Assembly: GCF_028368995.1 (NCBI RefSeq)
Contig: NZ_JAQNDL010000002.1
Coordinates: forward strand, 1,184,001 to 1,248,000
DNA: 64,000 nt
Direction of reading: 5' to 3'
From: Nannocystis bainbridge
GTDB taxonomy: Bacteria; Myxococcota_A; Polyangia; Nannocystales; Nannocystaceae
Shown: positions 1-64,000 of the stretch, piece after piece
Numbering within the stretch: the first letter of the stretch is position 1
How the letters are laid out: the number at the start of each line of letters is the position of its first letter
Position numbers and translations under genes: made by a program
The notes under the pieces: generated by a model
The model's input: the letters and a program-made list of their open reading frames with translations, nothing else
What the model was told of the DNA's origin: nothing
Database searches by the model: none

Positions 1-673
1 CGGCGGCGACGACGGCCTCGGCGACGGCGGCGACCCGCGGGACCAGCAGCTCGAAGTTGCGGGCCGCGCCGCCTTTGGGCTCGACCATCGAGAACTTGAG
101 GGTGACGCCGGCGAACCCGGCGACGAGGTCGACGAGGCCGCGCAGGTGGGCGACGTTCTGGCGGGTGACGACGCAGTTGACGGTGAGGTCGAGGTCGCGG
201 CCGGCGAGGTTGCGCAGGGCGGCCACGGCCTGATCGAAGGCGTCGCTGCGGACCAGGCGGTTGTGCACCGGGGCGCTGCCGCCGTGCAGCGAGAGGTAGA
301 CGTAGCGCAGGCGGTGGGCGAGGAGCTTGTCGGTGAGCTCGGGGTAGGCGAGCGCGCGGCCGTTGGTGACGAGGCCGAGGTCGAGGCCGAGGTCGGCGAT
401 CCGCGCGGCCCAGCGGAGCAGCTCGGGCCGGATCGTCGGCTCGCCGCCGGACAGGACGACCATGCTGTGTCCGAGCTCGGCGGCGCGGAGGATCTTGCGC
501 TCGACCTCCTCGGCGTCGCCGTCGATCGGGCGCACATCGAGCGTGTGACAAAAGGTGCAGTGCTCGTTGCAGCCGTAGCCGACCTTGATCAGCGCCTTGT
601 AGTCGCCGGGCTGGAGCCTCGGGGGCCGCGGGGGCCGCGGGCCGGCCCATGCGGGGTGGGAGCGATCGTCCAT
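1..673 (-). CDS. Radical SAM protein (HxsC-like), C-terminus runs off the left edge; absent from the ORF track
   Basis: Manual translation from ATG at 673: MDDRSHP...KALIKVGYGCNEHCTFCHTL (CxxxCxxC)...VVLSGGEPTIRP...LVTNGRALAY...VYLSLHGGSAPVHNRLV. Frame is open to the window edge. Confidence 0.9.
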   Translation of the reverse strand, partial: MDDRSHPAWAGPRPPRPPRLQPGDYKALIKVGYGCNEHCTFCHTLDVRPIDGDAEEVERKILRAAELGHSMVVLSGGEPTIRPELLRWAARIADLGLDLGLVTNGRALAYPELTDKLLAHRLRYVYLSLHGGSAPVHNRLVRSDAFDQAVAALRNLAGRDLDLTVNCVVTRQNVAHLRGLVDLVAGFAGVTLKFSMVEPKGGAARNFELLVPRVAAVAEAVVAA

Positions 674-713
674 GCGCGGCGCCGATGCTATCGCGTCCTC
701 GCGGCGCTCGGCA

Positions 714-836
714 GCGAGGGCTCGCGTAAAAGTCGGGGGCCGAGGTCGCAGCGGCGATGGGGGCGTGAGGGCGGCGAGGGCTCACGCACCACCTCGGGGC
801 CGAGGGTCGCGGCGGTGGTGGGGGCGTGAGGGCGGC
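714..836. repeat. Imperfect ~60-bp tandem duplication in the divergent intergenic region
   Basis: GGGGCCGAGG(G)TCGC..GGCG..GGGGGCGTGAGGGCGGC occurs at about 736-775 and 796-836. Confidence 0.6.
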
Positions 837-904
837 CGGCGCCCGGGTCGCCTTGACGCAGGCTGTGGGGGGCGGGTACGTTGGCTCCGATCAGGAACGA
901 CTGC

Positions 905-1393
905 ATGAAGTCTTCGCCGCGTGTCGCTCGTCGCAAGGTCCTCGCCGTCCTCGGAGTCGCCGCTGCCGGCGTGTCGACCGCGGTGTGCACGCTCCGCCCG
1001 CGCACGACGGCCCCGTCGTCCGCGGCGCCGCTGGCCGGTCTGGTCGGGCCGCTCGGCGAGTGGCGCGTCGAGCAGGTGCTGCCGCTGGTCGCAGGCGCGG
1101 TGCCGGTGCTGATGCGCACCCCCGCGGGCCAGAAGTTCCAGGTCGATCTGCTGCGCGCCGAGGACGAAGGGCCCCGCGCGGTCGCCCAGGCGGGCGGGCT
1201 GGCGCTGTACCTCGCCAACGGCGGCGCGGGCGACCGGCCGTCGACCGCGGTCGAGGAGCAGGGCGCCCGGGCGCTGGCGCAGCGGCTGGCGCAGCTGGCG
1301 AGCGAGCGCGGGGCGCCGGCGATCCCCGGGCTGCTGACGCTGTCCGAGCGGCTGGCGTCGCACCGCCAGGCCGTGCTGACGCCGTGGGCCTGA
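905..1393 (+). CDS. Hypothetical exported protein with a twin-arginine-like signal
   Basis: ATG 905 preceded by AGGA; MKSSPRVARRKVLAVLGVAAAGVSTAVC gives RR plus a hydrophobic stretch. Confidence 0.7.
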   Translation: MKSSPRVARRKVLAVLGVAAAGVSTAVCTLRPRTTAPSSAAPLAGLVGPLGEWRVEQVLPLVAGAVPVLMRTPAGQKFQVDLLRAEDEGPRAVAQAGGLALYLANGGAGDRPSTAVEEQGARALAQRLAQLASERGAPAIPGLLTLSERLASHRQAVLTPWA

Positions 1394-1408
1394 GCGGCGC
1401 CGCGGCGA

Positions 1409-1582
1409 GGCCCTGTCTGGAGGGACAGGGCGTTCGGGACATGTCGTATGGGGCAGGTGCGAAAGGTCCTGTCCGAACGGACAGGGCGCTGCGAACATGG
1501 CGCGAGGGACAGAGCGCCTGTTTGAAAGGACAGGCGTGGTGCGTGGTGCGTGAGGCAGGAGCGCCTGTCCGAAGGGACAGGT
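1409..1582. repeat. 14-bp-phased TGTCC-N4-GGACA-type array
   Basis: Cores (CCTG/CAGG/CATG/CAGA) at 1412, 1426, 1440, 1454, 1468, 1482, 1496, 1510; further pairs at 1517/1531 and 1564/1578. Confidence 0.85.
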
Positions 1583-2426
1583 GGATGTGAGCCTGGCGGG
1601 CGTCGAGCCGGCGAGCGCGGACGGCCAGAGCGCTCTCGCGGCGCTCGTGCGCGCGGGCGGCGGGACGCTGACGCTGGCGGGGGCCGAGGTGCCGGTGCTC
1701 GCGGCCTGGGCTGCGGCGGCGCGGGCGGCCGGGTTCGCGCGCGTGTGGGTCGCGGCAGGGCCGGCGGGGCTGACGGCGGAGGCGCTCGCGGGGCTCGCGG
1801 GCGCGGGGCTGGGCGGGCTGCGGCTGCGACTGTACGCGGCCGAGGCGGCGGCGCACGACTACCACGCCGGTCACGAGGGATCGTTCCGGGCCACGCTGGG
1901 GACGGCCCGGGCGGCCCGGGCGGCGCGGCTGCCGGTGACGGTGACGACGCCGCTGACGCGCTCCAATTCGCGGGTGATGGCGGCGCTGCCGGGGCTGCTC
2001 GCGGACATCGGCGCGCTCGGGTGGCAGGTAGCGACGGTGGCGGCGGGCGGCTCGGCGAACCACGGGGCGGTGGCGCCGCGGCTGGCGGTCGCGCTGCCCT
2101 ACGCGCTGCAGGCGATGGTGGCGGCGGAGCGCGTCGGTCTGTTGGCCGCGATCGCCGGGGCGCCGCTGTGCTTGCTCGGGCCGCTGCGCGATCGCTCGGT
2201 GGCGACGCCGGTGCGGGCGTTCGCCGACGCGTGCAGCGGTTGTGCGCTGCGGCCGGGCTGTCCGGGGCTCGACGCCGCGTACCTGGGCCGCTTCGGCGCG
2301 GGCGAGCTGGTGCCGGTGACGCAGGGCGGGGGGCCGGTGGCGAGCGGCGCGCGGTCGATGAAACTCCGGGACATGTTCTCGGGGCCATGGCTCGAGCTGT
2401 CGGAGGGCCCGTGCTGGCCGATCTGA
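1581..2426 (+). CDS. Degenerate radical SAM-like protein: no CxxxCxxC, retains the C-terminal Cys cluster
   Basis: Core resembles its neighbours (AHDYHAGHEGSFRATL, VTTPLTRSN, PLCLL) and the C-terminus is CSGCALRPGCPGLDAAYLGRFGAGEL. An in-frame TGA at 1551 prevents N-terminal extension. Confidence 0.75.
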   Translation: MDVSLAGVEPASADGQSALAALVRAGGGTLTLAGAEVPVLAAWAAAARAAGFARVWVAAGPAGLTAEALAGLAGAGLGGLRLRLYAAEAAAHDYHAGHEGSFRATLGTARAARAARLPVTVTTPLTRSNSRVMAALPGLLADIGALGWQVATVAAGGSANHGAVAPRLAVALPYALQAMVAAERVGLLAAIAGAPLCLLGPLRDRSVATPVRAFADACSGCALRPGCPGLDAAYLGRFGAGELVPVTQGGGPVASGARSMKLRDMFSGPWLELSEGPCWPI

Positions 2427-3577
2427 CGCTGCCGGATTTCGGCTCGGACACGGCGCGCGGGCTGTTCTCGATGGCGCTGCGGCGGGCGCTGACGGAGCTC
2501 GTGCGGCTGCCCGCGGGGCCGGGGCCGAACGGGGCGGCGTGGGGGCGGTTTGCGCCCGAGCTGCGGCGGATCGCCGGGCGAGCGCCGGGGGCTCTTGCGA
2601 GCGCGGTGCGACGGCCGACGATCGGGACGCTGATCCGCTGCCTGCGCGGGCGGCCCGACCCGGCGCTGCAGGGCGAGCTGCTGGCGACGCTGGCGCTCGA
2701 GCTGGCGGTGGCGGGTGTGCTCGAGGACAGGTGCGTCGTGCCGCAGCCGCCGGCCGAGGTGCTGTGCCTGGCCGCGCGCTGCGCCCTGCGGCCGCCGCCG
2801 GGCCCGCTGACGATCGGGCCGGGCGGGTGGCAGGCGGGCGGGGTCGGCGGGGCGATCGCAGAGGACTTCGGGACATGTGCTTCGGAGCATGTCGTGAAGG
2901 ACATGTACGAGAGCGTCGCGGGGCCGGTCGCGCTGGCGCTGCGGCGCGACAACAACCCGCTGGCGCAGCTCGAGGCGCACCCCGACAAGTCGGGCAGTGG
3001 GCTCGATCTCGGGGGGCAGCCGGTCGCGGCCTGGGTGGCGGGGCTGCGCGCGGGGCTCGAGCAAATCGCGGCGCACCTGCCGGGGCTGCGGGCAGAGCTC
3101 GACGTCGGGCTGTCGCTGATCGTGCCGGTCGGTCACGACCGAGAACGGCACCTGTCGGCGTCGTACCAGGAGGCGATCGGGACGGTCTACCTGAGCCTGC
3201 ACCCGAGCGCGCTCACCCTGGCGGAGGCGCTGATCCACGAGTTCTCGCACAACAAGCTCCACGCGCTGCTCGAGCAGGGGCCGCTGCTCGAGAACGCCTG
3301 GTCGCCGCTGTACGCCTCGCCGGTGCGGCCCGACCCGCGGCCGCTGCACGGGGTGCTGCTGGCGGCCCACGCGTTCCTGCCGGTGGCGGCGATGCTCGAG
3401 TCGATGCTGTCCTCCGGGACAGGCGAGGTCGAGGGCCGGCTGCAGCAGGTGGCGCGCGGCAACCACGAGGCGGTCGAGACGCTGCGGCTGCACGCGCGGC
3501 CGACGGCCCTGGGGGCGCCGCTGCTGGCCGAGATGACGCGGCTCGACGATCGCTTCCGGCGCTGGTGGGAGGGCTGA
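2411..3577 (+). CDS. HExxH-motif peptide-modification protein (aKG-HExxH beta-hydroxylase-like)
   Basis: LAEALIHEFSHNKLH, YASPVRPDPRPLHGVLLAAHAF and HLSASYQEAIGTVYL motifs. Start taken as GTG 2411 with GGAGG upstream; the track's longer 1550 start overlaps the previous gene. Confidence 0.88.
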   Translation: MLADLTLPDFGSDTARGLFSMALRRALTELVRLPAGPGPNGAAWGRFAPELRRIAGRAPGALASAVRRPTIGTLIRCLRGRPDPALQGELLATLALELAVAGVLEDRCVVPQPPAEVLCLAARCALRPPPGPLTIGPGGWQAGGVGGAIAEDFGTCASEHVVKDMYESVAGPVALALRRDNNPLAQLEAHPDKSGSGLDLGGQPVAAWVAGLRAGLEQIAAHLPGLRAELDVGLSLIVPVGHDRERHLSASYQEAIGTVYLSLHPSALTLAEALIHEFSHNKLHALLEQGPLLENAWSPLYASPVRPDPRPLHGVLLAAHAFLPVAAMLESMLSSGTGEVEGRLQQVARGNHEAVETLRLHARPTALGAPLLAEMTRLDDRFRRWWEG

Positions 3578-3578
3578 G

Positions 3579-4508
3579 GTGCCGGGGCTGCTCGACATGA
3601 TCCTCGGCTACGACTGCAACCTGTGGTGCGACTACTGCACGATCGGTCCGGAGCTGCGCGGGCGGGCGATGTCGACGGCGCACGCGCTGGCGTCGCTGCG
3701 GCAGGGGCGGGCGCAGGGGCTCGACGCGCTGTCGCTCACGGGCGGCGAGCCGACGATCCGCCCCGACCTGCTGACGATCGTGCGCGCCGGTCGGACGCTC
3801 GGGTTCGTCGACATCAAGGTGCAGTCGAACGGGCTGATGTACGCGCACGGCGACAACCTGGCGCGGCTGCTCGCGGCCGGGGCGACGCGGCTGCATGTGT
3901 CGGTGCACACCCACCGGGCCGACCGCTACGAGCAGCTGGTCCGAAGGACAGGTACGTACGCGGCCATGGTCGGCGGGCTGCAGCGGGCGGTCGAGAGCGG
4001 GGCGGCGCTGGTCGTCGACCTGATCGTCAAGCGCGATACGATGGCCGACCTGCCGGCGGCGATCGAGTGGCTGGGCGAGCTCGGGGTGCGCGCGGTCGAC
4101 CTCTGGTACGTGTCGCTGACCGACGCCAACGCGGCCCACCCCGAGTCGCTGCCGCGCATGACCGAGGCGCTGCCGTTCGTGAAGGAGGCGCTGGCGCGCG
4201 GGCGCGAGCAGGCGATGACGCTGCGCTCGCTGCACGTGCCGCGCTGTCTGTTGGGTGAGGATCATCCGCACGCGTGGGACCCCGGCGCCGACGAGGTGGT
4301 GGTGGTGACGCCGGAGGCCACGTTCGCGCTGAAGGACAGCCGCCTGGCCGGGCGGGTCAAGGTGCCGGCGTGCGCGGGCTGTCCTTTCGAGCAGGTCTGT
4401 CCGGGCGTGCGGCCGGACTACCTGGCGCGCTTCGGCGACGGCGAGATCGCGGCGGCGCGCGGACAAGCGGCCTCGCGCGGACCGACGCACCTGCCGATCG
4501 CGCCGTGA
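3579..4508 (+). CDS. Radical SAM protein (HxsC-like)
   Basis: CNLWCDYC, LTGGEPTIRP, QSNG, VSVH; C-terminal CAGCPFEQVCPGVRPDYLARFGDGE. Starts 1 nt after the HExxH stop. Confidence 0.92.
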   Translation: MPGLLDMILGYDCNLWCDYCTIGPELRGRAMSTAHALASLRQGRAQGLDALSLTGGEPTIRPDLLTIVRAGRTLGFVDIKVQSNGLMYAHGDNLARLLAAGATRLHVSVHTHRADRYEQLVRRTGTYAAMVGGLQRAVESGAALVVDLIVKRDTMADLPAAIEWLGELGVRAVDLWYVSLTDANAAHPESLPRMTEALPFVKEALARGREQAMTLRSLHVPRCLLGEDHPHAWDPGADEVVVVTPEATFALKDSRLAGRVKVPACAGCPFEQVCPGVRPDYLARFGDGEIAAARGQAASRGPTHLPIAP

Positions 4509-4510
4509 GG

Positions 4511-4641
4511 CGCGCGGGCAGGGGGCGACCGACCGAGCGCGCCATGACGACGCGCGGGCAGGGGGCGACCGACCGAGCGCGCCATGACGACGCGCGGGCA
4601 GGGGGCGACCGACCGAGCGCGCCATGACGACGCGCGGGCAG
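4511..4641. repeat. Perfect 40-bp tandem repeat, about 3.3 copies
   Basis: CGCGCGGGCAGGGGGCGACCGACCGAGCGCGCCATGACGA at 4511, 4551 and 4591, partial at 4631. Confidence 0.95.
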
Positions 4642-4771
4642 AGTGGCGTGCGGGCCGACTCTGCTGCCGATAGCGCGGGCAGGGGCGCTTTGTGGGCCGA
4701 CTCTGCTGCCGATCGCGTCGTGATGCCGCGGCGCTCGGCAGTTCGGTAGCGGTCGGGCGGCTCGCCGGGTT

Positions 4772-4837
4772 TCACATGTCGCGGAGGACATGCGCGAGAG
4801 GACATGTCCCCGACGACCTGGCGCCCGGGACATGTCC
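4772..4837. repeat. 14-bp-phased array
   Basis: Cores at 4775, 4789, 4803, 4817, 4831. Confidence 0.85.
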
Positions 4838-4852
4838 CTCGCTGAGGACGAC

Positions 4853-7783
<2,931 letters not shown>

Positions 7784-7929
7784 GGCCGCGCCCCTGTGCA
7801 GGTGAAAGTTTGCGCACGGGTGCAGGTGTTCAGGTGCGATCGCGCTCAGTCCGCAAACCGGCTCCAGGGCCGGCGTCGACTTCAAAGCTTCTCAAGCGCG
7901 CCGGCTGCCCCTATTAACAAGGGCCCCGC

Positions 7930-8009
7930 GCCCGGGTGGTGGAATCGGTAGACACAGGGGACTTAAAATCCCCGGCGCAAGCGTGCGGGTTCGAGTCCCG
8001 CCCCGGGCA
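7930..8009 (+). tRNA. tRNA-Leu (anticodon TAA), CCA not encoded
   Basis: GCCCGGG/CCCGGGC acceptor stem, GGGGA-CTTAAAA-TCCCC anticodon arm, long variable arm, GGTTCGAGTCC T-loop. Confidence 0.96.
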
Positions 8010-8110
8010 CATCGGATCCTGGCCGCCGTCGGCCACGATCCCGACGCGGCGAGAGCGGCGGCGATCGCGGCGCCCCGCCGCGGTCGGGGCGGCGAGTTCG
8101 GCGTCGCGGC

Positions 8111-8271
8111 GGACATGGCCTTGCGAACATGTCCTTCAGGGCATGGCCGCAGAGGCATGTCGACACGAGGTGATTCTGCTGTCTCTTCGGGCATGTCCTT
8201 CGGGGCATGGTCGAAGGGTCATGCGGCGCTCGGGGACCTGCCTCGCGCCATATGGCCTGCGGGACAGGTCA
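8111..8271. repeat. 14-bp-phased array
   Basis: CATG at 8114, 8128, 8142, 8156; 8192, 8206, 8220; variant cores at 8237, 8251, 8265. Confidence 0.88.
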
Positions 8272-9366
8272 GGGCTTGAAGGCGTCGGCCAGCCACAGCC
8301 AGCGGAACTCGCACTGCGCGGGCGGGGCGGCCCAGGAGCGCAGGTTGTAGAAGCTGCCGGCGATCGTCTCGACCTGGTCGTGGTTCTGGTCGAACAGCGG
8401 GATCTTGGCCGGCTTGGCCTCCGCGATGCCGGCGACGACCGGCTCGCCGACGAACTGGCCGACGAGCTCGTAGCTGCCGGGCGGGCTGCCGCAGGAGGTG
8501 TTGCCGGCGCACGGGGCGACGAGGTCGGCCTCGACGCCGAACTCGAGCACCTCGGGCCACGGGGCCGGCAGCAGCTCGGTGCTCCCCACGCCGGCGGCGG
8601 CGACGAACAGGCTCGAGGCGAGGTTGTTGAGGTTGCCCGGCCTGGCGAAGCGGACGATGCGGGTGTTGCAGGTGTTGGGGTCGGCGAAGCCGGTGCCGAC
8701 GTAGCCGACCATCAAACAGGTGCCGATGGCGATGTCGGGCAAGTGGGTGGCGGGCGCGTCGACGTGCACGGTGATGGTCTGGTTGGCGAGGCACTGGGTG
8801 TTGCCCTGCACGCAGTCCTGGGCCGAGTTGCAGGCGCGGACCTTGTAGGTGCCGGCGCTGGGCTTGGCCTCGAGCACGCCCTGGATGATCGGGCCGAGCG
8901 GGGCGTTGCAGCCCTGCGGGGCGGGGCTGTGCTGGACGGTGACGGCGAGGGTCGGGGCGTCGACCTGCGAACACAGGTCGGGCTGGCCGAGGTCGAGCTT
9001 GGGCTCCGTGGTGTCGCCGATGGTCGTGCTGGCGGTCGCGTCGCTGTCGGAGCTGCTCGTCGCCAGCGTGTCGCCGTCGGTGGTGGTGTCCGGCGCGGTG
9101 GTCACGGGCGCGGTGGTGCCGGTGCTCGCGGGGGCGGTGGTGTCGCTGGTGCCGCCGTGGGTGGTGCTCGGGTCGGTGGCGCTCGAGCCGCCGCTGCCGG
9201 TCGCATCGCTGGTGCTGACGGTGCTCGATCCGGCGCTCGTGGAGCTCAGGGAATCGCCGGAGCTGCTGTCGAGGTGGCCCTGGGTGGCGTGATAGGCCGG
9301 GTTGGGCATCGTGCAGGCCGCGAGGAGGACGATGCAGAGGCCAGGCGAGCAGATCGGGCGGCGCAT
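8269..9366 (-). CDS. Lipoprotein with Ser/Thr-rich linker and Cys-containing C-terminal domain
   Basis: Lipobox LLAAC, long S/T/D-rich tether, several paired cysteines. Confidence 0.8.
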   Translation of the reverse strand: MRRPICSPGLCIVLLAACTMPNPAYHATQGHLDSSSGDSLSSTSAGSSTVSTSDATGSGGSSATDPSTTHGGTSDTTAPASTGTTAPVTTAPDTTTDGDTLATSSSDSDATASTTIGDTTEPKLDLGQPDLCSQVDAPTLAVTVQHSPAPQGCNAPLGPIIQGVLEAKPSAGTYKVRACNSAQDCVQGNTQCLANQTITVHVDAPATHLPDIAIGTCLMVGYVGTGFADPNTCNTRIVRFARPGNLNNLASSLFVAAAGVGSTELLPAPWPEVLEFGVEADLVAPCAGNTSCGSPPGSYELVGQFVGEPVVAGIAEAKPAKIPLFDQNHDQVETIAGSFYNLRSWAAPPAQCEFRWLWLADAFKP

Positions 9367-9487
9367 GATGCGAGGCTAGTCGGCGCCCGTGCGCGGGGGC
9401 AAGGGCAACGACGCGCCGGCGCAATTTCGCCCGTGGGACCGCTGCGCGGCGGATTGGCTGGATCTGGAGGGAATGGACCTGGCGGAA

Positions 9488-9802
9488 GGGACAGGTCGCG
9501 CGAGGTGGGGGCTTCTGGCGACGACATGTCCCGGGGCTCGTGACGCGCACGAGCGATATGTCGGAAGGGACAGGTCGTGTGCTCGCGGCGGGTGAGGTTG
9601 ATATGTCGGAATGGACAGGTCGTTCGCTCGCGGCGGCGAGGTCGACATGTCGCAAGGGACAGGTACATCGTGCTCGCGGCGGGTGAGGTTGATATGTCAG
9701 AAGGGACAGGTCGTGCGCTCGCGGCGGGCGAGGCCGACATGTCGCAAGGGATAGGTCGTTCGCTCGCGGCGGTCATGTCGACATATCGCAAGGGACAGGT
9801 CG
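9488..9802. repeat. About 45-bp tandem repeat (~6 copies), each carrying one 14-bp TGTC-N6-GACA unit
   Basis: Core pairs at 9557/9571, 9602/9616, 9646/9660, 9693/9707, 9738/9752, 9782/9796, separated by variants of TCGTKCGCTCGCGGCGGGYGAGG. Confidence 0.88.
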
Positions 9803-9811
9803 CAGGGAAAC

Positions 9812-11218
9812 TCAGGCGGGCGGGTTGTTCTCGGCGAAGGCCAGGTGGAGGACCATGCGGGCGCCGTCGGTGTGGCGGGTGTCGAGGGCGAGGCGGCCGC
9901 CCGACCCCTCGGTGAGGCCGCGAGCGATCGCAAGGCCGAGGCCGGCGCCCTCGTGGCTGCCTTCGCCGCCGGCGCCGCGGAAGAACGGGGTGAAGATGTG
10001 CGGCTGATCCTCGACGGGGACCCCCGGACCCTGATCGACGACGGCGAGCTCGACGCCGCCGTCGACGACGACGACCTCGACGCGGACCTCGCCGCCGGGC
10101 GGGCTGTGGACGACGGCGTTGTCGATCAGGTTGCGCAGGGCGCGGGCGAGGTCGGCCGCGGCGCCGCGCACCTCGACCGGGAACTCGGCGATCGCGGGCG
10201 GGACGGTGATGGTGACGCCGCCCTCGGCGTGGCCGCGGGCCATTCGCACGGCCTCGCGCACGACGTCGGCGACTTTGGCTCGCGCGCGCGTGGCCGGGGC
10301 GCCGCCCTGGGCGCGAGCGAGCCGCAGCAGATCCTCGGCGAGGGCGATGAGGGCGTCGACCGAGGACAGCATCTCGCGCAGCGCGGCGCGGTACTCGTCG
10401 GCGTCGCGCTCGCGTCGCAGGGCCAGCTGCAGCTCGCCGCGCAGGGTGGCCAGCGGCGAGCGCAGCTCGTGGGCGGCGTGGGAGATGAAGCGCCGCTGCG
10501 ACGACACGACCTCGTCGAGGCGGCTGATCATGTGGTCGAGGTCGGAGGCGAGCGAGCGGGTCTCGTCGGCGCCCATGACCCGCGGGTCGCCGACGCGCGC
10601 GGCGAGGTCCCCCTCGGCGACCAGGCGCGCGACGTGAGCGACCGAGTGGACGTCGCGGGCGAGCCGCTCGCCGAGCAGGCGGGCGATCAGGGCGGTGGCG
10701 GCGGCGGCACAGACGAAGATGAGGAGGAGCAGCTCGAACAGGGCGTTGGTGTCGTCCTCGACGGTGCTCTTGCTGACGGCGTAGAGCAGGGCCTCGCCCT
10801 GATCGCCGGTCGGCATGACGACGCCGCGGAGCCGCGTCTCGCCGAGCTCGAGGTCGACGGCCATGCCGTCCCACGGCAAGGCGCGCCGCAGACCGAGCGC
10901 CTCGAGCGAGGCGGGGGCCTGGCCGACGAAGCTCTCGGACGAGGTCTCGAGCAGGGTGTCGGGGCCGTAGATCGCGGTGTAGCGCGGGGTCGGATCGATG
11001 CTCTCGGGCACGTCGGCGTGGCCCTCGTCGAGCGGGTGGCCGGCGTAGTAGGTGCCGGGCAGGTGCTGGGCGAGGGCGGTGGCCTGGCGGAACAGGGCGT
11101 TGTCGAGGTCGGAGATCTCGAGCGCGCGGATCAGCAGGTAGAGCGGGACGAACGACAGCGCGAGGGCGACGACGGTGACGCCTGTGACCGCGGCGACCAG
11201 GCGGTTGCGGAGCTTCAT
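9812..11218 (-). CDS. Sensor histidine kinase (HAMP-HisKA-HATPase)
   Basis: Two TM segments, AAHELRSPL H-box, NLIDNA, DQGPG, GAGLGLAI. ATG 11218 overlaps the regulator stop. Confidence 0.95.
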   Translation of the reverse strand: MKLRNRLVAAVTGVTVVALALSFVPLYLLIRALEISDLDNALFRQATALAQHLPGTYYAGHPLDEGHADVPESIDPTPRYTAIYGPDTLLETSSESFVGQAPASLEALGLRRALPWDGMAVDLELGETRLRGVVMPTGDQGEALLYAVSKSTVEDDTNALFELLLLIFVCAAAATALIARLLGERLARDVHSVAHVARLVAEGDLAARVGDPRVMGADETRSLASDLDHMISRLDEVVSSQRRFISHAAHELRSPLATLRGELQLALRRERDADEYRAALREMLSSVDALIALAEDLLRLARAQGGAPATRARAKVADVVREAVRMARGHAEGGVTITVPPAIAEFPVEVRGAAADLARALRNLIDNAVVHSPPGGEVRVEVVVVDGGVELAVVDQGPGVPVEDQPHIFTPFFRGAGGEGSHEGAGLGLAIARGLTEGSGGRLALDTRHTDGARMVLHLAFAENNPPA

Positions 11219-11877
11219 GCCTCGTTTTGCCAGCGGTAGCCGACGCCGCGTACGGTCTCGATGCGGGCGGCGTGCTCGCCCAGCTTGGTGCGCAGGTTCT
11301 TGACGTGGACCTCGACGACGTTGGAGCCGGGATCGAAGGACAGCTCCCAGACTTTCTGCAGCAGCTCGGTGCGCGGGACGACGCGCCCGGCCTCGCGCAC
11401 GAGGTAGCTGAGCAGCAAGAACTCGCGCGGGGTGAGGTCGAGCCGGCGGCCGGAGAGGGTCACGGTGCGCTCGTGACGATCGATGCGCACGGGGCCGACC
11501 TCGAGGTAGCGATCGCCGTGGCCGCGCCGGCCGAGCGCGCGCACGCGGGCCAGCAGCTCGCCGAGGTCGAACGGCTTGGGCAGGAAATCGTCGGCGCCGG
11601 CGTCGAGGCCGGCGACGCGCTCCTGGATCTCCGCGCGCGCGGTCAGCATGAGGATCGGCATGGTGGCGCCGGTCGAGCGCAGGGTCCGGCACACGGTCAG
11701 GCCGTCGACCGAGGGCAGCATCCAGTCGAGGATCACGAGGTCGTAGCTGATGCTGCGGCTCTGGGTGATGGCGACGCCGCCGTCCTCGACCAGGTCGACG
11801 ACGTAGCCCTCCTCGGCCAGCGCGCGCAGCAGGAAGCTGGCGAGCTTCTTGTTGTCCTCGACGATGAGGATCTTCAT
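11215..11877 (-). CDS. OmpR-family response regulator
   Basis: MKILIVED, LDWMLP, KPF, LTPREF, ETVRGVGY. Confidence 0.96.
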   Translation of the reverse strand: MKILIVEDNKKLASFLLRALAEEGYVVDLVEDGGVAITQSRSISYDLVILDWMLPSVDGLTVCRTLRSTGATMPILMLTARAEIQERVAGLDAGADDFLPKPFDLGELLARVRALGRRGHGDRYLEVGPVRIDRHERTVTLSGRRLDLTPREFLLLSYLVREAGRVVPRTELLQKVWELSFDPGSNVVEVHVKNLRTKLGEHAARIETVRGVGYRWQNEA

Positions 11878-12081
11878 CGCGCGGATGATAGCGCCGGTCG
11901 TGCCGGGCGGCGGGGTGGCCGGGCCGCAGGCGCGTCCGCCCCGCGCTCCGGCGGCGCGACCCGAGCGAGCGCGGGCGGGCATCGGCGGGCCCCGGAAGCT
12001 TGAGCGCAAATCGCGCTATCGGTCGCTGGCCAGGGCTTCGCGTCCCGCCGCGTCCGACTCGCGGCGGCGGGCAAAGCGGGT

Positions 12082-12672
12082 ATGCTTGCACCCGTGACGC
12101 GCGCCTCCAGACGTCTCGCGCTCGCGCTGCTGCTCGTGAGCGCCGCCTGCATCCCCTCCGGCGAGCTCGTCGCGCTCGACGGCAGTCACCGCATGTTGGC
12201 CCGCGACCCGCAGTCGGGGCTGTCCGTGGTGCTGACGACGGGGGCGTGGCAGGGGATCCCGAGCGACCTCGACGAGCAGGTGACGGTGGTCCACGTGCTG
12301 GTCGCCAACCTCGGCAACCGGCCGATCCGGCTCGCGCCCGGCGACATCGACCTGATCGACGAGCGCGGCTTCCGGCGCGATCTCCTCGACGCCGGCGGCT
12401 CGTTCGTCCAGTCGGGGCAGAACGACAACGGCTATCACCCCGGCCGGCAGCTCGACTTCGGTCGCATCGAGTGGGTCGGCGGCGACGTGGCAGCGTCGGC
12501 GCTGCCGTGGGGCGTGCTGGTGCCCGGGACTTCGATGCGCGGCTACGTGTACTTCGAGAAGGTCGATCGAGCCAACGCGGCGACCCTCACCTGGCACTTC
12601 CACGACCGCGACAGCCGTCCGGTCGTCGATCTCACCTTCGACATGTACGTCGCCCGTGGCTCGCGTACGTGA
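12082..12672 (+). CDS. Hypothetical lipoprotein
   Basis: Lipobox VSAAC, GC3-rich codons, overlaps the next gene. Confidence 0.7.
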   Translation: MLAPVTRASRRLALALLLVSAACIPSGELVALDGSHRMLARDPQSGLSVVLTTGAWQGIPSDLDEQVTVVHVLVANLGNRPIRLAPGDIDLIDERGFRRDLLDAGGSFVQSGQNDNGYHPGRQLDFGRIEWVGGDVAASALPWGVLVPGTSMRGYVYFEKVDRANAATLTWHFHDRDSRPVVDLTFDMYVARGSRT

Positions 12673-14080
12673 GTCCGTGACCCGCGGCCGGACGAGCCGC
12701 AGGGGCCCGAGCTGTCTCTCGGGGCTGGTGCTCGCGTGCGCCGCGACGGCGGGGCTCCACGCGCGCCCGGCCGCGGCGGGCAACCGAGAGACCAACCCGA
12801 TGAGCAACGAGGCGGCGCTGGCCGGCGGGGCGGTGACGGCCCTCGGGCGCGACACCGGGGCCATCTACTACAACCCGGCCGGGCTCGGGGCGGTGCGGCG
12901 GACGCAGTTCAACCTGTCGACCCAGGCGGGCCAGTTCCGGGCCCGCATCGTGCCGTACGCGGCGGTCGCCGACCTGCCGGGCGGCGCCCGCGATCCGGCG
13001 ACGCTGAGCAGCTTGCAGGCGCTGGTGATGCCGTCGTCGCTGGCGGTGACGCGCCACGTCGGCCACGGGGTGACGCTCGGGATCGGCTACTTCGCGCCCG
13101 ACTACGACTACTACGACTACTCGGCGTCGCTGCGCGGGGCCGGCGGCGGCACCGAGTACGACGCGCGGGTGCAGGTCGACGGCTGGATCTACCGCTACCA
13201 CGCGGGGCCGGCGATCGGCTGGCAGCCGCACCCGCGGTTCCGCATCGGCGCGACGCTGTTCGGCACCTACGGCTGGCAGCGCGAGGAGATGCGGATGTGG
13301 ATCGACGCCGCCTCGGGCACCCAGGACGCGCGCACCGACGCCACCCGCACGGTCGACTACGACAACAAGCGCTCGATCTTCGGCGGCGAGGCGGTGATCG
13401 GTCTGCAGTGGGAGTTCGTCAAGAACGTCCACCTCGGCCTGACCTATCGGACACCTCGCTTCGTCGGCTTCGAGTCGCACCGCAGCTACGTGCTCAGCAC
13501 CTCCAACGTCGACCGGCCGACCGGCGACGACGAGTACAAGTTCGAGTTCGACGACTCGCCGTCGCCGTCGCGGCGGGGGCGAGTGGCGCCGATGCGACTC
13601 ACGATGGGCGTCGCCTACGCGCTGCCGAAGCGGCGCGGGTGGGTCAGCGGCGAGATGGACTTCAGCCCGGGGCTGCAGCCGAAGGGCACCGACATCAACA
13701 TCCGCCCGCTGTGGAACGTGCGCGCCGGGGCCCGCCTGCGCACGGCGGAGCGGCTGTACTTCGGCCTCGGCGTGTTCTCGGACCGCGACGACCAGGTCCA
13801 CACTTCGACGTTCCCGCAGTTCCGCATCAACTATTACGGGATGACGACCGGGGTCGAGTTCTTCTCGCCGGTCCGGCTGGGCAAGGGCGAGCGGGCCCGC
13901 AGCATCGTGTTCTCGACCTGCATCGCCGTCCGCTACAGCTACGGCCGGGGCTCGGCGGCGCAGATCATCTTCGACCTGCGCGACGCGCCGAGCGGCCGCG
14001 TGGACTACAACATCGGCACGGTCGACCGGGTGGCGTTCCACCTGTTCGCCGGCCACCTCGGCATGGGCACGTACTTCTAG
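12656..14080 (+). CDS. Outer-membrane beta-barrel of OmpP1/FadL/TodX type (start uncertain)
   Basis: Signal peptide, ALAGGAVTA...AIYYNPAGL motif, amphipathic strands, C-terminal YF. Confidence 0.8.
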   Translation: MARVRESVTRGRTSRRGPSCLSGLVLACAATAGLHARPAAAGNRETNPMSNEAALAGGAVTALGRDTGAIYYNPAGLGAVRRTQFNLSTQAGQFRARIVPYAAVADLPGGARDPATLSSLQALVMPSSLAVTRHVGHGVTLGIGYFAPDYDYYDYSASLRGAGGGTEYDARVQVDGWIYRYHAGPAIGWQPHPRFRIGATLFGTYGWQREEMRMWIDAASGTQDARTDATRTVDYDNKRSIFGGEAVIGLQWEFVKNVHLGLTYRTPRFVGFESHRSYVLSTSNVDRPTGDDEYKFEFDDSPSPSRRGRVAPMRLTMGVAYALPKRRGWVSGEMDFSPGLQPKGTDINIRPLWNVRAGARLRTAERLYFGLGVFSDRDDQVHTSTFPQFRINYYGMTTGVEFFSPVRLGKGERARSIVFSTCIAVRYSYGRGSAAQIIFDLRDAPSGRVDYNIGTVDRVAFHLFAGHLGMGTYF

Positions 14081-14101
14081 CGCGGGGGTGCCGGTCGCTC
14101 G

Positions 14102-14190
14102 GGACATGTCTCGCGAGACATGGCTCAGAGGACATGGGCTTTCGAGCAGGATACGAAGATGCCTCTCGGGACATGTCCCGAGAGGCATGA
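14102..14190. repeat. 14-bp-phased array
   Basis: Cores at 14105, 14119, 14133, 14147 and 14158, 14172, 14186. Confidence 0.85.
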
Positions 14191-14209
14191 TCGGAGGCCC
14201 GCGAGGCCC

Positions 14210-14803
14210 TTACTTCTTGGTCTGCAGCACCTTGTCGATGACGTGGACCAGGCCGTTGCTGGCGGGCAGGTTGACCTCGATCAGCTTGGCGCCGTCGACC
14301 GTCATCTCCGCGTCCTGGGTCTGCTTGATCGGCAGCTCGGGGCCAGCGGCGGTCGGCGCGGTGCGGTAGTTGCCGATCTTGGCGGTGTCGTTGATGCCCG
14401 GGATGAAGTGGTACTTGAGCGCCTTCTGCAGCTGCTCTTTGTTCTTCTTCCACTTGTCGAGGGTGCCCTTGGGCAGCTTGGCGAACGCCTCGTCGGTGGG
14501 GACCAGGATGGTGAGGCTGACGTCGGCGCTGGCGAGCTCCTTGTCGAGCTCGGCGGCGACGATCAGCTCGTGGAAGGTCTTGCCGTTCTCGAGGCCGGCG
14601 ACGACGGTGGCGAGGTCCTTGGCGGCGGGGGCCGGCTCGGGCGTGGGCTCGGGCTCGGGCGTGGCGACCTCGGGCTCGGGGTCCGGCGCGGGGGCGGGGG
14701 CAGGAGTCGGCTCGGGCGCCTCGGAGGCCGAGTCCTTCTTGCAGCCGACATTCGTGCTCGCGCTCGCGACGAGCAGGGACAGTGCGATGAGTCTCAGGTT
14801 CAT
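14210..14803 (-). CDS. Fasciclin (FAS1) domain lipoprotein
   Basis: NVGC lipobox-like site, Pro/Glu linker, TILVPTDEAFAKL and ASNGLVHVIDKVL. Confidence 0.92.
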   Translation of the reverse strand: MNLRLIALSLLVASASTNVGCKKDSASEAPEPTPAPAPAPDPEPEVATPEPEPTPEPAPAAKDLATVVAGLENGKTFHELIVAAELDKELASADVSLTILVPTDEAFAKLPKGTLDKWKKNKEQLQKALKYHFIPGINDTAKIGNYRTAPTAAGPELPIKQTQDAEMTVDGAKLIEVNLPASNGLVHVIDKVLQTKK

Positions 14804-14911
14804 GGCTTCAGGCCTCCGGGGCTGACGGTAGCCCGGTGAGCGGCTCCGCGGCAACTTTTATCGGCGACGCCAGCTTGACGACCGCCGGCGCGATGGGCTG
14901 TGCTGTTGACG

Positions 14912-16003
14912 ATGTTTCGCTCGTTTCGCTGTACTCCCCTGGTTGTCACGGCCGTGCTCGCGGCCAGCACCGTGCTCGTGGCCTGCGGCGACGCCGGGAG
15001 CGGCTCCGGCAGCGCCACGGAGGTGAGCGGCGCCTCGATCACCGGCTCGCCGACGGGCGTCGCTTCGACCGATGCGAGCACGGCGGGCAGTGATTCGGAC
15101 GGCAGCGCGAGCGACAGCACCGACGGGCAGACCGGGTCGTCGGGGGCGGCGAGCACCACGACGCCGGAGCCGACCACGGGGGTGGCTTCGACCTCGACGA
15201 CGGAGGCGACGACGGAGCCGGCGACGTCGAGCACGACTTCGCCGTTCACCACCGGCGAGACCACGGACACCGGCTGGTGGGAGACGACCAGCGGCGACGA
15301 CTGCAAGCTCAACATCGACATCGTGTTCGTGATGGACGTGTCGACCTCGATGTCGGCGATCCTGCAGAAGCTCGCGCAGGAGATCCTGGTGGTCGACCAG
15401 GCGATCGCGGCGCTCGACGTCGAGACCCAGCCGAACTACGGCCTGGTGGTGTTCGTCGACGACGCGACGATCATCAACGCCGGCATGCCGTACGCCGACG
15501 CGAACGCGCTGCAGGCCGACTTCATCGAGTGGAGCACGTTCACCCAGAGCAACTCGCAGACCAGCGGCAACGGCTCCAATGGCGACTGGCCGGAGAACAC
15601 GCTCGACGGGCTGTACCTCGGCGCCTACGCGTTCCAGTGGCGGCCGACGGAGTCGACGCTGCGGATGATCATCCACACCACCGACGACACGTTCGGGGAC
15701 AAGGGCGCCAACCAGAGCGGCGAGATTGTCCAGCACAGCTACGACGAGACGGTGCTCGGCCTGCAGGAGCGCGAGATCCGCGTGTTCAGCTTCGTCGACA
15801 ACGACATGACCGGCGGACCGGGCAACAACCAAGACGTCAGCATGGGCTTTTTCACCCCCTACCAGGGGAAGACCCCGATCCCGCAGGCGACCGACGGCGG
15901 CGCGTTCAACATCAACGACGTGTACGGCGGTCAGCTCAGCCTGTCGGCGGCGATCAACCAGTCGGTCGAAGACAGCCTGTGCAGTCAGTACATCCCGATG
16001 TGA
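14912..16003 (+). CDS. vWA-domain lipoprotein with Thr-rich linker
   Basis: LVAC lipobox, DIVFVMDVSTSM MIDAS motif, PENTLDGL, IIHTTDD. Confidence 0.85.
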   Translation: MFRSFRCTPLVVTAVLAASTVLVACGDAGSGSGSATEVSGASITGSPTGVASTDASTAGSDSDGSASDSTDGQTGSSGAASTTTPEPTTGVASTSTTEATTEPATSSTTSPFTTGETTDTGWWETTSGDDCKLNIDIVFVMDVSTSMSAILQKLAQEILVVDQAIAALDVETQPNYGLVVFVDDATIINAGMPYADANALQADFIEWSTFTQSNSQTSGNGSNGDWPENTLDGLYLGAYAFQWRPTESTLRMIIHTTDDTFGDKGANQSGEIVQHSYDETVLGLQEREIRVFSFVDNDMTGGPGNNQDVSMGFFTPYQGKTPIPQATDGGAFNINDVYGGQLSLSAAINQSVEDSLCSQYIPM

Positions 16004-16025
16004 GCCCGTGCTATAAGCGCGGGCG

Positions 16026-16427
16026 ATGACGGACGCGGCGATCGCCACTCACCCGCGGATCGATCCAAGCCTGTGCGGCGCGCCGGTCTCGGTCGCGCCC
16101 GGGCGCGCCGAGGTGCGGCTGGTGGCGACGCCGGTGATGGCGGTCGACGACCTCGGTCTGTGCCACGGCGGCTTCGTGTTCGGCGCCGCCGACTACGCGG
16201 CGATGCTGGCGGTCAACGACCCCAACGTCGTGCTCGGCGCGGCGACGGTCAAGTTCCTGAAGCCGGTGCGGGTCGGCGACGCCGTGCTGGCCCGTGCGAC
16301 ATGTCCGAACGAACATGGCCGAAAGCGCATGATCGCGGTCGAGGTCGTGCGCGAGGCGGGCGGCGAGGTCGTGTTCACCGGCGAGTTCGCGTGCTTCGTC
16401 CTCGACAAGCACGTGCTGGCCGGCTGA
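16026..16427 (+). CDS. PaaI-family (hotdog) thioesterase
   Basis: [21 protein letters not shown]. Confidence 0.9.
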
Positions 16428-16473
16428 GCTTTCGGTGACGAGACGGACGCAATTTCGACTGGAGAAGGAGCCG

Positions 16474-18231
<1,758 letters not shown>

Positions 18232-18360
18232 AGCCCGCCGGGGCTCGCGCATGACAAACGCTTCATCCTTCGTGAGACGCCCGCAGGCCCGCTGACTCGG
18301 CCTGCGGCGTCCTGCGAGCGGGGCTTGCTGCGCGCCGGAACCTGCGGAAGAGTTCCTCTC

Positions 18361-20967
18361 ATGCTCGTCCGCCTCGCCCCTGGGACCCGCGCACTGCTCG
18401 TCTCGTCGCTCGTCGCCTGCAACCCCGCGGATTCGGGGCCGCCGGCCGACACCGAAGACACCGGCGATACCGGCTTCATGGGCGATCCGGAGGTGTTCTC
18501 GGAGCTGTCGGCGCCGGTCGACATCCACATCGACGCGCGCGGCGTGCCGCACATCTACGGCGAGACCGACGCCGACGTGTTCTTCGCTTCGGGCTACCAG
18601 GTCGCGGTCGATCGTCTGTTCCAGATGGACCTGATGCGGCGCCGCGCGTACGGGCGCGGGGCAGAGGTGCTGGGCGCGGCCAAGATCGACGAGGACCGGA
18701 TCTCGCGGCTTTTCGATTTCCCGCGCTGGGGCCGGCTCGACGCCGAGCGACTCAAGCAGGAGAGCCCCGGCGAGTACCACCTGTTCACCGCGTGGACGGC
18801 CGGGGTCAATCGCCGCATCGAGGAGGTCAACTCGGGCGCGGCGCCGCTGCCGTACGGGTTCGGCAAGGCCGAGCTGAACTACGCGCCCGAGCCGTGGGAC
18901 CCGGTCGACGCGGTGGTGATCGGCAAGATGATCAGCTTCGGCAACTCGAACGTGCTCGAGTACGAGTTCCTGGCCACGGTGGTCAGCCGCTTCGTGCCGC
19001 AGGTGCTCGAGGTCGTGCAGCTGCCGCGGCCCGGCTGGGAGGCCTACACCGTGCCGCCGGAGGATCGTCCGGCGGCCGGCGCGGCCCCGGCACCGGGTCC
19101 CGAGTCGAACAAGTCTTCGGGACATGTCTCAAAGAACAGGTCCAAAGAGCCAGCCCGCGAATTCCCGCCGGACACCGCCGCCTCGCTGCGCCGGCTGCAC
19201 TCCGCGCTGTCGGGCTTCCGCGTGGTCGGCAGCAACAACTGGGCGGTCGACGGGCGCTTCACCGCCAGCGGCAAGCCGCTGATCGCCAACGATCCGCACC
19301 AGCCGCTGCAGAGCCCCGCGGTGATGTACGCCTTGCACCTCAACAGCGCCGACGCCGGCGGCCTGTTCGACGTCGCCGGCTTCGGGTTCGCCGGCCTGCC
19401 CGGGGTGCAGCTCGGCCACAACCGCAAGATCCACTGGGCGGCGACCACCGGCTTCGCCGACTGCATGGACCTCTATGCTGTCACGCTGGCGCCCGACCAG
19501 GCCACGATCGCCATCGGCGGCGCGACGGCGCCGGTGGTCTGGCGCGACGAGGTGATCAAGGTCGCAGGCATGGGCGACCGCAGCTTCCGCGTCGGCGACG
19601 TCGAGGGCCACGGGGTGCTCGTCGGCGACGCGCTGCCGCTCGATCCGCTGCTCGCGGTCGACCCGGCGCGGCGGCTGCTGATCAACTGGACCGGCTTCCG
19701 CGCGACCAATGAGGCGCGCGCGTTCCTGCGGATGGGCAAGGCGCAGTCGATCGACGAGTGGGAGCGGGCGGTCGACATGATCGAGGTCGGCACCTTCAAC
19801 TGGATGGCCGCCGACGCCACCGGCATCACCTATCACCTCAACACCCACGTGCCCGATCGCGGCGCGCCGGCGGGGCGGCCGATGCCGATCCGCGTGGTCG
19901 ACGGCGACGACCCGGCCTACGTGTGGAGCGGCAAGTTCTTGCCGGCCGAGCAGCTGCCGCGCAGCCGCGCGCCGCAGACCGGCTTCATCGTCACCGCCAA
20001 CAACGACCCGTGGGGCTTCACCGCCGACGGCGACCTCAGCAACGACCCCTGGTACTACGGCGCCTTCTACGACCCGGGCTACCGCGCGGGGCGGGTCGAG
20101 CAGCGGCTGCAAGCGCTGACGCAGGCCGGCAAGGTCACGGTCGCCGACATGCAGTCGATCCAGTCCGACACCCACAGCCTGGTCGCCGACAAGATGCTGC
20201 CGGTGCTCGCCGAGGTGTACGCCAAGGTCGCGACCGACGACACGCTGCTGAAGTACCGCGGGCGCAAAGACCTCGAGGTGCTGCACGACCTGCTGACGAA
20301 GCAGTGGAACCGGCGCATGGATCGCCAGGAGTCGGGCGCGCTGGCGTTCCACGCGTTCGCGCATTTCCTGGTCCAGCGGATCTTCGAGGACGACCTCGCC
20401 CTGGTGTTCGGCGCGATCATGGACGCGTCGCCGGTGTACGCGCTCAAGTTCGCCGCGCTGGCGGCCACCGGCATGTATCCCAACGCCAACGAGTTGATGC
20501 AGGAGGGCCGCGATTTCCTGGTGATGGAGGCGCTGGTCGACGCCTCCGACTGGCTGGTCGCCGAGTTCGGCTCGGTCGCGCCGCACCGCTATCGCTGGGG
20601 CGACCGCCACGGCACCGGCTTCCGCAACGCCTACGGCGGTGAGCTCGACGGCGGCTGGCACCCGACCGACGGCGGCGAGGACACCGTCAACGTCTCGGGC
20701 AGCTCGTTCTTCGAGTCCGACTCGACCGACGTGCGCGAGCGCTTCGAGTCGAACGACGGCGCGGTCTTCCGTGTCATCACCGGCTTCGACGGCGAGGGGG
20801 TGCCGCAGGCGGTCGTCAACTTCCCGCCGGGCAACAGCGCCGATCCGTCCAGCCCGCACTTCGCCGACACGCTCTCGGACTGGATCGAGGATCGTTACCA
20901 TCACTACCCGTTCCGCCGGCACGAGGTCGACGCCGTGACGCAGGAGACGGTCACGCTCGAGCCGTGA
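18361..20967 (+). CDS. Penicillin acylase family (Ntn hydrolase) lipoprotein
   Basis: LVAC lipobox, GVPHIY, DRLFQMD, GSNNWAV nucleophile motif, ANDPH, TANN. Confidence 0.93.
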   Translation: MLVRLAPGTRALLVSSLVACNPADSGPPADTEDTGDTGFMGDPEVFSELSAPVDIHIDARGVPHIYGETDADVFFASGYQVAVDRLFQMDLMRRRAYGRGAEVLGAAKIDEDRISRLFDFPRWGRLDAERLKQESPGEYHLFTAWTAGVNRRIEEVNSGAAPLPYGFGKAELNYAPEPWDPVDAVVIGKMISFGNSNVLEYEFLATVVSRFVPQVLEVVQLPRPGWEAYTVPPEDRPAAGAAPAPGPESNKSSGHVSKNRSKEPAREFPPDTAASLRRLHSALSGFRVVGSNNWAVDGRFTASGKPLIANDPHQPLQSPAVMYALHLNSADAGGLFDVAGFGFAGLPGVQLGHNRKIHWAATTGFADCMDLYAVTLAPDQATIAIGGATAPVVWRDEVIKVAGMGDRSFRVGDVEGHGVLVGDALPLDPLLAVDPARRLLINWTGFRATNEARAFLRMGKAQSIDEWERAVDMIEVGTFNWMAADATGITYHLNTHVPDRGAPAGRPMPIRVVDGDDPAYVWSGKFLPAEQLPRSRAPQTGFIVTANNDPWGFTADGDLSNDPWYYGAFYDPGYRAGRVEQRLQALTQAGKVTVADMQSIQSDTHSLVADKMLPVLAEVYAKVATDDTLLKYRGRKDLEVLHDLLTKQWNRRMDRQESGALAFHAFAHFLVQRIFEDDLALVFGAIMDASPVYALKFAALAATGMYPNANELMQEGRDFLVMEALVDASDWLVAEFGSVAPHRYRWGDRHGTGFRNAYGGELDGGWHPTDGGEDTVNVSGSSFFESDSTDVRERFESNDGAVFRVITGFDGEGVPQAVVNFPPGNSADPSSPHFADTLSDWIEDRYHHYPFRRHEVDAVTQETVTLEP

Positions 20968-21138
20968 CGGAGGCGCCCGCGCCGGTCGACGCCGTCGCCC
21001 CTCGTGACGGGCGCACGCGGGCGTCATCGGGAGAGGGTCACGCGCACGCCCTGACGGTCGCTCGCGCCCGCGGGTGCGCGCCCGCGGGCGCCTCGCCGCC
21101 GACTTCGCGCGGGCGAATGCGGGTATAGTCCGGCGCGT

Positions 21139-22225
21139 GTCGTTCCCCCGGACACTCCGAATTTTCATGGCCGGTGCGCTGCTGGCCTGCGGCCCCAAGG
21201 GCCCGACCGAGACCACGCCGCCTGCCACCACCGGCGACGACGAGACCGTGCCCGAGGCGCCGCCGATCGAGCGCAGCGGCCAGCTGACGAACGCCGGGCG
21301 CCACGCCGAGGCGATCGCCGTGCTCGACGAGGCCCTGGCCAAAAAGCCAGGTGACCCCGAGCTCCACTACGCCCGCGGCGTCGCCCTGGCGCAGGCCGGT
21401 CGGGGCGACGAGGCCGTGGCCGCGTGGAAGGAGGCCGTGCGGATCGATCCGAAGTACTACCCGGCCCACAACGGCATCGGCGCCGTCGCCCTCGACGCCG
21501 GTCGCCTCGACGAGGCCGCTGTCGCCTTCGAGGCCGCGATCGCGGCCAAGCCCGACTTCGCCGACGCCCACTACAACCTCGGCCGGGCCGCCCGCGCGAA
21601 CGGGCAGAACGAGCGCGCCGCCGCGGCCCTCACCGAGGCCAACCGCCTCGCGCCCGAGGACGTCGACGTCCTCTTCCTGCTGGCCCAGGTCGACCGCGAT
21701 CTCGGCAAGCGCGACGAGGCCCTGGCTGTCGCCACCAAGGCCGCCTCGCTCGCCCCCGACGACCCCGAGGTGCGGCGCACGCTCGGCCACCTGTTGATGG
21801 AGGCCGACAAGGTCCGCGAGGCCCAGGTCGAGTTCTCGACCGCGCTGCAGAAGCGCCCGGACGACAACGACGCCAAGCTCGGGCTCGCGCGCGCCCTGGT
21901 CAAGCTGGAGCGCGCCGACGAGGCGCTGGTCCACCTCGCCGACCTGGCGGCCCGCTTGCCCGATCAGGCCGTCGTGTGGAGCGAGTGGGGCGCCGCCCTG
22001 GCCAAGCTCGGGCGCCTCGACGGCCCCGACGGCGCGCTCGCCAAGCTCGACAAGGCGCTGACGTTGAAGCCCGACCTCGCGTCGGCCCACATCCGCAAGA
22101 TCGGCGCCCTGGCCCAGGCCAAGCAGTGCAAGCCGGCCAAAGAGGCGCTCAAGAGCTTCACCGCCAAGAGCCCCAAGCCCGACGCCCTGGCCCAGGCCAA
22201 GGCCGCGCTGACCGGCTGCAAGTGA
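21139..22225 (+). CDS. TPR-repeat lipoprotein (start uncertain)
   Basis: LLAC lipobox, repeated TPR units (AHYNLG, AHNGIG). Confidence 0.85.
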
Positions 22226-22248
22226 GGCGCGGGCAGGGCTGCCCTTGA

Positions 22249-22326
22249 GGGCATGTCCGCGCGGACATGTCCGAGAGGGCATGTTCGCGCGGACATGTCT
22301 GACAGGGCATGTCCGTGCGGACATGA
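22249..22326. repeat. 14-bp-phased array, six CATG cores
   Basis: CATG at 22252, 22266, 22280, 22294, 22308, 22322. Confidence 0.92.
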
Positions 22327-22426
22327 CGCAAGCGCGGCGTCGCCATGCGCGAGGTCAGGCGCAGAAAGCGGCACAGCCGCCTCCCCGAGGGGAAGGCGGC
22401 TGTGACAGGCCGGTGTCGAGCCGGGC

Positions 22427-23401
22427 TCACTGCGGGAGGCCGCAGACGCCGACGTTCTCGAATCCGGGAGGGGCCATGCCCTCTTCGTACCAGGGGAGGC
22501 AGTCGGCGTTGGCGCCGGCGCACTCGGGGGCGCTGATGTCGCAGAACGCGAGGCAGCAGCCGAGGGCCATCGGGTCGCACTCGGTGGCGAGCTCCGGGTT
22601 GAGGCAGTAGAAGCCCGCGTCGCACGCGTTGGCGTACTCGCACGGGGTGAACTCCTGGCCCGCGTCGCCCGAGGCATCCAGCACGCAGATGAAGCTGTTG
22701 GGGTCCATCGGGTTCGGGATGCACAGGTCGGTGCCGGTGCAGTTCTGCAGAAGCGGGTCGCACATCGGCAGGCAGAGGATGAGCACGCCGTCGTTGACGA
22801 TCGTGCACGCGGTGCCGGCGACGTCGCACGACGGGGCGTCGGGCGAGCCGGAGCAGAACTTCACGCAGGTGCCCTCGCCGGTGTCCGGGTCGGTGTTCCA
22901 GCACATGTGGGCCAGGTCGCAGCTGTCGATGCCGCTGACGCCGGTGCCCTCGACCGTGCACGGGTCACCGGTCTGGCCGGCGTTCTCCATGATCGGCGTG
23001 CACTTGAGCGACTCCCACGAGTTGTCGCCGTCGCCCGAGTAGGGCATGCACTTCTCGCCGGCCGGGCAGTCCTGAACCCACGGGTCGCACTCCTTGGTGC
23101 CGCCGCCGCCGTCGGGGGGCATGATGAAGCTGCCGTCGGTCGTGTCGGTGTCGACGCCGGTGTCGGTGCCCGGGGTGCCGGTCGTCGGGTTGGTGGTGCC
23201 GTCGGTCGCCGAGGTCGCCGGGTTGGTGGTCTCGCTGCTGTTGCCCGTCGAGGTGTCGCTCTCGGTGCCGTCACCCGAGGGGTTGTTGGTGTTGTTGGTG
23301 GTCGGGTTGGTGGCGGTCCCGGACGCGCCCCCCTTGTCGTCGCCGCAGCCGAACATCAGAGCGGTACAGAGCAGGCTAGAAACCAAGCTGAACTTCTTCA
23401 T
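22427..23401 (-). CDS. Cys-rich lipoprotein with Thr-rich linker (paralog of 58484-59404)
   Basis: MFGC lipobox, repeated CDP(W/L)xQxC modules, ends APPGFENVGVCGLPQ. Confidence 0.88.
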   Translation of the reverse strand: MKKFSLVSSLLCTALMFGCGDDKGGASGTATNPTTNNTNNPSGDGTESDTSTGNSSETTNPATSATDGTTNPTTGTPGTDTGVDTDTTDGSFIMPPDGGGGTKECDPWVQDCPAGEKCMPYSGDGDNSWESLKCTPIMENAGQTGDPCTVEGTGVSGIDSCDLAHMCWNTDPDTGEGTCVKFCSGSPDAPSCDVAGTACTIVNDGVLILCLPMCDPLLQNCTGTDLCIPNPMDPNSFICVLDASGDAGQEFTPCEYANACDAGFYCLNPELATECDPMALGCCLAFCDISAPECAGANADCLPWYEEGMAPPGFENVGVCGLPQ

Positions 23402-23814
23402 GGGTCCCTCGTGAGTGCGTTTTGGAGCTGTCGGCGCGCTGACTACCGTGTGAGGCGAACGCGCATGTGGGGTTTGGCGGTTGAGGTCGCTTTGGCGAAA
23501 GTCCGTACCCGCCGAACCTCATGTCCTTGGCCGCCAGCATGGCATAGCCTACGGAACAGGCGCAACTGGCTAATTGGCTTCGCAGGCCTGCGTGTGACCG
23601 GGTCTTGCTCACTCCGTCACACGTTTCCCCCAGGGGATTTGCCGGGTGACCGGGGTTGTTTCAGGCGTCGCGGCGCCCCCGGCGAGGGGCGCGAACGTCG
23701 ATCGGACGCGGGCAGGGACGCGCCGGACGGCCGCCGGACACGACAAAGGCCCGGCGGTCGAGCCGCCGGGCCGCTGATTTTCCCGGAGATCACTCTCCTG
23801 GGGGGTCCGCGCGC

Positions 23815-26800
23815 TTACTTGCGGAGGTCCACGCCCGGGAGCTGACGCCGCAGGTGGTCGTCGAAGAGGACGATGCCGGGGATCGTGACGCCGCCCTCGA
23901 GCATCGCCGCGCCCTGGCGGCGGATGTTGTCGAGGCCCAGACGGCCGATCATGCCCGCCACGTCGTCGCCATCGACCGCCTGCACCAGGCGCCCGAGGTG
24001 GCCGTGGAGCTGCCGCGACAGCGCCTTGGCGGCCGGGCCGTCCCACGGCGACTGGTAGACCATGCGCGCCAGCGCGTCCTGGAGGGCGCGTAGGTGCATG
24101 TCGGACGCGACCTGCAAGCGCAACCGGAGCACGTCGAGCGGATCACGGCCAGTTTCGGCGGCCACCCGCAGCGACGCCAGCGCCCCGGTGAGGTGCTCGA
24201 TGCGCGCCAGACGCCCGGCCAGCGCCGGCGCGAATCCTGCCGACTCGAACTCGTGCGCGCGCGCGTGGAGCTGCGGGATCTGGCTGGCGGGCAGGGCGTG
24301 CTCGACGTGATCGAGCAGCTCGCGGGCGCGATCGATGGTCCGCTGGTCGACCGTTGCGTAGCTGTCGGTCTCGAGCAGGACCACGGTGGTCTCCTCGAGC
24401 GCGGCCTCGACCACGTGCATGGCCCGGTAGATGGCCTCCTGGCGGTTCTTGTCCTCGCTGGCGTAGAGGTCGCGGCGCAGCGCGTCGACATCGCCGGCGG
24501 CCGAGGCGGTCATGTAGGCCTCGGCGATCGCGTGCGCGGGTCGGCCGGTGCTGGTCATGAGCTCGGGGAAGAAGGTCGCGCCGGCGTTGTCGACGATGCG
24601 GTTGACGACCATCGTCGTGGCGATCTCGCGGCGCAGCAGGTGGCTCTTCACCGCGCCCTCGGCGGCCTCGACGATCGCGGCCGGGAAGTACTCGCGGACC
24701 ATACGGTCGACGAGGGCCTCGGACAGCGGCTCGGCGTCGAGGAGCACGCGGTAGACCAGCATCTTGGCGTAGGCGCACAGCGCCGAGGCGTCGGCCTTGA
24801 ACAGGCCGATGCCCTTGCGCGCGCGGTTGGCCAGCTCGTCCTCGGTCGGCAGGGCGAAGGTGTCCGGGTTGAACGGCACGTGCTGCACGAGGTACGACAG
24901 CGTGCGGGCGTAGCGGTAGACGTCGACCTTCGAGCGGCGGACGTCGTAGCTGACCATGCGGCTCTGCGAGCGGTTGTTGGCCAGCACCATGTCGCACACC
25001 TCGGTGGCGGCGGCCTTGAGGACCTCGTTGCGGCGCTCGCGGGTGACCTTGCCGCTCGCCAGCAGCGGCGCGAACAGGATCTTGATGTTGACCTCGTGGT
25101 CCGAGGTGTCGACGCCGCCGGAGTTGTCGAGGAACGAGGTGTAGTTCTGGCCGCCGATGCGGGCGAAGGCCGGGCGACCGCGATCGGTGACCGCCAGGTT
25201 GGCGCCCTCGGACATGACGCGGAAGCGCAGCTGGCTGGCGTTGACCCGCACGGCGTCGTTGGCCTTGTCACCGACGTCGGCGTGGGTCTCGTCCTTGCTC
25301 TTCACGTAGGTGCCGATGCCGCCCATCCAGCACAGGTCGACCTTGAGCAGCAGGATGGCGCGGATGGCCTCCTCGCCCGAGACGACCTGCGTCGGCGAGA
25401 AGCCGAGCAGGCTGCGCGCCTCCGGCGAGAGGTCGAGCGACTTGGCGTTGCGCGGGAACACGGCGCCGCCGGGGCTTAGCTTGCTGGCGTCGTAGTCGGA
25501 CCACTGCGAGCGCGGCAGCTCGAACAGCCGCGCGCGCTCGAGGTAGCTGACCTCGGGATCGGGCGTCGGGTCGATGAAGACGTGGGCGTGGTTGAAGGCG
25601 GCCAGCAGCTTGATGGTGCGGCTGCGCAGGAGGCCGTTGCCGAACACGTCGCCGCTCATGTCGCCGACGCCGATCGCGGTGATGACGTCGGCCTCGGGGT
25701 CGATGCCCATCTCGCGGAAGTTGCGCTTGGTGGTCTCCCACGCGCCGCGGGCGGTGATGCCGGTGGCCTTGTGGTCGTAGCCGTTCGAGCCGCCCGACGC
25801 GAACGCGTCGTCGAGCCAGAACTTGTGGCTCATGCTGACGCTGTTGGCGGTGTCCGAGAGGTGCGCGGTGCCCTTGTCGGCGGCGACCACGAGGTACGGA
25901 TCGGGGCCCTCGGTGTGGAGGATGCCGGGCGGGGTGACGATCTCGCCGTCGACGACGTTGTCGGTGACCGACAGCAGCGCCTCGACGAAGATCTGGTAGT
26001 AGCGGTCGCCGGCGGCGCGCAGCTCGTTGCGGTCGGTCGGGGCCTGGCGCAGCACGAAGCCGCCCTTGGCGCCGACCGGCACGATCAGCACGTTCTTGAC
26101 CATCTGCGTGGCCATGAGGCCGTGGATCTCGGTGCGGAAATCGTCCGGCCGATCGGAGAAGCGGATGCCGCCGCGGGCGACGCGGCCGCCGCGGAGGTGC
26201 ACGCCCTCGAAGTCGGGGTGGTAGATGAAGATCTCGCGCAGCGGCTTGGGATCGGGGCCGAACGGGACGCGCTGGCCGTCGAACTTGAAGGCCATCGCCG
26301 GGGTCTGATCGCGGCGCGAGCCTTCGGGGGTGGTGATGACGAACGCGTTGGTGCGCAGGGTGGCGCGGACGACGTCGGCGACGGCCCGCAGCACGCGGTC
26401 GGCGGTGTAGTCGGCGACGTCGCGCAGCTCGGCCTCGAGGGTCTTGTCGGTGACCTCGGCCAGCTGGGCGCTGGCGCTGGTCGGGTCGTAGCGGGCGTCG
26501 AGCCACGAGACCAGCGCCGAGGCGACGGTCGGGTAGGCGATCAGCGTCTGCCGGATCAGCGCCGAGGTGAACGGGCAGCGGACCTGGTGGAGGTAGGCGA
26601 CGTAGGCGCGCAGGATCTCGACCTCGAGCGCCGTCATCGTCGTGGCGACGATGAGCTGGTTGAGCGAGTCACGGCCCATCGTGCCGGCGTAGACCTGGCG
26701 CAGGGTGGTGCGGATCTCGTCGGCCCGGCTCATGACCGCGGGGATCCGCTCGGGGCGGACGTCGAGGCGGTAGTTGTCGAGCTCGAACGGGGTCGTGTGC

Positions 26801-28530
26801 GCGATGTGGACCGGGCGCGCGTACTCGTCGACGACCTTGAAGCCGAAGCTGCCGATCAGCGGCAGCTCGTCGCTGAGGTTCATCGCCTTGCGGCTGAAGA
26901 CCCGCAGGTTGAGGCTGCCCGGGTGATCGCCGGTGACCGAGACGTAGAGGTCGAAGTCGAACTCGGCGCCGCGGCGGATGTTCTCGATGCAGCGCAGGTC
27001 GCCGAGCAGCCGCTGGTCGCCGGCGCGGCGCTTGTGATCGTCGCTGAAGGCGCTGTGGTACAGCTCGAACAGCTCCTCGACCTGGTCGGGCGGGGCGAGC
27101 TCGGACAGCGCCTCGCGCAGGCGCTCGTTCCAGCCCTTGGCCAGCGCGAGCACCTCGGAGCGCACGCGCTCGGTGTCGACGGCCGCGAACGGGGTCGGGC
27201 CGGTCATGTAGTAGTGGATGATCGCGTTGTCGTAGCGATCCATGTACACGCCGAAGTCGGCGTAGGTCGCCCCGAACTCGCGCAGCAGCTTCTCCTGCAC
27301 CTGCAGCCGCAGCTCGTCGTTGAACTGCTCGCGCGGGAGGCTGACGAACGCGAACACGAACCGGCCGTCTTCGCCGACGTTGATGTGCACGTCGGAGCCG
27401 CCCTCGACCTCGGCCCGCAGCACGCGGTCGGTGAGCTCCCAGATGCTGTCCTCGCTCTGGGTCAGCAGGTACTCGAGCGGCAGCGAGTTGAAGGCATTGG
27501 TCAGGCTCTTGCCGCGGTGGCTGTCGATCGAGACGCTGCGCTCGGTCAGCAGCTTGCGCAGCATGACGCGCAGGAACGGGATCTCCTCCGGCGGGGTGTG
27601 CAGCGCCTTGTAGGTGAAGAGGCCGTTGATGAGGCAGGTGCCGACCGGCTGGCCGTCACGACCTACGCGGGTGACGATGAAGTGGCCCGGCTTGCCGCTG
27701 CGATGGACCGGCGACTCCTCGTTGCTGCGCTGGTAACGGACGGTGCGATCGAGGTCGCGGGCGTAGGTGGCGAAGCGATCGGCGTCGCGCTCGCCGAGGC
27801 TGACGGAGGCGGTGCCGAGCGTCGAGATCCGGTGGCCCTGATCGTCGTACTCCTCGATGCCGAGCAGCACGAGGTTCTCCTCGCACAGCCAGCGAACCAT
27901 GCCCTCGGTCTCGCGCAGGGTCAGGCTGCGATCGTTGCTCTCGGCGTTGGCGGCCCGCAGGTAGTCGTCGGCGAGGTCCTGCAGCCGGCGCTTCATCGGC
28001 TGGAAGTCGCGCACCATCGCCTGCACGATCCGCAGGCGGGTGCGGAAGCGGTCCTCGATGTCCTCGGGGACATGTTGGCCGGGGTCGAGCTCGACGCGGA
28101 TCACCGACTCCGGCGCGCCCATGCCGATGCTGGTCAGGCTGCCGGCGGCGTCGCGGCGGACCTTGATCACGGCGTTCATCAGGCTGGCGATCTCGAGCCG
28201 CTCCGCGCCGAACAGCGCGCGCAGCGAGGACACCAGGAACGGCTGGTCTTCGAGGCAGCTCTCGAGGACGACGCTGTCGCCTTGCCGGCGCACGACCGAG
28301 TTGATCTCGCTGCGGCCGCGGGTCTTGATCGTGCTCAGGACCTGCTCGAGCTGGGCGACGAGTTCGTCGCTCGCCACGCGCCGGATGTCTCGGAGGTCGA
28401 CCGAGGTCAACACCGCCTTGCAGAGGGCCGCCAGGAGGTTGACGTCGGTCCCGGGCAGCTTGGGGACGTACGAGGCGAGGACCTGCTGTACCTCGTGGAT
28501 CCGCTGGTTGCTCAGTTTTTGCGTCGCCAT
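23815..28530 (-). CDS. gdhB: Large NAD-specific glutamate dehydrogenase
   Basis: GVHLRGGRVARGGIRFSDR, QMVKN..IVPVGAKGGF, DPYLVVAADKGTA, GDMSGDVFGNG, DNSGGVDTSDHEVNIKI. ATG at 28530, about 1571 aa. Confidence 0.95.
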   Translation of the reverse strand: MATQKLSNQRIHEVQQVLASYVPKLPGTDVNLLAALCKAVLTSVDLRDIRRVASDELVAQLEQVLSTIKTRGRSEINSVVRRQGDSVVLESCLEDQPFLVSSLRALFGAERLEIASLMNAVIKVRRDAAGSLTSIGMGAPESVIRVELDPGQHVPEDIEDRFRTRLRIVQAMVRDFQPMKRRLQDLADDYLRAANAESNDRSLTLRETEGMVRWLCEENLVLLGIEEYDDQGHRISTLGTASVSLGERDADRFATYARDLDRTVRYQRSNEESPVHRSGKPGHFIVTRVGRDGQPVGTCLINGLFTYKALHTPPEEIPFLRVMLRKLLTERSVSIDSHRGKSLTNAFNSLPLEYLLTQSEDSIWELTDRVLRAEVEGGSDVHINVGEDGRFVFAFVSLPREQFNDELRLQVQEKLLREFGATYADFGVYMDRYDNAIIHYYMTGPTPFAAVDTERVRSEVLALAKGWNERLREALSELAPPDQVEELFELYHSAFSDDHKRRAGDQRLLGDLRCIENIRRGAEFDFDLYVSVTGDHPGSLNLRVFSRKAMNLSDELPLIGSFGFKVVDEYARPVHIAHTTPFELDNYRLDVRPERIPAVMSRADEIRTTLRQVYAGTMGRDSLNQLIVATTMTALEVEILRAYVAYLHQVRCPFTSALIRQTLIAYPTVASALVSWLDARYDPTSASAQLAEVTDKTLEAELRDVADYTADRVLRAVADVVRATLRTNAFVITTPEGSRRDQTPAMAFKFDGQRVPFGPDPKPLREIFIYHPDFEGVHLRGGRVARGGIRFSDRPDDFRTEIHGLMATQMVKNVLIVPVGAKGGFVLRQAPTDRNELRAAGDRYYQIFVEALLSVTDNVVDGEIVTPPGILHTEGPDPYLVVAADKGTAHLSDTANSVSMSHKFWLDDAFASGGSNGYDHKATGITARGAWETTKRNFREMGIDPEADVITAIGVGDMSGDVFGNGLLRSRTIKLLAAFNHAHVFIDPTPDPEVSYLERARLFELPRSQWSDYDASKLSPGGAVFPRNAKSLDLSPEARSLLGFSPTQVVSGEEAIRAILLLKVDLCWMGGIGTYVKSKDETHADVGDKANDAVRVNASQLRFRVMSEGANLAVTDRGRPAFARIGGQNYTSFLDNSGGVDTSDHEVNIKILFAPLLASGKVTRERRNEVLKAAATEVCDMVLANNRSQSRMVSYDVRRSKVDVYRYARTLSYLVQHVPFNPDTFALPTEDELANRARKGIGLFKADASALCAYAKMLVYRVLLDAEPLSEALVDRMVREYFPAAIVEAAEGAVKSHLLRREIATTMVVNRIVDNAGATFFPELMTSTGRPAHAIAEAYMTASAAGDVDALRRDLYASEDKNRQEAIYRAMHVVEAALEETTVVLLETDSYATVDQRTIDRARELLDHVEHALPASQIPQLHARAHEFESAGFAPALAGRLARIEHLTGALASLRVAAETGRDPLDVLRLRLQVASDMHLRALQDALARMVYQSPWDGPAAKALSRQLHGHLGRLVQAVDGDDVAGMIGRLGLDNIRRQGAAMLEGGVTIPGIVLFDDHLRRQLPGVDLRK

Positions 28531-28751
28531 CGGCGGCAACTCTCCGCCGGCCGGCGGCTGGGTGCAATCCCTCCGAGCCGGCGCGTCCACGACCGTCGTC
28601 GCGGCGCGTCGCCGCGATCGGCAGCCGAGCCACGGCCGACTCGCGCAAACCCCCGGAAGGGCTCGCGCAGGGCGTTGCGCACCGCGGCAGCATGACATCC
28701 CGCACGCGGGATCCGAAGGGGCCGCAGTGCTTGCGGTCCTATTCTTGGATC

Positions 28752-30077
28752 GTGCCTCAGCCCTCCGTCGCTGCACCGGATCTGGCGGCCTGCGCCGCGC
28801 GTCGCTCCCGCCTGTCCGCGCGCCTCGGCGACGCCGCGCTGCTGCTGTCCGCCGGCGAGCCGCCGACCCGCTCCGGCGACACGCGCTACCGCTTCCGGCC
28901 GGACTCGAACTTCTATTATCTGACCGGGGCCGCCGAGCCCGGCAGCGTGCTGCTGCTGCGGCCAGGTCGGGCGCCCGCGAGCGCGCTGTTCCTGCCGGTC
29001 CAGGACGAGCGCGACGTGCTGTACCACGGCCGGCGGCCGAGCCCGGACGAGGCCCGCGAGCAGTTCGGCGTCGACGCGGTGTTCCCGGTCGCGCAGCTCG
29101 AGCTCGAGCTGCCGCGCCTGCTCGACGGCGTCGAGGAGTTGTACCTGCCCTTTTCGACATGTCCCGTGATCGAGCGGGCGGCGTTCGCCGCGATCGAGCG
29201 GCTGCGCGCCGGCGATCGCCGGGGCGAGGTCGCGCCGACCTGGCTGGGCGACGCGCGGACGCTGCTGGCCGAGGACCGCCTGGTCAAGGACGCGGCCGCG
29301 ATGACGGCGCTGCGGCGCGCGGTCGACATCAGCGCGGCCGGCCACGTGGCGGCGATGCGGGCGACCCGGCCCGGTCGGCTCGAGCTCGAGATCGAGGCGC
29401 TGCTCGAGCACGAGTTCCGCCGCCGCGGCGCGAGCGGGCCCGGGTACGAGACGATCGTGGCCGCGGGCGCCAACGCCAACACGCTCCACTACACGTCCGC
29501 CCGCGGGGCGCTCGGCGCGGGCGAGCTGCTGCTGGTCGACGCCGGCGCGGAGTGGGAGCTGTTCACCGGCGACATCACGCGCACGTTCCCGATCAGCGGC
29601 CGCTTCACGCCGCCGCAGCGCGACGCCTACGAGATCGCGCTGGCCGCCAACGAGGCCGGGATCGCGGCGTCGGTGATCGGCTCGAGCCTCGACGCGATCC
29701 ACGAGGCGTGCCTGCGGGTCCTGTGCGACGGGCTGCGGACGCTGGGCCTGGTGCGCGCGGGCGTCGACGAGGCGATCGAGGACGAGCTTTACAAGCCTTA
29801 CTACCCGCACAAGACCAGCCACTGGCTAGGCGCCGATGTCCACGACGTCGGCCGCTACACGGTCGACGGCCGCGCCCAGCCGCTGCGCGCCGGCTTCGTG
29901 CTGACGGTCGAGCCGGGCCTGTACTTCCCGGCCACCGCCGAGGTGCCCGCGGGGCTGCGCGGGGTGGGGATCCGCGTCGAGGACGACGTGCTGGTGACGG
30001 CCGGCGCGCCGGAGGTGCTCAGCGCCGGGGCGCCCAAGCGGGTCGCCGAGCTCGAGGCGCTGGTCGGGCAGGGCTGA
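28752..30077 (+). CDS. pepP: Xaa-Pro aminopeptidase
   Basis: YRFRPDSNFYYLTG, DAGAE, DITRTFP, HWLGADVHD, TVEPGLY, GIRVEDD. Start uncertain. Confidence 0.93.
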   Translation: MPQPSVAAPDLAACAARRSRLSARLGDAALLLSAGEPPTRSGDTRYRFRPDSNFYYLTGAAEPGSVLLLRPGRAPASALFLPVQDERDVLYHGRRPSPDEAREQFGVDAVFPVAQLELELPRLLDGVEELYLPFSTCPVIERAAFAAIERLRAGDRRGEVAPTWLGDARTLLAEDRLVKDAAAMTALRRAVDISAAGHVAAMRATRPGRLELEIEALLEHEFRRRGASGPGYETIVAAGANANTLHYTSARGALGAGELLLVDAGAEWELFTGDITRTFPISGRFTPPQRDAYEIALAANEAGIAASVIGSSLDAIHEACLRVLCDGLRTLGLVRAGVDEAIEDELYKPYYPHKTSHWLGADVHDVGRYTVDGRAQPLRAGFVLTVEPGLYFPATAEVPAGLRGVGIRVEDDVLVTAGAPEVLSAGAPKRVAELEALVGQG

Positions 30078-30082
30078 CGCGC

Positions 30083-30174
30083 GGAGCTGTCCCCGGGGAC
30101 ATGCGCAATGCGACATGCTCGATCGAGCATGCTCTCATGAGCATGTTCGGACGGCCATGTCGCAACGGCCAGAT
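30083..30174. repeat. 14-bp-phased array
   Basis: CATG at 30100, 30114, 30128, 30142, 30156; variants at 30086 and 30170. Confidence 0.88.
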
Positions 30175-30393
30175 GCGCTGCCGGAGATCGATGGGGCGGC
30201 AGATCTGCGAGGCGCAGCGTCAGGAGACGGATCGGCGCGACGGCGATCCCGGGGCCGACCCGGACCCGCAGGGGTCGGGCCGAGGCGGTGCACGGCGTTC
30301 CTCTGAGCAGCCCGAGCGGCCGGTCGGCGGGTATTCGCGGCGCGGGCGTTCGCGCCAGGTGCCGCGGCGCGGGCGGTCTGGCATGCTGGGCCC

Positions 30394-30882
30394 GTGTCGC
30401 TCCGCAGTCGCTTCGCTCCGCTCTCGCTCGCGCTCGCCGGCACGTTCGCGTGCGCGGAGCCGGCGAGCCCGCCCACGCCCGCGCCGCCGGCCAGGGTCGA
30501 GCCGGCCAAGCCGCGCCTGATCGCCGCGCCCGAGGCCGGCGACGTGGCGACGGTGGTGCGTGAAGAGGCGGCGCGCGAGGGCGGGACGCTGGTGGTCACG
30601 GTCGGCGCGGACTGGTGCGAGCCGTGCCGGGCCTTTCACGACGCGGTGCAGTCGGGTCAGCTCGACGCGCAGCTGATGGGCGTGCGCTTCTTCGAGTTCG
30701 ACATCGACCGCGACCGCGCGCGGCTGGAGGCGGCCGGCTACAAGTCGCGCTTCCTCCCGCTGTTCGCCCTGCCGGACGCGGAGGGGCGCGCGAGCGGCAA
30801 GCAGATCGAGGGCGGCATCAAGGGGCCGCGGGCCGTCGAGCACATCATGGCCCGGCTCGGTCCGCTGGTGAAGTCGCCTTGA
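30394..30882 (+). CDS. Thioredoxin-like lipoprotein
   Basis: TFAC lipobox, GADWCEPC motif. Confidence 0.85.
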   Translation: MSLRSRFAPLSLALAGTFACAEPASPPTPAPPARVEPAKPRLIAAPEAGDVATVVREEAAREGGTLVVTVGADWCEPCRAFHDAVQSGQLDAQLMGVRFFEFDIDRDRARLEAAGYKSRFLPLFALPDAEGRASGKQIEGGIKGPRAVEHIMARLGPLVKSP

Positions 30883-30913
30883 GGGCGCGCCGCGGAGCCC
30901 GTATCGTCGTGGG

Positions 30914-31705
30914 GTGCTGCGGATCGCGGGCGCCCTGCTGTTCGGGCTCTACTTCATCCTCAGTCAGCCGCTGTGGTTCCTCGGCGCGCTGGTGATCACG
31001 GCCGTCACTGCGCCGTTCGATCGCCGGCGCGCGCTGCTCCACCGCTACACTTGCGTGTGGGGCGGGCACTACGCGCTGCTGATGCCCGGCTGGGACGTCC
31101 GCGTCCTCGGCCGCGAGCACATCGCTGCCGGCGGGGTGTACGTGCTGTGCTCGAACCACCAGTCGCACGCCGACACGCTGGTGCTGCTGACCCTGTTCCG
31201 CCACTTCAAGTGGGTCGCCAAGGCGAGCGTGTTCCGGGTCCCGTTCATCGGCTGGAACATGGCGCTGAATCGCTACATCGCGCTGCGCCGCGGCGACGCC
31301 GGCAGCATCGCGGCGACGCTGCGGACCTGCCGCGACAACCTCGACGCCGGCTCGTCGGTGTTCATGTTTCCCGAAGGCACGCGCTCGCGCGACGGACGGA
31401 TCCACGGGTTCAAGCACGGGGCGTTCTCGCTGGCGGTCGAGGCGGGTGTGCCGGTGGTGCCGGTCGTGCTCGACGGCACCAGCGCCGCGCTGCCGAAGTC
31501 GTCGTGGCGGATCGGCCTCGAGCGGGCGGGGCTGCCGATCACCGTCGAGGTGCTGCCGCCGGTCGCGCTGGCCGAGCTCGAGTCGGGTGCCGGAGCGGCC
31601 GAGCTGCGCCTGGAGGTGCGGGCGCGCATGCTGGCGGCGCTGGCGGCGAGGCGCGGCGTGCCGGTCGCCGCGGTCGACGGCGAGGCGGGTAGGGACCTGT
31701 CCTGA
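30914..31705 (+). CDS. plsC: 1-acyl-sn-glycerol-3-phosphate acyltransferase family
   Basis: NHQSHAD, FPEGTRS, FKHGAF. Confidence 0.88.
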   Translation: MLRIAGALLFGLYFILSQPLWFLGALVITAVTAPFDRRRALLHRYTCVWGGHYALLMPGWDVRVLGREHIAAGGVYVLCSNHQSHADTLVLLTLFRHFKWVAKASVFRVPFIGWNMALNRYIALRRGDAGSIAATLRTCRDNLDAGSSVFMFPEGTRSRDGRIHGFKHGAFSLAVEAGVPVVPVVLDGTSAALPKSSWRIGLERAGLPITVEVLPPVALAELESGAGAAELRLEVRARMLAALAARRGVPVAAVDGEAGRDLS

Positions 31706-31795
31706 GAGACAGGCGCTCGCCCAGGGCTGCGCACGAAACGACATGTCCCGCGGACCAGGCGCACCCGGTCGCGGGACATGTCCGAAAGGGCAGGC
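31693..31795. repeat. Three pairs of 14-bp-spaced cores
   Basis: 31696/31710, 31742/31756, 31777/31791. Confidence 0.75.
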
Positions 31796-31817
31796 GGGCT
31801 CAGGGGCCCGCGCCGGC

Positions 31818-32336
31818 TCAGGACTCCTGGCCGGAGTCCTCGATGGTGACGGTCTTGCTGGTCGCGCCGTTGCGCGAGCCGACCTTCTCCATCGCGTCCA
31901 CGACCTCGGCGCCGGACACGAGCTTGCCGAACACCACGTGCTTGCCGTCGAGCCAGGGGGTCTCGGCGGTGGTGATGAAGAACTGCGAGCCGTTGGTGCC
32001 GGGGCCGGCGTTCGCCATCGACAGCAGGTACTTGCCCTGGTGCTTCAGGTTGAAGTTCTCGTCGGCGAACTTCTCGCCGTAGATCGACTCGCCGCCGGTG
32101 CCGTTGCCGCGGGTGAAGTCGCCGCCCTGGCACATGAAGCCGGGGATGATGCGGTGGAAGCTCGAGCCCTTGAAGTGGAGCGGCTTGCCGGAGCGGCCGA
32201 CGCCCTTCTCGCCGGTGCTCAGCGCGCGGAAGTTCTCCGCGGTCTTCGGCACGACGTCAGCGAAAAGCTCGAACACGATGCGGCCGGCGGGAGCACCGCC
32301 GATGGAAATGTCGAAAAAGACGCGCGGGTTTGCCAT
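31818..32336 (-). CDS. Cyclophilin-type peptidyl-prolyl isomerase
   Basis: [51 protein letters not shown]. Confidence 0.97.
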
Positions 32337-32705
32337 GAGGCCGCGGACTTTACCACAACCCGGCACGGGCGCCGGCGGGCAGGGCGCCGCAGAACCGCGT
32401 GAACCGGCGAGCCCGGCGTTCCCTTCGGAGGTCACGCCCGCGTCGGGCGAGAAAAAAACGCGAGCGGGTCGCCCGACATGATTTGGCCGAAGTTCAACCC
32501 CTACATCTAGTAGGTGGGATCTGCGTTAGCCGCGTCGGGCTTCTCGTCGGACGAGCCTGCGCACCAGCGACCAGAGACGGACCCCTGGCTGAACGGAGTA
32601 GGTAGAACTTTGGGCCTCATGCCGAGCGTCCCGCTCGCGTCTTCACTGTAGCACCACTCCGTCGACGTGGCGACGTGCGCGACGCCCGACATCATCTGGA
32701 TCACC

Positions 32706-33311
32706 TCACTGCAACGGCCACGGGGTGAGGACGTAATCGGACCCACCTGCGTGGCAGCCGGTGCACAGCTTGACGCCGGTGTCGTCCGCATACACGGTGG
32801 CGTCGAGGCGCTCGTACCAGTACCAGCCGTCGCCCTCCGCGCTGTCGGGGGCGAGCTTGACCATCACGGCGTAACCGACGATCGCGTCGGTGCCGCTGCC
32901 ATACAACTCCTTGACGGAGGCGGCGCCCGCGAGGTGCTCGGTGTCCGCGGCGAGCGAGTCGGCGAGCGCGGGGTTGACGAAGGTCCGCACGTTGCCGCCG
33001 TGCGGGCCCGAGGACGCGTGGATCTGCGATTCGGACGGCCAGCTGCGGTAGGCGCCGCCGGCGAGCCAGGCCTCGAGCGCTTCGGCCGAGTCGGTGGGCG
33101 GCGCGACCTCGGTGTCGCCGGTCGTGCTCGCAGTGCTCGCGTCGGGGGCGGTCGCGGACGGATCGTCTCCGGTCGCGCTCGTGGTCGTCACGGTCGAGCT
33201 CGTCGAAACCTCCGAGGTCGTGCCGTCGCTGTCGCCGGGCTCCTCGGCGGCACCGCACGCGCAGGCGAAGAGGGTAAGGACGAGGCTGAGGCGCGCGCTG
33301 GGTTCGGCCAT
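32706..33311 (-). CDS. c-type cytochrome lipoprotein, cytochrome P460-like
   Basis: Lipobox, Thr-rich linker, VKELY...YAVMVK...GWYW, C-terminal CTGCH...DYV. Confidence 0.75.
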   Translation of the reverse strand: MAEPSARLSLVLTLFACACGAAEEPGDSDGTTSEVSTSSTVTTTSATGDDPSATAPDASTASTTGDTEVAPPTDSAEALEAWLAGGAYRSWPSESQIHASSGPHGGNVRTFVNPALADSLAADTEHLAGAASVKELYGSGTDAIVGYAVMVKLAPDSAEGDGWYWYERLDATVYADDTGVKLCTGCHAGGSDYVLTPWPLQ

Positions 33312-33477
33312 GCGCGGCGTCAACGGGGCGACGCGGCGGGAGTTACAGTGCGTCGCCTCGCTCGCGCCCTGGCGTGAGCGCGGGTCGAACGTCGATCGTG
33401 CGGGGGCGAGCGAGACGGGAGCGTCGTGCAGGGCGACCACGACGCGGCGCCGCTGCGCGAGCGACCCCTCGCGGGAG

Positions 33478-34542
<1,065 letters not shown>

Positions 34543-34545
<3 letters not shown>

Positions 34546-34636
34546 GATGTCCTCCGGGACATGTCGAAAAGGGAATGTCGAATCGGACAGGTATGAAGGA
34601 GCAGGTCCGAACGGACAGGTCCGAACGGACAGGTCC
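34543..34636. repeat. 14-bp-phased array filling the ACAD-APH intergenic gap
   Basis: Cores at 34546, 34560, 34574, 34588, 34602, 34616, 34630. Confidence 0.9.
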
Positions 34637-34642
34637 GAACGG

Positions 34643-35848
34643 TCAGCCGGCGCGGCCGGGGCGGTGGCGGGCGAGGATCCGGCGGGCGGCGGCGACCTTG
34701 TGGACCTCGTCGGGACCGTCGTAGATCCGCGCGCCGCGCTCGCGGGTGTAGAAGAAGGCGAGCACGGTGTCGTCGGTGAGGCCGAGCGCGCCGTGGACCT
34801 GGATCGCGCGGTCGAGGACCTCGGACAGGACCTCGGCGACGTGGAACTTGATCAGCGAGATGTCGTCGCGGGCGGCGGCGAAGCCGTGCTGGTCGATGAG
34901 CCAGGCGGTGCGCAGGACCAGCAGGCGGGCGGCGTCGATGCGGGCGCGGCACTCGGCCAGCCAGGCCTGGACGATCTGCTTGTCGCCGAGGTGCTCGCCC
35001 GGGGCGAGCTCGCGGGCGACGGCCCGCGCGGCCATCAGGCCGAGGGCGCGCTCGCAGATGCCGAGCCAGCGCATGCAGTGGTGGATCCGCCCGGGGCCGA
35101 GGCGCTCCTGGGCGATGACGAAGCCGCCGTGCGCCGGGCCGAGCAAGCTGTCCCTCGGGACACGACAGGCGGTGAACTCGAGCTCGGCGTGCGAGTCCCA
35201 GCCGGCGCCGGCGTGGCCGAAGATCGGGACGTTGCGGACGCGGCGAAACCCGGGGGTGTCGGTCGGGACGATCAGCATGCTGGCGCGCCGATGGGCCTCG
35301 GCAGCGGGATCGGTGACGGCCATGACGACGGCGAAGGCGGCCCCGTCGGCGCCGGTGGTGAACCACTTGCGGCCGTCGAGCACGTAGTCGTCGCCGTCGA
35401 GGCGGGCGGCGCAGCGCAGCAAGGTGGGGTTGGAGCCGGCGGTGTCGGGCTCGGTCATGGCGAAGCAGCTGCGGATGTCGCCGCGCAGGAGCGGCTCCAA
35501 CCAGCGCTCGCGCTGGGCCGGGCTGGCGTAGCGGTGGAGGATCTCCATGTTGCCGGCGTCGGGCGCCTGGCAGTTGCAGGCGAGGTGACCGAGCGGGCTG
35601 CCGCCGAGGACCTCGCTGAGGAGGCCGTGATCGAGGAGCGAGAGGCCGAGGCCACCCTCCTCTTTGGCCATCTGCGGCAGCCACAGGCCCTCGGCGCGGG
35701 CCGCGGCGCGCAGGCCGGCGACGATGTCGTCGCAGTCGGCGACGCCGCGTGCGAGCACGGTCGGCTCGACCGGGAGGACGTGGGTGCGCATGAAGGCGCG
35801 GGCTCGGTCGAGCAGGGCCGCGGTCGCGGGCGGGATCGCGAAGTCCAT
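34643..35848 (-). CDS. Acyl-CoA dehydrogenase (ACAD11/LvaC-like)
   Basis: [43 protein letters not shown]. Confidence 0.94.
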
Positions 35849-36054
35849 GGTGCCGCGAGGCTACCGCAGGAGATGCTTCAGGGGCCATCGGGGCCGCGAG
35901 GCGTGGCGAGCCGCGGCGAGTCGTGGCGGGCGAGCCGTATCAGGCGGCAGCGGGCGGCGTTCTGCCGGGGAGCAGGCTGGGCGCTCGCCTGGTACTCGTG
36001 GCGCGGCCGGAAGGTGCGACCGAGCGGCCCAGCGGGGATGCCGACAGCCGGCGT

Positions 36055-36777
36055 TCAGCGCAGGGTCACGTGGGCGCGCTCGTGGATGTGCGGGAGGGCG
36101 TTGAAGACCCGCAGCTGCATCTCGCCGGGGCGGTAGGCGAGCTCGGTCAGCGAGGCGTTGTGGACGATGAAGCTGGTCTTGAGGCCAGCCCAGGTGTCGA
36201 GCCCGAGCGCCAGCGCCGTGACGACGCCGACCGGCCCGGCCGAGCTGACGACGAGCACGGTGCTGCGGCGCGGGTGCTGCTGCATGACCCGCTCGAGGCC
36301 GCGGGCGACGCGGCCCTGGAACGCGGCGAACGGCTCGACCGCGGGGTGCTCGACGCGACCCTCGTGCCAGCGGCGCATGGCGGCCTGGAACACCAGCTCG
36401 AAGGCCCGCTGGTGACCGGGGCTGCCGCGCTCGGCGCCCATCCAGGCGGTGGCGAGGGCGGCGAGCTCGGGGTCGGCCTCGCACAGCGCGGGCATGGCGT
36501 CCTTCATCAGCGCGATCGCGGGGTACTCGTCGAACTCGAGCAGCTCGCTCGGCGCGGGGAACTCGGCGCCGGCCTGCTGCGCGCCGGCGACCAGCAGCGC
36601 GGCGGTGTCGCGCTGACGCTTGCGCGGGCCGGCGTAGATCGCCTGCGGCGGATCGATCATGCCCGCGAGGTAGCGACCGAGGGCGCTGGCCTGCTGCTCG
36701 CCGAGCGGGGAGAGCACGTCGTAGTCGGCGGCGCCGAGCGACGCCTGGCCGTGGCGGATGATCAGCAGTCGGCTCAC
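36055..36777 (-). CDS. Histidine phosphatase family protein
   Basis: LIIRHGQAS, RQRDTA, VSSAGPV, NASLTE. Start GTG 36777. Confidence 0.9.
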   Translation of the reverse strand: MSRLLIIRHGQASLGAADYDVLSPLGEQQASALGRYLAGMIDPPQAIYAGPRKRQRDTAALLVAGAQQAGAEFPAPSELLEFDEYPAIALMKDAMPALCEADPELAALATAWMGAERGSPGHQRAFELVFQAAMRRWHEGRVEHPAVEPFAAFQGRVARGLERVMQQHPRRSTVLVVSSAGPVGVVTALALGLDTWAGLKTSFIVHNASLTELAYRPGEMQLRVFNALPHIHERAHVTLR

Positions 36778-36884
36778 GCCGGCGATCGTGCCCGCGGCGG
36801 TGGGCCGGATCAATCCGAGCGGCGCCAGCCTCGCGTGTGCGGGGGCACGAGCGGGCGCGGCCGACGACGCTCGCCGGTACGAAG

Positions 36885-37030
36885 GGACATGTCCTTCGGG
36901 GCATGTGTGTGTCGCTGCGACGCGTCGAACGGCGGGCGGGTCGCGTACGGGGATCGGTCCGAAAGGGCATGTCCTTCGGGACATGGGCGAACGGACATGT
37001 TCAAAACGGCATGCGCGAAAGGACAGGTCC
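36885..37030. repeat. 14-bp-phased array
   Basis: 36888/36902; then 36968, 36982, 36996, 37010, 37024. Confidence 0.88.
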
Positions 37031-37061
37031 TTGCGGAGCCTGTCCTCGGTGCCGGCGCGGC

Positions 37062-37427
37062 TCAGCGCTTCGAGATCTCGGCGTCGAGCTGGCGCTCGAT
37101 CGCCTCGAGCTCTCGCATCTTGCGCTCGAAGTCGTCGCCGCCGCTGCGCTTGCGGCCGGGGCCGAGGGCGCGGGCGCTGCGGCCGCCGGTGACGGCCTTG
37201 CGCTCGCCGCTGCCGGCGACCAGGCGGTAGCCGATGTAGCCGGCGCCGGCGAGGGCGCCGACGAACAGGACGTTGCCCAGGACGGCGAAGAACAGGCCGA
37301 ACACCATGCGGGCGGCGATCATCAGGGCGAACAGGCCGCCGAGCACGAGCAGCGAACCCTTGGCGAAGCGAGAGGCGACGCTGGGGCGATCGTCGTCGTC
37401 ATGTTCGTAGGAACCCATGGACATCAT
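37062..37427 (-). CDS. Small two-TM membrane protein with coiled-coil C-terminus
   Basis: Two hydrophobic helices, FERKMRELEAIERQLD tail, GC3-rich. Confidence 0.75.
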   Translation of the reverse strand: MMSMGSYEHDDDDRPSVASRFAKGSLLVLGGLFALMIAARMVFGLFFAVLGNVLFVGALAGAGYIGYRLVAGSGERKAVTGGRSARALGPGRKRSGGDDFERKMRELEAIERQLDAEISKR

Positions 37428-37543
37428 GGATAGGCGATGGCGGAGGCGGTGGCAAACCCTCCGGCGCGGTCGGCCGCCAGGTCGCCCGGTGCGGGCCGAT
37501 GCGCGGTCCCGGCGAGGCTGCGGGCCTTAAAGTCACACGCGCG

Positions 37544-39388
37544 TCACGGCCCTGCAGGGGGCCGCGGAGCGGCGGCCGGGTCCGGCGAGTCGAGGGCGCC
37601 ATCGCCGGGCAAGCGCGCGCCAGGGGTCGCCTTGCGCGGCAAGGAGGCCGGCTTCGGGCGCGCCGCGGGCCATCCGCCGTCGAGCGGTGCGGGGGCCTCG
37701 GCGCCTGGGACGGGCGGGGAGGACCGGGGCGGCGTGGGCGTCGATGGGGCGACCGGGGCGAGGGCGTGCTCCGGGGGCGAGGCGGGGAGGTCTGCTGCAG
37801 GTGGAGCGACACTCGTCGCTGCGTCCGGGCCCTCGCTGGCCGGGAGCCGGTCTGTGGGGTGCTCGTCGGCGCCCGAGCAGTCGTCGGGCTGCGGGTCGGT
37901 GCAGGGGCCCTCGGGGTCGTCGGTGGACTCCAGGGGCGAGCTGGGGACGGGAGGACCCATGCGGCTCGTCGCGGCGTCGGACGGGGAATACGCCGCGGCG
38001 CGCCGGGTCGACAGCGCGACGGCGCCGTCGAGCGAGCCGCCGATCGCGGTCCGCAGCGGCGCAGGCCGCAGCGAGCCGCTGACGATGCCGGCGGTGACGA
38101 GGGCCAGCCCGGCCGCGACCAGCAGCGGGACCAGGCGACGCGGCCACAAGCCGCGCGCGGGGGGCTCGGACGGCGGCGCGACCCAGCGAGCGGCGGAGTC
38201 GCTGGCGCGGCCGTAGGGCAGGGTGGGCGCGCTGTCGTGGAGCGAGGCGTCGCGCGACAGCGAGGCGCTGCTGCTGGCGGCGCCGGCGGTCGAGTCGCCG
38301 GCCTCGAGCACGTCGCGCCAGGGGTGCTCGCCGGTGCTGGCGGCGTCGGAGGCCGGCACGAGGCCGGCGCGGCCCGACAGGCGGGCCCGGTCGACCCGCA
38401 TGCTGATGGCCGAAGCCCGCGGCTCGAGGTGCTCGGTGAAGTCGTCGGCGTCGCTGTCGAGCGTGCCGCTGAATTGCAGCCGACCCACTTCGATCGCCGC
38501 CATCGCGTTGGCGAGCGCCATCACGGTGGGCCAGCGATCGTCGGGCGATTTGGCGAGCGCGCGCAGGACGATGGCCTCGAGCTCGGCGGGGATCCGGCGC
38601 CGCACGGCCGCGGAGAACGGCGGAGGCGGGGTGATGAGGTGCGCCGCGAGCACGTGGGCCGGCCGCGCGTCGACGAACGGGACCCGCCCGGTGAGGCACT
38701 CGTAGAGGATGACGCCGAGCGCGTAGACGTCGGTGCGGCGATCGATGACGCCGGTGCTGATCTGCTCGGGCGCGGCGTAGCGGGCCAGCTGCAGCGCGGC
38801 GCCGGGCTCGGCGCACGACCACACGCGGCCGCCGCTGGCGACCAGCAGGCCCGGGCTGACGACCTTGAGCGTGCCCGGGTCGTTCTTGTCGCGCACCGGG
38901 TAGAGGCTGCTGGTCGAGAGATCCTGGCGGATCACCCCGTGCTCGTGGGACAGGTGCACGATCTGGCAGGCGCGCACCATCAACGAGCGCAGCCGCTGCC
39001 ACCGCGGCGGACCCTGCCGCGCCAGCTCGTCGGCCAGGCTGGCGTCGGGGAACACGTCGGTGACGAGGTACAGCCGATCGCAGGCGTCGTGGCCGAGATC
39101 GAGGAGATCGACCAGGTCGGCGAGCAGCGGCGAGTCGCCGCGCGGGAGCCGGAGGTTGCGGGTGCGCCGGAGGTCGAGCCGCGCCAGCAGCTCGTCGCCG
39201 CCGCTCAGCTCGGGGGTCACGAACCTCACCGCGACCGTGCGCGCGAGCTCGAGATCCTCGGCGCGCACGAGCTCGCCGAGCGCGTCACGGCCGAGCCGGG
39301 TGACGAGGCGATAACGACCGGCCAGGAGTGAACCTGGCCCCGGGGCCATCAGGCCGTCGGCGCGCGGTCTGTCGTCGGTGCTCGCCAT
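37544..39388 (-). CDS. Membrane Ser/Thr kinase-like protein, probable pseudokinase
   Basis: GRYRL, YAAPEQ, DVYALGVILYE.LTG retained; catalytic motifs altered (VAVR, RQDLSTSSL, VVSPG). TM segment and Pro-rich tail. The track's 2923-aa ORF is an antisense extension. Confidence 0.85.
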   Translation of the reverse strand: MASTDDRPRADGLMAPGPGSLLAGRYRLVTRLGRDALGELVRAEDLELARTVAVRFVTPELSGGDELLARLDLRRTRNLRLPRGDSPLLADLVDLLDLGHDACDRLYLVTDVFPDASLADELARQGPPRWQRLRSLMVRACQIVHLSHEHGVIRQDLSTSSLYPVRDKNDPGTLKVVSPGLLVASGGRVWSCAEPGAALQLARYAAPEQISTGVIDRRTDVYALGVILYECLTGRVPFVDARPAHVLAAHLITPPPPFSAAVRRRIPAELEAIVLRALAKSPDDRWPTVMALANAMAAIEVGRLQFSGTLDSDADDFTEHLEPRASAISMRVDRARLSGRAGLVPASDAASTGEHPWRDVLEAGDSTAGAASSSASLSRDASLHDSAPTLPYGRASDSAARWVAPPSEPPARGLWPRRLVPLLVAAGLALVTAGIVSGSLRPAPLRTAIGGSLDGAVALSTRRAAAYSPSDAATSRMGPPVPSSPLESTDDPEGPCTDPQPDDCSGADEHPTDRLPASEGPDAATSVAPPAADLPASPPEHALAPVAPSTPTPPRSSPPVPGAEAPAPLDGGWPAARPKPASLPRKATPGARLPGDGALDSPDPAAAPRPPAGP

Positions 39389-39697
39389 GGGTCCGTCGCA
39401 AGCATAGTGACCAGCGGGCGAGCGAGCGCAACAAATTTGCTTTTTGGCGGCTGACCTTTGGGCCAGATCGATCTCGAGGCGGCGGCGGCGACGATCGGCG
39501 GCGGCGAACGAGCGGGGTCGCGGCGCCGATGTGCGGTCGCTACGGCGCCGGTCGCGAGATCGCGGCGGCGAGCCGGGCGAGCGGTCTGCGGTGTTCGCGC
39601 GAAATGCCCGAATCGGCGCAACTGCGGCGGATTTCCGGTCGCATGCGGCCGGGCTACAGGTCGATCGGGCCCCGGATCGGGCATACTCGCGGGCACC

Positions 39698-42600
39698 GTG
39701 GCGCAGCAAGACGACAAGGGTGGAAAGCCCGCGAGCACTCCGGGTCGGCCTCCTATCACTCTCCCCGGCGGGCCGCTGCGGGACGACGAGATTCCCCGCG
39801 ATCCCGCGGATCTCTTCGACGCCATCATCGTCGACGAGCGAGCGACCGGGCTGGGCGTGGCTGCCCGTCCGGGGGCCATCCCGCCGATGCCGACGATGCC
39901 GCCGATGGAGGTCGACATCGACGAGGAGATCGAGCTGCAAGCGGACGAACCGGCGCGGCCCCCCTCGCGGCCGGTGCCGCCGGCGCCGCGAGCGCCCGAG
40001 ATCAAGGCCGACAAGCCGGAGCCGAGCAAGCCGGCGCCGGCGCCCACCAGGCCGGAGCCGTCGCGGCCGTTTGCCAAGCTCAGCGAGCCCAAGCCGGCGG
40101 CCGAGTCCGGCAAGCCGGCGCCGCCGACGTTCGGGGCCGGCGGGCTCGGCAAGAGCCTCGGCTCCATGCCGATGCGTGGGGTCTCGCGGCCCACGCCGGC
40201 GCTCGGCAATACGACGCTGATCGGCAGCGGGCCGACGGCCAAGGCGCCGTCGCAGCCGCAACCGGCCGCGCCGGGGTCGCCGCTGGTGGTCCCGCCCGGT
40301 CGCAGGCCTGACGAGTCCGGCACCCGCAAGACGGTCGCCGACGATCTCGAGGTCGATCTCGAGAGCGACGTGCCGGCGGCCGCGCCGAGCATCGACGTGC
40401 TGGCGGTGACCGCCCGCGACGGCGAGATCGATCCGGCGGTGGTGCAGGCGGCGAGGGCCGAGGTCCCGCGCGCCTCCGAGTCGGCGACGCGGCTCTCCAA
40501 CCCCGACACCACGCCGCGGCCCGGTCCGGCGGCGCCGATGCCCGAGGCGCTGCGCACCCGCCTGCTGGCCCGCGGCGCGCCGCCTCCCGGTCCCAGAGGA
40601 CAGGCTCCTTCGGACAGGTCCCCTGTGCCAGGTGCTCCAGGACAGGTCCTTGGGGACAGGTCCTCGGGGCCAGCTCCGCTCGCGCCCGGCGAGCCGCCGC
40701 GCTCGCGGACCACGCCGATGTCGGGCCCCTCGGGGGTGCCGGCGACCGGCGCTCGCGGGCCCTCGGGGCCGGTGACGCGGACCATCTCGAGCCCGGCGAT
40801 GGCGGCCGAGAACCCGTTCCTGCGCGCGGCCCAGGCCCAGATCGAGGCGTGGGAGGCCGAGCTGGCGACCCAGCCCGACCTGTTCCGCGCGGCCCGGCTG
40901 TCGTACGAGATCGGCCGGCTCTACGAGTACCCGCTCGGCGACGTGGTCCAGGCCGGGACCTACTACCTGCGCGCGCACGGGCTGGCGCCCGAGTTTTTGC
41001 CGGTGGTCCGCGGGGCGCGGCGCTCGCTGCTGGCGCAGAAGAACTGGTCGCGCGCGCTGCCGCTGTTCGACACCGAGATCCGGCTGACGTCGGAGCAGAA
41101 GCGCAAGGCGGCGCTGCTGGCCGCCAAGGCGACGGTGCTGCTCGACGGGCTGGCCAACGACGGCGAGGCGCGGGCGACGTTCGCCCAGGCCCGCGACCTC
41201 GACCCGAGCAACGTCGCCTACCTGCGGGCGCTCGAGCAGCTCGACGCCAAGGCCGGCGCGTGGGACCAGCTCGAGCGGACGACCGCGCAGCTGGCCAGCG
41301 CGGTCGAGAAGGACCCGCGCCTGCGCTCGGCGCTGGTGGCCCGCCGGGCCCACCTGGCCGAGGTGCGGCTCAAGAGCGTCGGCAGCTCGGTGGAGCTGCT
41401 CGAGACGGCGCTCGACCTCGATCCGGCGGCGTCGGGCGCGTTCGCGGCGCTCAAGCGCCTGCACCACGGGCAGCACCGCTGGCGCGAGCTCATCAGCGTG
41501 CTCGAGCGCGAGGCCCAGCAGCTGGGCGATCCCGACGTGCGGGCGATGTCCTACTACCGGATCGCCCGCCTGCACTCGGAGCGGCTCGGCAGCCGCGACA
41601 AGGCGATCGCCGCGCTCGAGCGCTCGGTCGCCGAGAGCCCGCGCTACCGCCTGGTGCTCGAGGAGCTGATCCGCCTGTACGAGGCCGCGGAGCGCTACGA
41701 CGCGATGACGCACACGCTGCAGGCGCTGGTCGAGCTGCTCGAGCTGCCGTCGGAGAAGATCAGCGTCCTCTACCAGATCGGCGACATCGTCGAGCACCGC
41801 CTGCACAACGAGGACGAGGCGATGGAGTGGTACGAGGCGGCGCTGGAGATCGAGCCGGCTTACCGCCCGAGCCTGCGCGCGCTGTCGAAGCTGCTGACGC
41901 GCAAGAAGCAGTGGGACCGGCTGCTGCACATGCTGCAGGCCGAGGCCGAGGCGGTCAACGACGGCACGCGGGCGGCCGCGGCGTACACCAAGATGGCGGA
42001 GATCCACGAGGTCCAGCTCGAGGATCCGGAGCGGGCGATGGAGTACCACTCGCGCGCGCTGACGCTGCACCCGGGCCTGGCGACGGCGTTCAAGGCGCTG
42101 CTGCGGCTGTTCGCCGCCTCGGGCCGCCACCACGAGCTCATCGAGCTGCTCGAGCGCGGCATCGACTCGGCCGAGGAGGACGATCGCCGGATCGCGTACC
42201 TCACCCGCATCGCCGACCTCTACGTCGACTACCTCAACGAGCCGGTCCAGGCCGCGCACACGTACCGCCGGATCCTCAAGATCGACCCCGACCACATCGG
42301 GGCGATCCACGCGCTGCAGCGGGCCTGCGAGCTGGCCGGGCGCTACAAGGAGCTGGTCGAGGCGATCGAGCTCGAGGCGAGCAAGACGCTCGACAAGCCG
42401 CGCATCGTCCAGCTGCTCCACCGCGCCGGCGAGGTGCTCGACGAGAAGCTCGACGACCGCGACGGCGCGCTGGTCCGCCTGCGCCGCGTGCTCGAGGTCG
42501 ACCCGAAGTACGCGCCGGCGCTGGCGAGCATCGGTCGCCTGTACCATCGGACAGGTCGCTGGGACGAGCTGCTGCACACCTACGAGCGCGAGCTGGCGAT

Positions 42601-45600
42601 CACGCCGCCGGGCAAGGCCGCGGTGGCGCTGCTGCACACCATGGGCGGGCTGTGCGAGAGCCGGCTGGCCGACACGCGGCGGGCGATCGGCTGCTACCGC
42701 AACGCGATCGAGATCGACGCCAAGCACGGGCCGTCGCTGCACGCGCTGCAGCGGCTGCTCGAGCGCGGCAAGAGCTGGCAGGAGTTGGTCGACGTGCTCG
42801 AGGTCGAGCTGCGCGGGCTGTCGGAGCCGCGGGCCCGGGCGCAGGTGGCGTACCGGGTCGGCCGCGTGTACGAGGAGCACCTGACCGACGCGCCGCGGGC
42901 GGTGGTCGCCTACCAGGCGGCGCTGCAGGCTCTCGGCGACTATCGACCGGCGCTCGACGGCCTGGCCCGCGTGCGCGCGGCGCTCGAGGCATGGCCCGGG
43001 GTGGTCGAGGACCTGGCCCAAGAGGCAGCCACGGCCAAGGACGGATCGCTGGCGACCGCGGCGCTGCTGCGCGCCGGCGAGGTGTTCGCCGAGCAGCTCG
43101 GCCAGCCGGAGCGGGCCATCGCCGCCTACGAGCGGGTGCTCGAGCGCGAGCAGGGCAACCTCGCGGCGATGCTGGCCCTCGACGCGCTGTACCGCCAGCA
43201 GGGCATGTGGAAGTCGCTGGCCGACCTGCAGGTGCGGCTGTCGAAGCACGTCGGCGACGAGGGCGCCAAGGTGGCGGCGCTGCGCGAGCTGGCCCGCCTC
43301 TACGAGGGCCCGGTCGGCGCCGACATCGACACCATCCGCAACACCTACGGGGCGGTGCTGCAGCGCGCGCCCACCGATCCGGTCGCGCTCGCGGGGCTCG
43401 AGCGGCTGGCGCTCGCGGGGCGCGACGATCAGACGCTGGCCCGCATCGACGCCCAGATCGTCGGCATGGAGGGCGAGGACCCGACGCTGCTCGGCGCCTA
43501 CTACACGCGCCTCGGCGAGACGCTCGAGCGCGCCGGCTCGCTGCAAGCCGCGGCCAAGAGCTACGAGATGGCGCTCACCGGCGATCCAGAGAGCCTCGGG
43601 GCGATCCTCGGGCTCGTGCGCGTGTCGACGCTGATCGACGACCCGCGGGCGCTGGCGGCCGCCAAGGCGCGCCTGGCCGCGGCCGAGCGCAGCGGCGAGA
43701 CGGCGGCGGGCCTGCTGGTCGAGACGGCCAAGATCCGGCTGCAGCGGCTCGACGATCCGGAGGCCGCGACGCGGGACCTCGAGCTCGCGCTCGAGCGCTA
43801 CCCCGATCACGCCGAGGCCGCCGACATGCTCTACAAGATCCTGCTCATGCTCGAGCAGGGCACGCGCCTGCTCGAGAAGCTGTCGCAGGCGGCGGCGGCG
43901 GCCCGCGGGGCCGAGCGGTCGGCGGCGTTGTGGCTGCGGATCGCCGAGCTGTACGCCGACGAGCTCGGCAACCTGGCGGGCGGCATCAGCGTGTTGCGAC
44001 GTGTCCTTCGGGACAGGCCACGGCACGCGCCGATGTTGCTGTTCCTGGCCGACCTCTACAACCGCAACGCCCAGTGGGGCGACGCGGCCGAGATCTACGG
44101 CGAGATCCTGCAGGTCGCCAGCCAACCCGACGCGCTGTTCACCGCCAACCGCAACCTCGCCGGGCTGCTCGCCGATCACATCGGCGACCTGCCGCGCGCG
44201 CGTCAGTGCCTCGAAGCGGCGCTGCAGGTGCGGCCCGACGACCGCGGGGCGCTGCTGGCCCTCACCGACGTCTACGCCCGCATGGGCGACGGCGCGGCCG
44301 CGGCCGAGACGGCGCGGCGGCTGCTGCGGGCCTCGACGACCATCGACGACCGCGTGGCCGCGATCGTCCACCTCGCGCACATCGAGCTGCACCAGGGTCG
44401 CCGCATGCAGGGCCTCGAGGCGCTGCTCAGCGCGGTCGCGCTCGAGGGCCCCGACGGCGTCGCGGCCGGCGAGTACGCCAAGCAGGTCCAGTCCGCCGAC
44501 GACTGGGAGCTGTACGAGCAGGCGCTGATGCGGCACCTGCAGCAGGTCGCCGGCGACGACGCCAAGCTCGGGCGCGCTTACCTCGAGCTGGCGCGCGTGC
44601 AGGGCGAGGCGATGCAGCGCTCGGACAAGGCGATCGCCACGCTCGAGTTCGGCATCGCCGAGGTCAAGCAGAACCTCTCGCTGCGGCTCGCGCTCGGCGA
44701 GCGCCTGCGGGCCCAGGGCCTGGCCGATCAAGCCGGCGCCGTGTTCCGCCAGGCCGCAGGGTTCTACCCCGCGTCGCCCGATCCGTGGCGCGGGCTCGTG
44801 CAGTGCTACGTCGACCGCGGCAAGATGGCCGAGGCCGCGCTCGGGCTCGGGCCGCTGTGCGTGCTCGGAGCCGCGAGCGAGTCGGACATGCGGGCGCTGA
44901 GCCGCATGACCCCCAAGCCGGCGTCGGCGGCCCCGAACTCGTTCGCGCCCGAGGTGCTGCGGACCCACCTCGACCGCAGCCAGCAGGGCGCGGTCGCCGA
45001 GAAGCTCATCAACGCGATCAGCCTCAGCCTCAGCAAGCTGTACCTCGGAGACCTCACTCGCTTCAGCGTCAACGTGAAGGAGAAGATCACGGCGCGCTCG
45101 GGCAACCCGCTGCGCGCGTTCGTCGACAAGATCGCGGGGCTGTTCGGCCTGCCGGACTACGACCTCTACGTCTATCGCGGCGCCGGCACCACGGTCAGCC
45201 TCGAGTTCGGCGCGCTGCCGGTGGTGCTCGTGCCGGCCACGGTGCTGCGGCTGTCCGAGCCGCAGCAGGCGTTCGTCATCGCGCGGGCGCTCGCCTACGT
45301 GCAGCGCGGGCTGCAGGCTGTGACCCGCTTCAAGGCCTCCGAGTTGATGCTGATCCTCGCCGCCGCGGCCCGCACCGCCGCGCCCAACTACGGCTCGAAC
45401 CTCGCCGATCCGAGCGCGCTCGACGACCTCCAGCGGCGCATCGTCAAGGTGCTCGGGCGGCGCGAGCGGCAGGTGCTGCAGGACGTCTCGGCCGAATACG
45501 CTCAGTCGGCGCCGGTCGACTTCCATGCGTGGTACGCCGACCTCAAGACGACGTCGCTGCGCGCCGCGGCGCTCATCGCCGCCGACCTGCCGTCGTGTGC

Positions 45601-45751
45601 GGCCTTGCTGCGACAGGAGGACCAGGCGCTGCTGTACCTCGAGGGCGAGGAGCTCGTGTTCAACTCCGAGGTCATTGCCGACCTCCTGCGCTTCTGGTGC
45701 AGCGAGGGGGCGATCGATCTGCGCCGTCGCACCGGCCTCCTGTCGGGGTAA
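39698..45751 (+). CDS. Giant TPR-repeat protein (~2000 aa) with Pro-rich N-terminus
   Basis: Many myxobacterial-type TPR units (ALEQL, WDRLL, AIAAYERVL). Start GTG 39698 is tentative. Confidence 0.88.
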   Translation: MAQQDDKGGKPASTPGRPPITLPGGPLRDDEIPRDPADLFDAIIVDERATGLGVAARPGAIPPMPTMPPMEVDIDEEIELQADEPARPPSRPVPPAPRAPEIKADKPEPSKPAPAPTRPEPSRPFAKLSEPKPAAESGKPAPPTFGAGGLGKSLGSMPMRGVSRPTPALGNTTLIGSGPTAKAPSQPQPAAPGSPLVVPPGRRPDESGTRKTVADDLEVDLESDVPAAAPSIDVLAVTARDGEIDPAVVQAARAEVPRASESATRLSNPDTTPRPGPAAPMPEALRTRLLARGAPPPGPRGQAPSDRSPVPGAPGQVLGDRSSGPAPLAPGEPPRSRTTPMSGPSGVPATGARGPSGPVTRTISSPAMAAENPFLRAAQAQIEAWEAELATQPDLFRAARLSYEIGRLYEYPLGDVVQAGTYYLRAHGLAPEFLPVVRGARRSLLAQKNWSRALPLFDTEIRLTSEQKRKAALLAAKATVLLDGLANDGEARATFAQARDLDPSNVAYLRALEQLDAKAGAWDQLERTTAQLASAVEKDPRLRSALVARRAHLAEVRLKSVGSSVELLETALDLDPAASGAFAALKRLHHGQHRWRELISVLEREAQQLGDPDVRAMSYYRIARLHSERLGSRDKAIAALERSVAESPRYRLVLEELIRLYEAAERYDAMTHTLQALVELLELPSEKISVLYQIGDIVEHRLHNEDEAMEWYEAALEIEPAYRPSLRALSKLLTRKKQWDRLLHMLQAEAEAVNDGTRAAAAYTKMAEIHEVQLEDPERAMEYHSRALTLHPGLATAFKALLRLFAASGRHHELIELLERGIDSAEEDDRRIAYLTRIADLYVDYLNEPVQAAHTYRRILKIDPDHIGAIHALQRACELAGRYKELVEAIELEASKTLDKPRIVQLLHRAGEVLDEKLDDRDGALVRLRRVLEVDPKYAPALASIGRLYHRTGRWDELLHTYERELAITPPGKAAVALLHTMGGLCESRLADTRRAIGCYRNAIEIDAKHGPSLHALQRLLERGKSWQELVDVLEVELRGLSEPRARAQVAYRVGRVYEEHLTDAPRAVVAYQAALQALGDYRPALDGLARVRAALEAWPGVVEDLAQEAATAKDGSLATAALLRAGEVFAEQLGQPERAIAAYERVLEREQGNLAAMLALDALYRQQGMWKSLADLQVRLSKHVGDEGAKVAALRELARLYEGPVGADIDTIRNTYGAVLQRAPTDPVALAGLERLALAGRDDQTLARIDAQIVGMEGEDPTLLGAYYTRLGETLERAGSLQAAAKSYEMALTGDPESLGAILGLVRVSTLIDDPRALAAAKARLAAAERSGETAAGLLVETAKIRLQRLDDPEAATRDLELALERYPDHAEAADMLYKILLMLEQGTRLLEKLSQAAAAARGAERSAALWLRIAELYADELGNLAGGISVLRRVLRDRPRHAPMLLFLADLYNRNAQWGDAAEIYGEILQVASQPDALFTANRNLAGLLADHIGDLPRARQCLEAALQVRPDDRGALLALTDVYARMGDGAAAAETARRLLRASTTIDDRVAAIVHLAHIELHQGRRMQGLEALLSAVALEGPDGVAAGEYAKQVQSADDWELYEQALMRHLQQVAGDDAKLGRAYLELARVQGEAMQRSDKAIATLEFGIAEVKQNLSLRLALGERLRAQGLADQAGAVFRQAAGFYPASPDPWRGLVQCYVDRGKMAEAALGLGPLCVLGAASESDMRALSRMTPKPASAAPNSFAPEVLRTHLDRSQQGAVAEKLINAISLSLSKLYLGDLTRFSVNVKEKITARSGNPLRAFVDKIAGLFGLPDYDLYVYRGAGTTVSLEFGALPVVLVPATVLRLSEPQQAFVIARALAYVQRGLQAVTRFKASELMLILAAAARTAAPNYGSNLADPSALDDLQRRIVKVLGRRERQVLQDVSAEYAQSAPVDFHAWYADLKTTSLRAAALIAADLPSCAALLRQEDQALLYLEGEELVFNSEVIADLLRFWCSEGAIDLRRRTGLLSG
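40598..40675. repeat. 14-bp-phased array inside the TPR CDS
   Basis: CAGG at 40601, 40615, 40629, 40643, 40657; CAGC at 40671. Confidence 0.85.
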
Positions 45752-45773
45752 CATCCCCGGCCGGAGGTTGGAC

Positions 45774-47093
45774 ATGACATATCGCGGAACGTGGATCGCG
45801 GCGGCCGTCCTGGCCGTCGCGTGCGGTGGAGGCGGGGGTAGCACGTCGGAGGGCGAGGCGACCGCCGCCACGACGGATGGCACCGGGGCTGGCCCGACGA
45901 CCATGTCTTCCGAGACAGGTTCGACCGCCGGGCCGACCACCGACGGGCCGACCACCGCGGGGCCGACGACGGTCGGACCGACGACGAGCGGGCCGACGAC
46001 GACCGACCCGACGACGGACACCACGGCGGGGCCGACCACCGACCCGGGCACCGGCACCGACACGACCGGGCCCGACACGACCACCGGCGCGGGCGACGAC
46101 AGCACCCTGTGCGCGTCGCAGGCCGAGGGCCTGTTCTTCCCGGCCGACGCGATCTGGTACCACGACGCCTCGAACGATCCGGTCGCGTCCGACTCGAACG
46201 CGATCACGCAGTGGATGGTGCAGAACTCGCCGCCGAACGGGTGGGGCACCGGGACGATGCGGATCGACTTCAGCATCACCGCCATCGACGCCCCGGCCGG
46301 GACCGAGAAGCGCACCTACGAGCTCGACAACGACTTCTACTACTCGCCCGACTGCGACGTCGCCCCGATCCCGCTGCCACCCGGCGGCGTGGTCGAGGAC
46401 TACCCGCAGGACATCCCGCCGCCCGACAGCTTCGAGGGCTACGACTGCAGCGGCTACCAGGACGGCGCCGACTGCCACATGATCGTGGTGTCGCGCAGCG
46501 AGCAGCGGCTCTACGAGATTTACCACGCGACCGTCGACGCGCAGTCGGACCAGTTCACCGCCGGCTGCCTCGCGCTGTGGGACACCTCGAAGACCTACGA
46601 CCTCGACGGCCGCGGCCAGCAGTGCACCAGCGCCGACGCGGCCGGCTTCCCGATCGCGCCGCTGCTGTTCTCGGCCGAGGAGGTCGCCGCCGGCGAGATC
46701 AACCACGCGATCCGGTTCATCCTGCCCAACTCGATGATCCGGGCCAAGAAGTACGTCGCGCCCGCGACCCACGGCACCAACACCACCGGGCCGATGAATT
46801 CGATCCCGTACGGCGGCCACATGCGCCTGCGCGCCGACTACCCGCTCGACAACCTCAGCCCCGGCGCGCAGGTGGTCGCCAGGGCGATGCAGAAGTACGG
46901 CATGTACATGTCGGACGGCGGCAACATCGCCCTGACCGCGCAGAGCGACGTGTACGGCTGCGCGACCTGGGCCGACGTCGGCGTCGATCCGCAGTCGCTC
47001 GCCGACCTCAAGGCCACCGACTTCGAGATCATCGATCACGGGCCGACGATCGACGTGACCTACGAGTGCGAGCGGACGCCCATCATGGAATAG
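45774..47093 (+). CDS. Lipoprotein with GPTT-repeat linker and uncharacterised C-terminal domain
   Basis: AVAC lipobox, (GPTT)n tether, SADAAGFPI...INHAIRF...ARAMQKYGM domain. Confidence 0.82.
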   Translation: MTYRGTWIAAAVLAVACGGGGGSTSEGEATAATTDGTGAGPTTMSSETGSTAGPTTDGPTTAGPTTVGPTTSGPTTTDPTTDTTAGPTTDPGTGTDTTGPDTTTGAGDDSTLCASQAEGLFFPADAIWYHDASNDPVASDSNAITQWMVQNSPPNGWGTGTMRIDFSITAIDAPAGTEKRTYELDNDFYYSPDCDVAPIPLPPGGVVEDYPQDIPPPDSFEGYDCSGYQDGADCHMIVVSRSEQRLYEIYHATVDAQSDQFTAGCLALWDTSKTYDLDGRGQQCTSADAAGFPIAPLLFSAEEVAAGEINHAIRFILPNSMIRAKKYVAPATHGTNTTGPMNSIPYGGHMRLRADYPLDNLSPGAQVVARAMQKYGMYMSDGGNIALTAQSDVYGCATWADVGVDPQSLADLKATDFEIIDHGPTIDVTYECERTPIME

Positions 47094-47114
47094 GGCGCCC
47101 GCCGCGGCGCGGGT

Positions 47115-49112
47115 TCACGGCGCGCCGTGGACCCACTTCGACCACGCGAGCAGGACGTCCGCGGCGGCGTCGAGCTTGCTGAAGGTCTCGACGCCGATCG
47201 AGTTGGTCTCCTCGTAGTGGTCGCCCTCGGCCTCGCTGACCCACGGCGGATCGCCGAGCACGAAGTCGTACTCGGGCAAGATGTAGCCGAGCTCGTCGTT
47301 GCCCATGCCGACGATGAAGCGGTAGGTCCCGTGCATCTTGTCCTTGAGGTACGGCCCGTCGGGCGCCTCGAGCAGGTTGGGCGGGTTGGTGTTGTTGGGG
47401 TCGACGAGCGGCTTGGTCGGCGCGTGGATGTGGCTGCCGTCGTAGCCGCCGATCGCCAGCTCGGGGAACAGCTCGCCCGGCACGGTGAGGAACTGCGCCG
47501 GTCCGAGGTTGATGAGCGCCGCCTCGGTGCTGATGTAGAGGCCGTCCATCTCCATGAACGTCTCGCGGTCGAAGATGCCGAGCTGGAACATGGCCTGGAA
47601 GTTGAGGTTGTCGACCCTGAGCTTGAACAGGTGCGCCTGCAGATCGAGCTGCGGCGCGGCGATGGTGTCGCCGTTGGCGAGCGCGTCGAGGGCCATCTCG
47701 CCGAGCAGCTGACCGATCGCGTCGGCCTTCTCGAACGAGGCCGACTGGTAGGTCTCGCCGTCGGGCGTCTTCACGGCCATGCCGAGCGGCGTCATCAGGC
47801 CGCCGACGGCCGCGTTGAGGAACAGGCACGGGCCGCCGACGCCGGGCTTGCCGGGCGCCTGCAGCCACTGGCTGCCCTGCTCGAGCGTGCGCCGCAGGCC
47901 GTGGGCGAAGTCGCTGGTCATCAGCGTGTTCTCGTCGGACAGCGCCTCCGGGTGGTTGCCGAAGCTGACGAGGCTGGCGATCGTGTTGGCCTCGGCGTCG
48001 ACCAGCTGGACCGCGCCGATCATCTCGTCGACGACGAACGGATCGCGGCTGTCGTTGATGACGTTGCCGACGCCGTTGGCGTGGTACGTCGAGGTGTCGA
48101 CCTCGCCGACGACCATCTGCGTGACCTCGACCTTGGCCTCGTCGGCGGCGACGATGGCGTCGACGATCGCCTGGCGCACCTGCGTGCGGTAGGCCGGGTC
48201 GTAGCCGCTGACGAGCTGCTCCGGGCCCCACAGGCCCATGGTGTCGGGGCCCTCGTGGTTGTGCAGCGCGTGCAGCAGGACGTAGTCGACCTCGAGGCCC
48301 ATCTGCGCCAGCGTGTCGCGGATCGCCATGGTCTCGTTGTTGAAGAAGCCGACGAGGTCGAGGGTGACGATCGCCAGCTTGGTGTTGCCCTGCTCGAGCA
48401 CGAGCGCGCGGGCCCACAGGCCGTCGCCCTCGCCGACGAGGCCGAGGCCCTCGCCGCGCACGCCGGTCGCCGGGCGGCCGTTGTGGAAGCCGGCCAGCCA
48501 GCTGGCCTGGAACTCGCCGTCGTCCTCGCCGTCGTCGGCGGCGACGTAGCCGGGATCGCCGGGGCACAGGCGATCGCAGCCGCAGTCGCGGAACACCTCG
48601 CCCGGCGGCTCGTACTCGGCGTCGGCGTCGAGGTCGGTCCACGCCTCGAAGCAGCCCGGCACGATCGACAGCACCGACGCGCCCGCCAGCAGCACGGCGT
48701 CGGGCACCGGATCGCAGTGACCGTCGGGATCTCCGGGACACACGAGATCGGGCACCACGTCGGGCGGCGGCGGCCCGTCGGTGTCGGTGTCGCCGGTCGT
48801 CGTCGTCGTCGTGGATGTGGAGGTGGTGGTCGTCGTCGTCGACGGATCGACGGTCGTCGCCGTCGGGTCCGTGGTCGTCGTGGTGGTCGTCGTCGAAGTG
48901 ACGGCGTCGGTGGTGGTCGGCGTGCCGGTGGTGGTCGGACCGTCGGTGCTCCACGTCGCGCTCTCGGTGGTCGTGGAGGTCGGCGGCGGGTCGCTCGTCG
49001 TGGTCGAAGACGAGGAGCTCGAGGAGGTGTCGGTGTCGGTGGCCGCGGCGGTCGAGTCGCCGCAGGCCAGCGGGAATACGGCAAGCGTGAGGAGAAGCGG
49101 GCGAGATATCAT
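47115..49112 (-). CDS. Lipoprotein with Thr-rich linker and neutral ceramidase-like domain
   Basis: PLAC lipobox, LWARALVL, HNHEGPDT, NHPE, PGELFPE, NDELGYI, YEE. Confidence 0.75.
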   Translation of the reverse strand: MISRPLLLTLAVFPLACGDSTAAATDTDTSSSSSSSTTTSDPPPTSTTTESATWSTDGPTTTGTPTTTDAVTSTTTTTTTTDPTATTVDPSTTTTTTSTSTTTTTTGDTDTDGPPPPDVVPDLVCPGDPDGHCDPVPDAVLLAGASVLSIVPGCFEAWTDLDADAEYEPPGEVFRDCGCDRLCPGDPGYVAADDGEDDGEFQASWLAGFHNGRPATGVRGEGLGLVGEGDGLWARALVLEQGNTKLAIVTLDLVGFFNNETMAIRDTLAQMGLEVDYVLLHALHNHEGPDTMGLWGPEQLVSGYDPAYRTQVRQAIVDAIVAADEAKVEVTQMVVGEVDTSTYHANGVGNVINDSRDPFVVDEMIGAVQLVDAEANTIASLVSFGNHPEALSDENTLMTSDFAHGLRRTLEQGSQWLQAPGKPGVGGPCLFLNAAVGGLMTPLGMAVKTPDGETYQSASFEKADAIGQLLGEMALDALANGDTIAAPQLDLQAHLFKLRVDNLNFQAMFQLGIFDRETFMEMDGLYISTEAALINLGPAQFLTVPGELFPELAIGGYDGSHIHAPTKPLVDPNNTNPPNLLEAPDGPYLKDKMHGTYRFIVGMGNDELGYILPEYDFVLGDPPWVSEAEGDHYEETNSIGVETFSKLDAAADVLLAWSKWVHGAP

Positions 49113-49195
49113 CACGGCGCATCGTAGCCGAGCCCGCCCGCGCCCGGGCCGCGCGCGCGTGAGAACAGGCGAGGGCTCGGCGGGCGCGGGCGATT

Positions 49196-49231
49196 CGACA
49201 GGGCCGAACGGACATGTCCTTGGGGACATGT
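49196..49231. repeat. Short 14-bp-phased array
   Basis: Cores at 49199, 49213, 49227. Confidence 0.75.
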
Positions 49232-49280
49232 GATCGGCTGAGCTTGCGCACGGGCGCGGCTCCGCTACGTTGACGCCGTC

Positions 49281-49850
49281 ATGGCCCGACGCGCGCTCGT
49301 CCTCTCCTGCGGCCTGCTGGCCTGCCAGCCCAAACCCGAGCCCGGCGGCGGCGATCCGACGCCGGCCAACGGGATGACCCTCGAGTCGGAGGCGTTCGCC
49401 GCGGGCGCGTCGATCCCGAGCGAGTACACCTGCGAGGGCCGCGACATCTCGCCACCGCTGCGCTGGTCGGGCGTGCCGGCGGCGGCCCGGAGCCTGGCGC
49501 TGATCGTGACCGACCCCGACGCGCCCGACCCGGCCGCGCCGCAGACGACCTTCACCCACTGGATCCTCGTCGACCTGCCGCCGACCGACGGCGCGCTGCC
49601 GGCAGGCGTGACGGCCGATCGGCTGCCCGCGGGGGCGCGCGAGGGCACCAACGATTTTGGGCGCGTCGGCTACGGCGGGCCGTGTCCGCCGGTCGGTCGC
49701 CATCGCTACTTCCACACGCTCTACGCGCTCGACACGACGCTGCCGTCGCTGCGAGCACCCACCCGCGGGGCGCTCGAGCAGGCGATGGCCGGGCACGTGC
49801 TGGCCAGGGCCGAGCGAATGGGCACGTACCAAAAGCGCGAGGCCGAGTGA
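49281..49850 (+). CDS. YbhB/YbcL (PEBP-like) lipoprotein
   Basis: DISPPLRW, DPDAP, FTHW, GYGGPCPP, HRYF...YALD. Confidence 0.93.
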   Translation: MARRALVLSCGLLACQPKPEPGGGDPTPANGMTLESEAFAAGASIPSEYTCEGRDISPPLRWSGVPAAARSLALIVTDPDAPDPAAPQTTFTHWILVDLPPTDGALPAGVTADRLPAGAREGTNDFGRVGYGGPCPPVGRHRYFHTLYALDTTLPSLRAPTRGALEQAMAGHVLARAERMGTYQKREAE

Positions 49851-49989
49851 GCGGGTCTGCGCGCGTGTCGGGCTGTCGCGGCGGGCGGCGGGCCGCTGAC
49901 AAACTGTCACGCGCACCGGTGGGGCGAGGCGAGGGGAGACGCGGAGATCGGCGAATCGCGGCTGGTGCGGATCTTGCCTCGAGGTCGGT

Positions 49990-50988
49990 GTGACGCCTCG
50001 CCTCGCGCTGCTGCCCGTCTGCCTCGGCCTGCTACTGGGCTGCGGCGACGCGACGGCCGAGCCGGAGGTCGCGCTCGAGGCGGCGCCGACGAACCTCGAG
50101 GCGGCGGTGGAGCCGGGCCCGGCCCCGGTCGCCTGCGAGGGCTGTGCGAACGGACATGTCCCCGAGGACAGCATCGAGGAGACCGAGCTGCCGCTGACGC
50201 TGCTCGCCACCACCGCGGCGGCCGACCCCGCGAGCAGCCAGGCGACCATCCGCGACGATCCGAGCGGCGTGATCCGGGTGTTCCGCGTCGGCGACCTGGT
50301 GTGGGACGGCACCACGATCGCGGCGGTCGAGCGCGGCGCGGTGATCCTGGCCCGCGCCGGCCAGCGAGAGCGCCTGGCCATGGGGACAGGTACGGTCGAG
50401 CTGCGAGCGACCGACGTCTACTACCCCGATCTGTTCGCCGACGAGGACTTCGCCGGCGTGCTGGCGCAGGGCGTCAAGCTGCCCCCGGGGCCAGGTTACG
50501 TGGTCAAGAACGAGGACCATGCGTGGGGCACGCCGCGGACGGTGCGGCTGCTGCAGGAGACGATCCGCGCTTACACGCGCGGCGGTCGCGGCGGGCCGAA
50601 GGTCCACGTCGGTGACATCAGCCTGCACGGCGGCGGCGTGTTCCCCCCGCACCTCTCGCACCGTCACGGGCGCGACGTCGACGTCGGCTACGTGCTCAAG
50701 GGCGGCGACGCCGACGTGACGCGGTTCGTGGTGGCGAACCGCGACAACCTCGACGTCGCGCGCTCCTGGGCGCTGATCGAGGCGGTGCTGGCCACCGATC
50801 AGGTCCACTACGTGTTCATGGACTACGGCCTGCAGAAGCTGTTCTACGAGCACGCCGTGACCGCGGGGATCAGCGCGCGCCGCCTCAACGAGGTGTTCCA
50901 GTACCCGCGCGGCGAGGGTGCTTCGGCCGGCGTCATCCGTCACTGGCGCGGGCACCGGAATCACTTCCACGTCCGCTTCCGCGAGTGA
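49990..50988 (+). CDS. Penicillin-insensitive murein endopeptidase (MepA-like) lipoprotein with an extra N-terminal domain
   Basis: LLGC lipobox, WGT, VGDISL.GGG, HLSHRHGRDVD, HRNHFHVRF. Confidence 0.85.
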   Translation: MTPRLALLPVCLGLLLGCGDATAEPEVALEAAPTNLEAAVEPGPAPVACEGCANGHVPEDSIEETELPLTLLATTAAADPASSQATIRDDPSGVIRVFRVGDLVWDGTTIAAVERGAVILARAGQRERLAMGTGTVELRATDVYYPDLFADEDFAGVLAQGVKLPPGPGYVVKNEDHAWGTPRTVRLLQETIRAYTRGGRGGPKVHVGDISLHGGGVFPPHLSHRHGRDVDVGYVLKGGDADVTRFVVANRDNLDVARSWALIEAVLATDQVHYVFMDYGLQKLFYEHAVTAGISARRLNEVFQYPRGEGASAGVIRHWRGHRNHFHVRFRE

Positions 50989-51219
50989 GCGAGTGCGACC
51001 GCGAACAGAGGAGTGACGCGCCACGCGTGTCGCTCCGGTGAAGCGGTGATGCGGAAGGCGAGCGCGGCTCGCCGCGGGGGGCGACAGCGGCGGCTTCTGT
51101 CGTGCGTCTCCGGCTCGGCAGCTCCCGATCGCGGCCCGACGAAGCGGTGAGACGGAGCGCACGCGGGTCGCGTCGCGCCGGTCGCGCGAGCCGTGCACCG
51201 CGGTCATCTTGAGGTCTGG

Positions 51220-51474
51220 ATGACTGGCGTCGACGTGCACGCGCTCGCGCTCGAGAAGGTCGGGCGGGTCCTGGGACCCGGCCGCGCGCGGACGCTGCTG
51301 CAGGCGTTCCTCGCCCGCGCGGACAAGCTCGCGCTGGTGACCACGGACGATCTGCAGGCGTTCGGCGAGGCCCTCGGCGCTCACGGGGGCATCGAGCAGG
51401 CGGTCGGCGCGCTGTTGATGGTCCAGGCCGTGCTCATCGAGACCGCCGAGCCGCCGCCCGGTCCGCCGCGCTGA
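51220..51474 (+). CDS. Small hypothetical protein
   Basis: GAGG upstream of ATG 51220, GC3-rich 84-aa ORF directly upstream of hflX. Confidence 0.6.
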   Translation: MTGVDVHALALEKVGRVLGPGRARTLLQAFLARADKLALVTTDDLQAFGEALGAHGGIEQAVGALLMVQAVLIETAEPPPGPPR

Positions 51475-51537
51475 CGACCGACCCGCGTCGGGCCGGGCTT
51501 GCCGCCGGCGGTCCTCGGCCTCAGTCTGTCGCCCCCG

Positions 51538-52950
51538 ATGTCCGAACGACCCGCAAACCGGCCCACCGCGATCCTCGTCGGCGTTCAGCTGCCCGGCGTC
51601 GGCGACACGGAGTACGCCGCCGACCTCGCCGAGCTGGCCCGCCTCGTCGACACTCTCGGCTACGACGTCACCGCGACGCTGTCCCAGCGACGCGAGGCGC
51701 TCAGCAAGTCGGTGGTGCTCGGCGAGGGCAAGCTGCGCGAGCTGGCCGAGCTCACCGGCGGCCGCGGCTACGTGCCCTCGGCCGTGCCCCTGCGCAAGGA
51801 CAAGGCCCGCCAGCGCCGCGAGGACGGCAGCAGCGAGGGGGACGACGAGGTCGAGTTCGACGACTTCGAGGAGGACGACGGCCAGGTGCCGATCGTCGGC
51901 AAAGATGTCCCCGAGGACAGCAAGAAGCGACCGGGCCTGGTCGCGGTCGACCACGAGCTCGGACCCAGCCAGGCGCGCAACCTCGAGAAGGCGACAGGGG
52001 TGCAGGTGCTCGACCGCACCGGCGTGATCGTCGAGATCTTCCACCGCCACGCACGCAGCCGCGAGGCCAAGCTGCAGGTCGAGCTGGCCCGCCTGGCCTA
52101 TGTCGCGCCGCGCCTGCGCGAGACCGGTAACCGCAGCGAACGCCAGGCCGGCCGCGGCGCGGGTGAGACCGAGCTCGAGTTCGATCGCCGGCGGATCCGC
52201 GATCGCATGGCCGAGATCCGGCGCGAGCTCGAGGCGGTCCACCGCGAGCAGGACCACCGCCGCGAGCACCGCGCGGGCCAGCCGACGGTCGCCCTGGTCG
52301 GCTACACCAACGCCGGCAAGAGCTCGCTGATGCGCGCGCTGACGGGCAGCGAGGTGCTGGTCGCCGATCAGCTGTTCGCCACCCTCGACACCACCGTGCG
52401 CGCGCTCCACCCCGAGGCGCACCCGCGGATCCTGGTCTCCGACACCGTCGGCTTCATCAAGAAGCTGCCGCACGACCTGGTCGCCTCGTTCCGCTCGACC
52501 CTCGACGAGGCTCGCCACGCCGGCCTGCTGCTGTTCCTGGTCGACGCGTCCGATCCGACCTTCCGCGACCAGTACGCGGTCACCCGCGAGGTCATCGGCG
52601 AGATCGGGGCCAACCACGCCGCTTCGCGCCTGATCCTCAACAAGGTCGATCGCCTCGACGAAGCCCAGCGCGAGGAGCTGCGGATCGAGTTCCCCGACGC
52701 GATCCAGATGTCGGCCATCGACAAGGGCGACGTGGCCCGCCTGCACGCGACGATCGTGGCGTTCTTCGGGCAGTCGCTGATCGAGGCCGAACTGCTGATC
52801 CCGTGGCCGCAGCACGCCCTGGTCGGCCAGCTCCACGGCGAGGCGCAGGTGCTGTCCGAGGTCCACGAGGAGGACGGCACGCGCGTGCGCGTGCGCATCG
52901 AGCCCGAGACGCTCAAGCGCGTGCGCGCGGCGCTGGGCGAGGAGACGTAG
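51538..52950 (+). CDS. hflX: GTPase HflX
   Basis: QARNLEK, EAKLQVELA, GYTNAGKSS, LFATLD, DTVGFI, NKVD. Confidence 0.95.
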   Translation: MSERPANRPTAILVGVQLPGVGDTEYAADLAELARLVDTLGYDVTATLSQRREALSKSVVLGEGKLRELAELTGGRGYVPSAVPLRKDKARQRREDGSSEGDDEVEFDDFEEDDGQVPIVGKDVPEDSKKRPGLVAVDHELGPSQARNLEKATGVQVLDRTGVIVEIFHRHARSREAKLQVELARLAYVAPRLRETGNRSERQAGRGAGETELEFDRRRIRDRMAEIRRELEAVHREQDHRREHRAGQPTVALVGYTNAGKSSLMRALTGSEVLVADQLFATLDTTVRALHPEAHPRILVSDTVGFIKKLPHDLVASFRSTLDEARHAGLLLFLVDASDPTFRDQYAVTREVIGEIGANHAASRLILNKVDRLDEAQREELRIEFPDAIQMSAIDKGDVARLHATIVAFFGQSLIEAELLIPWPQHALVGQLHGEAQVLSEVHEEDGTRVRVRIEPETLKRVRAALGEET

Positions 52951-53111
52951 CCCGGGGCGAGGCGGCCGATCGCCGCCCCGGGGACGCCGGAGCGGCGCCA
53001 CCGCGTCGAGGTGCGCCCGATCGCCGGGCGAGTGTTGCGCTGTAGCGATCCGGCGAGCGGCCGCTCGCGTGCTCGGCCCGGTGGTCCTGGCCTGATATCA
53101 TCGCGCTCGCC

Positions 53112-53507
53112 ATGGCCGACGATCCCGAGGCGCGACGGGTGACCGAGCTGCTCGACCGGCTCACGCGCGGCGAGCTCGGCGAGGCCGAGGCCGAGGAGCT
53201 CGAGCTGTACGCCCAGAGCGATCCGGAGCTGCGGGCTGTCATCGCGGCGCGGACCAGCCAGGCGGCGCTCGGCGGCGGATGGCTGGCGCGGGTCGAGGCC
53301 GACCACCGGATCGCGCGCGCCGAGCGGTCGCCGCGGGTGATGTTCGAGCGCGGGCTCGGCGGCGTCCTGGTCGCGCTCGGCCTCGTCGCCTCGGTCGTCG
53401 CGCCGGTGCTCGGGCCGGGGCTGGCGGCCTTCGGCCTGGCCGTGCTCGCGTACTCGTGGATCCGCGTGAATCACCGTCAGGACCCCTACAAGGACATTCA
53501 GCGATGA
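53112..53507 (+). CDS. Small membrane protein (possible anti-sigma-like N-terminus)
   Basis: Two TM helices, ends DPYKDIQR, overlaps the next gene (ATGA). Confidence 0.7.
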   Translation: MADDPEARRVTELLDRLTRGELGEAEAEELELYAQSDPELRAVIAARTSQAALGGGWLARVEADHRIARAERSPRVMFERGLGGVLVALGLVASVVAPVLGPGLAAFGLAVLAYSWIRVNHRQDPYKDIQR

Positions 53508-53887
53508 CCAGCACCCCCGCCGTCCTCCACGCCGCCGACCTCGCGCACCGCAAGGCGGGCGAGATGCTCGTGACCACCACCGAGTCGGTGCCGGGGTTCC
53601 GCGTGGTGCGGGTGCTCGGGCTGGTCCGCGGCAACACGGTCCGCACCCGCAACGTCGGCCAGGACTTCCTCGCCGGTCTGCGCAACCTGGTCGGCGGCGA
53701 GGTGACGCAGTACACCGCGATGCTGTCGCAGAGCCGCGAACAGGCGCTCGACCGCATGCGCGCGGAGGCGCTGGCCCTCGGGGCCAACGCGATCATCGCC
53801 ATGCGCCTGACGACCTCGACGGTGATGGCCGGGGCGGCCGAGATCCTGGCGTACGGGACCGGGGTGATCCTGGCGCCGGTGGAGTGA
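53504..53887 (+). CDS. YbjQ/UPF0145 family protein
   Basis: TTTESVPG, LGLVRG, LVGGE, ALGANAII, AYGTGV. Confidence 0.92.
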   Translation: MTSTPAVLHAADLAHRKAGEMLVTTTESVPGFRVVRVLGLVRGNTVRTRNVGQDFLAGLRNLVGGEVTQYTAMLSQSREQALDRMRAEALALGANAIIAMRLTTSTVMAGAAEILAYGTGVILAPVE

Positions 53888-53898
53888 GCTGGCCTTGT

Positions 53899-55788
<1,890 letters not shown>

Positions 55789-56000
55789 CACAGTCGCCTG
55801 GAAGTTCTCCGAGGGTTGGCGGGGGTGACCGCTGGTGCTCCGAGCCATACGGCGCCGGAGGCGACCCCTGGAGAACGTCGGGTTCGCTGTATCAGGCGGT
55901 CGGGTGACCCGCGAAATTCACGGCCGGCCCGGCGCGGGCAATGGTCGGGCAGCCCGGGGGTGCACGTCAACCCGGGCAGCGTCGACGGAAAGCGTCCTGG

Positions 56001-56130
56001 GGGACATCTGATTTCGAATCACGCGCGACGCTGTGCTGGAGGCATGTCGCGAAGACTCATGATGTCCTTCGGGACATGTCGTTAAAAAGTTTCTTCGGAC
56101 ATGTCCTCAAGGACATTTATGTTCATGTCG
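56001..56130. repeat. Degenerate 14-bp array cluster
   Basis: TGTCCTTCGGGACA (cores 56061/56075), TGTCCTCAAGGACA (56100/56114) and scattered CATG cores. Confidence 0.75.
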
Positions 56131-57004
56131 CGCGGGGCGGGCGAGTGATGACGAAGCGCGGGCAGGTGTCGGCGTCGTCCCTCAGCCAGCGCTGCGGGCC
56201 AGCGGCGGACTCGCGCAGGCGGTCGTCGGCGGCGCGCCACAGCTGATCGAGGTTGGCGGGCAACTGGCACGTCGCGGCGAACTGCGCCGGATCGGCGAGG
56301 TCGCGCCAGATCTGCTGGCAGTAGGCCAGCAGGTCGTTCTCGTAGAAGCGGAGCAGCGGGGCCGAGACGAGCGGCCCGCGGTGCCAGCGACGCAGGCCGT
56401 CGCCGAGGGCGCGGCCAAGCTCGAGCAGGAGCGGGCGCGGGACCCGGTGCGTGAGCAGCAGGTGCTTGCTCAGGTCGTGCTGGACGCCGAAGAAGTGGTA
56501 GTCGCGGCCGGCCCGCACGCGCCGCGGCTCGGGCAGGCGCAGGCGAGCGGCCGCGGCCAGGGCGGTGTAGTAGGTGCCGGCGCCGAGAGCGATCGGGACC
56601 TCGCCCCGCAGGTTGCCTTCGAGCCATGTCCGTTTGTTCATGGCCGAAGAGACAGCCTGATAGTAGCGCGGGCGCGGGCCGAGGTCGGGCACCCGCGCGA
56701 TCAGGCTGGCCGGGGCCGGGGCGCCGTCGACGAAGCCGCGCGCGTCCCAGGTGAAGCCGAGCCGCTGCAGCCAGGCGCGCACGGCCGGGTGACCGCCGAG
56801 GACGTCGACGCGCCCGACCACGGCGGCGTGGGCCCGGGTGTCGTGGGCGGGGAAGCGGAGCAGCAGGCCGTGGTCGTCACGCGCGAGCGCGGGCGCGACG
56901 CCGAAGCGGCGGCGGTAGGCGGCGATGAACGGGCGCAGCAAAGCGGCCTCGGCGTCGGGACCGGCCGGCTGGGGCAGCGGCGCGGTGGCGGCGTCGAGGA
57001 GCAT
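56123..57004 (-). CDS. Hypothetical protein downstream of the HxS-linked radical SAM gene
   Basis: ATG 57004 is 26 nt after the radical SAM stop; GC3-rich; contains DYHFFGVQHDLSKH and FYENDL. Confidence 0.7.
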   Translation of the reverse strand: MLLDAATAPLPQPAGPDAEAALLRPFIAAYRRRFGVAPALARDDHGLLLRFPAHDTRAHAAVVGRVDVLGGHPAVRAWLQRLGFTWDARGFVDGAPAPASLIARVPDLGPRPRYYQAVSSAMNKRTWLEGNLRGEVPIALGAGTYYTALAAAARLRLPEPRRVRAGRDYHFFGVQHDLSKHLLLTHRVPRPLLLELGRALGDGLRRWHRGPLVSAPLLRFYENDLLAYCQQIWRDLADPAQFAATCQLPANLDQLWRAADDRLRESAAGPQRWLRDDADTCPRFVITRPPRAT

Positions 57005-57030
57005 GCGCGGCGCTGGGCGGCGGGCGAGCG

Positions 57031-58083
57031 TCAGGGCACCGGGACGAATTCGTCCCAGCCGTAGCGGCGCAGGTAGTTGCCCCACACGCCCTCGCACACG
57101 GGCTCGTAGCGGCAAGCGGCGCACTCGGGCCGCTTGTGACGGGCGCTGTCGTCGAGGTCGGCGCGGCGCACGGCGACGAGCCCGCCGTCGGGCCCGGAGC
57201 GCCGCTCGGCCAGGCGATCGGCAGGGATGAGGTCGGTGTGCACGGCCACCGGCGGCTCGAAGTGGACGTAGTCCTCGACGTAGCCGCGGTTGTGATCGGG
57301 CAGCCGCGTGGTGGTGCACAGCGGGATGTCGACGAAGAACGCCTGGACCTGGCGCTCGCGCGCGGAGGCCTGCTGCAGGAACCCTTCGGCGGCCGCGGCG
57401 ATCTCGGTGTAGGTCGGGAACAGCTGGTCGAAGAAGGTGTTGGCGCGGCCGTTCGCCTGCATGACGTTGAACACGACCTGGTCGACCCCGCGCTCGCGCA
57501 GGAACACGTAGATCTCGTGGAGGTGCGGCAGGTTGCGCTTGGTGACGACGGTGCTGGTGTGCAGCGCGACGCCGAGCCGCTTGTAGCGGGCGATCGTGGC
57601 GATCCCGCCGACCGTCTGCTCGAAGCTGCCCGGGGTGCGGGTGAGGGCGTCGTGCAGCTTGGCGGTGTGGCCGTGGATGCTGACGTAGACCTTGTTGAGC
57701 CCGGCGGACAGCAAGAGGCGCGCGTAGCGGTCATAGCTGAGCGCGCGACCATTGGTCATCATGCTGATCTGGCGCGCACCTGCCTCTTTGGCCATCTTCA
57801 CCCAGACGGGCAGCCGCTGGTTGGTGGTCGGCTCGCCGGAGGTGAAGCACACCTCCTCGAAGGCGTCGTGCTGACCGAGGATCCAGCGCACGGTCTCGTC
57901 GGTGGTGGCGGAGTTGACGACGTAGCGGCCGTCGCGGTCCTCCTCCATGCAAAAGATGCAATTGTTGTTGCACACCGCGCCGGTCAGGATATGCACCCGC
58001 GGGGCCTTGCCGGCGATCCGCGCCTCGATCGCACCGCCAGCGGACGGGCGTTCACCAGGAGCCGTGGGAGCCGTGCGATCCAT
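57031..58083 (-). CDS. Radical SAM maturase (HxsC-like) next to the His-Xaa-Ser peptide
   Basis: CNNNCIFC, FTSGEPT, MTNGRALSY, VSIHGH; C-terminal CAACRYEPVCEGVWGNYLRRYGWDEF. Nearest in-frame ATGs are 58083 and 58101; a GTG near 57996 is an alternative. Confidence 0.92.
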   Translation of the reverse strand: MDRTAPTAPGERPSAGGAIEARIAGKAPRVHILTGAVCNNNCIFCMEEDRDGRYVVNSATTDETVRWILGQHDAFEEVCFTSGEPTTNQRLPVWVKMAKEAGARQISMMTNGRALSYDRYARLLLSAGLNKVYVSIHGHTAKLHDALTRTPGSFEQTVGGIATIARYKRLGVALHTSTVVTKRNLPHLHEIYVFLRERGVDQVVFNVMQANGRANTFFDQLFPTYTEIAAAAEGFLQQASARERQVQAFFVDIPLCTTTRLPDHNRGYVEDYVHFEPPVAVHTDLIPADRLAERRSGPDGGLVAVRRADLDDSARHKRPECAACRYEPVCEGVWGNYLRRYGWDEFVPVP

Positions 58084-58315
58084 GCGAGCCGTGCGATCCA
58101 TGCGAGCCGTGCGAACCGTGCGAGCCGTGCGAACCGTGCGACGCGTGACCGGGGTCGCCGGGGGCGAAGGTGGCCGCGGCGACGAGGTCGCCGCTCGGCA
58201 CGCCCGTCTCGGCGTACTCCAGCGCCTTGTCCGAGATCTCACGGTGTTCGGGTCCAAGCACGGCGCTGGCCTTCTTGCGAAAGGAGACGAGCTCGTCAGG
58301 ATCAGAGGCGGCCAT
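58052..58315 (-). CDS. His-Xaa-Ser repeat peptide (HxsA-like RiPP precursor), 87 aa
   Basis: MAASDPDELVSFRKK...ATFAPGDPG followed by HAS, nine HGS and W-stop (counted from nucleotides 58058-58147). Variation among the HGS repeats is synonymous in this frame. Confidence 0.88.
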   Translation of the reverse strand: MAASDPDELVSFRKKASAVLGPEHREISDKALEYAETGVPSGDLVAAATFAPGDPGHASHGSHGSHGSHGSHGSHGSHGSHGSHGSW

Positions 58316-58483
58316 GGCTGCACCATAGCCGAACCTCCGCGCGGCTCGCAGCACGAACCAGTGAGAACGCGCGGGGCCGGTGCGAAGCGGCGGTAGCACC
58401 GACCGAACGGCTCCAGAAGCGGCTTTGCCGACAACTTGACACCGCACGGGCCCCGCCCGTAGCGTCCCAGAAAGGCTCTACGC

Positions 58484-59404
58484 ATGCAGATTCGGGTACT
58501 TTCTCTCGCGCTCCTGGTCGCCGCGGGCTCGACGTCCGGCTGCAGCGACGACTTCGAGCTGCCCAACAGCTCCGGCGTACCGACGGCGCCCGACGGCGCG
58601 ACGACCACGACGACGGGCGAGACGCCGACGACCTCGACGCAGGGGACGACCGCCGTGGACACGACCACCACGGGCGATCCGACCGGCGAGCCGACCAGCT
58701 CGACCACCGACCCGACGGCGGGCGGCATGTGCAACATCTACGACCAGGACTGCTCCGGCGACGAGAAGTGCACCGCGTACGCGAGCCCCAACACGTTCAT
58801 CCCCGAGGGCATCAAGTGCGTGCCGGTGCCCGACAACCCGAAGGCCGCCAATGAGCCGTGCAACGTCGGTCCCGAGGGCCTCGGCGACGACAACTGCGAG
58901 CTCGGCACGGTCTGCCTCGACCTCGACTTCAACGGCTCGGGCTTCTGCCTGCCGTACTGCACCGGCGACTCGCAGAACCCGGTCTGCGAGGGCAGCGACA
59001 CCACCTGCGTTAAGCTGTTCTTCGGCTACGACTTCGGCAACTGCTTCAAGCAGTGCGACCCGCTGCTGCAGGACTGCGCCGAGGGCGAGGGCTGCTACAT
59101 GGACGCGATCAAGGTCGGCAACACGGGCTTCGTGTGCCTGCCGGTCGTGCAGGGCGGGGCCGAAGCGACCTTCCAGGACACGTGCATCGGCTGGTCGTCG
59201 TGCGCGCCCGGGTTCGCCTGTGTGTTCGACGCGCTGGTGCCCGAGTGCTCGTTCTCATACTGCTGCTCGCCGTGGTGCGACGTGTCCGAGGGCGACGACG
59301 CATGTCAGGCGCTCGACGAGAAGATGTCGTGCATCGCCTGGTACAGCGAGGGACAGGCGCCGCCGGGGTTCGAGAACGTCGGGGTCTGCGGGATCCCCGA
59401 GTAG
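58484..59404 (+). CDS. Cys-rich lipoprotein with Thr-rich linker (paralog of 22427-23401)
   Basis: TSGC lipobox, CNIYDQDC and CDPLLQDC modules, ends APPGFENVGVCGIPE. Confidence 0.88.
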   Translation: MQIRVLSLALLVAAGSTSGCSDDFELPNSSGVPTAPDGATTTTTGETPTTSTQGTTAVDTTTTGDPTGEPTSSTTDPTAGGMCNIYDQDCSGDEKCTAYASPNTFIPEGIKCVPVPDNPKAANEPCNVGPEGLGDDNCELGTVCLDLDFNGSGFCLPYCTGDSQNPVCEGSDTTCVKLFFGYDFGNCFKQCDPLLQDCAEGEGCYMDAIKVGNTGFVCLPVVQGGAEATFQDTCIGWSSCAPGFACVFDALVPECSFSYCCSPWCDVSEGDDACQALDEKMSCIAWYSEGQAPPGFENVGVCGIPE

Positions 59405-59625
59405 GGGGTCCCCGGCGTTTTTGGCCGGGGCCCGCGCAGTTTACGCTGTCAAATCAGCGTTTGGCCCTGGAAAAGGCGAGAACGCGGCGGAATTCGGGGT
59501 TTTCGCGCGATCGATGGCGAAGTGGCGTGAGTCGGTAAAGCTGCCGTAAACTCACCGCCCGGGCCGTCCCGGCGGTGTATCAAAAGCCGCCGGGGGCCAC
59601 TGCGGCCCCCACGGAGGAGACTCAG

Positions 59626-60345
59626 ATGCCAATGTCTCGGACAACTCGCCTCACCCTGCCGATGCTGCTCGCGCTGTTCGCGACGCAGCTTGCCGCCTGC
59701 GCGCCGACCATGTTCGACGACGCGACGGCGCTGGCCGTCGTAGGGGACCCGCCGCCGCTTCCGGCGCCGCCGCCGCCGCCGCCACCACCTCCCGAGCCGG
59801 AGCCGGAGCCGCCGAAGCGCGTGGTGGTCGAGGACAACAAGATCTCGATCAACGAGAAGATCCAGTTCGACCTCGACAAGGCGACGATCCGCCCCGAGTC
59901 GGACGGCCTGATGGCCGAGATCATCTCGGTCATCAAGGAGAACCCGCACATCAAGAAGATCGCCATCGAGGGCCACACCTCGAGCGAGGGCACCGACAAG
60001 CACAACCTCAAGCTGTCGGACGCGCGCGCCAAGGCGGTCATGGACTACTTCGTGAAGAAGGGCGCCCTGCCCAAGGAGATGTTCACGGCCAAGGGCTACG
60101 GCGAGACCCGCCTCATCGCCGACGAGTCGTCGGAAGAGGGCAAGGAGAAGAACCGTCGCGTCGAGTTCAACATCATCGAGCAGGACGTGACGAAGAAGAA
60201 GGTCGAGATCGACCCGAAGACCGGCCAGAAGAAGATCGTCGAGGAGTCGACCTCGACCGTCGAGAACCCGTCGCCCGAGACGCCGGCCGAGGGTGGTGCC
60301 GCCGCGCCTGCTCCCGCCGCCGACCCGGCCAAGGCCACCAAGTAA
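59626..60345 (+). CDS. OmpA/MotB C-terminal domain lipoprotein
   Basis: LAAC lipobox, poly-Pro, IQFDLDKATI, IEGHT, LSDARAKAV, NRRVEF. Confidence 0.93.
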   Translation: MPMSRTTRLTLPMLLALFATQLAACAPTMFDDATALAVVGDPPPLPAPPPPPPPPPEPEPEPPKRVVVEDNKISINEKIQFDLDKATIRPESDGLMAEIISVIKENPHIKKIAIEGHTSSEGTDKHNLKLSDARAKAVMDYFVKKGALPKEMFTAKGYGETRLIADESSEEGKEKNRRVEFNIIEQDVTKKKVEIDPKTGQKKIVEESTSTVENPSPETPAEGGAAAPAPAADPAKATK

Positions 60346-60361
60346 AGAGGGAGCCACGAAC

Positions 60362-60748
60362 ATGCGCATTTCCACGATCCTCTGCTCCCTGCTGGTCGCC
60401 GCGGTCACGACCGCCTGCGCCGGCGTCAAGCGCGACGCGGAGACCTACCGCGCCGACACCCGCTCGGTGCTCGAGACCAAGAACAGCGCCGTGAAGGCCT
60501 GCTACGACCAGGCCCTGGTCGACGACCAGAGCGTCAGCGGCGAGGTCCTGGTCCGCTTCAAGGTCGAGAAGAAGACCGGGCGGCTCTACGACGTCGCCGT
60601 CGACCCGGCCGGCACCCAGGCGCCCGAGGCGCTGCAGTCGTGCATCGTCCGCGCCGTCGACGGCCTGGTCCTCGACCCGGTCGACCGCCGCGAGGGCATC
60701 GCCTCGTACAAGTACACGTTCAAGGCCAACCCGCCGGTCCAGCTCTGA
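60362..60748 (+). CDS. AgmX/PglI C-terminal (TonB-C-like) domain lipoprotein
   Basis: TTAC lipobox, VKACYDQAL...SGEVLVRFKV...CIV...YTF. GGGAG precedes the ATG. Confidence 0.75.
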   Translation: MRISTILCSLLVAAVTTACAGVKRDAETYRADTRSVLETKNSAVKACYDQALVDDQSVSGEVLVRFKVEKKTGRLYDVAVDPAGTQAPEALQSCIVRAVDGLVLDPVDRREGIASYKYTFKANPPVQL

Positions 60749-60815
60749 GCGGACCGGCGTGGCGTTCGCGGCCGTCGGGGCGTGCCCCGGCGGCCGTGTT
60801 CGCGAGCGGCGGAGG

Positions 60816-61065
60816 CGATATGTCCATCAAGCAATGTCCATGAGGACATGGCCTTTAGGACACGTCGACCGAGCGCGCCGCGGCTGAGATGGGGCGCCGC
60901 AGACCGCCAGGAGCGGCGGACCTCGGATCGAGCCGCGGCCGGGATGGTTGGGTTTGGAATAAGATGTCCTTCAGGGCATGGTCTTGAGGACATGCATTTT
61001 AGGGCATGCGGTTTGAGACATGTCCGAAGAGAAATGTCTCTTTGGACATGACCTTGGGGGACACG

Positions 61066-61066
<1 letters not shown>
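60816..61066. repeat. Two 14-bp-phased arrays between convergent genes
   Basis: Cores at 60819, 60833, 60847, 60861; then 60963, 60977, 60991, 61005, 61019, 61033, 61047. Confidence 0.9.

Positions 61067-64000
<2,934 letters not shown>

Follow-up and report, generated by a model that had tools for sequence, protein, structure and literature searches.

The His-Xaa-Ser (HXS) system, composed of HxsA to HxsD, was reportedly described by Haft and Basu in 2011 (cited in PMC9062424). In the HXS antiphage system, HxsB, HxsC and HxsD mature HxsA, which reaches the periplasm, and 99.7% of HXS systems are placed in Pseudomonadota and more than 99.8% are given as four-gene systems (Li et al., Nat Commun 2026, PMC13128918). 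That article nowhere uses the words Myxococc-, HExxH, hydroxylase or methyltransferase. The aKG-HExxH peptide beta-hydroxylases are represented by ChlH, in which the HExxH domain is fused to radical SAM cyclophane synthases, by BpmH and by PflC/PosC (PMC12636437). The His and Asp residues hydroxylated by ChlH belong to a peptide already bearing a cyclophane, and Gln hydroxylation is carried out by PflC and PosC (PMC12636437). In our literature search, no published HExxH enzyme was linked to an HxS system.

The Nannocystis bainbridge genome resembles the HXS antiphage system in encoding an HxS-repeat protein, HxsB, HxsD and an HxsC-type radical SAM enzyme, which form one operon in relatives. 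It differs in the precursor, which is a short leader followed by 10-64 identical HGS units and a terminal Trp, in the order HxsD-HxsB-HxsA-HxsC instead of HxsD-HxsB-HxsC-HxsA, and in its HxsC4, which with 94.6 bits falls short of the 267.9 cut-off of the canonical HxsC model. The set is enlarged by as many as five additional HxsC-like genes and by genes for an aKG-HExxH hydroxylase, a methyltransferase module and a Tat-signal protein, and the genes are scattered over 1.27 Mb in this genus. The NCBIfam models HxsA4 (NF038313) and HxsC4 (NF038332, named 'rare') both match above their cut-offs at one locus of the window, but they cover a precursor and one maturase only, and no model searched captures the larger set of genes or the way it is scattered.

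Gene content of the window and the HxsC-like paralogs

The window is the whole stretch of 64,000 nucleotides that was analysed, and the genes of its left edge (A to E) and of the HxsA4 locus are as follows.

1..673, reverse strand: gene A, first 224 aa (N-terminal) of a fusion protein of 625 aa whose remainder lies left of the window (full gene G000:C3:1182796-1184673, or L009 12796-14673)
905..1393, forward strand: gene B, Tat-signal protein, 162 aa from ATG 905 (alternative TTG 881)
1581..2426, forward strand: gene C, degenerate HxsC-like protein, 281 aa
2387..3577, forward strand: gene D, aKG-HExxH-type peptide hydroxylase (HEFSH), overlapping the end of C
3579..4508, forward strand: gene E, HxsC-like radical SAM enzyme, intact (CNLWCDYC) and bearing the C-terminal Cys motif, 309 aa
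56126..56956, reverse strand: conserved gene 3' of HxsC4, about 277 aa, of no known family
57031..58050, reverse strand: HxsC4 radical SAM maturase, NF038332 609.6 bits (cut-off 500)
58055..58315, reverse strand: HxsA4 precursor, 87 aa from ATG, in an ORF that extends to 58447

All genes named in the earlier note are present where it placed them. Its inventory of the left cluster overlooked the conserved gene B, a member of the set, and of its three radical SAM-type genes all are HxsC-like paralogs but gene C is degenerate.

A, C, E and HxsC4 are four paralogous HxsC-like proteins with a C-terminal Cys motif, which in A is encoded left of the window. Their alignment (28-30% identity to the first sequence) showed the invariant residues PxC (C243), C285, C288, C294, G296, Y301, G306 and E309, so that the motif CxxC-x5-CxG-x4-Y-x4-G-xx-E, proposed beforehand as common to C, E and HxsC4, is invariant. 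The GEPT, TNGRAL and VY.S.HG motifs said to be common to gene A and HxsC4 were likewise confirmed. When the pattern C..C.{5}C.G.{4}[YFH].{4}G..E was searched in the six-frame translation of the whole genome of 11,048,555 bases, it matched at exactly four places, in A, C, E and HxsC4, and nowhere in the reversed translations, which shows homology and not chance. HxsC4 matched C with an E value of 3e-09 (BLASTP), and A and E with 1.8e-19 and 1.5e-17, respectively (tblastn). On the HxsC4 model, E and C reach 74.1 and 22 bits against the cut-off of 500, and A, for which this is the best NCBIfam match, stays far below it at 100.2 bits. The six HxsC-like domains of the genome belong to six distinct, old clades, and relatives have members in every one of them (support 99/100 for the clade of A, 100/98 for the C type, 100/98 for E and 100/100 for HxsC4).

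Gene A had been described from its first part; the shared motifs stand, but it is only the start of a fusion that runs from an HxsC-like radical SAM domain (CNEHCTFC) through the Cys motif and a middle domain bearing another CxxC to a class-I SAM methyltransferase (Pfam Radical_SAM 82.2 bits, Methyltransf_25 56.2 bits). In other lineages the methyltransferase module is a separate gene adjoining D. A second precursor had been suggested to lie left of the window. This alternative is not borne out: the remainder of gene A is followed there by genes for a GST, an MNIO and a 339-aa protein. None of these left-hand neighbours belongs to the conserved set, and the MNIO occurs in one of five system-bearing genomes, there on a different contig. 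The absence of an HxS-repeat ORF near the cluster agrees with the earlier note.

Gene B has the third-position GC (0.9-1.0) and periodicity of a coding frame. Its twin-arginine signal (RRKVL and a hydrophobic stretch) is followed by an alpha+beta domain of about 110 aa of no known family, and the RR is invariant in 21/21 aligned homologs. B had no Pfam, NCBIfam or PADLOC match, and its AF2 core (pLDDT >90) found no fold match (Foldseek E at least 0.64, best VIA Z 6.1). All 40 of its relatives are annotated 'hypothetical'.

In gene C the CxxxCxxC triad is absent and GGEP is changed to AGAEV, while the four Cys of the C-terminal motif are kept. It gave no Pfam Radical_SAM match either, so it is not a working radical SAM enzyme. 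Among the loci examined, the triad is kept in the syntenic C orthologs of 11 non-Nannocystis loci and absent from those of L010-L016, L018 and L061. Gene C is under relaxed constraint, with dN/dS of 0.50-0.68 against four congeners, compared to 0.17-0.40 for A, B, D and E, and 60-70% identity between species, compared to 84-93% for the neighbour genes.

The frame of gene D includes a CTG at 2423, and its start is probably ATG 2387 or GTG 2411. As claimed, it is a bona fide aKG-HExxH hydroxylase: it scores 99.1 bits on TIGR04267 (cut-off 40), the HExxH is invariant in 26/26 orthologs, and its profile matches PDB 22nu_A (E 8.5e-18) and ChlH (8s5f_A, E 4.8e-07). Its gene, as with the known beta-hydroxylases, stands next to those of radical SAM peptide maturases; D differs from them in being stand-alone, in having partners of the HxsB/HxsC type and in its putative substrate, a His-Gly-Ser repeat. 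Gene E (Pfam Radical_SAM 67.1 bits) begins 1 base past the stop of D, and C, D and E overlap or abut in a manner resembling a translationally coupled operon.

Scattered loci, synteny and co-occurrence

HxsA4 (NF038313 80.8 bits, cut-off 55) consists of a leader (..LVSFRKK..EHREISDKA..), H-A-S, nine HGS units and a final Trp. Twelve aligned homologs have 10-64 repeats and a terminal W in every case. The domain search detected none in HxsA4, the sole Pfam row being a weak Collagen repeat match under the cut-off. The start of HxsC4 probably overlaps the HxsA4 end. The gene at 56126..56956 had no Pfam, NCBIfam or PADLOC match and shares 46% identity with the gene that follows HxsC4 in locus L015.

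The system occupies four loci of one contig, the other parts lying 56 kb, 420 kb and 850 kb from the left-edge genes. The earlier note had proposed a split into two loci; they are indeed separated, but the split is wider, since HxsD (TIGR03976 55.3 bits) and HxsB (TIGR03978 573.8 bits) are 362 kb past HxsA4-HxsC4, and two more HxsC-like enzymes, one fused to a B12-binding radical SAM domain, are on the opposite side. This four-locus layout is conserved in the genus: in G001, G002 and G005, a single contig carries A, HxsC4 at a distance of 58-65 kb from A, and HxsB at 344-397 kb from HxsC4, and HxsB is 94-97% identical across G001-G005.

Contiguity of the two loci in related genomes was a test set beforehand, and its outcome was positive. 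Among 74 loci seeded with the hydroxylase D, an (HGS)n-W precursor was found within 10 kb of the D ortholog in 15 and HxsB with HxsD in 20, and the Hxs genes close to D occur in at least three different gene orders. In L029, L036 and L077, A-HxsD-HxsB-HxsA4-HxsC4 is divergent from B-C-D, and L015 has this order with a CotH gene inserted. In L022, L024 and L027, the A C-terminal module, HxsD, HxsB, HxsA4, an E-type gene and an R682-type gene are divergent from D, with B alongside and with C in L024 and L027; the radical SAM gene directly 3' of the HGS precursor in L022 and L024 falls in the E clade. D adjoins HxsC4 in L032, L057 and L078. In 13 of the 33 genomes having both, A and HxsC4 share a contig and are no more than 25 kb apart. 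About 35 of the 74 loci, mostly of Polyangiaceae, have D with no other query gene within 10 kb.

Co-occurrence of the two loci was strong. HxsC4 exceeded its cut-off in 40/47 D-ortholog genomes compared to 23/401 genomes of the phylum sample, although such counts overstate the evidence because related genomes are not independent. Among the 15 same-class sample genomes with HxsC4, D was found in 13 and A or its C-terminal module in all 15; G152 was the one genome of this class seen to have D but no HxsC4, and the A module stood without HxsC4 in two, G152 and G407. A single-protein search for D found none in the HxsC4-bearing G278. Because a profile of the 26 D orthologs gave no match in five HxsC4 genomes, all 94-95% complete (G257, G317, G121, G136 and G191), D is regarded as accessory and not obligatory. 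D-like proteins are not exclusive to the HxsA4/HxsC4-type system: they occur in 87/401 sampled genomes, with HxsC4 over cut-off in 17 of the 87, and family f23 has D in 26/29 genomes and HxsC4 in 3/29.

The comparison with related genomes thus supports the earlier proposal that the A-E cluster and the (HGS)n peptide may form one split system. On the observed gene identities, homology, synteny and co-occurrence, we regard it as highly probable that 1-4508 is the tailoring half of a 'type 4' HXS system with HxsA4 as substrate.

Alternative explanations and the proposed pathway

It is unlikely that A to E form an independent system which stands near Hxs genes through clustering of radical SAM paralogs. 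Its own substrate would most plausibly be B, which is conserved in the cluster and could itself be modified, a radical SAM gene adjoining it in 23/23 loci where it was found; Tat substrates fold or mature in the cytoplasm and are exported afterwards, and D and HxsC4 each occur without the other. However, B is a compact, confidently folded domain with no repeat and no leader/core layout, HxsC4 is the one other protein of the genome that shares the strict Cys motif with A, C and E, and the 15/15 presence of A or its module in same-class HxsC4 genomes also speaks against independence. So does the gene order: A heads the HxsD-HxsB-HxsA4-HxsC4 string in L029, L036 and L077, and its module, HxsD, HxsB, the HGS precursor and the E-type enzyme are co-directional in one apparent operon in L022, L024 and L027.

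The degeneration and divergence of gene C, and the distance of the cluster from the precursor and core enzymes, would also fit a relic whose genes lost their role after the operon broke up and are decaying. This is very improbable, as A, B, D and E are intact and under the stronger constraint given above, CxxxCxxC is intact in A and E and HExxH in D, C, D and E are arranged like a coupled operon, and the other species of the genus keep the four-locus layout with highly similar HxsB. Least credible is service to another precursor, a second HxsA of 217 aa with a signal peptide and HRS/HSS repeats (G000:C2:1612785-1613438), which adjoins HxsC-like and HxsB-like genes in a compact HxsB-HxsC-HxsA operon. 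That operon is on a different contig, its radical SAM gene is without the strict motif of A, C, E and HxsC4, and every precursor found next to an ortholog of one of the genes A to E is of the (HGS)n-W type.

For the split system acting on HxsA4, we infer all chemical steps, their order and the biological role as follows. The ancestral layout was likely two divergent operons, A-HxsD-HxsB-HxsA4-HxsC4 and B-C-D, still found in relatives; in the genus of the window the first would have been broken up, A keeping the divergent promoter region with B-C-D-E. The core radical maturation of the repeats would fall to HxsB, HxsD and HxsC4, as it does in the HXS system that has been studied. Gene neighbourhood and co-occurrence suggest that enzymes of the cluster act on the HxsA4 peptide, where A and E would be additional radical SAM enzymes from the same lineage acting on the same repeats. 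D, with Fe(II) and 2-oxoglutarate, would hydroxylate a repeat residue, most likely at the His beta-carbon, and a further possible step is methylation of the product by the methyltransferase module that A carries. C would be a dead enzyme retained as a scaffold, or a gene in decay. The Tat signal of B suggests that the folded product ends in the periplasm. Most likely, the genes at 1-4508 represent a tailoring half separated from the rest of a myxobacterial His-Xaa-Ser maturation system.

Genes and paralogs of the left-hand cluster

ORF listing, third-position GC periodicity and 14 kb of sequence left of the window (locus L009) gave five genes at the window's left edge. The source genome, G000, spans 11.05 Mb in five contigs, the window being G000:C3:1184001-1248000; of the fetched loci, those of Nannocystis species are the most closely related.

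Genes of the cluster (window positions)
Gene A, 1-673, minus strand: first 224 codons of a 625-aa protein, the rest lying left of the window
Gene B, 905-1393, plus strand: 162-aa protein with a twin-arginine signal
Gene C, 1581-2426: aligns with the radical SAM paralogs
Gene D, 2387-3577: aKG-HExxH hydroxylase (TIGR04267 99.1 bits, cut-off 40)
Gene E, 3579-4508: intact radical SAM gene, its first base 1 nt after the D stop

The protein of gene A opens with a radical SAM domain (CNEHCTFC; Pfam Radical_SAM, PF04055, 82.2 bits); the C-terminal Cys motif follows, encoded left of the window, then a middle domain that has another CxxC, and last a class-I methyltransferase (Methyltransf_25 56.2 bits). 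Gene E carries a CNLWCDYC triad (Radical_SAM 67.1 bits). The claim of the earlier note that the cluster holds three radical SAM-type genes therefore stands for A and E, which have both the CxxxCxxC triad and the Pfam hit, and falls for C, which has neither. Position 2423 reads CTG, so gene D, whose first codons overlap the end of C, probably starts at ATG 2387 or GTG 2411. The HExxH of D (H272-E273-x-x-H276) is invariant in 26/26 orthologs of the profile, and against solved chains the profile matched PDB 22nu_A (E 8.5e-18) and ChlH 8s5f_A (E 4.8e-07); D is predicted to be an Fe(II)/2-oxoglutarate-dependent peptide hydroxylase. Complex prediction of D with HxsA4, the precursor at the far end of the window, using alignments A3 and A4 (the latter of HxsA4 homologs), gave a score of 0.00, which counts neither for nor against an interaction. 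For genes A, B, D and E the dN/dS against four congeners was 0.30-0.34, 0.21-0.40, 0.29-0.37 and 0.17-0.28, respectively.

The earlier note listed no gene at 905-1393, where ORF structure and GC periodicity reveal gene B. A twin-arginine motif at the N-terminus of its product, with a hydrophobic stretch behind it, predicts export; the RR motif occurs in 23/23 homologous ORFs and is invariant in the 21/21 aligned. The mature domain has a confidently predicted fold, yet no known match: Pfam, NCBIfam and PADLOC searches gave no hit, the best Atlas hit (0.78) is an unnamed cluster, Foldseek found no PDB match at E <= 0.001, and the best wide VIA-align result (Z 6.1, rmsd 9.3) lies in the chance range.

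The common C-terminal motif described in the earlier note was recovered in a four-way alignment, as PxC followed by CxxC-x5-CxG-x4-Y-x4-G-xx-E. A strict motif regex matched the six-frame translation of the whole genome exactly four times, in A, C, E and HxsC4 (the radical SAM maturase beside HxsA4), and the reversed translations not at all, so the resemblance is specific homology. A, C and E scored below the cut-offs of both the HxsC4 model NF038332 (100.2, 21.9 and 74.1 bits; cut-off 500) and the canonical HxsC model TIGR03977 (81.8, 25.6 and 49.5 bits; cut-off 267.9). For a maximum-likelihood tree we took 79 HxsC-like domains (score at least 95, length at least 200 model positions), drawn from G000 and from 28 related loci. 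The six HxsC-like domains of G000 (A, C, E, HxsC4 and two at 0.33 Mb) fell into six separate clades, each common to relatives and supported by at least 99/98, so they are old paralogs and not recent copies. A further 391-aa radical SAM gene (CNHFCGFC, C-terminal CGPCRLRPICGG) lies at G000:C3:1592169-1593344, 10 kb from HxsD/HxsB, and shares 68% DNA identity with window 144-460.

No remnant of CxxxCxxC was found in frame upstream of gene C. Among the loci examined, the triad is kept in syntenic C orthologs of 11 loci outside the genus and absent from those of L010-L016, L018 and L061. Gene C is also the fastest-evolving gene of the cluster (dN/dS 0.50-0.68, identity 60-70%), and E follows D solely in Nannocystis loci (L010-L017, L049). 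One possibility is that E took over the catalytic role of C in this genus, in which case C may be a scaffold or decaying.

The alternative of the earlier note, a second precursor left of the window, was not borne out in the stretch adjoining A, which encodes the following.

Genes left of the window
G000:C3:1180373-1182720 (L009 10373-12720), co-directional with and downstream of A: GST, MNIO and a 339-aa protein of no family

The MNIO is divergent (PF05114 74 bits; BufB model 63 bits, cut-off 310). This neighbourhood is confined to L010-L014 and hence genus-specific, and the three genes were rejected as parts of the system, an MNIO being found in 1/5 other system-bearing genomes and there on a different contig. 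The intergenic stretches 674-904, 1394-1580 and 4509-4852, searched for a precursor, contain repeats and no conserved small ORFs. In the B-C spacer (1412-1581) there are three perfect palindromes, CCTGTC-N6-GACAGG, and one imperfect, the last touching the C start codon; chance would give 0.04 matches in the window, where 4 occur. We rejected them as a cluster-specific operator because the palindrome, a REP-like element, is dispersed genome-wide (148 copies, 10 small clusters) and the spot is unconserved in other species. A 40-bp tandem repeat (3.7 copies, 96% match) lies at 4494-4641 directly after gene E, and a run of GGACATG-type short repeats precedes uvrA at 4774-4850. In PADLOC nothing beyond weak viperin and methyltransferase-like rows came up, and no model of HXS (His-Xaa-Ser maturation system).

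Scattered layout of the HXS components

All components were placed in G000 by tblastn against the genome.

Placement on contig C3
333-338 kb: two HxsC-like enzymes, of which one carries a fused B12-binding radical SAM domain
1182.8-1188.5 kb: genes A to E
1240.1-1242.4 kb: HxsA4-HxsC4 and a conserved downstream gene
1603.6-1605.8 kb: HxsD-HxsB, both over cut-off

HxsA4 reached 80.8 bits with NF038313 (cut-off 55; window 58052-58447) and has ten H-x-S units. HxsB (TIGR03978 573.8 bits, cut-off 370; G000:C3:1604310-1605818) lies 362 kb from HxsA4, next to HxsD (TIGR03976 55.3 bits, cut-off 50; G000:C3:1603574-1604089), and no precursor follows HxsB in G000. HxsC4 passes NF038332 (609.6 bits, cut-off 500) and fails TIGR03977 (94.6 bits, cut-off 267.9), so an HxsC is present in its type-4 variant only. 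In alignment A4 (window 58055-58315 and 11 loci) the H-x-S units number from 10 (window, L057) to 64 (L027), the HGS units are identical, the final Trp is invariant, and the leader keeps the motifs LP(S/T)F..K and ..ERE(I/L)SD(K/R)A. No signal peptide was found in HxsA4.

The A-to-HxsC4 spacing is kept at 58-65 kb in the congeners G001-G005, the HxsC4-to-HxsB distance is 344-397 kb in the three congeners with both on one contig, and HxsB identity within the genus is 94-97%. By the dN/dS of A, B, D and E, the scattered parts are maintained.

HxsA4 is adjoined by a Cys-rich lipoprotein-like gene (window 58484-59404), followed by an OmpA-like lipoprotein (59575-60345); in L036 a similar gene (394-1629) adjoins HxsC4 on the other side of the operon. 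A second, compact HXS system is present at G000:C2:1612785-1616322, with an HxsB-like protein (559 aa), an HxsC-like protein (398 aa) and an HxsA of 217 aa with a signal peptide and HRS/HSS repeats.

Synteny and co-occurrence with the HxS peptide

The earlier note asked whether the two loci are contiguous in related genomes, and in some of them they are. A D-seeded scan with one genome per species gave 74 loci, and (HGS)n peptides ending in Trp were found in 15 of them (L015, L018, L021-L024, L027, L029, L032, L033, L036, L057, L061, L077, L078), HxsB together with HxsD in 20. In L029, L036 and L077, A-HxsD-HxsB-HxsA4-HxsC4 occupy one strand and B-C-D the other; L015 (TIGR03978 552.8 bits, TIGR03976 63.9 bits) keeps this order around an inserted CotH gene. 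In L022, L024 and L027 a free-standing A C-terminal module precedes HxsD-HxsB-HxsA4-(E-type)-(R682-type), divergent from D; B lies nearby in each of these three loci, and so does C in L024 and L027. In L032, L057 and L078, D abuts the HxsC4 ortholog. Every gene type of the cluster thus neighbours an HGS precursor in one relative or another, and the arrangements number at least three.

HxsC4 passes the cut-off in 40 of the 47 genomes from which the longer loci come; 35 have a full-length A and 33 both. In 13 of these 33, A and HxsC4 share a contig and are at most 25 kb apart; elsewhere the distance is 58-65 kb in five close congeners and 1.06 Mb in one, and in 14 genomes the two are on separate contigs. 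Across the phylum sample HxsC4 exceeds the cut-off in 23/401 genomes. Of the 15 HxsC4 genomes in the same class, all have A or its C-terminal module and 13 have D; within the class (a sample of about 80 genomes, families f1-f15 summing to 78), D occurs without HxsC4 once (G152) and the A module twice (G152, G407). The patchy distribution inside families f2, f3 and f8 matches genome by genome. The loci therefore co-occur in the class sample, the lack of which the earlier note would have taken as refuting, although these counts come from related genomes and not from independent samples.

The tie is looser for D. A D profile search of five HxsC4-bearing genomes (94-95% complete) found no D, and D-like proteins occur in 87/401 genomes, just 17 of which have HxsC4; in family f23 D is present in 26/29 genomes and HxsC4 in 3/29. 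In roughly 35/74 loci D stands alone; in Chondromyces and Minicystis, for example, it comes after a gene unrelated to the HXS set, while A in Chondromyces is still just 1.1 kb from HxsC4. In L019 of Chondromyces apiculatus (8339-9955) and L044 of Minicystis rosea (8323-9969) a conserved 538-548-aa gene and a HAD-like gene directly precede D, with no radical SAM gene within 10 kb of it. As D is sometimes missing from HxsC4 genomes and often present without HxsC4, we treat it as accessory and A as the tighter companion.

Predicted maturation and relation to known HXS

HXS was recently described in PMC13128918 as an antiphage system built on a radical-SAM-matured protein, with a change of +8 Da. 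Its compact four-gene operon, HxsD-B-C-A, is not seen in G000, where 1.241 Mb and 1.604 Mb of C3 are the positions of these genes, and the relatives have the order D-B-A4-C4 with extra genes. The HxsA of HXS contains a peptidoglycan-binding domain, whereas none was detected in HxsA4 by Pfam, whose sole row is a weak Collagen repeat (20.6 bits, below the cut-off of 27.2), and PADLOC gave no match to it. Myxococc-, HExxH, hydroxylase and methyltransferase are words absent from that paper. Supplementary files (possibly with rare gene orders, PMC13128918) aside, we found no literature description of an enlarged myxobacterial set, an aKG-HExxH link or the dispersal, and none of HxsA4, HxsC4, HxsA2/3 or His-Gly-Ser repeats. 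The HXS system and the HxsA4/HxsC4 models are known, and the enlarged set, HExxH link and dispersal appear to be without description.

The analysis establishes identities, homology, synteny, co-occurrence and conservation, and on that basis chemical steps can be proposed. HxsB, HxsD and HxsC4 would carry out core maturation, and A and E further radical chemistry on the repeats. D would hydroxylate, most likely at the His beta-carbon by analogy with ChlH (PMC12636437), and methylation would fall to the methyltransferase module, a partner of D in other lineages. In the studied HXS system mature HxsA reaches the periplasm, according to PMC13128918; a Tat-routed B would fit that destination, the B-HxsA4 link being putative. 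The product may serve in defence, as in HXS, or as a His-rich polymer that binds metal or DNA.

A bolder reading, which we consider improbable, is that the (HGS)n peptide is a multi-copy feedstock and not a single effector, or that the intact polymer piggy-backs on B. HxsB/HxsC-type enzymes would cross-link each unit, to which D and A would add hydroxyl or methyl groups; HExxH-catalysed alpha-hydroxylation would then cut the chain at Gly and release many small His-derived molecules, such as a metal binder or cofactor. Alternatively to cutting, the intact modified polymer would be folded and carried to the periplasm via the Tat signal of B. The reading draws on the repeat number of 10 to 64 with perfectly identical units, on the invariant Tat motif of B beside an HxsA4 that has no signal peptide, and on the precedent of PflC/PosC, whose oxidative backbone cleavage is favoured by small residues such as Ala and Gly, according to PMC12636437.

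This unusual variant combines a very simple, highly repetitive substrate with as many as six paralogous radical SAM domains, an aKG-HExxH hydroxylase, a methyltransferase module and a Tat-signal partner, which make it a good system to learn what HxsB/HxsC-type enzymes do to His-x-Ser. With the HXS set, HExxH hydroxylases would gain a new class of partner. The set also appears to be a clear example of a single maturation pathway that has stayed functional, as conservation suggests, across four loci and 1.27 Mb, and cluster-based genome mining would split or miss such a scattered pathway.

Follow-up and report, generated by a model that had tools for sequence, protein, structure and literature searches.

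The question raised by the locus studied here is whether a short open reading frame of Nannocystis bainbridge, which ends in a run of His-x-Ser triplets and overlaps a radical SAM gene, encodes a genuine precursor peptide, and with which proteins such a peptide would be matured. The locus lies in a stretch of 64,000 nucleotides that was analysed as a whole (the window), and its features are collected in Table 1. The Hxs (His-Xaa-Ser) family, to which such pairs belong, was reportedly defined through comparative genomics in 2011. The reading that we favour, with a probability of roughly 0.78, is that hxsA4 and hxsC4 make up one half of a split type-4 Hxs peptide-maturation system of the Nannocystaceae (Myxococcota).

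Table 1. Features of the hxsA4-hxsC4 locus and of other regions of the window discussed in the text (positions are those of the window).
Feature	Position	Strand	Basis or remark
hxsA4, 87-aa His-Xaa-Ser repeat precursor	58052..58315	-	translation; stop codon 58052-58054; NF038313 match
Leader, residues 1-56, MAASDPDELVSFRKKASAVLGPEHREISDKALEYAETGVPSGDLVAAATFAPGDPG	58148..58315	-	direct sequence reading
Core, 31 residues: HAS + 9 x HGS + W	58055..58147	-	translation; precursor listing
9-bp tandem DNA repeat under the HGS run	58059..58141	.	Tandem Repeats Finder
hxsC4, radical SAM enzyme, 350 aa from ATG 58083	57031..58083	-	NF038332, Pfam; alternative ATG 58101
CNNNCIFC = CxxxCxxC, radical SAM [4Fe-4S] motif (C38, C42, C45)	57949..57972	-	invariant in 20/20 aligned orthologues
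CAACRYEPVC = C-terminal CxxC-x5-C (C321, C324, C330)	57094..57123	-	invariant in 20/20 aligned sequences
293-aa ORF, no known family	56123..57004	-	downstream of hxsC4; outside the system
Second radical SAM module	1..4508	.	same window, 53 kb from hxsA4-hxsC4
Module: radical SAM gene	<=673	-	
Module: radical-SAM-like ORF	1581-2426	+	
Module: aKG-HExxH peptide beta-hydroxylase	ends 3577	+	
Module: radical SAM gene	3579-4508	+	

Precursor peptide HxsA4

Translation of the minus strand (58315..58052) bore out the earlier note, which had read from the DNA a 56-residue leader, ten His-x-Ser triplets and a terminal Trp, and the overlapping enzyme likewise carries the CxxxCxxC motif and the C-terminal CxxC-x5-C described there. 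The leader has an acidic N-terminus and includes a block, (L)P.F.RK..LL...QREIS, that is kept across genera in the precursor listing, and direct reading of the sequence revealed no hydrophobic signal sequence at the N-terminus. The DNA under the triplets is itself repetitive (period 9, 9.2 copies, 83% matches, score 117 in Tandem Repeats Finder), and a six-frame scan of the whole genome (11.05 Mb) found only three runs of at least four HxS triplets, one of them HxsA4 and one an HxsA-like ORF of the canonical Hxs locus on another contig (C2). The rarity of such runs, together with the Tandem Repeats Finder result, indicates that the repeat of hxsA4 is not a chance pattern. The HxsA-like ORF of the canonical locus (L062:763-1416) combines a signal peptide with HRS/HSS repeats and scores below the cut-off of the HxsA model TIGR03979.

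The peptide is conserved, as it should be if the earlier note had recognised a real precursor. Among the 60 species loci with the peptide, 56 have it as a separate precursor ORF that ends in Trp and a stop codon, and over all 60 the repeat copy number is 7-21; in a smaller listing of 27 precursors the number is 9-20 for the 26 uninterrupted ones, the remaining sequence (L028), broken by a masked stretch, having been left out of this range. Immediately before HxsC4, an orthologous ORF is present in 26 of 30 loci and, in the wider set, in 60 of 80 species loci. Moreover, the Ser residues of the repeat are encoded by TCN codons in some genera and by AGY codons in others, which points to selection on the HxsA4 protein. 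The HxsA4-HxsC4 pair is genuine and conserved.

Among the findings that, according to the earlier note, would undo its reading is a frameshift, the peptide ORF then belonging to the enzyme itself as a His-rich N-terminal extension that an assembly error in the repeat had put in the wrong frame. The enzyme frame is indeed open through the entire peptide gene, giving an open frame of 568 aa, one species carries a real fusion (described below), and at one locus (L143) the frame changes inside the repeat. However, such long open frames are to be expected given the G + C content, and five further Nannocystis assemblies (L070-L073 and L086) show the same 10 repeats, the same Trp-stop end and the same frame offset. 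The Trp-stop end of nearly all precursors and the match of the HxsA4 model to the peptide as a separate protein also speak against such an artefact, which is excluded for this genome and which we rate as extremely improbable.

Enzyme HxsC4 and family membership

Ahead of the conserved N-terminal motif, the hxsC4 frame contains just two ATG codons, at 58083 and 58101. Both lie within HGS codons, in the other frame, so that hxsA4 and hxsC4 share 32 or 50 nt. A putative start at 58083 was assigned by alignment and by comparison with sister loci. Given the overlap, hxsC4 is probably translationally coupled to hxsA4.

Both proteins exceed the curated cut-offs of NCBIfam models over the full model length. 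HxsA4 matches NF038313 with 82.6 bits (cut-off 55; model positions 2-93 of 93), and HxsC4 matches NF038332, labelled 'rSAM_rare_HxsC4', with 609.2 bits (cut-off 500) and Pfam Radical_SAM PF04055 with 67.4 bits; it is the single protein of the N. bainbridge genome above the HxsC4 cut-off. The database search thus agrees with the assignment made from the DNA alone, a His-Xaa-Ser precursor with an Hxs-type radical SAM enzyme. It also means that the pair was already catalogued: dedicated models exist for HxsA4, HxsC4 and an HxsD-like protein (NF038315), and the suggestion that the locus is an uncatalogued variant did not hold. HxsA4-HxsC4 is a known curated family member and not a new system. At the protein level no difference from the NCBIfam families was found, and what distinguishes the present case is a gene set split into parts 343-397 kb apart. 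A description of the HxsA4/HxsC4 system was not found in the one full-text collection searched, in which the repeat string HGSHGS also gave no relevant match, and a term search of the myxobacterial BGC survey PMC12224551 returned no mention of the system.

The canonical Hxs models do not recognise the pair. HxsA4 reaches 9.6 bits (cut-off 121.65) against TIGR03979, whose HxsA proteins have about 190-215 aa and an exported or peptidoglycan-binding architecture, and HxsC4 reaches 94.2 bits against TIGR03977 (cut-off 267.9). HxsC4 and the canonical HxsC of the same genome share 25% identity along 199 residues. The only Pfam match of the peptide, a sub-threshold one to Collagen, is an artefact of the repeat.

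Besides the two cysteine motifs (Table 1), C256 is invariant in the 20 aligned orthologues, so that four conserved Cys lie outside CxxxCxxC. C256 together with CxxC-x5-C would suffice for one auxiliary cluster of a twitch-like kind. The closest solved relative of HxsC4 is BlsE, both by sequence (E 1.4e-13) and by fold (7vob, E 1.3e-11), with MoaA and SkfB lower in the fold list; viperin and DesII are also among the nearest. With BlsE, MoaA and SkfB the enzyme shares the radical SAM type with one C-terminal auxiliary cluster, a cluster which is predicted for HxsC4, whereas the identity to them is 14-20% and the TM-scores are 0.42-0.56. BlsE and MoaA, moreover, act on small molecules. The resemblance describes a fold type, not a reaction.

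Distant partner genes, gene order and distribution

The earlier note had seen a variant architecture that lacks HxsB and HxsD. No such gene adjoins the pair, and to that extent the observation stands; the partners are, however, present on the same contig, 362 kb from hxsA4-hxsC4, and contiguous with the pair in sister genera. The partner locus (C3:1603574-1605818) encodes HxsD (TIGR03976, 55.3 bits, cut-off 50), an HxsD-like protein (NF038315, 73.7 bits, cut-off 41) and HxsB (TIGR03978, 573.8 bits, cut-off 370). Neither HxsA nor HxsC was found beside it, and the genome-wide scan yielded no alternative HxS-repeat ORF as its substrate. With the HxsB proteins that adjoin HxsA4/HxsC4 in seven other long loci, this HxsB shares 66.5-72.7% identity, whereas the HxsB of the canonical system on contig C2 reaches no more than 34-38% with the same seven. 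On these identities, the distant HxsB is the orthologue of the A4/C4-linked HxsB of the sister genera. A complex prediction for HxsC4 with the distant HxsD scored 0.01 and 0.03, the mark being 0.32, and has no bearing either way.

In 101 genomes searched, with E<=1e-60 taken as presence of HxsC4 and E<=1e-100 as an HxsB orthologue, HxsC4 was detected in 43 and HxsB in 58. Every HxsC4-positive genome (43/43) has HxsB, while 15 of the 58 HxsB-positive genomes, including all 6 of one genus (g16), lack HxsC4. The genes of HxsB and HxsC4 are 343-397 kb apart on one contig in four genomes of Nannocystis (G000, G001, G005 and G007; HxsB identity 95-100%) and adjacent in farther genomes of the same genus (G002 and G009; 75-77%) and in other genera. 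The split is confined to the closest Nannocystis relatives and is the result of a rearrangement.

The synteny survey among myxobacteria that the earlier note had proposed was carried out on the best 80 of 471 tblastn-confirmed relatives among species genomes, all 80 of which bear Myxococcota-type labels. HxsB-A4-C4 was found in 39 of them, A4-C4 only within 2.5 kb in 21, HxsB-C4 in 4 and C4 alone in 16. Of 12 long loci, 8 contain an orthologue of HxsD and 6 one of the HxsD-like protein, and in sister genera the complete set of five genes stands together in the order hxsD - hxsD-like - hxsB - hxsA4 - hxsC4. The system is kept in at least seven genera of one family (38 of 60 genomes), and its sequence identity tracks the relatedness of the hosts. 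Despite the label 'rare', the type-4 Hxs family is widespread and conserved in the Nannocystaceae. Two loci depart from the common pattern: A4 adjoins HxsB and not C4 in one genome (G088), and another (G027) has a natural in-frame A4-C4 fusion, in which sense codons replace two stop codons of its sister species.

The 21 loci with A4-C4 and without HxsB within 2.5 kb, and the HxsB genomes without HxsC4, show that the components are not strictly bound together. The former also invite the reading that A4-C4 is a self-sufficient two-gene RiPP system, in which HxsC4 would need no partner to modify HxsA4 and the distant HxsB and HxsD would serve another purpose. The overlap of the two genes, the natural fusion and the persistence of an unbroken pair in the Nannocystis crown group once HxsB had been separated from it are all in keeping with it. 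Yet such independence sits poorly with the retention of an orthologous HxsB in every HxsC4-positive genome, with the contiguity of HxsB-A4-C4 in nearly half of the 80 loci, with a distant HxsD/HxsD-like/HxsB locus that has no other HxS precursor in the genome, and with the genome in which A4 stands beside HxsB; we regard a two-gene system as quite unlikely. Under the favoured reading of a split system, the two loci would cooperate in trans.

Local surroundings

The 293-aa ORF downstream of hxsC4 was considered as a third component and rejected, as it has no NCBIfam match and is genus-restricted; by tblastn it occurs in only 6 of 30 HxsC4 loci, namely in the window itself and in the five closest genomes of the same genus. 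The other flank is a divergent gene for a Cys-rich lipoprotein, and the wider neighbours are housekeeping or envelope genes. At the far end of the window lies a second radical SAM module (Table 1). In one genome (G057) its homologues border the contiguous Hxs4 cluster at the HxsD end, and related ORF groups are present in 5 of 12 long loci. The aKG-HExxH hydroxylase and radical SAM enzymes of this module may add further modifications to HxsA4.

A scan of positions 55900-58700, including the region upstream of hxsA4, gave 0 sigma-70-like promoter sites (0.0 in shuffled controls), myxobacterial promoter types lying outside the scope of the scan; the single terminator-like site in the same region (56101-56116, plus strand) was not above shuffled controls. 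Public sequencing runs share at most 0.20 of the sampled words with the locus, and four of them were compared with it. In metagenome libraries labelled as RNA, in which DNA is possibly present, both hxsC4 and hxsA4 are covered in part by contigs that are 88-97% alike and thus come from relatives. One of 353 nt, from an RNA-Seq root-metagenome run, bridges the A4/C4 junction (57971-58295); it too is a relative's sequence from material that possibly contains DNA.

Comparison with the E. coli HXS system

The best-described relative is the E. coli HXS system, HxsABCD, an antiphage system (Li et al., Nat Commun 2026, PMC13128918). According to this first functional study of the family, the processing of HxsA and defence need both HxsB and HxsC, HxsD is bound by HxsC, and a modification of +8 Da (+C/-4H) maps to a single HxS motif, in the sequence SHRSS of HxsA, in which His and the flanking Ser are essential. 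The same study states that 99.7% of HXS systems are found in Pseudomonadota and that 99.6% are ordered HxsD-HxsB-HxsC-HxsA.

Common to E. coli HXS and Hxs4 are a substrate with HxS repeats, the SPASM radical SAM protein HxsB, a second radical SAM protein, HxsC, and the small HxsD. E. coli HxsA has five basic HxS repeats and a peptidoglycan-binding domain, whereas HxsA4 has 87 aa, 10 near-identical HxS units and a terminal Trp, is without signal peptide or peptidoglycan-binding domain, and carries neutral Gly where the canonical repeats have basic residues. Hxs4 has an extra HxsD-like gene, its gene order is D-Dlike-B-A-C or split, in contrast to D-B-C-A in E. coli HXS, and it belongs to Myxococcota, not Pseudomonadota. 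When N. bainbridge is set against the canonical system, HxsB (TIGR03978) and HxsD (TIGR03976) are both present but lie 362 kb off, and the contiguous D-B-C-A order is lacking. Because HxsC4 is only 25% identical to canonical HxsC and fails the HxsC model, transfer of the E. coli mechanism is a long extrapolation.

By analogy with E. coli, matured HxsA4 could be an antiphage effector that blocks the entry of phage DNA in the periplasm; HXS is a demonstrated defence system (PMC13128918), and HxsB and HxsD are homologous in both cases and pass the same NCBIfam models. HxsA4, however, has none of the signal peptide, peptidoglycan-binding domain or basic repeat residues mentioned above and is far below the cut-off of TIGR03979. 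The retention of the system in at least seven genera, with identity following relatedness, is unlike a patchy defence island, its neighbours are housekeeping or envelope genes, and the reported concentration of HXS in Pseudomonadota also tells against a defence role. In PADLOC, whose 2023 library predates the HXS publication, the radical SAM domains drew only weak generic viperin matches. An antiphage effector is a rather improbable identity for HxsA4.

Nature of the modification

By analogy with E. coli HXS, the modified residues would be the His and Ser of each repeat. The triplets also permit a triceptide-like chemistry, compatible with either gene architecture, in which His C2 of each H-G-S would be joined to Ser C-beta at -2 Da per repeat, every triplet becoming a three-residue cyclophane and the core a poly-cyclophane. 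H-G-S formally matches the aromatic-X2-X3 motif, and HaaB, YhhB and HtkB link His-C2 to the C-beta of residue 3 on HAA, HNR and HTK (PMC11499958). These synthases are likewise radical SAM enzymes acting on repeated His-first three-residue motifs in a leader-bearing precursor, but they are SPASM maturases from other families than HxsC4 and HxsB. HxsB does show weak similarity to the SPASM maturases AmcB, YhhB and GrrM/OscB (46-56 bits), which is, however, far under the cut-offs of 310-445 of their models (NF041718, NF041707 and TIGR04261, respectively). On the AmcB model an HxsC4 orthologue attains 38.1 bits (cut-off 425), none of the three models is among the best 25 of 56 families for the HxsC4 of the window, and among solved proteins HxsC4 is closest to BlsE, viperin, DesII and MoaA. 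The sole measured Hxs modification, moreover, is the +8 Da change reported for E. coli (PMC13128918), not -2 Da. We consider cyclophane formation unlikely.

Proposed pathway

In the split type-4 Hxs system that we propose, HxsA4 would be a ribosomal precursor with a leader of about 56 aa that contains the recognition block, and with the C-terminal (HGS)n-W core as the substrate. HxsC4, a radical SAM enzyme that probably carries a single auxiliary Fe-S cluster, most likely works with the SPASM-type radical SAM protein HxsB and two small HxsD-type proteins. In this genome and in the relatives closest to it, the genes of these partners, hxsD, hxsD-like and hxsB, have been relocated to a distance of 343-397 kb.

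The finding goes beyond the database labels in three respects: the two Nannocystis genes are one half of a split operon, the family proves to be widespread, and a natural fusion occurs in one species. HxsA4 peptides, being short and leader-bearing with 7-21 identical HGS units, offer a cleaner Hxs substrate, and in identical repeats a per-repeat Hxs modification should appear as a regular mass ladder. A more far-reaching proposal, which we offer tentatively and at well below even odds, is that type-4 Hxs is a vertically inherited, non-defence pathway of the Nannocystaceae, encoded in N. bainbridge by genes that act in trans over about 360 kb, in which the HGS units and the Trp would be converted into a repetitively modified His-rich peptide of a new RiPP class with non-triceptide chemistry, serving, for example, in metal binding or signalling.

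Family assignment of the precursor and the enzyme

Both proteins exceeded the cut-offs of dedicated NCBIfam models in the search that the earlier note had proposed: the peptide was assigned to NF038313, 'His-Xaa-Ser repeat protein HxsA4' (82.6 bits, cut-off 55), and the enzyme to NF038332, 'radical SAM protein HxsC4' (609.2 bits, cut-off 500). The canonical HxsC model gave the enzyme only 94.2 bits (cut-off 267.9), and Pfam returned only a generic Radical_SAM domain. As models exist for exactly this pair, it is already catalogued, and the locus is a member of a curated family, not a new kind of system. The full-text literature search returned no mention of 'HxsA4' or 'HxsC4', no relevant mention of the repeat string and no experimental work. 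The leader, ten H-x-S triplets, terminal Trp and both cysteine motifs described by the earlier note were all read on the minus strand.

Features of the window and of the related loci elsewhere in the genome
Feature	Position	Strand	Remarks
Radical SAM gene	≤673	minus	part of module 1-4508
Module ORF	1581-2426	plus	part of radical SAM module 1-4508
aKG-HExxH-type peptide beta-hydroxylase	ends 3577	plus	TIGR04267, 98.6 bits
Radical SAM gene	3579-4508	plus	part of module 1-4508
hxsC4, radical SAM frame	ends 57031	minus	CNNNCIFC (CxxxCxxC) near N-terminus, CAACRYEPVC (CxxC-x5-C) near C-terminus
hxsA4, 87 residues	58315..58052	minus	56-residue leader, HAS, nine HGS, Trp, stop
OmpA-like peptidoglycan-binding lipoprotein	59575-60345	plus	
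AgmX/PglI C-terminal domain protein	60362-60748	plus	domain typical of myxobacterial gliding-motility proteins
972-aa ORF	61066-63984	minus	
HxsD, HxsD-like and HxsB locus	C3:1603574-1605818		same contig as hxsA4-hxsC4, 362 kb away
Canonical HxsD-HxsB-HxsC-HxsA locus (L062)	G000:C2:1612785-1616384		separate from hxsA4-hxsC4

The precursor gene and its repeat

The 9-bp tandem array under the HGS codons (58059-58141) has 9.2 copies and a Tandem Repeats Finder score of 117. The six-frame scan of the 11.05-Mb genome revealed only three runs of at least four HxS triplets, including that of hxsA4, so the pattern is not due to chance. The second run belongs to the HxsA-like ORF of the canonical Hxs system on another contig, which reached only 28 bits against TIGR03979 (cut-off 121.65).

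Conservation of the peptide was confirmed by the survey of loci: 26 of 30 short-flank loci and 60 of 80 species loci have an (HxS)n ORF directly 5' of HxsC4. Among these 60 precursors, 56 end in W-stop, the number of copies lies between 7 and 21, and the opening triplet is HCS (44 loci), HAS (8) or HGS (8); 26 uninterrupted precursors carry 9-20 copies, and in the 27th, L028, a masked stretch breaks the sequence. A block around (L)P.F.RK..LL...QREIS is common to the leaders. The serine codons of the repeat are TCN or AGY depending on the genus, which requires selection on the protein beyond repeat slippage. These sequence features indicate that HxsA4 is the product of a real, selected gene. 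The earlier concern that the peptide might be a His-rich tag detached from the enzyme by a frameshift artefact is removed by five further Nannocystis assemblies, in which the repeat number (10) and the frame offset between the two genes are identical. A few assemblies show breaks in the HGS run (frame change in L143, masked or N stretches in L028 and L078, HGR before W in L148), probably reflecting the difficulty of assembling the repeat.

Within the window, the only in-frame ATGs 5' of the conserved HxsC4 motif IE.RI are at 58083 and 58101, and both arise from CAT-GGA codons of two HGS units. The repeat would thus contain the hxsC4 start, an arrangement suggestive of translational coupling between the two genes. 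In genome G027 (L023 = L087), hxsA4 and hxsC4 are fused in frame into a 473-aa precursor-enzyme protein; compared with the sister species (L014), the TAG after Trp and the subsequent TAA have both become sense codons.

Distribution and partner genes

HxsC4 is 95-97% identical in the nearest named genomes (Nannocystis pusilla, N. exedens, N. sp. RBIL2, N. punicea and N. radixulma) and 65-68% identical in Enhygromyxa salina. Relatives are encoded in 471 stretches among the species genomes, the best 80 of which all bear myxobacterial labels. In a set of 101 genomes, made up of the window's own and its 100 closest, HxsC4 was detected at E<=1e-60 in 43 and above the cut-off in 38, and it occurs in 38 of 60 same-family genomes.

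The genome carries three Hxs-related loci: hxsA4-hxsC4, the hxsD/hxsD-like/hxsB locus on contig C3 and the canonical locus on C2. The statement that no HxsB or HxsD gene adjoins hxsA4-hxsC4 was correct for the neighbourhood but not for the genome, as both are encoded on C3. The scores there were 55.3 bits for HxsD (cut-off 50), 73.7 for the HxsD-like protein (NF038315, cut-off 41) and 573.8 for HxsB (cut-off 370). Neither HxsA nor HxsC adjoins the C3 locus, and the genome-wide six-frame scan for HxS runs turned up no dedicated precursor for it. The HxsB encoded there shares 66.5-72.7% identity with the HxsB beside HxsA4/HxsC4 at seven loci of other genera; the canonical C2 HxsB shares just 34-38% with the latter. 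C3-type HxsB is present in 58 of 101 genomes and in all 43 HxsC4-positive ones.

The distance between hxsC4 and hxsB is 343-397 kb on one contig in G000 (the window's own genome), G001, G005 and G007 (HxsB 95-100% identical); G003 and G010 have the two genes on separate contigs. The genes adjoin each other in G002 and G009, which belong to the same genus but are less closely related (75-77%), and in several other genera. Long loci of other genera have the order hxsD - hxsD-like - hxsB - hxsA4 - hxsC4. Within 2.5 kb, the 80 species loci contained HxsB-A4-C4 (39), A4-C4 only (21), HxsB-C4 (4) or C4 alone (16). The simplest reading of these arrangements is an ancestral five-gene operon that has undergone repeated rearrangements in these large genomes, one of them a recent split in the Nannocystis crown group. 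Judged from gene content, hxsA4-hxsC4 is evidently no minimal two-gene system.

In genus g15 (L015, L019, L032, L035; also L077, L085, L089, L107), HxsC4 directly follows HxsB without HxsA4 between them; gaps measured in g15 genomes were 63-138 nt, and that of L107 is much larger. In two of these genomes, a search of +-8 kb yielded no HxS-repeat ORF. All six genomes of genus g16 (G025, G034, G042, G048, G054, G059) carry an HxsB orthologue (65-67% identical) and gave no HxsC4 match at E<=1e-60; a different second enzyme may be in use there.

Comparison with the E. coli HXS system

According to PMC13128918, E. coli HxsA processing and defence need HxsB and HxsC, HxsC binds HxsD, an SHRSS motif is the site of a +8 Da change, and HxsA undergoes processing and export. 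The proposed role of its five basic HxS repeats is to hold phage DNA as it enters, and 99.7% of HXS systems occur in Pseudomonadota, with the order D-B-C-A (PMC13128918). None of the effector features is matched by HxsA4, which has 87 aa, neither a signal peptide nor a peptidoglycan-binding domain, Gly in place of basic residues and a terminal Trp. By contrast, a signal peptide, HRS/HSS repeats and a Gly/Ser-rich linker are all found in the HxsA-like protein (217 aa) of the genome's own canonical locus. A defence role for the type-4 system is possible but not favoured, since HxsA4 lacks these effector features and the conservation of the system runs along the family and is not patchy.

Other genes of the window

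The OmpA-like lipoprotein and the AgmX/PglI C-terminal domain protein fit the assignment to Myxococcota. Judged by eye from its translation, the 972-aa ORF may encode a DnaE2-type, error-prone alpha subunit of DNA polymerase III. The module at 1-4508 lies 53 kb from hxsA4/hxsC4, and in G057 its homologues directly adjoin HxsD of the contiguous Hxs4 cluster; the module may form a RiPP cluster of its own or serve the Hxs4 pathway as an accessory part.

The enzyme HxsC4 and the proposed cyclophane formation

The alignment of 20 orthologues revealed seven invariant cysteines: C38, C42 and C45 of the SAM cluster, and C256, C321, C324 and C330, which would be enough for one auxiliary cluster. BlsE was the best match both by the AlphaFold2 model (pLDDT 78.1, pTM 0.82) and by sequence profile; the fold search also listed viperin, DesII, MoaA, SkfB and anSME. 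The earlier idea of three-residue cyclophane formation has a real precedent for His motifs in HaaB, YhhB and HtkB, as described in PMC11499958, but HxsC4 and HxsB reached only 38-56 bits on curated cyclophane-synthase models, and such triceptide chemistry is not supported by family membership. For experimental work on Hxs chemistry, the hxsA4-hxsC4 locus offers a good starting point.
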